Below are positions 1 through 64,000 of a DNA stretch of 64,000 nucleotides, in pieces. Below the pieces are notes generated by a model, which was given only the letters and a program-made list of their open reading frames with translations, was not told the DNA's origin and made no database searches. The number at the start of each line of letters is the position of its first letter. The first letter of the stretch is position 1. Source of the DNA: Perna viridis (lineage: Eukaryota). The stretch covers positions 45,115,195 through 45,179,194 of the forward strand of contig CM074513.1 of NCBI GenBank assembly GCA_037379345.1. The letters run 5' to 3'. The translations under genes and the position numbers were made by a program.

Positions 1-12466: not shown

Positions 12467-12990
12467 TTTGTTTTTGTTTGTTGTTTGTTGGGGTTTAACG
12501 TCCGAGCAGCAATATTTCAGCTATATTCAGACGATGTACATGAAATGGATGATAAAATGAACATTAAATGATGATGAAATGAAAAAAGGGATGGGACACA
12601 AGGATAATGGGGTCGACAAATTTTGATTGCCACTGGAAATAGGGAGAAGTGGGTAGGGTCGGGCAATTTAGTCTCCTGTGGCAGAGCCCTATGGTTCCTA
12701 CTCCGGGAGAATACCACAGTAGGGTTCTTTAACGTGTGAGGAACGTGGCATCTTTCCCAACACGGTGCACCACTATGGTTTGCGGTCAGGTTTTCCGTAT
12801 TATAGCCTGACAACCCCAGCATGTAACACACCAGGGGTACCCCATTCCACCACCTGGGGCACACAACCCAGTTGCTCTGTGGGCAGAGCGCCCTAGCCCC
12901 CGGCTAAGGTTCTGAGCACTATTTAGTCGCCTTTTACGACAAGCTTATTGCTGCAGGCCTATTCTTTTGACACCCGGACCTGCACAGGGC
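12467..12990 (-). mobile_element. Complete SINE-like non-autonomous retroelement (copy 2)
   Basis: 12-bp TSD CAAAACTTTGTA (12455-12466 and 12991-13002). Same 5' start (GCCCYGTGCAGGTCCGGG) and tail as copy 1, colinear along the full length. Confidence 0.92.
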
Positions 12991-13830
12991 CAAAACTTTG
13001 TAAGTTGGTAGACAGTTTGTAATGGTAAACACTTAACACTGAGATATAAAACTGTAATGTTATTCTTTATCAATGAATGTGAACGATCTTACTATTCTAC
13101 TGCATGTGGGAAAAAGCCGACTTAGGAAAACTTTAAATGACTCAATTATTACATTGTACAACATTTAAATGAATAATCATCTAATGAAACACTTCAATAA
13201 CCTGTCCAATATAGTATCAAAGTAACTTTCATGTTAAGTGTGAAATCTTAATATTATTCAATTTAATAGATAAGCCGCTTATCTTTCCATTTGTAGCTTT
13301 TAGCTGTCCCAGTGATAATATTGATACTTCCTTTTTAAATTATGGGAATTAACGTATATTGAGGAAAATACATTAAAAACTAATTTACATATTTTCTTAT
13401 GTAGGCATGTAATTAAGTTCGGTTTTATCTAAAAGTAATATTACGCGACTGAAAATAGTACACGTGACTTAACAATATAGACTCAAATAAAACGAAAGAT
13501 CAAATGTTGTCTTTTATCTAAGTTCTTGGTTTAATGTGTTCAATTGTCTTCCGAATGGAAGTTTAATTTCCCACACATATTCAATATATTATAACAATGT
13601 AAAGTGTGAAAAAGTTCTTTGGTGAACAAGTTATGCACTTTATCTGTATTTATAGAACTATGCTTTAATAGTTCTTATCATATTTTTTTTTATTTCATCC
13701 TTCCAGTTGTATTTCACTTAATCATATTTTGCACCTGTCAAGTACCGTAAATTTTATTTTATCGTATGAGTTTATATTATTCACATACTCTTACTAAGAG
13801 TGCATGATCATTTACTGGTATTGTAAATGC

Positions 13831-14305
13831 CATCAACTTCAGTAAATGACATACCTCGTCTGTTATTTGAGTATCATCAACCTCAGTAAAAGACATATCT
13901 CGTCTGTAATTTGAGTATCATCAACCTCGGTTAAAGACATATCTAGTCTGTAATTTGAGTAGCATCAACCTTAGTAAAAGACATATCACGTCTGTAATGT
14001 GAATATCATCAAACTCAGTAAAAGACATATCTTTTCTGTAATTTGGGTATCATCAACCTCAGTAAAAGACATATCTCGTCTGTAATTTGAGTAGCATCAA
14101 CCTCAGTTAAAGACATATCTCGCCTGTAATTTGAGTATCATCAACCTCGGTTAAAGACATATCTCGTCTGTAATTTGAGTATCACCAACCTCAGTTAAAA
14201 CATATCTAGTCTGTAATTTGAGTAGTATCAACCTCAGTAAAAGACATATTTTTTCTGTAATTTGAATGTCATCAACCTCAGTTAAAGACATACCTCGTCT
14301 ATAAT
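13831..14305. repeat. 44-bp minisatellite, ~11 copies
   Basis: Unit CATCAACCTCAGTAAAAGACATATCTCGTCTGTAATTTGAGTAT, head-to-tail with no spacers (starts at 13831, 13875 ... 14270). Confidence 0.95.
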
Positions 14306-15555
14306 CTAAATTTCTTATTCAAATGATTAATGTTTGTTTCATGGCCTTTTTTATTACCTTATTTTGTTTTTTCCTCGATCGTTGATAGTTGTATATTATA
14401 TATGTTTTTACCTTGCTTGTCTTTATTCTAATGAATCATCATTTTGAGTTAATAGAAAACATAGATTAATTCCTTGAAGATTTTGTATTGTGATATTAAC
14501 ACGATATTAGAAAATGGTTTAATGACGATGTGAATGAAAATGATCATATATCTGACTTTCTCTAAATCGTCACAATCTCAATACATTCAAAAATACATTG
14601 TTAAGCCATAACTCTGTCAGGTAATTCAATTAGATGATTGTCCACCATGAATACATTTCCAAGTCCGGTACGTATAGGTCCACAGGCGTAACAAATTCTC
14701 ATAGCAAATAGCTGTAGCAGTCAGGAATTTCAATTATTATTGGGAAAACAACACAAAGGTACATATTTTTCTATCCAATTAGTTGTTTATTTTTTACTTA
14801 AATAACTCGATCTTTGGGCGAAGGAGGAAAACGTCATGCCTAAGAAAACTTGTAACGCTACATAGAAAATGTTACATAATATCAGCCTATTATAAAGTAA
14901 TCTGCTGTAGATTAATGGTTCTAGTCATCTTGTAGAACCCAAAGTATTTATTTTTGTTATAATGTGCACCAGTCTGTTGACAAACACACCATTCATGCTT
15001 TATATACCGTATTCTTTTTTTTCAGTTATATACGTAAGTGTGTTTTACAACTTACGCTGTTCCTTGTGCATATTAGTATAGAACCTTATTTCATTTATAT
15101 AAAGTAAAGCTAACTGATGATTAACATTTGTTTCTTAAGGGTTTAAACTTAATATCAGTAATTTGATTTTCATATTTCCTCTGGTTATTATACCATCAAA
15201 CAATCAAGGGAATTGTTGTAGAAGGTTGTATCCAAACTCCAAACAAACTTCAGTTAAGACTTATCAGGTTTTAAGTCTATCTGATTTTCTCGATGCCCAA
15301 AGTAGAAGCAAATCGTTCTCCATGACGTTTGCTTCGAACTTTATTCGCATTAAAGAGATAAGAATTCAGGAAACAGCGATGCTGTGTCCAATACATTATG
15401 ATTGACATGAATAAGATGAACCTTACTTTAAATACGTAAACACGTGCAGATATTGGAGTACATAGATGAAAGTTATCACCTTTGATTTATTTTGTTTTTT
15501 GTTTTGCGAATTGCACTTTGTCTGATGCCTTTATGTCCCGTTTTCCAAACTTCAC

Positions 15556-15801
15556 TCTTTCGTCTACCCTGGACTTGACTTTTATGAACAACTCGGTGGG
15601 TGTTTCAAGAGAACGCTTACCCTACCGGTGCCCATGGTAAATGCTCCCAGTTTTTAGTCGAGTCCGGGGTGCCCATATATTTTTGGTACTTTGTATGTAT
15701 TATTTTGGCTATTTTATGTACTTTGTTGTGTGTGTCCGTTCTTTGTCCTCAGGTTACATTCTTGTGATTTCCGCAAGAATCTTGGTTCCCTAGATTACTC
15801 T
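15556..15801 (+). mobile_element. Penelope-like (Naiad-type) 3' UTR fragment
   Basis: GTCTACCCTGGACTTGACTTTTATGAACAACTCGG...CTTACCCTACCGGTGC...CTTGGTTCCCTAGATTACTCT matches the 3' UTR of the other copies. Confidence 0.8.
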
Positions 15802-17256
15802 TCCTGTGTTTTGCTTCATAGTATTGCTTTTATTTCGTTTCAAAATTCTACAGTTACCATTATGCTTTTTGACGATCGAAATGGCCTTTTGTTTCCCCTA
15901 GTGATCACAAATTTACTTTATTTTAGAAAAATGTCGGAAATTTTTAGAAATACGGAGGGCACCCAGACTTCCCAGCATGTGAGGTACAAGTTTTTCGGTC
16001 TATGCTTTATTTACATCGTTTCTATTCTTTTCTATTCTTTAAATAGTCTTTGTTTCTTGACTTGTTATCTCTCTTATCGTAGCTACTTTTGTTTTTACCT
16101 CCACTGATTTTTATTAGTGCATTCAATTTATACAGAAGAGTGTCTTCAAGGATTCCTCATTTATTAATATGAACAATTTTGTCTGTTACAAAACTTGTTT
16201 TATTCAGTGAAATGTTTATTGTCTTGTTAAATTCACATTGTCATTTATTTTCAAATTTGTACGAAACGCCGAAACGTGTTTAAATCAAATCTAGTCATAA
16301 AATGCAAAATAAATATTGATATAGATAAATAAATACACAATGAAATGGATTCTTTGCAATACAATGTTTTTTTCACTCCTAAGCATGTATCAGACAGGTA
16401 AAAACCCTGGACAAATTACGAAAAAGACCAAAGTTCAACTCAGCAACCGTAACATCGTTCGAAATATTCAGGTCATCTGTGAAAAATGGCTAACCAAACA
16501 ATCCTGCTAAGTTAATGTTCGATCTACTGAGATTAACTTGAGGTGATCAACATGCCCATTGATCACTTCAGCGATGAAATAGTTTGCTTCTTTTCAAATA
16601 TTATTGATCATCGAAGTTTTAGATATATGTATCAACTTATAAACAAATTTTTATCACAATCGTCATCTCTCCCAAGGTTACAATTGGCATGACAAGAACT
16701 ATTTGTGTGTGTTTTTGTACAATGTGAGAAACGTCTAATGTATGTTAGTAAGGTTTCCCTAAATTGTTCAGACAAAAGCTCATCTGATATAAAACATCTG
16801 AATCCTTAATTCAGATGAAACACGTTGGCTATTGTCTTCTTATTTTCTATAATTTGTTTTTATTCTTTCTAAATTCTTCATTTGGTTTCCTTTAAATCTA
16901 TGTCATTGTCAATATCTTCCTTAACTTTGAATAGTGCGTCTTTATTTTTATCTTTATCTTACACAAGCTTTACATTAAGCTTGTACTATAGGAACACTAT
17001 ATGTATGCTTCCACGGTGTGTTTGAATATTCTTATACATTTTTATGTCATTTTATGTGTTTTATTTCGAAGCTTTATTTTTTTTATCTACTTTTATTCAT
17101 AGTTTTATCATTACCAAGTCCTCAAAGGAAATCGTGTGGCAGAAAAAAATATTTGGTTTGTTTTTAATAGGCAGTTAAGTTTTAAATATATATGAAAATA
17201 ATTCACAAAAAAATCACTGTCTCTACTGGTAAAGAGACAAAAGAGATAAAAACGAA

Positions 17257-17930
17257 AGAGTAATCAAGTGTACCAAGATTCTAGCGGAAATCAAAAGAAT
17301 GTAATCCAGGTACAAAGACCAGACATGGAAAACAGACACTCACAACAAAGAACATACTATAACCAAAATGATACATACAGAGTAACAAATGTAAATAGTA
17401 AATACGCAAATCGTACTTCACTAAAAACTGGAAACACGAACAAGATGCACCAGTGGGATAAGCGTCCTCTGTATTTCTAGAAACACCCTCAGAGCTGTTC
17501 ATAAAAAGTCAAGTACAGGGTAGACGAAAGATGACTTCAATCTTGTAACAACATAACCCTGTTCCAGAAGCCTAATTATTAGAATTCTAGCGCGATACAA
17601 AAAGTCTGCGTAGTTACGGCAAACTGTTGCAAAACGTACAAATTGTGATAAGAAAACTCTATACGCAGATGCTGAAGGGATATTGCCACACATAAAAGGT
17701 AAGTTGACAATACGGAATAAAAAGTCATCGCGTTTGTTGTACAACTTGGTCAATAGTCTTCCTTTCCCATCGATCTCTCATTGTAGGCCAAGATATGAGG
17801 CTGATTTCACAGGAACTGTAATATTCTTTATCTTAAGTTCTTTGGGGGTCGATGCTATGTATTAAATCCGCGAAAATAGAATTGTTTAACGATAATACGT
17901 CATCTATACAGCGGAAACTGAGATTAATAA
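17257..17930 (-). mobile_element. Penelope-like (Naiad-type) fragment: RT YIDD-to-thumb region plus 3' UTR, with deletions
   Basis: Minus-strand ORF 17499-17753 TKLYNKRDDFLFRIVNLPFMCGNIPSASAYRVFLSQFVRFA. YIDD-coding sequence near 17900. Shared 3' terminus at 17257. Confidence 0.85.
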
Positions 17931-18610
17931 ATCATAGATAGTCAAGTCCGGGGGAAAGGAAAGATGAAATGAAAAACTATGACACGTTGAACAAATCGGT
18001 TCTCATGGTGTAGATGGTTACATCGCAAAAAATATGTTTACGTAAGAAAGCTAGATGGAAAAACAATTATATTTGATAGTTTTTTTTTCCTTTTAAGAAA
18101 AGATGACATGTCTTACATTCCAGAAGTATAGCAGTATATTATGTATAGCATGAGATTTCATCCGCTTTTCGTGATCTTAAAAATACTTTCAAATTTTAAA
18201 TTATATACTATTTATAAAATGTATGAAGGTCTTTGTCAAAACTCGGCACTTTGGTAGATTGTTTCCGGAGCAGACACAACAGGACCGCCATAAGTAGGCA
18301 TCATTGTCATTTGCTGGCTGGCAATGAATAATTGAACTTAATATCAAAGTAGTATCTATGATATAATAACTGTACAACCATTGAAGATGATACGGGCGGA
18401 GAGAGAACTCACGATAATAAACAATTAAGAGAAACTACCATTTACATTGAAAAGAGACAAAATATAACAATTCATATAGTATATCACGATAACTTTGGGA
18501 ATGGCAGATTATTCAATTTGTACGAGCGTGTAAGTTACGGTCATAGTCTACATCAGTAAAATAATAAGCAAATGGAATTATTTAATTGCAATTGTTTTGG
18601 AGCGTTTTCA

Positions 18611-18814
18611 TTATTGTCGTCATCATAAACTCGTGGATAGTTATGATGTATCCATCTGCACCATGAAAACTGATGATACTCAAAAGTACAGACGAAATAT
18701 GTCATAGTTTTCTTTTCCTCTTTCGTCTACCCCTGACTTGACTATTCATAAGCAACTTGGCGGGTGTTTCTAGAAAAACAAAGGACTCTCACTCTACTGG
18801 TGCACCTGGTCCAT
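18611..18814 (+). mobile_element. Penelope-like (Naiad-type) fragment (ORF end plus part of 3' UTR)
   Basis: GTCGTCATCATAAACTCGTGGAT..TCCATCTGCACCATGAAAACTGAT..GCAACTTGGCGGGTGTTTCTAGAAAA..GGTGCACCTGGTCCAT. Confidence 0.8.
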
Positions 18815-19194
18815 TCATATGTGTTCCATTTGAATGATGGATTTTAGTTGTTCTTTTTTTTGGCTCTGCGATTTGGTCTTCGTCTTCTATTTTTTTATGT
18901 TATAAAATTCGGTTTACTCTTCTCTGTACCTTTTGGATTGGGTACTTATCTGTCTCATTGTCAAAAGGATAAGAATAATATCATTTCCTTGAAAAAAAGT
19001 TTTATTGTTTGGCATTAAAAGTCAATTTGTATGGTATATGTGGATAGGGAGTGAAATATTAGGACTGGGACTTTGAATTGAAGAATATAGAAATAGAATA
19101 GTAAGTATCTGTTTATTGCAAAATTATATTTAGCTTAATTACAAACAATGATTTGAATATTGACGAATTTCAAAATTTTAGTTCATGTTGTAAA

Positions 19195-19333
19195 AGAGTA
19201 ATCAAGGTAAACAAGGCCACAGCGGTAATCAAAAGAATGCAATCCAGGGACAAAGACCAGACATGGAAAACAGACACACACAACAAAAAAAATAAAGTAA
19301 CTAAAATCATACATACAAAGTAACAAAAGCAAG
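19195..19333 (-). mobile_element. Penelope-like (Naiad-type) extreme 3' tail
   Basis: Reverse complement matches GTCTGTTTTCCATGTCTGGTCTTTGTCCCTGGATTGCATTCTTTTGATTACCGCT..CTTGATTACTCT. Confidence 0.8.
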
Positions 19334-20502
19334 TTCATTTATGTAACTTGCATTTGGGAGTGAGCCATTTCTTTTGGGAGTGGGTAATAAGGTATTTGTA
19401 GATGTAAATTGGAAGTTTTTTCAAGAGCATTATCATTAAGAGTTCAAACCAATATATATATATAAAAAAAAATGAAAAATAAAAATTTAAACCCAGAATG
19501 AAATAGCATTTGGACAATGTTTATGATCATATTTATTATCATGAAGAGACTAATTTTGAGAGTATGAAGAGGTGCACCAAATTTTGCAAGCAATGTGTTA
19601 TTAAAGAATTACGTCATAAATTTGTTCTATGATTAACATTTACAAATTATTCATTATTCTGCGATATATACAAATATTCTAAGTTCAAATTAGATATCTT
19701 TTTTTTCTTTTTGTCGCTTCAAATTTAATCACACAAGTGTCTTTATGTTACTTATGTAATTTTTGGGGTAACCTCTGCGTTTCTCTTTTTTTAATCGGTT
19801 GATATAATATATTTCTATTGAGATATTCCAGAGTAGAAATTGGTTTAAGGCATTGTCATGATGGGTTAGACGTAATTAAGTTACGGGCAAGTCAGGCATT
19901 CATATCACTTTGATTAGGATAATGGTTCGATGTCTGAAATATAATGCAGCCTTACCATGATAAGTATTATGTGTGGATATACTAGACATCTTACTATCAA
20001 ATAGGAAATTGTATGAGATCCATCAAATGCCACTAAGTTTCAAAGAGATATCTCATCAACCCGTGTTATACAACGTCTTATTTGGTTTCGATTTACTACA
20101 AGTCTCTCTGTATTCAAATTCAATGGGTAAATGTATAAAACTATACTGATAACTATTTACTTTCCATTTGCTGTAGGTCTTTACATCTTTATACCGCAAA
20201 TGAATAATGAACAAATGTTTGAAAGCAATGGATGAAGTTCTAAAACTTTTAACAAAACTACGTTTTATTGCAATGTGGTTGTCTTAAATCAAATTTCTCG
20301 GGCTTCATCTTATTTTTGGAAAGAATCTGTCTTTATGTTTTATTACAACAATATGAGAGGATTTCTTGAGTTTTCTATGTTTTGCAATCTCATATTCTTG
20401 TATTCTTGATATATCATATTTTCATCTTTAATTTCGATATATTTTATTAACGTGGAATGTATAATTTGTTTTGGTTTACAAGGAAATCTGAACATATTTT
20501 TT

Positions 20503-20762
20503 ACTTTTTTATGAGCAACTCGGCGGGTGTTTCTAGAAAAGCAGAGGATCCTTACCCTACCGGTGCACCTGGTCCATGCTCCTAGTTTTTAGTGGAGTCC
20601 GAGTTGCTCATTGCTTTTGTTACGTATGTTTTGTTACGCTTTATGTATGATTTTAGTTACTTGATGTCCTTTGTTGTGTATGTCTGTTTTCCATGTCTAG
20701 TCTTTGTCCCTGGATTACATTCTTTTGATTACTGCTATAACCTTGGTTCCCTTGATTGCTCC
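20503..20762 (+). mobile_element. Penelope-like (Naiad-type) 3' UTR, well-preserved copy
   Basis: Perfect 13-bp inverted repeat ATGAGCAACTCGG (20511-20523) / CCGAGTTGCTCAT (20599-20611), followed by the shared tail. Confidence 0.85.
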
Positions 20763-21319
20763 TTGCATAATCGATACACATTCAGCCTTTTAAATAACTA
20801 TTTTGGTCTGAATTTTTATTGTCCATTTTCTGTCAAATGTTTTCTGTTTTTGTGAGAATATAGATTTAATCGTGTTTGAATAATTCTAATACTATGCGAT
20901 ATTCCCTGTTGGTCGTTTGGTGCTTTTTCTAGTTATGATTGGCACTTCCGTGTGCGTTCTTATCATTCATTAGCTATCTTCTGATAGAATTATGGCGTTA
21001 TTGCTGAAACATGTTAATTCTAGAATGATTGCTCGTTAGAAATGACGGAAATCAACGGTAATTGAATATCAGTAATAGCATTTGTCTTTAATAATTAGTC
21101 TGTTAATAAGTCAAAGAGTTTACAGATTGTATTCAGGTGATATTGGGTGATAGTTGGAATTAAGTTAATGTGTATATACGAGGTCGATATAATAAAAATA
21201 AAACAAAAAAATGTTCATATTCATAAACCAAATTACATGTAGATCTAAATAAAAATTTAGCTGAATGGCTTAATGTAAATTATGGCCTTAAACAATGGTG
21301 CATATTCTCATTTTATTAA

Positions 21320-21541
21320 GGAGGTAGACCTAGAGTAAGGGACATAACTAATGAAATTATAGATATGTTTGTATTATATTCATTTTTACCATATCCTCTC
21401 AAGCTTTCGTCTGAAGCAGAATAAAATGAATTCAAGTTAATTAGATTCATACATAAGATTGATGTAAAATGCTATCCGTAAGTGAATAGAAACGTACCAA
21501 TGATTTGTAAGAGTTGTGTCCTTTACCCTAAGTCTACCTCC
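21320..21541. mobile_element. 222-bp MITE with 30-bp TIRs and TTAA TSD (Kolobok-like)
   Basis: Left end GGAGGTAGACCTAGAGTAAGGGACATAACT vs reverse complement of right end GGAGGTAGACTTAGGGTAAAGGACACAACT (26/30). TTAA at 21316-21319 and 21542-21545. Purine-purine termini with a TTAA TSD fit Kolobok better than piggyBac. Confidence 0.85.
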
Positions 21542-21886
21542 TTAAATATTTTTTTTATAAATACCGGTAATTAAGTAAAATATGTGAAACATTTAAATAT
21601 TGGTGTTTCTGTTAATGATGGAAAAAAATATGACGGGTGTTCTTTTTGTCCAAAGGATGAAGTATTCCTTGCTGAAAATGAAAGTTTTTTTTATTTTTAT
21701 GGTAGAAGAAGAAAGTTCTTGTATTTAATTATTTAGTGTAAAACGCATTCTGTACCAAGATCTGTTAAATATGGTGATACAATGTAACTGTACATTAATA
21801 CGCATTGTATCACAGTACACTAATCTCGGCTTGTTGTTGACCGAATATATTCAAGCTATGAAGGAATGGCTAAAGATGTAGCTTAA

Positions 21887-21945
21887 GGAGGTAGACCTAG
21901 GATAAGGGATGCAATTCTTACAAATCATTGAAACGTTTATATTCA
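21887..21945 (-). mobile_element. Truncated second copy (one end) of the TTAA MITE
   Basis: TTAA|GGAGGTAGACCTAGGATAAGGGATGCAATTCTTACAAATCATTGAAACGTTT is the inverted homologue of 21483-21541. Confidence 0.8.
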
Positions 21946-21959
21946 GCATTTAAAAAACG

Positions 21960-22280
21960 TTCAGAGTTCGAGTTCCGTGGTCAATAATTTGTTTTCATCC
22001 GATTTTCTTTCATGCTTTTACCATACCGACTTCGGAACATTCTCGAACTTTTTTTCACACCTTTTATTACCCAAGCTGACAAAATTGCTGACGAGTTCGA
22101 GTTAGTGAGGGTTATTCCCTAAGATTTATTACCGAACGGACCGACTAGTCAGTTCGAGTGTTCGAGAAATCCAATGTTATTTACATTGATTATATAGGCG
22201 AAAATTTTGGTACTTTGAATTGTGTTCGAGAAATCCCGGGTGTTCGACCCATCTGAGTTCGAGCGAGTGAAGTTCGACTG
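21960..22280. mobile_element. Partial TTCGAG-rich MITE with Tc1/mariner-pogo-type terminus
   Basis: Many GTTCGAG motifs. Ends GAAGTTCGACTG|TA (TA|CAGTCGAAC on the minus strand). The matching other end was not found. Confidence 0.6.
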
Positions 22281-25200
22281 TAGTGTAGATTTCCTTGCAA
22301 TGTCCAATCTTCATTTTCCATTATTCAGATATGGAAGACCTCTAATCATTTTAACCTGTTCACAACCAGTCCAATGTCACAATCAGCACAAGATGTAAAC
22401 TGTGTAGTAAACGCTTAGTATACGAAAAAAAAACAAATTTTCAAGCTGCATTCAAAATTACGTTTATCATACATAAAGCATATTCGTGTTTCCGCTCGAG
22501 CAAGGTTGGCATTCTTCGTATGATATTGAGACAATCGATATTTCTAGTGAAGATTGAAATATATACTGTGTGATTGATGATAGGGTTATTCCATTGTTTA
22601 TACGAAATGTTCCAGTTATGTTATGTTTTAAAAATTATGTTTTAACTTTTGTTTTAAAAGAGTATGTAACGCTAATTAATGGCAGACCGACTCATGGTCA
22701 GCCAAACGTTTGGTTTTATTTCGATGGTTTAAGAACATCCAGTTTCTAAGTAAGCAGTAATATAAACAACCGAACTGATTTCATGGCTGTTTAACTAACG
22801 TTTATTTATTGCTTAAAGTGACCAGTGTTGTCCACCTATATTGTGTTTCTAAGGCAGTAAATAGACAGAGTTGACAATCGATTACAATAAGATTGAAGAG
22901 GGTTTTAATCTTGCATAAATATTTGCCATGAAAACTGACAACAGTTATTTATCCGATGGTTTGCTAGTTTTACATTCATCATAGACACTCTATCGGAAAT
23001 GGCACCATCGATTTGGTTTGATAATTGTCCTAACCTCATGATCGTCCATTTCAAGTATTTTCCGGTCATTGCTGATTCAAAAAGCCTAATGCTGTATTTT
23101 CAAACTAAAAATCAGGTTAGGTAAAACAAGTGATACCGATGACTGCCACCGTTATAAATCTAGAAACTTTTTACTACCAAGTGAGAACCCTTTTTGAAAA
23201 ATGTAAGATTGATAGCACCAGCGTGTCTTAAATTACTTTGTTTGACATAAATAATTAAGCATGCGTGGCTGTATCTCATGATTTTATTCGTCTATATGTG
23301 GTGATTGTGGATTTTTATTGTACAGAATGTCTAGGAATACTAAATTATTATAGTTTGTTGCATTAGTAATTCTGTAGAAAGCTTCAGTTAGAAGTGTGCA
23401 AATATAGATATTAGGACTTTCTGTAAATAATATGCTTTGTATACAAAAGATCAACTAACGAAATAAAGACACACTCTTTGGCAATTTTGTAAAAACACAT
23501 GTGTAATGGCCATATTGCCAGAAAATATATAGATATCTGTATTTTACCACTTACACCGCCACAAAATAGTCTTAATTACACTTTCTTTTTAATTTTGAAA
23601 TGCTTTTTTAGCTAACAAAATCGTAACGTGTAAATTATTCAAAAACTGTATGAATATCCAGCTAGTGCTCTCGTTTTTCTGAACCGTACTTTAATGGAAA
23701 AATACACTTGTTATAGCTGATGTCATTTAATTCAACAACTTCATGTTACCATACATGTTTTCTTTGTTATATTGCAGTTCAATACGTTGGGTGGCGATTC
23801 GCAATCATCGTGTATTATTGCAAATGCATGTATTATCGTCTACAACCAATTCATTATTTCAAGGAGGATTTGTCTTGCATGAATAAACTTAATCAAATTC
23901 ATGTTGCGATAATAAACCTTAAAAGTCATATCTTGAACAATAAACCATTTGTATGATATTCGTAAGGTATTTCATTGATATTAATTTGATGCATCGCAAA
24001 TAATCATCTGGAGAGTTTTAGGGCCCATAAATATGGGACCAAATGGTACCGATTAATAAAGTTATGCAACGAGGGAAGTTATTTATTAAAATTGGATAAC
24101 CTAGACCTTCGATTTAAGATATTTTTACATCACTTTTACATTTAAAAGGAAAGAATAGATTCATTAGTTTGATATTTTTCAGCTCGTATTCATTTTAATC
24201 TAAATCAAAGTTAATTCACCAATAATTTGATCGTCGTCAGTTGCAATGATCAACTAAAGCTTTGATCTGAAACAAAATGGTTTTACTCTGATTTAGTTAA
24301 GTAATAATGTAGTTCCATGGCTCTGGAAAATAGATGGTTGTTGATGTTTTCCAGAACTAGCTTTATAGGTTTTGAAAATAAAGATTATACATAATTATCT
24401 GATGAAAATAGTTGTTTTCTTCTACCTAATGTAATACATCCGTAACCTAGTTAATGAATAAATTTTCTTTTGTGCAATATTGTTTTAACACGTCTTTAAA
24501 AATAGTCTCTTTATGTTTCTTGGTGACGACTAGGACTGTGACAACTATTATAGACTTCCCTATCACATATTTACCAATATTTATATGATACAATAAGCAT
24601 ACATATACAGAAAAGAAGAACAAAGCCTGTACGTCAAAATCATATCGGTGTGGAACCTTTAATTGACCAAATTATATTCAGAGGATGACTAAATAAATAC
24701 CACTTGATTTCTATTGACAATTCGGGAATTTCAGTTTACCTTACTTTTGAAATGCAATTTTTAAATTGTCTCATGATTGTTCCTAAATATTAGTTTTCTT
24801 TCCTAAGTGTTTTGATTACATGACATGTGATACTAAAACAAAACTAAGAAACTTTTAAGACGTAAAATCATGTTTCAGACGAAGGCAAATTTTTTCTCTT
24901 TTTGTCCAAGAGTTGTTTGGGTGAATTTTAGGGTTCCAACTATTCGAGTCAATATACTACTATTGTTATGATTTATTGTTACTACCATTACAGTTTATAT
25001 TACCATTTCCTTATATTTCTCAAACAAAACATACCAGTAAAGGTTTGTTAGACGTGGAAAGTGTGTAGAAACTATGAAGCAGTTAATGAAATTGCATTGT
25101 ATGCACAACTACGTAAATACTATTGACAAAAATTGGCAAAAAATGCTTAGGTTAAGTACGACTACGTTTTATCTACTTAATTCTAATTATACGTACACTT

Positions 25201-26129
25201 TCCTTTAATGTGTGTTATAAATTTCTTTAATTTCTATCTAACATCAGATTTGCTCTAATTTATACAGACATTCACACGAATCCATTTGCCTGCGCGATGA
25301 TTGCAAATACATAAACCATGGTCAATAATTGTAAATATTTATTAATTAAAGAGATCAAATTACACTTATTTGGACAGCATTAGTCATAAAATCGATGACA
25401 ATTAGTTTAAGAATGCCCAATTAAGGCTTTTGTAACCAGTACATCATTTGTATTTCTAATACCTCGAAATAATTTGCTATTAATCTTACTCAGTGTTCTA
25501 GGTAAATAAAATTCCATGAAATGTTTTAACGTTGCTTTCTTCATATTCATCCTGACATCTAAATAACATGGTACGTTTATATCATATGGACACAAGCATA
25601 CATCGAATTTTGTAGCATGGATTTCATTCAAATATACAAATGGAGGTTAATAGACAAGATCCAAAATTTAATATGTTTTTGAAAGAGTAAACTTTGAATG
25701 CCAACTGGCTCTTTGGAAAAAAGCATGTGATAATGTGATGGCTCTAATAAAACAGTTCTCAAGTGAAATAACACCACAGCAGACAAGGAAACAGTATTTA
25801 TAGTAGTCAAACACTTGGGATAACTCAAATGAAATTAACAAAGGGAATCAATATGGCTCCTAACAGTACAAATTAATGACTGAATTCCCATGATATGGGC
25901 CTTAGAATTAATAAATCATAATAAATCTGTGCTGTTGACATACTAAATATCGGAGCTTTGTTCCGCTGAAGGGATTTGTCTTGGAACTTCTGATTGCTAG
26001 TTAAGACGTCAATTGCCTGTAGTTTAGCTCAAACAATAGTATTTTGATTGCTCTAACTGATATTCATGTTTTAAGACCGTATAATCCAACTATTTATAAG
26101 TTGTGGAAATAACTCGTCAGACAGCGATC

Positions 26130-26165
26130 ATGGCGTATAAATTTTCGGATTTTGTTTACATTGAG
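26130..26165 (+). CDS. Candidate upstream coding exon of the GPCR (MAYKFSDFVYIE)
   Basis: ATG in strong context (ATCATGG), 12 open codons, then donor GAG|GTAAGA in phase 0. Compatible with the phase-0 acceptor at 36429/36430. Confidence 0.4.
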
Positions 26166-27260
26166 GTAAGACATATTAAAGGCTATCATAGTTAATGTTC
26201 TCATTTTAATTCTTAGAAATGAAGACCTTTCATTTTTATTCTAATGTTAATTTCCTTTGATTGATAGTTATAACATTTCTGGCAATGGTATATCTTATGT
26301 GAACTATATGCATTTAAGATTGGAGAGAGGCCTCAAGTTTTTTACAAACAGCGATGTTTATATAATATTCTTTTAAATATGTTAAGATAATCGACAAAAT
26401 TTGGAAAGGGAGTTATGTGCCTCTGATGATTTAACTTTAAATAGAGTGGTTGTTATCTGAGTTCCGAATTTATCACCGTTAAACTGTCTTCAAATGAAGC
26501 AATATACATGCAAATTATGGTACTTGAAATGCCAGTTTGAAAAAAAATAATAGCCTTGGGCATTCTGTAATCTCGACATCACATTCTACTTGGAGCCTTT
26601 TATTTCATGAAGGTGCTTTAATTGTTCATGTTTGCTTTTCTTAAATATTGTACGTCGAGAGATCACTTAGAGATCGTGTATTCAAAATTATTTAGCGAAC
26701 GAAAAAAAAGACCAGAAGTTGCAATGTTTTCAATTGTTAGTTTCAATAATGCATCGATTGCAAAACTGCCAACCGTAGGGAGTGATATTTTAAGTTCTAT
26801 GTAATGAAAAGTGAGTGGTTTGTATTTATTTTGTTCTGATGCTGCCATGAAACATTATTATTTTGTATTAATCTTAATTCACGCCAATAAATTTGAGGTC
26901 ATAAATATTTTCGCCAGGTCCCTGAAGGTTCATGTTTAATTTTTTATAATGATGAGATAATACTTCGTCAATATTTGGCACATGTGCATCCTGTTATAAC
27001 TTATCTTGAATATTAATTATTTTTCTTTTAAACGATATATGGTTTAAAAGAAACCATACGTCAGCACTTCGTTTTAGAATATATCTATAGGAATGTAATT
27101 GTTATATACTACGTTTTCCATAATTTTAATTTAGATCTATTTCATTTTTATTACTGGTGTAAAGGACTTTCCATGAGAGACTGATATTAAACTACTAAAC
27201 CTTACGCTCGAAAGTCTGCCTGCTCGTGCGTTATCGCTATTCTATGTCAGAAATTGACAT

Positions 27261-27450
27261 TTTATGAGCACCTATATGCTAAGGAAGAGGGCGCCAAATT
27301 TTTGTTGAGACGGGGTTGTTCATTTACTTTTGTTTCTTTGTACGAGTTATTTTGGTCATCATGCTCTTTGTTGTGTGTTGTACGGGTCTAGTCTTTATCC
27401 TTTGAATATATTCTTTTAACTTCTGCCCAAGTTTTGGTTTCCTTGATACT
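27261..27450 (+). mobile_element. Highly decayed Penelope-like 3' UTR fragment
   Basis: TTTATGAGCA..GTTGTTCATTTACTTTTGTTTCTTTGTA..CTTTGTTGTGTG..TCTAGTCTTT..TTGGTTTCCTTGATACT is colinear with the other copies. Confidence 0.6.
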
Positions 27451-30400
27451 TTTTTAAAAAGTAGTTATCTTTTATTTAAAACATGACCTTTTGGTTCTCC
27501 TTGTCTATTAACTTTTGAATCGTTTATAGAAAGTAACGTTTATAACAACAGAAATACAAAACAAACAGCAAACATTTTTATTTCTTATTTTTCAATTCAA
27601 AGATGCCATCCTCCTTAACCGCTAATATGAAGATTCCAAAATAATGCGCAATTTGATTGTAATTAGACGAGATCATTAAAAGAGGCTCTAAGCATACTAT
27701 AAAATCTTTTACATCCTGGATCATAAAGCTGTATTTTTTTCTTTTTTCTTAAGTCTTTATTCTCTTTTCTGTTTGTAAGAAAGAAAATAGAAAAATCAAG
27801 CTTTGAGGGGGTTAGCATTGAATACGCAAATTTCATGTATATACTGAAGACAAACAAAAACGCAATAGGTTTTTTTATCGTTAAATCAGGCTGTGGTTTA
27901 GCGAAAATAAAAAATTGAGACTTTTTTTTATGGAAATAATGGTTGAACATATCTGAAATAATTAAATTCAAGTGGTCATTGTTCAAGTCTCTTTATAAGA
28001 GGAATTGTAGGAGTTTCATTTGGCTAACACTTACACGAACCGTACAATGTTTACTGGCAACAAGCCATTAATTCAAAAATCGTTCCTATCTATATACTAA
28101 GTCGGTTTAGGATAATGAAAAAATTATGTAGAGTTGCTGGAGATCGACTGACTTATATGATTGGTATTTTAATTAAAAAAGCGTTTAATTTAAAAAGAAC
28201 TGCGGCTCAAATTTTTCAAGGTGTTGCCTTTAATGAACATGATATTGACATGTTACTGTAAAGGGGAATGTCATTAAACAGCAAGTATGTCTTATTAAGA
28301 CAGTAAAGCTAATGATGTCAACACCAACTTCTTCAATTACAATTTAATTTTCATATCAACGACAATAGAAAATCTTCTTAATTACAGAGTTGTATAGAGG
28401 GAATCCTCATTTTATTGATTATAGATTAGTCTGAGAAGCAAATAAGTACTATGTAAGAATATAAGACCAATGAATTTGATAATTATGAGGACAACTGATT
28501 AAAAACGTTGAAGTTGTAAATGACTGATCATTTTTTTTAATCGTTAATCGTCCATATTAAGCAGTATGACAAACCAGAACTAATATGATTTCCTAAAAGG
28601 GACAAGTCTGAGAAGTACAAAGGGTCTAAAAGCATATATGTTGATTCTCTACTTTCAGCGCATTTCTTATTCGTCGCCTTTTTATTAAAATAGGCATTGG
28701 TTAATGCAAAAGACACGAGAGTTGCAAAAATAATGAAGACTTCACAACACAAATGTTTCAAAGGATGTCATTGTATATTATTTTCAAAATCTATAGTTAC
28801 GTTCAATGTGTTACATTTATTTACTTATTTTACACGCTTAACAATTTAAGGAATTATTTTAAAGCACTTATAAATGCGATGGAATGTAATGTTTAAGAAG
28901 GAGAATTTAATTGACATAAGCAGATAAACGGTACATGCATACATTTTCTTATACCTATTAAATTTTCTCAAATATGTTAATTCAAAAAGAAAACATTGTT
29001 AATTTGAGATATTGTGTTTTCATCAATAGTATTTTGAAGGCCACCTTGTCTCTGGTGTGGTTCGGCGGTTAACAGTTTTCTTTTCAATACTTTTTGCGCC
29101 CAACGAAGGCCTGAAGGACGAAAATATTGCTAATACTTAAGGTTTTTTGTGTGACGTCTGGTTTTGTATATCTTCGGTTTTTTATACGGTTCATTACATT
29201 GTGCTTGTATATCGTATTTGTTTTCTGTTTTGCGCGTTTTTTTTATTTTGACGTATTTGAATTTTCCCACTGATGACGCTTCGGTATTTTACTGCTGATA
29301 TCCAGTAATGACTTGGTAATATAGGACTTTTAACTTTCATTTTTTTGTGATGATTGTAGACTTATTGTCCAAGTACCATCATTGTTCACCTTTTCGATTT
29401 CGGTTTATCTGTGATGAGATCCTGAAAGGTCTCATTAAGATTCTGCGTATGTGTTTAATACAATGGAACGTTATATAACGCCCCTTAAGGAAAAGTAAAA
29501 CGAATACTAATAAGCGATATAGTGTTAACGAAGCTTGGAAAACAATAAGGTTCTATCCACAAGTTCATTGACACTGAGGTATTGAAAAATTACACTTAAA
29601 CAATAAAACAAAGAAAACATGCAGTGAATGCAGTTTTAAACAAAGTACATGAAGGAATTTTAAATCAACTTTGCCTTATCGCAATGCCATGTTTTATTAT
29701 TTTAATTGTGCATGTATTATAGATGACATGTATTTTCAGCTGAGTAGTAATCAAATCTTTTGTCCTTTTAAGAAAGTTGTTTTTGATCTGCTGGAACGAA
29801 TCCAAATAATTCAAACAGGGAAATATTCTGCGTCAGATAGCTAGTTTTTATGGATTAAACGGAAGTAAAAATCTACAATTCCACTGAATTATTCTGAAAG
29901 TTAAATTAACAGCTTCTGTGTGAGGTAATTAGTAACAGAAAACTTCGCCCATTAAGGAAAAGAAATAGAATGAAAATCTCCGTTATATCAAACAATGAAA
30001 TAGAAAGCTTTAAAAAGCCGAGACAGGTAGTCGCAACAAACAAAAACATAAATAAAACTAGTGCATTTATGCAATCTGCTTCCACCATTTGACAATTATA
30101 TATCAATGAATTAGGAAACTGGCATTATTTTTGTTAAATGATTTTGTTTAGTAATTTTTCTGCCCGGTCTGCAAATCAAAGATAAGGAAATATTACACAA
30201 TATTATATACAGTGTTCTCTTTATTGACATAACTAAACATGACTAGTTAATACATACAAGCATATTATTTCCCATAGTGTCCTTACGGTTCTATGATCGA
30301 ATGTTTTAGATGTTCATTGTGATTCATTCAATCTATCTGTTCTTTCTTCTTGACGACATTTTGTTGCATATTTAATAAGAAACAGGCTCGTTTGATTAAG

Positions 30401-31429
30401 AACGATTTAGTAAGCGGGAGGACTTTCTGATATAACCGTTTCATCATAAAATGACATAACACGGATAGATATATAGTATAATGTGACTTGGCAATGAAGT
30501 ACTTTCGATGATAGATCGGTATTGTAGAACAGACCTGTCAATAACTGTTTGTAATCTCCTCAGCATTTGTCATGAAAGCTTTAATTTTGTCGATGAGATT
30601 GGTTACAGTTTTTCATGTCAAATGACCCATAGTATGTATATTATCTGAAATTGAATATCTCTGAAATGTAGACGATGAAAAGTCTTGTATGTAAAATATA
30701 ATACCTATTTTCCATAATAATGATACAAATGTACTTTATAGCCAACGTCTGTATTGAAGGAGAAAATCAAATAGCTATTTGAAGTCTCCTTAACAAGCTT
30801 TGTAATGTTACTCCTTTGTGAAACATATGTAAACGATTTGAAGGGAAAAGCTGAAAGAGATTCCGAATCTTACAGCTTACTTATACAAATTGTGTTGACG
30901 CACGTCGAACCAGACTTGTCTGTTCTATTCCAGTTTCCATCTGTCAATTTATCGAACGCTTATTTTTTTCAAATTATTTTTGCGACTTCTGGTTTTTCTA
31001 CTTTTATGTCAATCTTACGTATCTATTTAAGTCGCTAATATTGTTAGCGACTTCTTGCACTCGTAATTTTGTTACTTAACATTCACATATGATTTGTATT
31101 ATCATACATGTCTACTTCACATTTAGCTGCTGATCGGTGCCATGTTTACCGTCATGGCTTCGTAGTTTTATCTTCATACGAGATCAAAATGTACCTCGTT
31201 AATATCATACACTTGTGTTCTATGTCAGAAAAGATGAAATGACCGATTAGCATTGAACATTACCCAGTTTCCGATTCAGATACAGGTTACAATTGACTAT
31301 ATTGGTCATATATATTATCAGGGCCCGTTATCCATATACAGCCATTGCCAGTTGTTTAATCTGTTCCTGGTAACTAGTTGTTTTGGTTGAAAACATTCCG
31401 GTCATCACGGTTACTAAAGAATAATCATA

Positions 31430-31460
31430 TCAAGGAAACCAAGATTCTAGCGGAAGTCAC
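31430..31460 (-). mobile_element. Tiny 3'-terminal remnant of the Penelope-like element
   Basis: TCAAGGAAACCAAGATTCTAGCGGAAGTCA matches 17264-17293. Confidence 0.5.
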
Positions 31461-34400
31461 CCGATTTTAGAGCATATCGCATTTGTGCCATTTCGGATGT
31501 TGAAAGTAAGTCAAAATCAGTGGCGTAGAATATTTAACGATTAGCGACTTTGCAGACTTTAGTCTTTGCTTAACGACTTCAAAACAAACATTGCACCGCA
31601 TTAAGACTGGGTAAGATAAAGAAACACTGAGAAGAAAACTGCACTTTGTCGGGAAATAAAATCAAAACAACGGAACGAAAATCTAGTGAAGTGTCAAGTT
31701 CTATCACAAACTGTAAAGCACGAACGTTGTATAATGTTTTTTCACAAAAGAGTAAGTATTTTTAGAACTGCAATATGTTGATATCATGTTAAAACTTTTA
31801 CTTCAAACCATAGGGTGTATAGTTAAGGTATAGTTAACTTGGAAGTTTGATGTACCGAATAAATAGATCTATATAGTATGTGTTGATATATTACTCTAAT
31901 CCTAAAAGTACATGTAAACTTCTTTTCGGTTCGATTGTAAATTTTAATGAAAGTGGATGCTTTGTTTCGTTTGTTTTTGTTTGTTGATCTCCAATATTGT
32001 TTGATTCGTTTGTTTGTTTAAGGCATTGTGTTTGTTAATTTTTATTTGTGTCTTGTGTTTCCTCTCGTTGTTGTTTTGTAGTTTTAATTAATTCTAATTT
32101 GTTCATATTAATTTTTGTTTAATATTTTATTTTTATATATTCTGATGAGTTCGTTGGTTAGTTTCGTTGATTTTACTCACGTATTTTACCACAATGTTCA
32201 GTAATGACTTGTGTTTGAATTCTTCCATCATATAATGCATATGATAGTTTGAAACGTCGACTACGACGGATAAAGTTAAGAAGCTTGTGATTAAATTTCA
32301 AGTTGTGTTCAGATTTCAACATTACAAGATAATAGTTCAATGTTAAAATTTGCAGCCTTTTGTTTCCAGAAAAAAAAGCATTCAGTATTTTACTGAAAAA
32401 TGATAAAAAGCATTTTCGAAAATACGTTAAATTTCAATTGCATAATCCCATGTTTGCATTTACTAATATTGTCATTCAACATCATCTTATTTGTCCTCCA
32501 TCTTTAAATCGCTTATGTACAAAGACACGAGATTATTCCCGTTTTTATTTCCTGCTAACAGGAAAAGATCGTGCTGTTTTTCAATTACTCTCCTTTCTGA
32601 AGAAGAATTATTACAAACGGAGGTATAGAATTAAGGCAATCGAAGAGCCTAAGAACTTTTGTACAGCTGTCTTCAATTTCAACTCAGAATTCACTGCATA
32701 GTCAATTTTTATAAAATACAATCGATTTTTACAACCCCCAAAAAAAAACAAAAAAGAAAAAAACATTATTTGGTTTTCTGTTGTAATTTACGCAGTTTTT
32801 CATTTCAAATGCTAATTTTGCGCTGCCCATTCAATGTCAAGTCGGGGTTGTACTGGATGCCTTACATCAATTATTAATGTACCAAAACAAGTATTTAAAA
32901 TAATCGGACTGTTGTCTTAGCTTCAAACAATTCAAACAAACAGCCGTTAACCTCGATGTCTAATATCATTTTAAGACTTGTATCTTGCCTTATTCTCATA
33001 ATTGTCTGTATCAAAAGTTCTGATGATTGACGTTTCATCAGCAATTAATACCCATCATGTCAGTCCTTAATGTCACGCTGGGTGTAACATAACCCTGTAA
33101 AACCAAGTTACTTTAGGTTTTTAGGGAAACAAACAGCGGATATTGAGTCTGTAATTTCTCAAAAAGACTAATCAAGATGGTAATCTGTAGCAGTCTTGTG
33201 GGACTTAGAGTTGATTTATTCCAAACTTGATCGAGATATTAACAACACGATTTTGTTTATTCTTTCATGAAACTTTGCAATCCATTACCAACAGATTATT
33301 ATAGTCTATCCTTGAAGAGGAAAAAAGACTTATTGTAATAAGATGACAAATACAAAGAGCTTATATCTTCATATCGGATAACCACGTACTTTTCTTCACG
33401 ATTTTACTACATCACTACCGATTTACAACAATGCTTCTATTTGTATTTTTTTCATGCCGCTGCAGCTTTCAAAATCTGTCGCCTCTTGAAGTTGGATCAC
33501 TTTGTTGCTATTCTATAGTGTGTTTTTTTTCAATCAATTAAGATCGAAGATCGGAATTGATACAGCAATCGCCAGAGCCTTCATTTGTTAAGCCTGTTAT
33601 CATGTTATTATGTTCTACACCACCGCCGGAAATTTTTTTCGTTTGCACACTCTGTTAAGGATAAAATGGTCCCCTTTACAGGTAATTCGAAAGTATCAAG
33701 GTTTATTCCATGTTATTTACGTCAATAAACAAACTCATTTTTTTTCCAAAATAAACAAGTTGATGTTTCACACATTTTATTTTGACAGTGTTGTTATATC
33801 CATTTTAAGTGGTTGAAAATAAGAAATACTTTTAAATAATTCCAGTCATTGGTTGAAAATTCATACTTCATCATTGTTAAATTCGATGTCATGAATGCTC
33901 CTCATTCTGATCCGTAAAGCTAAAATAATAATGACTGAATCCCGATAGTGGAAGCAATTCCGATTGATACCATTGTTATATCGCGTTTATGTATGCTACA
34001 ATTCGAAACTTTTTTTCTCTCTGATTTGATAGGTATAAAGAAAACAAACCAGGGAATTAGTTTTTACACCAGTATGTACGCGTGACTTTGCCAACACAAC
34101 AGCTAAAACTTCACACTTAAACTGGTCAGCAGGATTTCCTGTGATAGTTGATCAAAATCACTTCGTGTATATATTCAAAAACGTTTGATCTCTTATCCCA
34201 TGAGTATGATGCAAACCATCAATTTTTTTTAGACAGCCAATACAATATGATACTTGATTGCGTTAACAACGGTCCAATGTTAAAAAAGTTGACCTCTATG
34301 CACTTATCAGTACATGCTGTTCTTTTCTTTCAATTTACATAAATAAACCGGTCATTCATTCTCGATATTGCTCAGACGTGATTTCAGCTAGGAATGAAAA

Positions 34401-35154
34401 CCAACTGAGATTATAAATAGTCATCAGTTCTAGAAATTAAATATAAAGGATGCTGAATACCAATGGGAACAGTTGTTTTTCAGATATTTTCATGCAGAAG
34501 CTGATCAAAATATTTTTAAAGGCGGCAGTGATTTTGATCAAGTTACCTTTATATTATAAAAAGTTTGTACTTGATTATAATATTATTTTCTCATTTTTTG
34601 TCAATTTGTTCACTAAATATTGAACAAAAGGGGAGGTCAAATTCTAGAAATTTGACTGCCTCATTAATTCACAACGGTGGCATTTATGAAAATGGAACCT
34701 AAGCTTACTTTCTCTATATTAGACCGACATGCAGAGAAAAACATTATAACAAAAAAAGAAAGCCGACGCAGTAAAAATTATACATATCTTTCTTGAAAAT
34801 AGCACATGGCACGCAATTTCAAATTTTCGATACCGTTTTTTTTTAACGCCACTAAATTAACAGTATTTGGACAATCGGGAAACAGTTTGTAGCTCAATTT
34901 TGCATGATGTCGGACAGTTTTGTGTTCATTCATTAAAGTGTTCCATGTAAACCGATACCTGAAACGGACACAAGCTGGTGCACTGCTTTTGAATTGAAGA
35001 TGAATTGAATGTCTCCGTAATCAGATTGCTGAAATTTAATTTAAACATTTCAATGTTAACAATTCACAATGCGAATAATATGTTTATTGATACGATTGAA
35101 GTTCATCATCCTTTTTCCCTTTTATCTTATTCCTAACGTAATATTGTAGTTTGA

Positions 35155-35403
35155 TATGGCAGCATGTAAGTGACATCGATTTGTCAAGAAGTCAAGATAA
35201 TTTATCGTGTTGTTTTAACTATTAAGACTGTACAAAATATTACTATAAGTATCATGATAATTACCTGGTTAACTCGAATTTGTGTCAGCTAAAATGACAA
35301 GTTAACATGATATTAATCCTGTCAAGTTAACTTAATAATTATAATATCATCAACAAATAGGTTGACATCTGGACAAGTCGATGTCACTAACACACCATCA
35401 TAG
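35155..35403. mobile_element. Putative decayed MITE (inverted repeat pair)
   Basis: GTGACATCGATTTGTCAAGAAGTCAA (35170-35195) is inverted at 35362-35387, 23/26 match, with weaker outward extension. Confidence 0.55.
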
Positions 35404-36404
35404 TTCGACATTATTTTAAAGCATTGATATAAATTTATTCAGCACATTGGTACTTTGATTCTAACTGTTTACCGACTGCTGGCGTTGATGATATTTATTT
35501 CTGATAGCATGGAAGTGTAAGCTTATTGTCGAATAGCATTTGTAAGAAGACTGTTTCAGGCTTATAGGGGTAGTTTGTAATATACTTCATAGAAAGCGTG
35601 TAGAATTTAAATAATGGTACACGTGCAAGAACTGCTAGCACAATAAATAATTTGAAACAATGTTAAAACAAAAAGATATAAAAAATGAACAGAACAATAA
35701 TCTATAGAATGGAAGTTAACATCATCGTTTTCTGGTTCAAAACAAAAAGGACGAAATAAGGTAAAAATTCAACGTACCTCTGAAAATTCATTAAAAACAA
35801 CCAAACTTTTAGTTTCTGTTTGTATCTAAGCTTGTTCTGTAGGCACACAAAAGTGTAAATTCATGATAAAATTTCCATATCATTTGATTCTTGACTCAAT
35901 GAATCATTTTCAATTTCCAAGACTCATTTTGGTGCAAAGTACAAACTCTCAAGGCATTACATTGCTAATGTAGTTAAACATGGAGAACTATTGAGTGGAG
36001 GTTTACATAATCTGCAAGGAATTGGTTTTAAATTTTAGCCAATTTAACTACTTAAAAGCTAGACATATTTTAGACCAGTCTTTGAAAATTACTTTTATCT
36101 GAAATGTTGTCTTATTTATAGGTAAATTTTAAAACATCAACGTCCACTTTGTTTGGATTAAGAAAACATTAACGGTTGAGTCTGCGTGTGTTTCTTTTTA
36201 ATTTTGAAAAGAAAACCAGATTTCGATTGATTCAAAAGTATTTTGAACGATGGATGTTTATAAAGGGAGCCATTCCTATAGCGTATAACACGAAGAAAGA
36301 CTATCAGAAGACGTAAAGCTCCAATCGATTTTGTCTGTATAAGACGCACTCCTATTTTGCCACAAGTATGTATACCGGCTTCCCTCACTATCAGGCTAGG
36401 ATTT

Positions 36405-36429
36405 AATCTTTCTTTTTCTTACTTTTCAG
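36405..36429 (+). promoter_or_regulatory. Splice acceptor (polypyrimidine tract + CAG) of the GPCR main exon
   Basis: TCTTTCTTTTTCTTACTTTTCAG|GCTGACGAAATG. The exon would start at 36430, 9 nt before the ATG. Confidence 0.8.
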
Positions 36430-36438
36430 GCTGACGAA

Positions 36439-37668
36439 ATGGAATTATCAAATATTTCACAACATAATGACCTTTCTCTTACGTCAACAACCCCTTCAAC
36501 AACCTCCATCAACATAACCGTTAATGAAAACGTGTATTATGCAAAGTATTTACCGGAAAAAGAATTTGTCGGCAAGTATGTCACACTCTTCACGTACACA
36601 ATTGGGTTTCCTGGAAATGTGTTCGCGTTATTAATATGGCTGCAGAACAAAATGAGAAATTCTTCCGGTTATTATCTCGCAGCATTAGCATTTTCAGACT
36701 TTTTATTTCTAACTCTTCAAGTATTTCATGAACTAAATGACACATGGAAAATAAGCGTGTTAGATCATAAGTTCATATGTGAGGTCTTTCCGGTAATATT
36801 CTTGTCTACGCAGTTTCTCTCTCCTTTGTTGGTTCTAGCATTCACTGTCGAGAGATATATATCCATATGTCATCCATTCAAGAGAGAAAAGTTTTGTACT
36901 ACAAAAAGGGCGAGAATAGTGATTGCATGTCTTGCTGCGTTGTGCTTTTGTATGAATCTTATTCAAGGATATTTTTATACGTATAATTCTGTAGTGTGCA
37001 CCGCCCGTAAAGAAGCATTACCTGTGTGGGTAATTTGGACCTGGTTTTCAGAGGCTGTTGTATTCATGCTAGTGCCACTTATGATCTTATTTTTCAATGT
37101 GCTTGTCATACATGAAGCAAGGAGATTAGCAAAGTTTGAAAAGCACCAACTGAAATCCCACGCAAAATCTCATGGTAATGCTACGACGGTGATGTTGATA
37201 GCTGTTTCCTTTTACCATATTTTTACTACTTTCCCTGTGACAATTGCCGTAGCTATGTTCGTTTCATACTCTGTAGAGCCGAGTGACACAACTATGTTAG
37301 TCAACAGTACAGTGCCTTATATTCAAAATAACTCTACTGTTAATCTAATAGATGCATCAGCTTTGCCCAAAAAGTGGTCAAGTCATTTCCAATACGTGTT
37401 AGTGAGAAGTATCATAGAAGAAATTGGACTCACTCACTATGCTTTTAATTTTTATATTTACTTGATAACGGGTAAGAATTTTCGAGAAGAATTTTGCAAG
37501 ATGTTTTTTAAACGTGATGACAGATATAAGTCTTCGTGGAATACAGAATACACAACTGTAAGAACAGAACCCGGTGATGGTAATATAACAGTGCGTATGA
37601 TAAATGGTCAAGCAAATGGTCATAGCGATAATAAAAAGCTCCACAATGACTCCGAAACTCCTCTTTGA
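36439..37668 (+). CDS. Class A (rhodopsin-like) GPCR, FMRFamide/sex-peptide-receptor-like peptide receptor group, 409 aa, all 7 TM in one exon
   Basis: Seven hydrophobic segments. TM1 GFPGN, TM2 LAALAFSD, Cys at top of TM3 (FICEV), FTVERYISICHPF (E/DRY), TM5 LVP, TM6 TTFP, TM7 NFYIY. N-terminal N-glycosylation sequons. The ligand cannot be assigned from sequence. Confidence 0.95.
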   Translation: MELSNISQHNDLSLTSTTPSTTSINITVNENVYYAKYLPEKEFVGKYVTLFTYTIGFPGNVFALLIWLQNKMRNSSGYYLAALAFSDFLFLTLQVFHELNDTWKISVLDHKFICEVFPVIFLSTQFLSPLLVLAFTVERYISICHPFKREKFCTTKRARIVIACLAALCFCMNLIQGYFYTYNSVVCTARKEALPVWVIWTWFSEAVVFMLVPLMILFFNVLVIHEARRLAKFEKHQLKSHAKSHGNATTVMLIAVSFYHIFTTFPVTIAVAMFVSYSVEPSDTTMLVNSTVPYIQNNSTVNLIDASALPKKWSSHFQYVLVRSIIEEIGLTHYAFNFYIYLITGKNFREEFCKMFFKRDDRYKSSWNTEYTTVRTEPGDGNITVRMINGQANGHSDNKKLHNDSETPL

Positions 37669-37986
37669 TCATGTAACTATTGTTCGTAGATGATGATTTA
37701 AATGCCTTATTTTTGTATTAGCAATATTTGCTTGATTGTTTGAAATATGTCATACATGTACATGTACAAATCATTCAAACATATTCACATCATGTAACAT
37801 GTTCTCTTTATTTGAATGTATACAGTTAGACTGTGTCATTTATTATAGCTAGTCCAAATGAAGCTAAATTAAATGTTCAATTTTTCAAAGACTAATGATT
37901 TCCACTATTCTTATTGTTTTGTTTTGTTTTGTTGTTTTTATTTCCTATGAAATATAACATTACTGTTCAACTTCCCAAAGGAAAAT

Positions 37987-38112
37987 AATAAACAAACAAG
38001 AGAAGAACAATATCGCAACATATAATAAAACTAGTCCAAGTTATCAAGATAACAAGATAATTTTGAATATACACACTTCACATTTCATTAAGTAAACTAT
38101 TCACGAAATAAA
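37987..38112 (+). terminator. Candidate polyadenylation signals for the GPCR
   Basis: AATAAA at 37987, ~38024 and ~38107, 0.3-0.45 kb after the stop. The hexamer is frequent by chance in AT-rich DNA. Confidence 0.3.
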
Positions 38113-38681
38113 AAAGCTGGTTCCATGTTTTTTTTCACTCTGCTGCAGGAAATACATCATGCATACTCATTGCCATCAGTGAAACATATATACTAGTTAT
38201 TTTGGTTTATCATACGAAAAACATACTGCCAAATTTTGAACTTTCATTCAGAAATTATTTCTACTGTAGGAATTTCCATAAAAATTCCCCTTGATTTTTT
38301 TTGTGTTTTGGCATTGAAAAATTTGCTTAAACAAATTCATTTTATCATTGGTTCACTGGCTTAAATGTTAAGAGTGATACTAATTATGGTGTGACTCCCC
38401 AACTCCGAAAGAATAGATCAACAGGTATGCGTGTTAAACTATTAATATCGATTAGAATCGTGGTCAGATCATTACTCATACATATAAGTTAAGGTTTGGA
38501 GTTACCGAAAAGAAAAATGGATTGCTGGAAAACCAAAAAAGTTAAAAAAAAAGATCATACAGGAAACTAAATGTCAATGAACAGACAGTTATCTTACAAA
38601 AACTTGGAAGACGAAATGATTAAAATTTAATAATCAAACTGAAGCAAGGGTAACATGAATGTATCTATTTATATATATATA

Positions 38682-38903
38682 GGAGGGTCTGAAAAATTCC
38701 CAACGATGTTAGAACTGTCAAATTTGCGAAGCAAATCTTTGTCGTTCCCTCCGCGGGACTCGAACTCGTACCGCTGTGACATCTATGGCAACACCGCCTG
38801 CACTAAGTACAGCGCTCTGCTATAAGTTTGCGTTATCTTCCCTGTATCAATTTGATCCGATGGAGCAGTGTAGAAAATAGAGTCGTCACATTCTGAGACG
38901 TTG
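38682..38903 (-). mobile_element. tRNA-cassette element, internally deleted copy flanked by (TA)n on both sides
   Basis: Homologous to 44850-45090 in reverse. B box retained (GGGACTCGAACTC); A box deleted at ~38818. (TA)n at ~38670-38681 and 38904-38923. Confidence 0.85.
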
Positions 38904-38923
38904 TATATATATATATATATATA

Positions 38924-40299
38924 CAGTCTCGGGTCAAAAGTATTTCTGCAATATGGCCGACGTCATTCAACGTCATTTACTTTATACCACTAAATAAATC
39001 AATAAAAGGGCATTTTAAAGACAAAATAAATGAGATACTAACTTTAATATTTTGTTATTGCACCATTGGCTCTCAATACACGACGAATTCTAGTTGGAAT
39101 AGAATTATATAATGTCCTTATATAGACTGGTTCAATGTCCATCCACACACGTTTAGACTCCCTGATCAAGTCCTCCTTCGTTTTGATCCTGTGCACCACC
39201 TTCTGTAACCGGATTTTAATGTACCTCCAAACATTCTCAATAATGTTGATATCTGGGCTTTGCGCAGGCCACACCATTCCTTCGATATCATTGTCTGCCT
39301 TCCATCGAATCGTGTGTCTAGATCGGTGGGGGGTAGCATTGTCATCTTGGAAGATCCACCTCCCTGTCGGAAAAGTTTTAGCCACAACTGGCCAAAGATG
39401 TTCATCCAGAATGTCTGTATATTTCTGTGAATTAATTGTCCCATTCACTGGTACAAAAGTTCCAACACCGTCAAATGTTACACATCCCCAAAACATAACA
39501 CTCACAACGGGACCGGCTGTGTCGTCACCCTTCTCTCCAAGGCAAGAATTAAACCACTTTTCATCGTCTCTCCGCCAAATATGAACTTTGCTATGCTTTC
39601 CTATACATATTTGAGTCTCATCAGAGAAAATTATATTCTTCCAGTATTTGTTCACAGTCATATGAAGCTTTGATCGACACCAAGCCCTCCTTTTGAACCT
39701 GTTTCCATCACTGATCACAATTTTCTTCTTCACAACTCGTTTTTTGAATCCATAAAACTTAAGCCTCCTCTTAACAGTTGATTCACTTATCTTAACTGGT
39801 GTTCTCTCATTCAAAAGGTTAGTAACATCCTTTAAGTTCTTTCTACGCTCCGTTTTCACAATCCGTAGCAACTGCCTGTCCGTCCTGGTGTCACATTTTC
39901 TGGGTCGACCACTTCGTGTCCTGTTTTCTTCATTTTCACGGATCCGATAACGTTTTAAAAACTTTTGAACTGTAGAGGGATTCAAACCCAACATCTGAGC
40001 GATTTTTCGTCCACTATGTCCATCTTCATCTAATTTTACAATGCATTTTTTCGTATCAACACTCATCTCTTTTCCTCTCGGTGCCATTTTTTAGCAGACG
40101 ACAAGTAAACAAAAGAGAGACAACTCTATGCATCCCTTCAATTTCCAGAAAATACTCTATAAATAGACCTTTTAAAAAACCAAATCTATTTTCACTTTGT
40201 TACAGGTCATGACAAAAATATCGGCATTTGGTTCACGCACCTGTCGGGCACGGATAACGTCGGCCGCCATTGTGCGGAAATACTTATGACCCGAGACTG
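38924..40299 (-). mobile_element. Full-length Tc1 DNA transposon, 1376 bp
   Basis: TIRs CAGTCTCGGGTCAAAAGTATTTCTGCA and reverse complement CAGTCTCGGGTCATAAGTATTTCCGCA (25/27). TA TSD at 38922-38923 and 40300-40301. Single intact transposase ORF. Confidence 0.97.
39044..40087 (-). CDS. Tc1-family transposase, DD34E, 347 aa
   Basis: N-terminal HTH (SGRKIAQMLGLNPSTV), GRPR linker, second HTH (ISESTVKRRL). Catalytic motifs IFSDE, FQDDNA and SPDINIIE, with 34 residues between the second D and the E. Confidence 0.97.
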   Translation of the reverse strand: MAPRGKEMSVDTKKCIVKLDEDGHSGRKIAQMLGLNPSTVQKFLKRYRIRENEENRTRSGRPRKCDTRTDRQLLRIVKTERRKNLKDVTNLLNERTPVKISESTVKRRLKFYGFKKRVVKKKIVISDGNRFKRRAWCRSKLHMTVNKYWKNIIFSDETQICIGKHSKVHIWRRDDEKWFNSCLGEKGDDTAGPVVSVMFWGCVTFDGVGTFVPVNGTINSQKYTDILDEHLWPVVAKTFPTGRWIFQDDNATPHRSRHTIRWKADNDIEGMVWPAQSPDINIIENVWRYIKIRLQKVVHRIKTKEDLIRESKRVWMDIEPVYIRTLYNSIPTRIRRVLRANGAITKY

Positions 40300-43200
40300 T
40301 ATATATCGTGGTGTTTGCTCATTGGAAACCACACGAGAAATTAAGCGTCCACCGAAAATTAATAAATTGTAGCGGTTACTTATCTTTCCGACTTGTATTT
40401 ACAGAATCTTGGAAATTTTAGGACCATAATGTCAACATTTACAAAGAACTGTAAAGTTATGTTAACAATTTCGGAAAAACGCAATTCTACTCTTTTTGTG
40501 GGAATTACATTAGGAAGTTAATTTAAAAATTGGTTGTTCTACATTTCAATTACAAGGAAGTTTCTGGGAATTAATACATATCTTGATCAATCTAATTGTC
40601 CCTGGGCTTCATCTCATCGCATTGCTGTGTTCAATGTGAAATCTTAATAGTAAGTCCCATACTTATTTCTCAATTTTACAGCCGGATCGATTTGTGTATA
40701 TCTTAATGTATCTCCGTGAAGAATAATTTAGCTTGATGTAATGGGCCGTTTTACATTCTTCAATGCCCTGTTAACCTCGTTATATTTAAAGAAACTATTG
40801 GTGTGTGGTTTCAATGATATTCCTAATCATTTTTCATACAAATGTTTTTACATTTAAGCCGTTAGTGTGATGTAATTTAGAGGTTTATTACCGATGGGAC
40901 CGACCATGGTAAATGGAAATCGTAAACTTATAAAAGTCTTATTTTATGATTCTTCTTTTGGGCATTGTGCGTCAATCGTTTGTCACAAAACCTAGTGGAA
41001 AAAGATATTAACTATTGTTTTTAATAACAAAGTTTTGAAAGGCGTGTATAATACAATATTTTCAGGAGTTCTTCTCAAGTTCACCAAGTATCATATAAAG
41101 AGATAATTCCAATCTGATAAACTCTAGGTAATAGTCGAAAGAAAAAGTCACAAAAAGAAAGTCTATATAATAAATGGCATAATCAAAACCGGAAAGTTGG
41201 AAACAGTCGTCATAGTCTGCAAGAAATACGCACAATAGGGGAAAACATATGCTCTACGAATACTAATGTCATAAGGATTGATTCATTTTGTATCTTGCTT
41301 TGTAACTATTTGTAAAGAGATAACAGTTATCTATAAACTTGACCCACAAAGTCTCATCAAGAAGTAATTAGTAAATGAACCCTCAAATTGTCTATTTTCA
41401 ATTTCAAACTTCGAAATTTTGATTGTTTTCATATTACAACAGAGGCATATTCGATCCCACTTAACGTATGCGATCGAAAAAAAAATTAAGAAATATTTCC
41501 TTTTTCTAAGGGAACGAAAATATTTATCAACCAGTTTTCTTCTGGGTTCGACAACTATCAATCAAGTACCAGTTGAAGAGAAATTTATTCGGACTTGCAT
41601 AACATTCGATTTCTCATTGAAATTTTCCTGTGTTCGGAAGCAATAAATCATTTTTATTTTTATGTCAACCAGTGTGGTTACATACCGCTCCAAAGTATAA
41701 TCATGCAAAATATCACGATAAAGGCTTCAAACAGAATAAAATGCAAGTTATTTAACAAAAAATAATGAATATAGCAATAAATTTAATACAACCAGGTGCG
41801 TGTGAGGAGTGGTAACTAATACTTTTGACTTTGTTAACTGCCACATTTGTCATTTACTAAATACTGTAATTCAATTTAAGCTTTAGTAAGTCCATAAAAT
41901 TCAGAAATTTATATTGATTTTTCTCGTGTAATCGCATAAAAATTGTAAATTTCAAGCTTTTACCATTCAGGAGACCATATTAACGTTTTGTACAAAATAC
42001 CCATTCCCACGACGTTTTATTTTTTACTCTTAAGTAGATTATACTTTATTGAATTATATATATTACTTCTCCAATAAAATGTGGTAAAGAGGTTAAGAAG
42101 CACCTATATCCATTTAGCTATTTCTTGTCATATGTATGCAACATATTAATCTAGTTGTAACAATTTTACGGGCTATCCTATCTCATTTGTTCAGCCCGAT
42201 ATTTACATAAGACGAACATTCAACTTAAGTGCTCGACAAACAGGTGATTGCAGAGGACACAGTAATAGGTGCATATAACATTATGTTGAAATGATATAAA
42301 AGTAATATATATGGTTTTATCTATATCTATGCCACTGCATAATAACATACTAAACCTGTTTAGTTGTAGCTTTTAATATTTAGGGATTATGACGGGTGCA
42401 GTGTTTTCTATGTTGTTGGTTTTATAAAATAAATGTTCCTTTCAATAACTTTTTTTTCTAGTTTGTAGCACCGGTCAAATAAATGTTTCTTTCTTTTGTT
42501 CAAACAAATTGCGTAATGTACATAAAAGTTTGTATAAACAGTTATATTAGTACCACGAATCAAAACTTCAGATGTGTACAAAATAATAACAATGATAATT
42601 TTGCGATGCTGCTCTAGTACTTTAATTTAGAGATTCAATATCCTTCGGATTTTAAGTTAATTGCTTACATTGGAGCCAAACAAAATGCTTTTTTTACAAT
42701 ATAGTCTTTCAAAAAATGTTTCTAAGGCAAGAAACCGTATAAATACACACAGTCATATTCAAAGTAAAGTCACGTAAATCTGCAGTCATAGAATTCATGT
42801 TTAAATAAAGGAAGAGTCCATATCGGAAGATCGATACCGAATTCTGTCGTACAAATTAACAAATACTGTTGACAAATAAACGTTAAGATTTATTCAAATA
42901 TCAATGACAAAATGTCATTTTCGATCAGAAGTTACGTTGTTTTGCCTAAAACTTAATTCTAAATATGCTCATTTTCGTAGTAATTTCAATACCTCATGGC
43001 AAAAGAAATTTGATGATGATATAATCAAAATAATTGGAATTCCTCTAACTATCAATCAGACTTCCGAGAAAAATTGTACATTTATGACATTTTAATTTCC
43101 TTCAGATTTTGTCATGAGTAAATTATATAGAACATGTATGATACATGTATTGCGTCCTTTATAAATTTGACAGAAATAATTTCGTTAAAAGTACGGTGTC

Positions 43201-44624
43201 CTTAATGTACGACTGAAAGAACGATTACAGTTCAGGAATCAGGAACTGGATAGTCAAGGGAGACGGGAAACTATGATCACCACTATAGATCAGCGCCTTA
43301 TCTGAGAAGAAAAAAAAATATCTCACAACCAAAAACAAAACACTGCTTTTCAAAACAAAATGTTGATTTGCTAAAATACAATGATTCATCTTTGTTTTCC
43401 ATATCTTTGGAAATTCTTTGCCAAAGTACAATGGTTCAGTGGCAAGAATTAATAGATGTTTAACTTGAATTTGAAAAGTTTAGAAATCGTTTAATATCTG
43501 TGTATACTAGGGGCAAATGGAAGGCACGACAGGTTCCCTACCAATAGTTTCCTAGGTGCGGCATGTCGTATCCGATATTTACACTAAATAGAAGGATGGA
43601 TTTGTACACAGCAATCATACTGACTCCCCAACACCCAACCCTTGTAGCAAGCCGTCTGACTCGTCGTACCAATACAGTTACTGCACTTCTTTGCATATTC
43701 TAATTTTGTTTGATTCTATGATAGCTAACTATTTCTTTAGTGTAAGGTCAAATTGTACAAAAATCAAAACAAATACAACACTCAATGTCTACAAAACAGT
43801 GGCTGACAACACAGCATTCCAGAAAAATATAAGGGTTTCAAAAACGCTATTTATTAAGAAGTTAATAATTTGAAATGAATTGAACTAACTTGTACTGCTT
43901 TGAAGCTATCCAGTACTGATAGCTATCTATGTCTAAGAGTTTTGAAAAGATCGAAGCATGTCTACATGGTATTGATGTGTTACTTAACCAGTTGGTGCAA
44001 CAGTGCCATTTAAGTACTATTAATGACATGTTGAGATTCCGGGTGATCGAGATACAATAGACATGATAAAGTTGTGGTTAATTAAACTTAGATTTACTAC
44101 CAGAAATACCATTGATTTGTTCTTTAGAACAAGATACTTGGTACTGCGGCCTTAAAATACCAATGGTAATTAAGCACAAAAATGCCCATATATTTGAAAA
44201 GAAATATGATAATTAGAACGTACATGTATTCCAAGTCGTTAAGATAAACCAAAAGTTTGAATAATATAAGTCAAAGAAAGGCACCTAAACAAAACTAGCA
44301 GACAACAACAACATACACGCGAGTTATTAAAGTGAAAATAAAAAGGTATCCATTAACCTTGACTGTCACATCGAAATTGTTCAAGTTTTTAACTATATCC
44401 TATGATTGAATACATGATGCTTGGTTTCTTCTTTGTCAAATATTATTTTCTGTGTAAAAAACATTCCAACAATTCCTCTGTATTGTCCCTCAACTCAAAC
44501 ATTTTTTCTATAAATCTCTTACCGGCGTAGTTATTTACCCAAAAAACCTAACGTGACATACAAGGATTTGCCACTTGCACTGGGGACAAGGATGCTTCCG
44601 ACCCACTTCCGAGCTCACAGACCG

Positions 44625-45640
44625 TAGACCATGTATGCTATTGTCATTCCCTGGCGTCCGTCGTCGTCATCGTCTGTCGAACTACTAAATGAATTTAGAT
44701 CAAACTTTGGATGATTGTTTCTAAGTGTATTCTAGGATTATCCTACATAGAGTCCATGTTTCGATTTTTTGATCCGTCGAAAAACATGGCTGTCGTTACT
44801 AAAAATAGAGCATAGGGGTCAGACAGCAGTTTATAAAATCAATATTATACAACGTTTCAGAATGTGACGACGTTATTCGTTACACTGCTCCATCAAATCC
44901 TATGAGGAGGAATGACCCGGCCAGCGAAAGCTATATTTTTAGATAGCCTAGCTGCCCGAGTGGTCTAGGGCGCTGGACTTAGTGCAGGCGGTGTTGCCAT
45001 AGATGTTACAGCGGTATGAGTTCGAGTCCCGTGGAGGGAACGACCAAAAATTTGACAGTTCTAACATCGTTGGGAATTTTTCAGACCCTTTTATATATAT
45101 ATATATATATATATGAAGAGATTTATCTGTGGTCAAATTTTGGTAAAAATCTGTTGAGGCATGATGGATTTATTGACCTTATTGACAATTTTGGTGTCAT
45201 TATGTCAAAAATCTTCCTCTCTGAAACTACTATTCAGAATCCAATGAAACTTGGTAAGTTAATTTCTTAGGGTATTCTGCACAAACTGATTGTTTTAATT
45301 TTTGAAACGTTGAAAACATGACCGCTTTTACAAAGGGGTAAAAAATTGCAGATAACCCAAAGCCTTTGAATTTAAAAAAAAAAACTGATTAGGGTTATAT
45401 TGTTCATCAGAAGACGGATTTTATGCCGAAATTTTCAAAATGATTTGTCGCCCGATGTAGGAGTTAGTGCCCCTGAAACATATTTTTTTTTGTCATTCAC
45501 ATGTACAACTTTGAAAATCTTCTCTGAAACCATACATTTGGCATAATTTTAGGGTATCTTGCACAAACGAATGATTTTAAATTTTCATCGGTTGAAAAAA
45601 AATGGCCGTCGTTACTTAAAATATATCTTCCTGAACTATA
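44625..45640 (+). mobile_element. Decayed Helentron-associated (HINE-like) element, interrupted by the tRNA-cassette element
   Basis: GCTATTGTCATTCCCTGGCGTCCGTCGTCGTC head and AAAAACATGGCTGTCGTTACTAAAAATAGAGCATAGGGGTCAGACAG body are shared with 48615-49242. Confidence 0.65.
44850..45090 (+). mobile_element. tRNA-cassette element, best-preserved Pol III cassette, followed by (TA)n
   Basis: Terminus CAACGTTTCAGAATGTGACGAC. tRNA-like unit from ~44946 with A box TGCCCGAGTGG and B box GTTCGAGTCCC. T5 run at ~45077-45081. Ends TCAGACCCTTT(TA)n. Confidence 0.85.
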
Positions 45641-46324
45641 GAAAAAAATGAAGATGAAAGCTATTTATAAGATAAACATGATATTCTGAGTTGACTGGCA
45701 GTATTGAATTTATTTTTTTTATTTATTTATTTAGACAGCCATTTTGCGACCATTTTCACCAGTTGCTCGGATTCTAGTAAATTTTTGTTTCATTGATTTT
45801 TTTTTATACAGGAAACATGGTATTCTAAGTTGAATGGTGATGAATTTCATGTGTTAAGAGATGAATGTTGACCTTTTAAAGGATGCAAGCCATTTGCAGC
45901 TTTAGTAGAATCATCATTATTTTTTGCTCATTTTTGCACTATATTCAAAAGTTTTGTTGACTACTTTCATTTTGTCAATACGCCAGCATAACGGACGTTT
46001 AATTTTTAGAAACTATAAGATTTATTGATCATCTCTATTTTTATTTAGAAACCGAAATGTTTCACATTTCAGTTAAAGTCTCATAGTTTTAGAATTATTT
46101 ATTTGATATATTTAATCGGTAAAGTCACTACACTTTTACTATTTTTATGGAACTATATTTATGATCAGCGTACGTGTACTTGGCGCCCTTAGCGACATTG
46201 TGATGAGGTAACGCATAGGTGATTAGTTATCTTTATTCAAAATTTTATGCTAGGAAAATTCAAACGGGGGTTTGATTCATAGTTGTAATAGTTTTGGTAT
46301 TAATTATGTTAAAAACAATAATCA

Positions 46325-47650
46325 AAGTAATCAAGATTCGAGCAGAAATCAATGGAGTAAACAGGGAAAATAGAAAATCACAGCGAAGAACATGAAATAA
46401 CCAAAATAAAACGTACAAAGAAACAAATTTAAATGAGCAACCCGGATCGACTTTAATAAATACTATGAGCATGAACCAGGCACACCGGATGGGTAAACAT
46501 TCTCTGCTTTTTTGTGTGGTGCAGATAGATGCATCAGTTCATAATGACAACTATAAAACTTTTGTAGTGATGATTTATTCTTTTAGCAACATAACCTTGT
46601 CCAAGAAGCCTAATTGTAAGAAATCTACCACGGTACAAAAAATCAGCATTGTTTAGGCAAGTTCTGGCACAACGTATGAGCTGTGACATGATATCTGTCA
46701 AGAATATGAAAGGAAAGTTGACAATACGAAATGAGAAGTCATTGCGTTTGTCGTTTTTCTCTTCCATCGATCTCTAGGTGTATGCCAAGATTTGAGGCTG
46801 AGTACATAGTTCCTGTGGTATCCGCTATCTCAACTTCTGATAACCGGCAGGAATATGATACAGATGAAAGGACAGTTGACAATACGAAATGAGAAGTCAT
46901 TGCGTTTGTCGTTTTTCTCTTCCATCGATCTCTAAGTGTATGTCAAGATTTGAGGCAGACTAGATAGTTTTTGTGATGTCCGTTATCTAAACTTTTTTAC
47001 GGTAGATGCGATGTATATAAATAATATCCGAAAGAAGGATTGTTTAAACACAATAAGTAATCTATGTAGCAAACACTGAGATTAAAGGACCTGTCTAAAC
47101 GATATCTTTTCTTTAGAATCAAATCGAGTAGCGGAGCGCAAATTGTTCCCATTGAAATACCGACTGTTGAAAAAAAAGTCCACCACACTGGACAGATATG
47201 TCGTCGATCAGAAATTCAAGCGACTGAAGACCTTCTTTAATAGTTGTAAGTATGAAAGTTAAACATTTCGAATGAAGCTTGGTATTACATTGAAATGCGG
47301 ATCCAGCTATGAAGCACCTTCTGTATGCATTCTTGTGGAGTTTTGGAATTTTAGTACATGGACGGACGATCACAATCATTTTCTTTAATAGAGAGATCAA
47401 ACGGATTTGTGGTTTTCAACTATCTTTTCTTTCAGTAGACATGACCTCGAAACTGCTATGATGATGAACATTCCTTTCTGTTACATAACGGCCCCTCTAG
47501 TTTTTTGTTGATTAATTTGAACATCAACGCCACATTGATTTTCAAAAGAACTAGATTTGTAAGGCTGAATCCAATTTGATATTTTACGCTGCTTTGCCTC
47601 CATCTAATAATGAACATTTAAGTTTTAGGTTCTTTAATTACAGCTTTTAG
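46325..47650 (-). pseudogene. Longest Penelope-like (Naiad-type) RT remnant, heavily mutated
   Basis: Minus-strand peptides PKLHKNAYRRCFIAGS, LEFLIDDISVQCGGLFFQQ, VGISMGTICAPLL, CYIDYLLCLNNPSF, DKRNDFSFRIVNFPF and SQLIRCARTC, broken by frameshifts and deletions. Confidence 0.85.
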
Positions 47651-48614
47651 ATTTATTTGGTTCCTACACCGCTAAATTGCTTTATTTCGTAGTGCATCGC
47701 AAAGACGATCTAATTTCTTTACTTTTGTTTTTAGAATTATGTTTTACTTATTATCTAACGTTAGGTTAAAGACCATAATTGTGATGCATGTCTTTTGTGT
47801 TTGATGCCTTCAGCATCATGCATCTCAATCATATTTTATATCAGCAAATATGAATATACAAAGTGAAATCTCCTTTGTCTATTCTTTATTCCTTGTCTTT
47901 TGCTTTTTTTTATTTTAACAATATTTCGCACTTTTAAGATACAGACTCACGTTGTCTACAAAAAAGGAACCGAACTTATGTAGTTTGGTTTGTTTATCAT
48001 TCTTGATTCACGGCAAATAGTATCTTATATCCCCTTATGACTTTATGTAGACCATGACCTTTTATATTGCTGTTATTTTTGCTAAAGATAACTGTGAAAA
48101 ATTCTTTTACACAACAACCCTTAAACATATCTTAAAACATTTATCTAGACATTTATTTAAAATAAAACAAATGATTCCAAACAATTATCATTTGATATAG
48201 CAGAATACCAATCATATTGCAAATTCCGTTGTGCATGCAATAACCAATCATAGGCGACATTAGAACCAAATACAAAAGGAAGTCTAAATTCAAAAATAAG
48301 TTGTAAACAAAAAGCTCTCAAAACCAACAATATTGTAATGGGAAGCCAAATCCAGCACCCAGAAGTTCTACAAAGTGAAATATAAGGTATGAAGCCAGCG
48401 CATATTTCATGCATCTGTCCACAGTCGGGATATTTTAGTCTTTAATGTATCTTTGCATTGTTATATCACTTTTTAATTTGTTTAGTAGGAATTTTGATCG
48501 AACCGTCACTGTTAATTTGCTACCCTTGTAGTATGTGCCTTCCATAGCTTTTTACACCTGGTGAACCTCAGACGCTGGTGCATTTGCTAAGTTTCGCCAA
48601 ATCTATATCCGTCC

Positions 48615-49242
48615 TTTTTTTAACTCACATAAGGCCAAGTGAGCTATTGCCATCACTTGGCGTCCGTCGTCGTCAACAATTTTTCAAAACTCTTCTCCTC
48701 TGACACTGCTTGACCAATTGGAACCAAACTTGGTATGAATGTTCCTTGTGGAATCTTGCATAGAACTGATGTGGGTAGTTTTGATTCGTTGAAAAACATT
48801 GCCGCTGTTACTAAACATAGAACATTTGGGTCAGACAGTAGTTTTCCGCATATATCTCCAAAACCAGTAGGTAAAGTCAAATTCTAATATAGGGTAAAGG
48901 TGTTCAAATTTTTGTATAAATCTGATAAGCCATGTGGGAGTTATTGCCCTTTTGGAATTTTTTTTTTGGCTGTTTTTAATGTTATTTCTTTCTAAAATCA
49001 GTTCCTCTAAAACTACTTGACCAATTGATATCACGCTTGTTATGAATGTTCCTTGGAGGATCCTGCTTAGAACTGATGTGGGGATTTTTGATGTGTCGAA
49101 AAACATGGCTGCTGTTACTAAGTATAGAAGCTAGGGGTCAGACAATAGTTTTTCGCATATATCTCCAAAACTGTTAGGTTTAGCCACATTCTTTCAATTG
49201 CTGAAATTATCTTAATTATAAGGCCTACACAAGCCTCTTGTT
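48615..49242 (+). mobile_element. Non-autonomous Helentron-associated (HINE-like) element with two ~307-bp internal repeats
   Basis: T-run + AACTCAC..GTGAGCT subterminal hairpin, (CGT)n microsatellite, repeated blocks at 48711/49018, and end AGGCC..GCCTCTTGTT. Confidence 0.75.
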
Positions 49243-50260
49243 GCGCTCTAGAGTTTTATAATATTGAAAGTCGGGTCAGATAAAACTGACAATTTGGCTA
49301 CTCTCGGGGATCCCTGACTCACTATCATTGGAAATGACAATACATACAAATATCACTATAATAGTATTGCCAATACCGATATGCTGTACATTTTTTTCAA
49401 GGAGTAACCTCTTTTCAGCAGCATTAGAACCATATATATAGAGAGATCTTAAATTAAAAATAAATTGTAACTTACAAACAAAAATGTAAATTCTGATCCC
49501 GTGGGAAAAGTAAGGTCAATGCTTGCATCTCCTCCTTTTTTTCTTTATGTAAGTCAATATTCTATTCTAATAATAAATGCTCAAAGTTGTCAATTTATCT
49601 AATATTTTATATAACTTAAAAGTTTTTCTAGGTAAATAAAAGAGTGTGTTTAGGTAAAGATTGATATTGACAACAAGCGCTAATCAGCTTAGCCTTAGGT
49701 CTGTTTAACGTGTGTGCTAGCGTATAATTTGCTAATTGATGTTCAGAAGAAAATAGGTAAGATGTAAATACAATGAGGCTTTTTGTGTTATTTTACGAAA
49801 ATGTGCATTTATAATCACTGACCCAAACACCCAGTGTATTCGTTCACATTATAATACTACAAAACTTCTTTTATTGAAGAAGATAGGAGTACAAGAGTAA
49901 TAATATTTTATTCTACCCAAACTTAACAAACCCAATATGCAAATAAGGCAATTATTTCCAATATTCATAACTTTAACTCGTGAGAATGTAAGTCACGGCC
50001 AAGGTGACCACTTGGGTACTGTACGTCTCTTCATTAATGCAAAGTCGTAGATTGTATTAATTCAATTTATCAGAACAATGGCACTTTATAACTTAATAAC
50101 GTTTCAGTAAAATGGTTACGTATTGAACATGATAAGTCGCTTTCTGTCCAAGTCTCTCAGAAGGTTTATATGTTGTAAACACAGTATTGGATATTTATTT
50201 TTTCTGTATTAACCTTACACCTCAGAAAATTATTCAATAAAGAAATGGTGTTGATAGTAG

Positions 50261-50402
50261 TTCTCGATGCCTAGGATCTAACGCATATTTGGTGTCATGA
50301 CATCATTTCTCGATGCCCAGGATCTAACGCGTATTTGGTGTCATGACATTATCATTTCTCGATGCCCAGGATCTAACCCATATTTGGTGTCATGACATTA
50401 TC
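50261..50402. repeat. 46-49-bp tandem repeat, 3 copies
   Basis: TTCTCGATGCCYAGGATCTAACGCATATTTGGTGTCATGACAT(TAT)CAT x3, each with the palindrome TGTCATGACA. Confidence 0.95.
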
Positions 50403-53400
50403 GTTTACTTTTGTTATTGATAAAAGTAATAATGTTTGAGCGAAAGGTCAGCACTTACATATATTTTTCCTAAATATTTAATGCTAGCAACATCATAGTA
50501 AAGTAAAAATGTTTTAAACTCTGGATATTTGCGTGTCATGGAAATATAAATGGCTGTATTGTAGAATTATATGAAATGGACATTTTAAACGCTTAAAAGT
50601 AGAAATATAGCTCTTCAAACTTGCATCTGTTCTCAGTTAACCGTTCAACTTACAAAATATGTTATCTGAAATCCGTACTTTTCTAGAGATCCAAAAATCC
50701 TTGTTTCCATACTAATATTATGATGGCATTATAGTATAAGTTTAGTTAAGAATGTTGATAGTTCTTGAATATACTTGGTTCATTATCAGGTAGTTCTTCG
50801 CTGTGTTTTATTTTGTACTGCTGTTAACATTAAGGATTAAAATATCAAGAAAACATAAAGGCGATAGATGTATAAAAACAAATATTGATTATGTTTAATT
50901 ACCATGGGGTTGGAATTTACAGCTGTTGACCTATGTAAAACTACTCAAAATCTACATTTAATACTACTCTCATCAAAGAGATTTATCTACTATAATTTTG
51001 AGACAGCCTTATAAGTGTTTCGTGAAATACAAGACTGAAAAACTGAACATTTGTTAAAAAAAAACATTTGTATTGAAAGAAAATACATACATTGTTTTTG
51101 TTAAAATCGTAATTATTGAAGTACAAGACTTTAAAGTCTGCTTAAGGCATATTTGTTACAAAAACACACACAAAAAAGATTGCGTAGTCATTTAATTTTC
51201 CAATAGATTTACTTTACAACGAAAACAGAAAGGATTTTTGTCTCTGAGGTATTCGAGCCACTATTAAGTATTGTGAACAATAATAATTCAATCAAGTCAC
51301 GGACACTTTTTAAACTTGGCACGAATTTTCAAACCGGTGTCTAAATGGCCTTTAATCAACAAAAAAGACCAACATATACAAGTGTATTATTTTATAGGCT
51401 AAGCAAGTTTACTGTATGAATAAAATATGGAATTAGGTAAAGAGTGATCAATGTTTAAATGTGGTGTCCGTGAGTTTTCTAATAGACAAAGTCTGTGATT
51501 AAAGTTCACTGACTTGTACAAATCTAAGGAAATTAAGCCACTTTGGCACCATCGTTGTTTTGATTTATAATTTCCTTATTAAGCATTTAACATTGCTGGA
51601 AGTCTGCGATTAAATTGAGCATAAAGTAAAATTACATTCAATAGTTTGATAAATGAAGCTCCATCAATTTGTATGCCTTGATGTATATTGGTTAGACACA
51701 TAGCATACTTCGTAATTATGAACAGCAAAAATTTATCAATAAGTTGTAAACGGATGCATTGGCACTGCACCGGTTTCATTATGCAAGTTTCGTAATATAA
51801 AAACGCTGTGAAGTTGATGTATTACAAAATAAGAATTACTGATTATTAATGCGTGTGATTGTATGTAATTTAATTATACAATGAAAGATGATGTTTGTTT
51901 GATAAAAATAATCTGATTGCAATTAAAGCTGTAAAAGTATGCTTGTTGTTCCAGAAAGTCAAATTGGGTACATATACAAATTGCTGAAGCTGAAAAAACA
52001 AAGTATTGAAGAGTCTGTAAAAAGTTCTTTAAGCTGGGAAAAATAAAATGTTTATATGAAATCTGGTATATAAGAAAACTATATAACTAAATAGACTATA
52101 CAGATTTTTTCACCTAAAATTTCCTAATAAGAAAATTAACCATAATTTATATTAGTATTTAAAAATTTTGACAAAAAGTGTCATGACAAAGTTATCGAGC
52201 TTATCATCTTCAGGCAAAAGACAGCAGAAATATTCATAAAGGAAAGTCCATAGATAACAAATGGCAATATCAAGTCGTAAACTAGACCACAATGGTTTTT
52301 ATTTGGTACGAGAAGTTCTTTCCTCCCTCTTCTATTACTATTGTTGCAATACGAACGGGTAGAACAAATCTACCACCGGGTAAAGGTTAAATTGCTAGTC
52401 AAAGCAGTACAGAATATATATTGATGTTATGAAAATCCATCGTATGTAATTTTTTTGCCAGAAACAGAATATTTCTCGATAGGACTTCAATATCACAAGC
52501 AGCGTATGATACGTATTTTTATAAACTTGGTCTAAAAATAGATGGCATATTAAGAAGGCTTATAGCTCTGGTATACCATGACATTAAACACCTTAACTGG
52601 TATAATACTGCGCGTGAACGGGTAATACATAATTTTAGGTTCCGCTAAAGGAAAATGTCAGTTGTTAATTTCTTCGTTGTTACACCATAAAAAGACTTGA
52701 AACTTGCCTAAGAAGTTACTTTTGTTACTATCTTCATATTTTTAATGCTATGCTGATGTGCCACGTACCAGAAATAGTGTAATTATGGGGAAAAAATGTA
52801 GTTATTTTGAGAATTAAAAAAAAAGTAGGGTCACTACAGTGCACATTTAAATGACACCAAATCGTTACCAGTAACTCATTAGACCTTTATCTAGTGCGTT
52901 ACCCCTTACGTGTAACGAATTTCTATATTTCACGCCCTTTATGGTTACTTTCACTTTCAAGTCAGCATGACAGAAGCCGCCATTCAAATCTTGGTGGGCT
53001 GTCTAAAAACAATCTAAAATCTCGGGTGATACTGAACCAATCTGGTCAGTGTCGACAACATTTCACCGAAAAATATTTTTGCATAACTGTAACTAAAAAG
53101 AATATATGATAATAGTCGTTTTCATCAGAAACTGCTGTTTGCATCCTGTACAACTGGATCTGTCCAAATTGAAAGTAGATTGATGTATCCCTCCGCTCTA
53201 AAATGTATTGTTAACAATTTTTAATTTCACAATGAAGTTAAGATTACCCTTCTAAATTTTGAACATACTCTTAATTGAAAAAAAATATTCATCTTGTTTA
53301 CTGTCACCTGTATTTATACTATATTGTACAACATTTCGCTGTCGATATATTTTACGACGTATGACATCCGGTTACGTGTGAGCTGTTGTTCGGTGACGCC

Positions 53401-54089
53401 AAGGATGTAAACACAGAGACAAAATGTTTGACTATTTAATATCCGTGAGTATATGCGGGTATTCATCTACTTTTCATTTACAATTGACTTTGATTTAAAC
53501 TTCTCGTCAGGTTGTCAACGCAATCAGTTGCGAAAATTCAACAATTCTCGATCATTTAAATGTTCAAAGGTTTCATGCCCCATCATTGGCCATATATACC
53601 ACGCTTTTTGGTGCAACTAATTTACTTCTTTTAAACAATTTTTAAAACTGAACTGTTAAGGTTTCAGTCAAAAATAATTTTACTATCAAACGATTAAAAA
53701 GTATTTTTATGATATTCGTATGGACACGTAATGTATGGAGGACATTTTCTTACATGTTGTCATGTCTTTAGTACAAAACACCACAAATTAGGCGAAAACT
53801 CCTGTTTAGGGGATCCCTTAGTGGTTTTTGTTGTTAGAGAATAATATGGGGTGGGCATTGCCTAAACCAGCGAGAACTGTGAGCTTTACCATACATGCAC
53901 TGTCTGTGCAAGACTCGCAAAAATAATGACATTAAAATTTTTTGCTTCGCAAGTGCAATATTTTTATATATATTTAAGCATAATCTTTTGTTATATTAAC
54001 ATTTTGTCACATATCATAATAGATATAGATAATTTTAACAGGTTTTCTTTAAAAAAGAGCATGTAAAACTGAAATTTTGGTATAGTGAG

Positions 54090-54618
54090 TAAAACTGAAA
54101 GTTGGTAACTTTGGAAAAAATCAGCAAAGCGGAATGAAATGTAAACTCGATCTTTAACTCATCAAGGTAGACTCACTTACCAAAAATCAGCTCAATATCT
54201 GCAAGCGTTTAGAAAAAAAGTGTGGAAAACTTAAATTTCGGTTAAGTCGAGGGCCATAACTCTGACAAAAATCAGTGAAGTGGAACGAATTCTATACTTG
54301 AACTGTAACTCATCAGGGTAGACTCGCATACCAAAAACCAGCTCAATATCTGCAAGCATTTAATAGAAAAACAGCGCAGAAAACTTAAATTTCTGTTAAT
54401 TTTTCAATGTTCAAGGCCCATAACTCAGACAATTATCAGCCAAGTGGAACGAAATGTTAATTATATCTGTAACTCCTCAAGGTTGACTCACATACTAAAA
54501 CACAGCTCAATATCTGCAAGTGTTTAGAAAAAAATGTGGAAAACTTTAATTTTTTTCTGGACGGACAGAGTGCAAATGTAAAGTCTACTTTGGTCAAAGC
54601 CGTTAAGGAACTAATAAA
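54090..54618. mobile_element. HINE/pearl-like element with three ~150-165-bp internal tandem units
   Basis: AGCTCAATATCTGCAAG recurs at ~54189, ~54340 and ~54505, followed by a GGACGGACAGA microsatellite remnant and an imperfect terminal hairpin ending ACTAATAA. Confidence 0.7.
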
Positions 54619-55244
54619 TGTTCCCACTTTTAAATAGAAAATCATAATTTCCCAATTTTTTATTTATATAATGGATAAAAAACACCATATGAGGGATAGT
54701 ACCCCAAACGGGAGGTTAACTCTTATTTCAGGTCTTGTTCCCAACCTGCAAAATGACAAACAAGAAGAAAATAGATGATATGGAAGTGTCAGATAATACT
54801 CACTACATAATTAATTGATGATAATCAGGTGACATTTAATAGATCGAAGTAAGTCCCTTGCCTAATTGATTTTTACCAATTTTTATGGCTTTTTTTCAAT
54901 ATGTAATAGATTATATCCATAATATGTTACATTTGGAATTAACCCTTATTTTCTTAATCATATGTTTTGCAGTTCTTTGGGGTGTTAATGTTAATTAATA
55001 ATTTTGTAGGAACTCCATATTCATCTACAGAGCTGCATCATTACAGAAACCAGCTTAGACAATCTGGTGGTGTCAAAAGTCCCTGTGATAGCACCTCCAT
55101 TTCTGACTCATTGTTTTAAAACTTTGATGATTTGTAAGTACAAATTAATCTTAGAAAGGACGGAGTTTCCTAGAAAACAGTCTAAGGGGTTAATTTTTTG
55201 GGAGGGGGACTTCAGTGTTAAAAAATTAACAATTAAGGCTTGTT

Positions 55245-56390
55245 GTTATTGATATTGGGGTTTATAGCCTAACCGTTTTCAAATAAGAAACCTAAAAGGG
55301 CCATAAAAAGCATTTGTTAGAATTCAACTTCAGAACTCCAGTACAAGCATAGGAATGTCTGTGATATTGTTTCTTAATATTCTATACAATGGTCAGACTT
55401 GGATAGATTTTGGGGATAAAGATTTGAACAGAAATTAGGGGCCAGAAACATGCATTTTCTTGATGCCCAAACAATATCTTGACTATTAGGGAATGAATCT
55501 CTTTGAAATTGTATTTCAAGGTGATATACATGTACAATGTACCACCAAATGAAGAGTGGGATTGATTTTTGGGGTTTAGACTTGAATCTTGTAGGATAAA
55601 GGGGCCTGAAATAATCATTTCCTTATTTCTGAATATTAACTTCGGCTCCTGCGTATGGAGTGTTCATATCACAACTCATACGTTATAAGCTTGCCGAAAC
55701 TACGCAGACTTTTTGTATCGCGCTAGAACTCTAACAAATAGGCTTCTGGAACAGGGTTATGTTGCTACAAGATTGAAGTCATCACTACAGAAATTTTATG
55801 GTCGTCATCATGAACTCGTGGATCGTAATGGTGTATCCATAAGCACCATGAAAACTGATTTATTCAACGGGTCATAGTTTTTCTTTCCTTGTTTGTCTAC
55901 CCCGGACTTGACTTTTTATGAGCAACCGAGCGGGTGTTTCTAGAAAAGCAGAGGACGCTACCCTACCGGTGCACCTGGTCCATGCTCCCAGTTTTTAGTT
56001 GAGTCCGAGTTGCTCATTTACTTTTGTTACTTGTATGTATGATTTAAGTTACTTTATGTTCTTTGTTGTGTATGTCTGTTTTCCATGTCTGGTCTTTGTC
56101 CCTGCATCACATTCTTTTGATTACCGCTATAACCTTGGTTTTACTACAAGGTGTCATACCAAGAGTAAAGACTGGGATTGATTTTTGTTGTTGTGACTTG
56201 CGCCAAGTAAGAATAAGGGGTCACAACTAGGCCATGAAAAAAAAGTATTTTTTTATGATTTATGGACAATAACTCTAGTGAAAGGAAATGGATCACTTTG
56301 AAATTGTACCTCAAGGTGCCATTTTCCTCAGGAAGTTGGGATTAATTTTTACAGGGTTTTACTGGAACCATTTTGGAATAATTGCAAAAA
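55245..56390. repeat. Decayed tandem array of Helentron-type units, split by a Penelope-like insertion
   Basis: CTTTGAAATTGTA..CAAGGTG and TGGGATTRATTTTT recur at ~55500-55570, ~56147-56187 and ~56295-56350. Confidence 0.5.
55641..56140 (+). mobile_element. Penelope-like (Naiad-type) fragment: RT C-terminus plus 3' UTR
   Basis: SAPAYGVFISQLIRY..CRNYADFLYRARTLTNRLLEQGYVATRLKSSLQKFYGRHHELVDRNGVSISTMKTDLFNGS*, then the conserved UTR. Confidence 0.88.
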
Positions 56391-57452
56391 AGTGACCAAA
56401 TTGGTTCCGGTCAAACTTTTATCCTGTGTCAAATATCTAATCATAATCAAATTTCGTAACTGTGTCGAGTTTAAATGGTGTGTCCATACTTGCTCCAAAT
56501 TTTCAGGGTTCAACCTCTGCAGTCATATCAAGCTGCACCCTGCAAATTAGAGTTTACCTTCAATTTTGTTAAGTAGCTTGCAGCAATACAACTTGAATAG
56601 AATTGATTCTATAGTTGAGCGTAAAAGGAGGGTTAATTGTATAATTTCATTTTGGGTATTGGAATTGAATTTTTCGAAAGAGTGAAAATGTGTACTCATT
56701 GGGTAAATGTTACCATGCTCACCAAGGTTGTTTGATTCAACCATCTCTCAGGGGCCAATTGTGTAAAATTTAGCAGTTTGTTTCCAAATTTTGAACTTAA
56801 CCCCTTTATTCTGCCTCCCAAAAATGGCATATTGAATGAAAATCACAATATTAACCTAAAATCCCAATTCCTTATTTACCCTGAAAAAGTCCTTGGTCTG
56901 CTACTCAAATCAACAACATTGTCCTTATTTCAAGGGTTGCAAAAAGAAACTTGTTTAGGTAATGTGTTTTTCACATATATACACATGTACATGTACATAA
57001 CTTTTTTTAACTTGAAAAAATCGATCATGATTTTTAAAACATTGTAGTAGTTGCTTTAATTGATTAATTTAATTTTTATCATATAATCCTAACACATTGA
57101 ATTAGATCCAAATGGCCGTCCATATTTTATTTACTAAAGAGAAAGTGAAAGTAGCCATAAATAGAATTGAAAGTAGTCCCAATATAAATGGCTTCAATTT
57201 AAATTCATTTTGATTAATTAACTTGTTACAATTAAGTATAGTTTTAAGATTTAGAATCCGTTAAAAAGGGTAACTTTACAACCCTATCGGTACCCTTGGC
57301 TACCTTGATTACTCTTTCACTAGATACATGTTTGATAAATATTTTTGTTTACTTTTTATAGGTAAATATGGACTTACAAAAAATGTGTATTTAATGGCAG
57401 TCTGGCACATTTATATGCAAGATTCAAGGATTACAGTAATGGAAAAATGTTT

Positions 57453-57886
57453 TCGCTAGAATTCTAACAAATAGGCTTCTGGAGCAATGTTATGTTGCTA
57501 CAAGACTGAAGTCATCACTACAAACGTTTTATGGTCGTCATTATGAACTCGTGGATCGTTATGGTGTATCCATTTGCACCATGAAAACTGATTTATTCAA
57601 CGGGTCGTAGTTTTTCTTTCATCGTTTGTCTACTCCGGACTTGACTTTTTATGAGCAACTCCACGGGTGTTTCTGGAAAAGCAGAGGACGCTTATCCTAC
57701 CGATGTACCTGGTACATGCTCCCAGTTTTTAGTTGAGTCCGAGTTGCTCATTTGCTTTTGTTACTTTGTATGTATGATTTTAGTTACTTAATGTTATTTG
57801 TTGTGTATGTCTGTTTTCCATGTCTGGTCTTTGTTCCTGGATTGCATTCTTTTGATTACCGGTTTAACATTGGTTCCCTTGATTAC
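57453..57886 (+). mobile_element. Penelope-like (Naiad-type) fragment: ORF end plus 3' UTR
   Basis: Closely similar to 55720-56140; ends TTGGTTCCCTTGATTAC. Confidence 0.88.
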
Positions 57887-58629
57887 GCTTTTACTTATTA
57901 TAATGTTGACACACTCACAACCTAATATTAAGTTTCTTTTGTTGTTTTTTTTTGTTTTTGCTTTTTTTAAGCTATCCAATATATATTTATACTTGTTCAG
58001 ACCATTAAGTCATTCAATGCTTTAAAACTTTTGTCATAACTCCATAACACAAAGCTACCATTTACCATTCATCAAAACTGTGGCGAAGTTTCATTCTCGT
58101 ACAAAATCAGTTTTCAACGATTTTATTGGCACCAAAACTTTGCATGTATTGTTAGCATTCGTCACAATTTCTAATTTGGATAATTATCATCGATTTAGAT
58201 ATTACGTGTATTAAAACCGTTTATACTTTTGACAATTATGAATATTTCTCAAAATCAATAAATTCTTGCAATTTGTCTACAAAACAAAGTATATAGTTGT
58301 ATAGGAGAAACGCAGAATATTTTGAGTATCAAAAGTACATAGTATATTTAAAAATCTCAATTTATTTTCATTTAATTAGATACATACCAAACTCAAATTT
58401 TCAAAAATCTAATCAAATACTACTCTGTGTATTTTAAGTGAAAAAAAATTGTTTTAACGATCTTTGGTAAAGATATTGATCTTTACCTTTATACAGTAAA
58501 GAATTTCAACATTAAAATATGTATAAAACGTTATTTGTATACCTCTACATATATTAAAACCAATAGGATTAGATATAAGTATATATATAGGTTTTGCTAT
58601 CAGTGTATACCTCGAGGATTTGTCATAAG

Positions 58630-59270
58630 TATAGATGACGTATTATCTTTAAACAATCCTAATTTCGGGGATTTGATATATCGCATCTACCCCAAAGAAC
58701 ATGAGATAAGGGATACTACAGACACTGTAAAGTCAGCCTCATATCTTGACATTCACTTAGAAATCGATGTTAAAGGAAAACTATTGACCAAACTTTACAA
58801 CAAACGTGATGACTTTTCATTCAGATTTGTCAACTTTCCTTTCATCTGTGGCAACATCTCTTCAGCACCTGCATATGGGGTGTTCATATCACAACTTATA
58901 CGTTATGCCAGAGCTTGCCGAAACTACGCTACAACTCAACCAAATAGGCTTCTGGGACAGGGTTATGTTGCTACAAGATTGAAGTCATCACTACAGAAGT
59001 TTAATGGTCTTCATCATGAACTTGTGGATCGTTATGGTGTATCCATCTGCACCATGAAAACTGATTTATTCAACGGGTCATAGTCTTCCTTTCCTCGTTT
59101 GTCTACCCCGGACTTGACTTTTTATGAGCAACCGAGCGGGTGTTTCTAGAAAAGCAGAGGATGCTTACCCTACCGGTGCACCTGGTACATGCTCCCAATT
59201 TTTAGTGGCCCGAGTTGCTCATTAACTTTTGTTACTTTGTATGTATGATTTTAGTTACTTAATGTTATTT
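58630..59270 (+). mobile_element. Penelope-like (Naiad-type) 5'-truncated copy: RT from IDD to stop (59083) plus 3' UTR
   Basis: ORF-track peptide IDDVLSLNNPNFGDLIYRIYPKE..SASYLDIHLEID..LYNKRDDFSFRFVNFPF..AYGVFISQLIRYARAC..DLFNGS*. No endonuclease follows RT. Confidence 0.9.
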
Positions 59271-59272
59271 GT

Positions 59273-59347
59273 AATTTGCGATGCAAAGTTGACAATTCTA
59301 ACATCGTTGGGAATTTTTCAGACCTTTCTATATATATATATATATAT
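59273..59347 (+). mobile_element. 3' end of the tRNA-cassette element plus (TA)n
   Basis: AATTTGCGATGCAAAGTTGACAATTCTAACATCGTTGGGAATTTTTCAGACC followed by (TA)n; matches 45049-45113. Confidence 0.8.
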
Positions 59348-59912
59348 TTGTATAGGTTTTGCTATCAGTGTATTACTCTAGTTTTTACTCTCAATTTACA
59401 CTTTTAGTCTGTGCTATCGCAAATTCCATATTTTTTATGCGATCAAGGTTTTGTTATATATGTAAACATCTAGTGTTTTTTTTTATCCGTAAATTCTTCT
59501 AGGTTTTGCTTTTCTGAGTATGCATCTAGATAAGCTATCCTTGTAATTTTCTTGGTTTTGCTAACAGTGTTAACCTCATGAATTGTTTTTACTGCATTCC
59601 GTTAGTATTTTTGTTATTGTATTCCTAAGTTTTGCCAGCAGGGTATAACTCTATGTTGTTCGATCGGTTTATTCCAGGTTTTGCTTTTATTGAATTACAG
59701 GAAGTTTGCTATCAGCGTATGTTCCTGGTTTTTCTATGAGTGTATTACAAAATTTGTATTACTATGTTTTGCTATAAACGTTTATATTTTGCTTTGTTAT
59801 CTGTGTATTCCTCTATGTTTAGCTATCAGTGTACTCCTCTAGGTTTTGCCATCAGCACATTCCTCTAGGTTTTGATATCATTGTTTAACTCTGGTCTTCG
59901 TTATCAGTGTAC

Positions 59913-61631
59913 CTTTCTGATCCTCTTCGTACTGGATAATACATTTAGGATTTCTGTAAGGACTCTAGGTATTACCAGTTCGTCTGCTTTTAACATTTCT
60001 GACTGTTTCTGATTAAATTCAGGTGCTTTCCAATCTTTTAAAGTCTTAATTGCTTTGGTTGCTTTTTCCAGTATATAACTGTCAGCTTCTATATCTAGTA
60101 CTTCTGCTGATAGTGTGATGCTTGCCTGTACCAAGATATCCTCTATGTTTAATACCCTTTCAAAATGTTCTTTCCGACAGGTAAGTTATTCGTATAAACT
60201 GCAAGACTTTGTACCATCTGATTTCTTGACTTTTGTTTCAGCTGTTTTATAGCGACCACTTAAAGTTTTGGATATACGGCATAATGTGCGCATGTCTTGC
60301 CTTGCCGCTGCTTCTTCTTCCTCTGCTGCTTACCTCTCGATGTAATCCATCTTGTCATTTCTTGCACTCTTTCTTACTTCTTTGTCTTTCTTAGCATAGG
60401 TAACTATTAGCCTCTGCTGTAATCTAGGTGATTGCGTGGCAAGTAGTTTACTCTTAGTTGTTTTTCTCAATCTGATCTTGTCTCATGTTTCAGTTGTTAT
60501 CTATTCCTCTTTATTTCTTCTCATCAGTCCCAACGTTTTTCCCTGCTTACACCAACATCATGCTGAAGTCATCAAGGCTTATTTCGTTCTGTTGGTCTTG
60601 AAGTACTTCAAATATGTTTCTAACCCTCATTTTGAATGCCTCTCTCACCTTAGAGTCTCTAAGTTTCTTTGTATCCAGAAGTGGTGTTTTCTGTTCTCTA
60701 TTCCTTGTTTTTCCTTAGCTTTAGTTTTATTTTACCAGAACAAGTACATGATTGCTCCCAACATCGGCACCTCTCAAGACTCTTGCATCTTGTAACGATC
60801 CTCTCCACCTTTTTTCTGATAATGATATGATCGATTTGGTTTTAAGTGTGTCCGTCTGTGGATGTCCATGTCATTTATGGATGTTGATATGTTGGAAGAT
60901 GTTACCTCCTATCATAAGCTGATTTTCCTGGCAAAAGTTTAGTATCGTTGTTGTTGATGGTTTCACATCCTTGTCCCCCTATTATGTCCTCTAAACCTTT
61001 ATTCTTTGATGCCAGTTTAGCATTTAGAACTCCTACTATGACGAATACATCGGGCTGGCATTTTATCTTTGACTTTCTGCAGCTGATCGTAAAAAGTTTC
61101 TTTCTCCACATCCTCAACACCTTCAGTCGGGGAGTAGCATACCAATACAGTCATCGTGACATACTTTGAGTGAAATCTTGCTGATAGAATTCTGTCACTT
61201 GTTGGTTTTCATCCATTCATACATCTGGTTGTTTTGATGTTTGTTATTAGACCTACTCCTTTGCTGTGATGGTCATCCTCCGTCCTGAGCAGATAATTTG
61301 ATGCCCTGTCAGTTTTTGTCCAGTTCATCTTGTTTCAAAAACTTCTAGCATCTCGACGTTATTGATGTCCACCAATTGAAAATTTGTGTTAACTTTTAAG
61401 TTTGGTAGAGGATGCGTACATTCCAAGCATCAAACTCTACACATATCTTTGAGGTAAGAATATTTGCTGTCGGGGTGTCATCCGTCATGTCTCCAGTAAC
61501 CTGGATCCTGGGCTAGTTTACCCAGTTTTGGTCTATGTAGCGTATTTCCTTTTACGTGGTTGGGTTGCTGGCCCCACGGACAACCATCCTCCTTTCTCAT
61601 CCGGGCTTTTTGACGGCCATAGCAAAGTATA
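59913..61631 (-). mobile_element. Decayed RTE-clade LINE: 5' UTR, APE endonuclease and start of RT only
   Basis: Minus-strand remnants WNVRILYQ, SDRILSARFHSKYVTMTVLVCYSPTE..EKETFYDQLQ, NQIDHIII, RGADVGSNH and AIKTLK.WKAP..SEMLKA. Many stops and frameshifts. Confidence 0.88.
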
Positions 61632-61632
61632 C
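61581..61632 (-). ncRNA. Degenerate twister-ribozyme-like motif at the RTE 5' end
   Basis: Minus strand TATA-CTTT-GC-TATG-GCCG-TCAAAAAGC-CCGG-ATGAGAAA-GGAG-GATGG-TTG is colinear with the twister core UAA-P2-GC..GCCGG-UCCCAAGC-CCGG..AAA-P2'-GAGGG. Confidence 0.6.
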
Positions 61633-62389
61633 ACTATCAGTGTATGCCTCTAGGTTTTGTTATCAGTGTACAAATCTAGGGTTTCCTACCATTGTATGCT
61701 TTAGGTTTTGCTACCAGTGTTTATCACTAGATTTTGCTTTTAGTTGCAATGTTATATTTATTGGTTTTATCTCCCTTTATATTTTGTTTTTAATTCACTT
61801 TAAAATACTTAATACAGATAAGGCTGTGTTTGAACGGCAAACATCCTATGGTCCATCACAGAAAATAATGTGTGTAATTTAATTTCGTTAATCAATTATT
61901 ATAATCAGTGATATTGGCGATTCACAGTGGTTATCATACTTTGTAAGTATATGCATGCATACGCTGAACAATCTATACAAAATATTGGAAATCAACTTTA
62001 AAAAAAATAATGAGAAAATTTGTAATGAATCAAACACATTTGACTATTTTTGTTGCAAACAATGGTAGTAGCAGTGCGGATGTCTTTGGTTTTATGCGAT
62101 CCTATACAAAGTCATATCTAAGACTAAACGTGGTATGTAGAAAAATGACCTTTTGTAATTAATTCTTTGCTTGATGTCAACGATGTATGTGCTTTCTAAG
62201 GTATTCTAAAATGAAATTAACATAAATTTATCGACGTTAACTCACCAATTACAAGACAAAGAAACGGTATGTAAGGAACGTTAGTTATAGTGTCCATGAT
62301 ACTCATGCCTTGAGAAGTGATTGAGCAAGAACATGAAAATGAATTACCTTCAAAATACATCATAATTATACTTAATTAAATAAAATATA

Positions 62390-62710
62390 ACGGGAATGTA
62401 TATGGCGAATATGTCAGAGACAACAAGCCAGTCAGAATTGAAAAATGTCAGGTCAAGGCCACTCATGGGTCTTCAATGAACGACAAGGAAACCCTTACTC
62501 CACAGGGCAGGCTGCAATTATACACATGTATAGCGAAATAGTTGTCCATATATACTAAAGCAACATGAAATCAAACTGAAAGTGAAACCGACAGAAAACA
62601 TACTGAGGCCAGAATTTCATGACTTAAGACAGGCATAAAATGCGGCGGGGTTAAAACAACTTGTGATCACAACCCTCCCTGTTGACATCTGGACACTGTA
62701 GTAAAATATT
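62390..62710. repeat. Probable decayed interspersed repeat (family unassigned)
   Basis: GC-richer blocks (GGCCACTCATGGGTCTTCAATG; GACAGGCATAAAATGCGGCGGGGTTAAA; AACCCTCCC) resemble, from recollection, a common bivalve retroelement UTR. Single copy in this window. Confidence 0.35.
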
Positions 62711-64000
62711 ACACAATTAATTACTCAAAAAAAATCAGGTAAAAATGTCTGAGCCCTTGTTAAAACAGAAATAAAGAAACGTTACACAAAAACAAACAAA
62801 GGAGTGCTAGTTATTCACTGACGTACCTCCTCCATACCATTTGAAACCCACAAAAAACAAGTCACCATCGTATTAAAAATTGTTTAAAAATAAACAAATT
62901 TACGGTCCATTTTGAAAAAAGCCTTACACCTTAATCACTTGACCCCAGATTTTAGAAATAAATTTCTCTTGGTCCATCATATTTGATTCAATTTGTTATC
63001 TTTCTACGCTGGTCTGATTTGTACATAGTCACTCATAATGATCAAATTTGTAAGTATATTAATACTTTTGATACTTGACAATTTCACCGACATGTGCATG
63101 CGGAATAAAACCTTCTTGACATTTTAATAGATTTCGTTCTCATGTTTAAGATGACATTTGATAGACAATTTTATTTGATTGCTTTATTTTTAATTCATTC
63201 GATTACTAAACTTCAACTGTTGTGCGGATTTGATTCACATCATAAATGCACTCTGCATTGTAGCTAATGTGAGCGAATACCTCGGCCTATTATCCATTCA
63301 AACTTTTTAATCGGCACATGCGAATACGAATAAATCGATAGACAAAAGCGGTAATCAGATGAAGTTTTCAAAATCAACTAAATTTTGCAATGTCTAAATT
63401 AACAAAGAAACTGTTTTATGAATAAAAAAAAATGTTGTTTTATTTGTTGCTTTGTCCTCAAAGTCATCGTTGCTTAATACTGACAAAATTTTAGTACGAT
63501 TACCTGTTAACTCTTACTATTCCTCGCATTTATATCATATCAATGAGCATTTTAAGTTGTATTTGTTCCATGTTTAAAAATATCGATGACAGTAGGACAG
63601 ATTAGTAATGTTACATGGGTAAAGGAGTTTTGATTTCATGTACTATATTGTTGATTAATTTCTTGAGGGGTTAGTTGGTAAAATCCAACTATGTATTACT
63701 TTGCTATCGGACCAAAAATTGAATTCATAGTACTTGACGTTGTCCGATAAATGTCTCACTAGACTTGTAAATATTTGTAACTTTATGTCGGCGGTTGTAT
63801 TTTCGACTGACTCTGTGAAGTATCATTTTCTTTTCTTGATACACAACGTACAAGTGTTGTCTAAGCATCTTTAAAAGCGAAAAATATTCCAATTAAAGTG
63901 ATCCACTATTCTGTGTGCAATTTTAGAAGTGAAAATGTGGTCCCAAAAAGTACAATGGTAAGTAAATATGTATTGATAAGTTGCTAGAAAAAATGTGTGA

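Follow-up and report, generated by a model that had tools for sequence, protein, structure and literature searches.

The window, by which we mean the whole 64,000-nt stretch of DNA analysed (on contig C3 of a 723-Mb genome of 46 contigs), has a G+C content of 32%, is rich in repeats and contains four pieces of one repeat family. The basis of this family is a 410-nt head-to-tail unit, read from tandem copies, that consists of a tail (positions 1-83), an upstream body (84-253), a tRNA-like stretch (about 254-337) and a unit end at position 410. The main copy has two arms. Its inverted arm (44836..44894, minus strand; unit 40-98, 93% identity to the family consensus) comprises most of the tail and extends 13 nt beyond the tail end. 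Its forward arm (44896..45090, plus strand; unit 203-410, 91%) is 5'-truncated, stops at the unit end and lacks a 13-nt piece lying between two short direct repeats. The forward arm carries the tRNA-Leu(TAG)-derived stretch (44947..45030, plus strand), in which a D arm, an anticodon arm, a long variable region and a T loop can be recognized; the A box (44953-44963) is here one base off the family consensus, and the B box (45019-45029) lies in the T loop, both on the plus strand. A hairpin predicted by folding the consensus (44916..44962, plus strand) pairs upstream unit sequence with the start of the tRNA-like stretch and holds a T5 run (44936-44940) in its loop. The segment 45077..45090 (plus strand) comprises a T5 run, an AGAC motif and the first 3' end (unit position 410), and a (TA)n run, to which no strand applies, lies at the 3' end of the copy (45093..45114). 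This run is the target, possibly lengthened at insertion. As the earlier note had read from this copy, element sequence is present upstream of the A box, and a T5 run (45077-45081) lies about 130 nt after the start of the tRNA-like stretch.

The related copies that had been noticed near 5.7-6.2 kb and 38.7-38.9 kb do belong to the family. The second copy consists of an inverted arm (38684..38818, minus strand; unit 274-409, 97%) and a forward arm (38820..38903, plus strand; 97%) that covers the whole tail up to a second 3' end, with a TA run outside each arm. The third copy is older; its inverted arm (5724..6029, minus strand; unit 30-358, 74%, with a weak match extending to about 5703) is followed by a forward arm (6035..6155, plus strand; unit 364-410 and then the tail, 83-87%) that spans a tandem junction. 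The fourth piece (59273..59327, plus strand; unit 356-410 plus a TA run) abuts, with no TA in between, a truncated member of an abundant repeat, family Z. The suggestion that the copies have the sequence upstream of the A box in common holds for the 44.8-kb copy and not for the 38.7-kb copy, which has nothing upstream in the tRNA orientation; besides the tRNA half, these two copies share the tail.

Other features of the window are a 422-aa frame of a rhodopsin-family GPCR (36400-37665, plus strand; 7tm_1, E 1e-24), a 348-aa frame of a Tc1/mariner-type transposase (39047-40090, minus strand; DDE_3 and HTH_Tnp_Tc3_2), a tandem array with a 44-nt period (13774-14344), and an inverted pair of another abundant repeat, probably a SINE (10072-10542 and 12472-12954, about 2 kb apart). 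The tail of this probable SINE also contacts unit copies in loci L004, L017 and L030.

An exact 23-mer of the unit end gave 3,623 matches in the genome, and its reversed control gave none. Searching with the window copy yielded 45 matches from the best 40 scored of 1,714 candidates, and nearly all retrieved loci had the sequence matching query bases 1-53 inverted relative to the remainder. This and all other search sets consist of top-scoring matches and are therefore biased to long, young copies. The tandem arrays that the earlier note had recommended searching for exist: two unit ends are spaced one unit apart in 311 cases genome-wide, two adjacent pairs with three ends occur among the first 100 of the 311 listed spacings, and arrays of 2.3 and 2.7 units occur. 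Long copies have a median identity of 94% to one reference copy. The full units (65) fall into two linked subfamilies, with 26 and 8 pure members and the remainder being mixed or partly unscored. Every unit has conserved T5 runs at positions 243 and 397, and the unit contains no reading frame.

By sequence comparison, the tRNA half, i.e., the 3' half of the unit, is derived from the tRNA-Leu(TAG) of the same genome. Host tRNA-Leu genes were located with a sequence pattern and identified with ARAGORN; the first pattern returned unit copies only and was dropped. Alignment to tRNA-Leu(TAG) scored 71 for the consensus and 67.5 for the window copy, each beating 2000 of 2000 shuffles, with control tRNAs scoring 45 (Thr) and 43.5 (Lys/Met) against the unit. 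The match covers the D arm, the anticodon arm and the T loop. Relative to the tRNA, the unit has a lengthened variable region and has lost the 3' acceptor strand. The tRNA structure is broken in the predicted fold, with upstream sequence pairing with the tRNA start; the A and B boxes are intact in the family consensus. ARAGORN and Rfam made no call of a tRNA or a ribozyme on the unit or the window copy, and a weak Rfam match to RAGATH-12 (E 0.85-1.8, far under the cut-off) was treated as chance. The host tRNA genes themselves occur as long arrays in which identical copies follow one another in tandem (Lys/Met, Leu-TAG, Leu-AAG, Leu-CAG and one unnamed), located on C6 (28.99-29.01 and 6.66-6.78 Mb), C7 (14.45-14.54 Mb) and C8 (20.32-20.36 and 24.30-24.36 Mb).

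The ends of the copies were examined in 72 clusters away from locus edges, after three duplicate loci had been dropped. Outer 3' ends fall at unit positions 404-410 or 75-100 in 80 of 102 cases (counted from the cluster list), which defines two fixed 3' ends 84 nt apart, whereas the 5' ends are scattered, as in random 5' truncation. A TA run follows 64 of the 102 3' ends, as compared with 9 of 42 5' ends. Among 200 deduplicated clusters, the arm order was inverted-then-forward in 67, plain forward-then-inverted in none, a single orientation in 120 and complex in 13. An inverted second arm is frequent; both 3' ends point outward, and either 3' end can be on either side. The 5'-5' junctions between arms contain TA in only 1 of 88 cases and mostly show an overlap of a few bases, while 3'-3' contacts contain TA in 19 of 24 cases and are read as nested insertions. 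What had been taken for a left and a right terminus are thus both 3' ends of the 410-nt tandem unit, facing outward, and the supposed interior deletions are really places where a forward arm meets an inverted one. The TA runs that had been claimed for both sides are present only in the 38.7-kb copy; the 44.8-kb copy lacks one on its left, the TA-looking letters at 44836-44850 being unit positions 84-98.

Direct repeats flanking the insertions (at least 9 nt with at least 2 G/C) were found in 1 of 156 clusters, a test to which TA-only duplications are invisible. A search for empty sites among paralogous repeats in the retrieved loci gave nine candidates for the 156 clusters, none of them informative. 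Runs of (TA)n of at least 12 nt are rare, there being six in the 380 kb of 38 random 10-kb stretches (L031-L050 and L223-L240). As two or three of these six touch the unit, elements of this type may be the source of a considerable part of the genome's TA microsatellites. The subfamilies were mixed at 0 of 69 tandem junctions and at 3 of 36 scored inverted junctions (of 88 in all; p 0.04), the latter fraction being far below the 45% expected for independent arms. These figures suggest that the arms of one insertion usually share a single template and occasionally have two.

Open frames located next to unit copies led to PLEs. Family X (L111:830-4109, minus strand; copies in L082-L110) is a TA-targeting PLE with more than 1,000 candidates and an 843-aa open frame in one copy. 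This frame encodes an RT followed by a CX2-5CxxC linker and, at the C terminus, a GIY-YIG domain (E 3e-4, just under the cut-off), a domain order, taken from PMC8557442, by which the family was assigned as a putative Neptune/Nematis-type element. Family Y (L123:2256-3345 and L124:3919-6770; copies in L132-L160; 1,027 candidates) is a second TA-targeting PLE, about 68% identical to X in DNA; the end sequences of the two are clearly homologous, none of 1000 shuffles being as good. In both families two different ends lie on (TA)n and the arm geometry is that of the unit, and the spacing of the two ends and their AGAC motifs is 83 nt in X, 88 nt in Y and 84 nt in the unit. A small hairpin in the tail is common to X and Y and has a compensatory-looking counterpart, judged by eye, in the unit. 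No third family close to X or Y was found in the roughly 250 retrieved loci. A further PLE group with a C-terminal GIY-YIG domain (L221, L222 and L020) has a hammerhead-like motif in its 3' UTR and was seen near three unit flanks.

The RT-bearing family Z (window 55636-56160, 57454-57890, 58629-59272, 17255-17909 and others), which is putatively Naiad-like by its protein motif, is very abundant, with about ten times as many candidates (12,250) as X or Y and copies in 29 of the 38 random 10-kb stretches. It was rejected as a helper because its fixed 3' end does not lie on TA and the unit is near only 2 of 29 of its loci. For comparison, 14 of 29 copies of X and 14 of 29 copies of Y have a unit copy within 1.5 kb (Fisher p 0.0008), and 2 of the 38 random stretches contain one. 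As TA runs are so rare (6 in 380 kb, 2 of them beside the unit), this co-location can follow from the shared target alone, and most contacts of the unit with X and Y run through TA and reflect only that target. Junctions free of TA were found with X (three), Y (eight) and Z (three), X and Y loci being enriched by selection; two of them are 5'-5' pairs of a unit arm and an X arm, overlapping by 2-3 bases. The ends of the unit bear a weak likeness to those of X and Y: in global alignment 8 and 22 of 1000 shuffles, respectively, were as good, in local alignment 240 and 162, and with the tails alone 65 and 75 (neither of the last two comparisons being significant). The unit body has no homology to the 5' or 3' regions of X or Y. 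All three are of similar age, with median identities of 94-96% to their reference copies. The partner enzyme, which the earlier note had left open, is in this way narrowed to two coding PLE families as candidates; their identity as helpers is moderately supported, and their proteins probably mobilise the unit.

With regard to the RNA template, the first position is 245 or later in 42 of 52 upstream partial units, which is what a start at the tRNA head would produce; the earlier note had offered the option that a 3' promoter drives the next tandem copy. Several observations speak against regarding this as settled: an exponential decay and a step placed where the tRNA begins fit the 52 5' ends comparably well (2dLL 0.4-0.9, bootstrap p 0.04), so that a 5' cliff at that point is not supported; 10 of the 52 run past the tRNA head; each unit has two T5 runs; and arrays of 2.3 and 2.7 units occur. 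In one ordinary RNA-seq run, 3,102 reads of 10.35 million records fell on the unit, in both directions and across the unit junction, with no sharp RNA start or end. Their depth was flat in one direction and halved over the upstream body in the other. The reads represent transcription of family sequence, perhaps passive, and those across the junction are indistinguishable from genomic tandems. A hammerhead core was absent from either strand of a unit dimer, using a descriptor of the minimal hammerhead (a concept treated in the accessible part of PMC4209133) that finds the core in X, within the pLTR, and in Y; Rfam is uninformative here in that it also misses X and Y. Hammerhead and HDV-like readings of the unit's hairpins were both discarded as the core order is not present (by descriptor and by eye, respectively).

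According to the accessible parts of PMC8557442, PLE insertions consist of partial tandems cut short at the 5' end, preceded on the 5' side by a truncated copy in inverted orientation, and have an optional tail at one end, and the CX2-5CxxC finger is linked to (TA)n targets. The portions of PMC11167929 at hand describe a PLE protein that cleaves and extends both strands of AT-rich DNA, starts cDNA at two internal RNA sites bounding the tail, and can dispense with the hammerhead in vitro. Partial tandems, an inverted 5'-truncated arm and an optional tail are all found in the unit, which places it with PLE-like elements, and a PLE-type mode of insertion is well supported. The two 3' ends and outward-facing arms can be explained by two-strand cutting and two RT starts as known for PLEs (PMC8557442, PMC11167929). 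Most likely, with a probability of about 0.7, the family is a gene-less, tRNA-Leu-derived tandem element that inserts into (TA)n and is copied in trans by the RT-endonuclease of a Neptune/Nematis-type PLE of the same genome. Extrapolating from the biochemistry in those portions of PMC11167929, the PLE protein would bind an RNA longer than one unit, nick both strands of TA-rich DNA, and begin cDNA synthesis within the RNA, at one or the other of two positions immediately 3' of an AGAC motif. One start would yield a simple truncated copy, whereas two starts would yield two arms connected at their 5' ends through microhomology, in most cases copied from a single template and in some from two. By analogy with Sm-alpha, a Pol III transcript might be started by an upstream unit's A and B boxes and read through the T5 runs into the next units, a step we propose tentatively and at slightly less than even odds.

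The template of the same type of insertion could also be a circle of RNA, one unit long, that is reverse-transcribed in a rolling manner, as has been proposed for retrozymes, the tRNA part then being a processing aid or a relic and not the start. Such a circle would account for the lack of a fixed 5' limit among the 52 upstream ends, for the multi-unit arrays and three-end pairs, and for tandem units that never mix subfamilies, and the unit is similar in size to mussel retrozymes (350-390 bp in the available text of PMC7229834). However, without a hammerhead core on either strand there is no known way for the RNA to be cut and circularised, genomic tandems explain the junction reads equally well, and the tRNA fold is broken; we consider this origin unlikely. 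Alternatively, the helper might be a different, unsampled PLE family, with X and Y sharing only the target. The weak likeness of the unit ends to X and Y, the group with a C-terminal EN and a hammerhead-like 3' UTR near three unit flanks, and a screen that covered only the retrieved loci (about 250) are in keeping with this, whereas the finding of no third family close to X or Y in those loci, the matching end spacing and AGAC motif, the TA-free junctions with both families and the similar ages argue against it, and we judge it quite improbable. A broader conception of these elements is that of ribozyme-free "SINEs of Penelope", in which a tRNA-Leu piece would have replaced the pLTR promoter and the hammerhead, Neptune-type PLE proteins would copy the RNA in trans, and host tRNA-processing enzymes would possibly make a circular 410-nt RNA; the unit would then share little with PLE RNA beyond the AGAC motif, its spacing and the small hairpin. 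Taken as a whole, this conception is speculative and probably not correct.

Two more conventional readings fare worse. If the element were an ordinary LINE-dependent SINE captured in a longer repeat or tandem, with inversions produced by twin priming, the clear tRNA-Leu origin, the intact A and B boxes, the random 5' truncation and the simple-repeat 3' side would be natural. Yet only 3 of 30 copies picked by their tRNA half have their start no more than 15 nt from the head, 297 matches include no SINE with this head standing on its own (nor do the 12 of 12 pattern matches that were read), possible target duplications amount to 1 in 156, and both arms use the two fixed 3' ends and overlap in sequence. 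This very improbable reading is already largely refuted, in agreement with the view expressed at the outset that the element is not a conventional SINE. The outer ends of two-arm copies look conserved and are flanked by TA, as they would be in a non-autonomous DNA transposon without terminal inverted repeats that carries a small-RNA gene. But 120 of the 200 clusters have a single orientation and scattered 5' ends, the "left end" belongs to the interior of a tandem unit and is inverted, either 3' end can lie on either side, and most copies do not have fixed termini; we give this reading hardly any chance. Of the two options offered earlier, a DNA-type element with a small-RNA cargo is thus not supported, and a permuted, pLTR-like retro-unit was the right one as to architecture.

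The preferred reading, that of a gene-less PLE-type element copied in trans, bears on how such elements are mobilised and annotated. SINEs are generally considered to depend on LINEs for their mobility. Published PLE passengers have a hammerhead or the 3' end of their parent. The present case rests on a full PLE insertion signature, thousands of copies that are 90-97% alike, and two candidate helpers in the same genome. If true, the combination of helper and unit would allow three questions to be addressed with a 410-nt RNA: whether PLE proteins act in trans, which features mark the two internal RT start sites, and whether the hammerhead is dispensable in vivo. Arm pairs of mixed subfamilies, or of unit and X, suggest that one insertion can use two RNAs, which fits the dimer model as presented in the accessible part of PMC11167929. 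In repeat annotation, elements of this kind would be wrongly classed as SINEs or unknown DNA elements.

Members of SINE2 have tRNA-derived A and B boxes and no coding capacity. The unit differs from them in that its tRNA part is in the 3' half, its copies start elsewhere and lack target duplications, and no LINE-like tail was found. Its nearest precedent is Sm-alpha/Sj-alpha of schistosomes, described in the accessible text of PMC6765202 and PMC2770079 as tRNA-derived, tandem and SINE-like, the processed unit bearing a Pol III promoter at its 3' end and an upstream copy transcribing the next. However, Sm-alpha has a hammerhead and arose from tRNA-Gln, whereas the unit arose from tRNA-Leu and lacks a hammerhead core, and a PLE partner, a tail and inverted arms are not described for Sm-alpha in those parts of the two papers. 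Animal non-LTR retrozymes, proposed to be non-autonomous PLE passengers (PMC7229834; bioRxiv 10.64898/2026.07.22.740005, both as far as their available text goes), are likewise short, non-coding tandem units of similar size; they carry a type I hammerhead per repeat and are related to the pLTR, neither of which applies to the unit, and the same text describes no tRNA part.

Neptune/Nematis and Naiad PLEs, as characterised in the portions of the literature at hand, share with the unit the partial tandems, the inverted 5'-truncated arm, the optional tail and the AT-rich or (TA)n target. The unit differs from them in having no reading frame and no hammerhead, a tail of 84 nt as compared with the 30-40 nt published for PLEs, and tRNA-type boxes instead of the Pol II promoter of the pLTR. 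Non-autonomous Chlamys elements of green algae such as MRC1 (the accessible part of PMC8557442) resemble it in being non-coding, pLTR-forming, multicopy and head-to-tail, within a ribozyme-free clade, although their 3' end generally resembles that of the autonomous family, whereas the likeness is weak here, and a tRNA part is unreported for them in that part of the paper. Full-text literature searches gave no account of the family, nor of a tRNA-derived PLE passenger that lacks a ribozyme; Repbase, Dfam, subscription journals or supplements may contain one. By these comparisons, the unit belongs neither to SINE2 nor to the retrozymes and behaves as a non-autonomous PLE.
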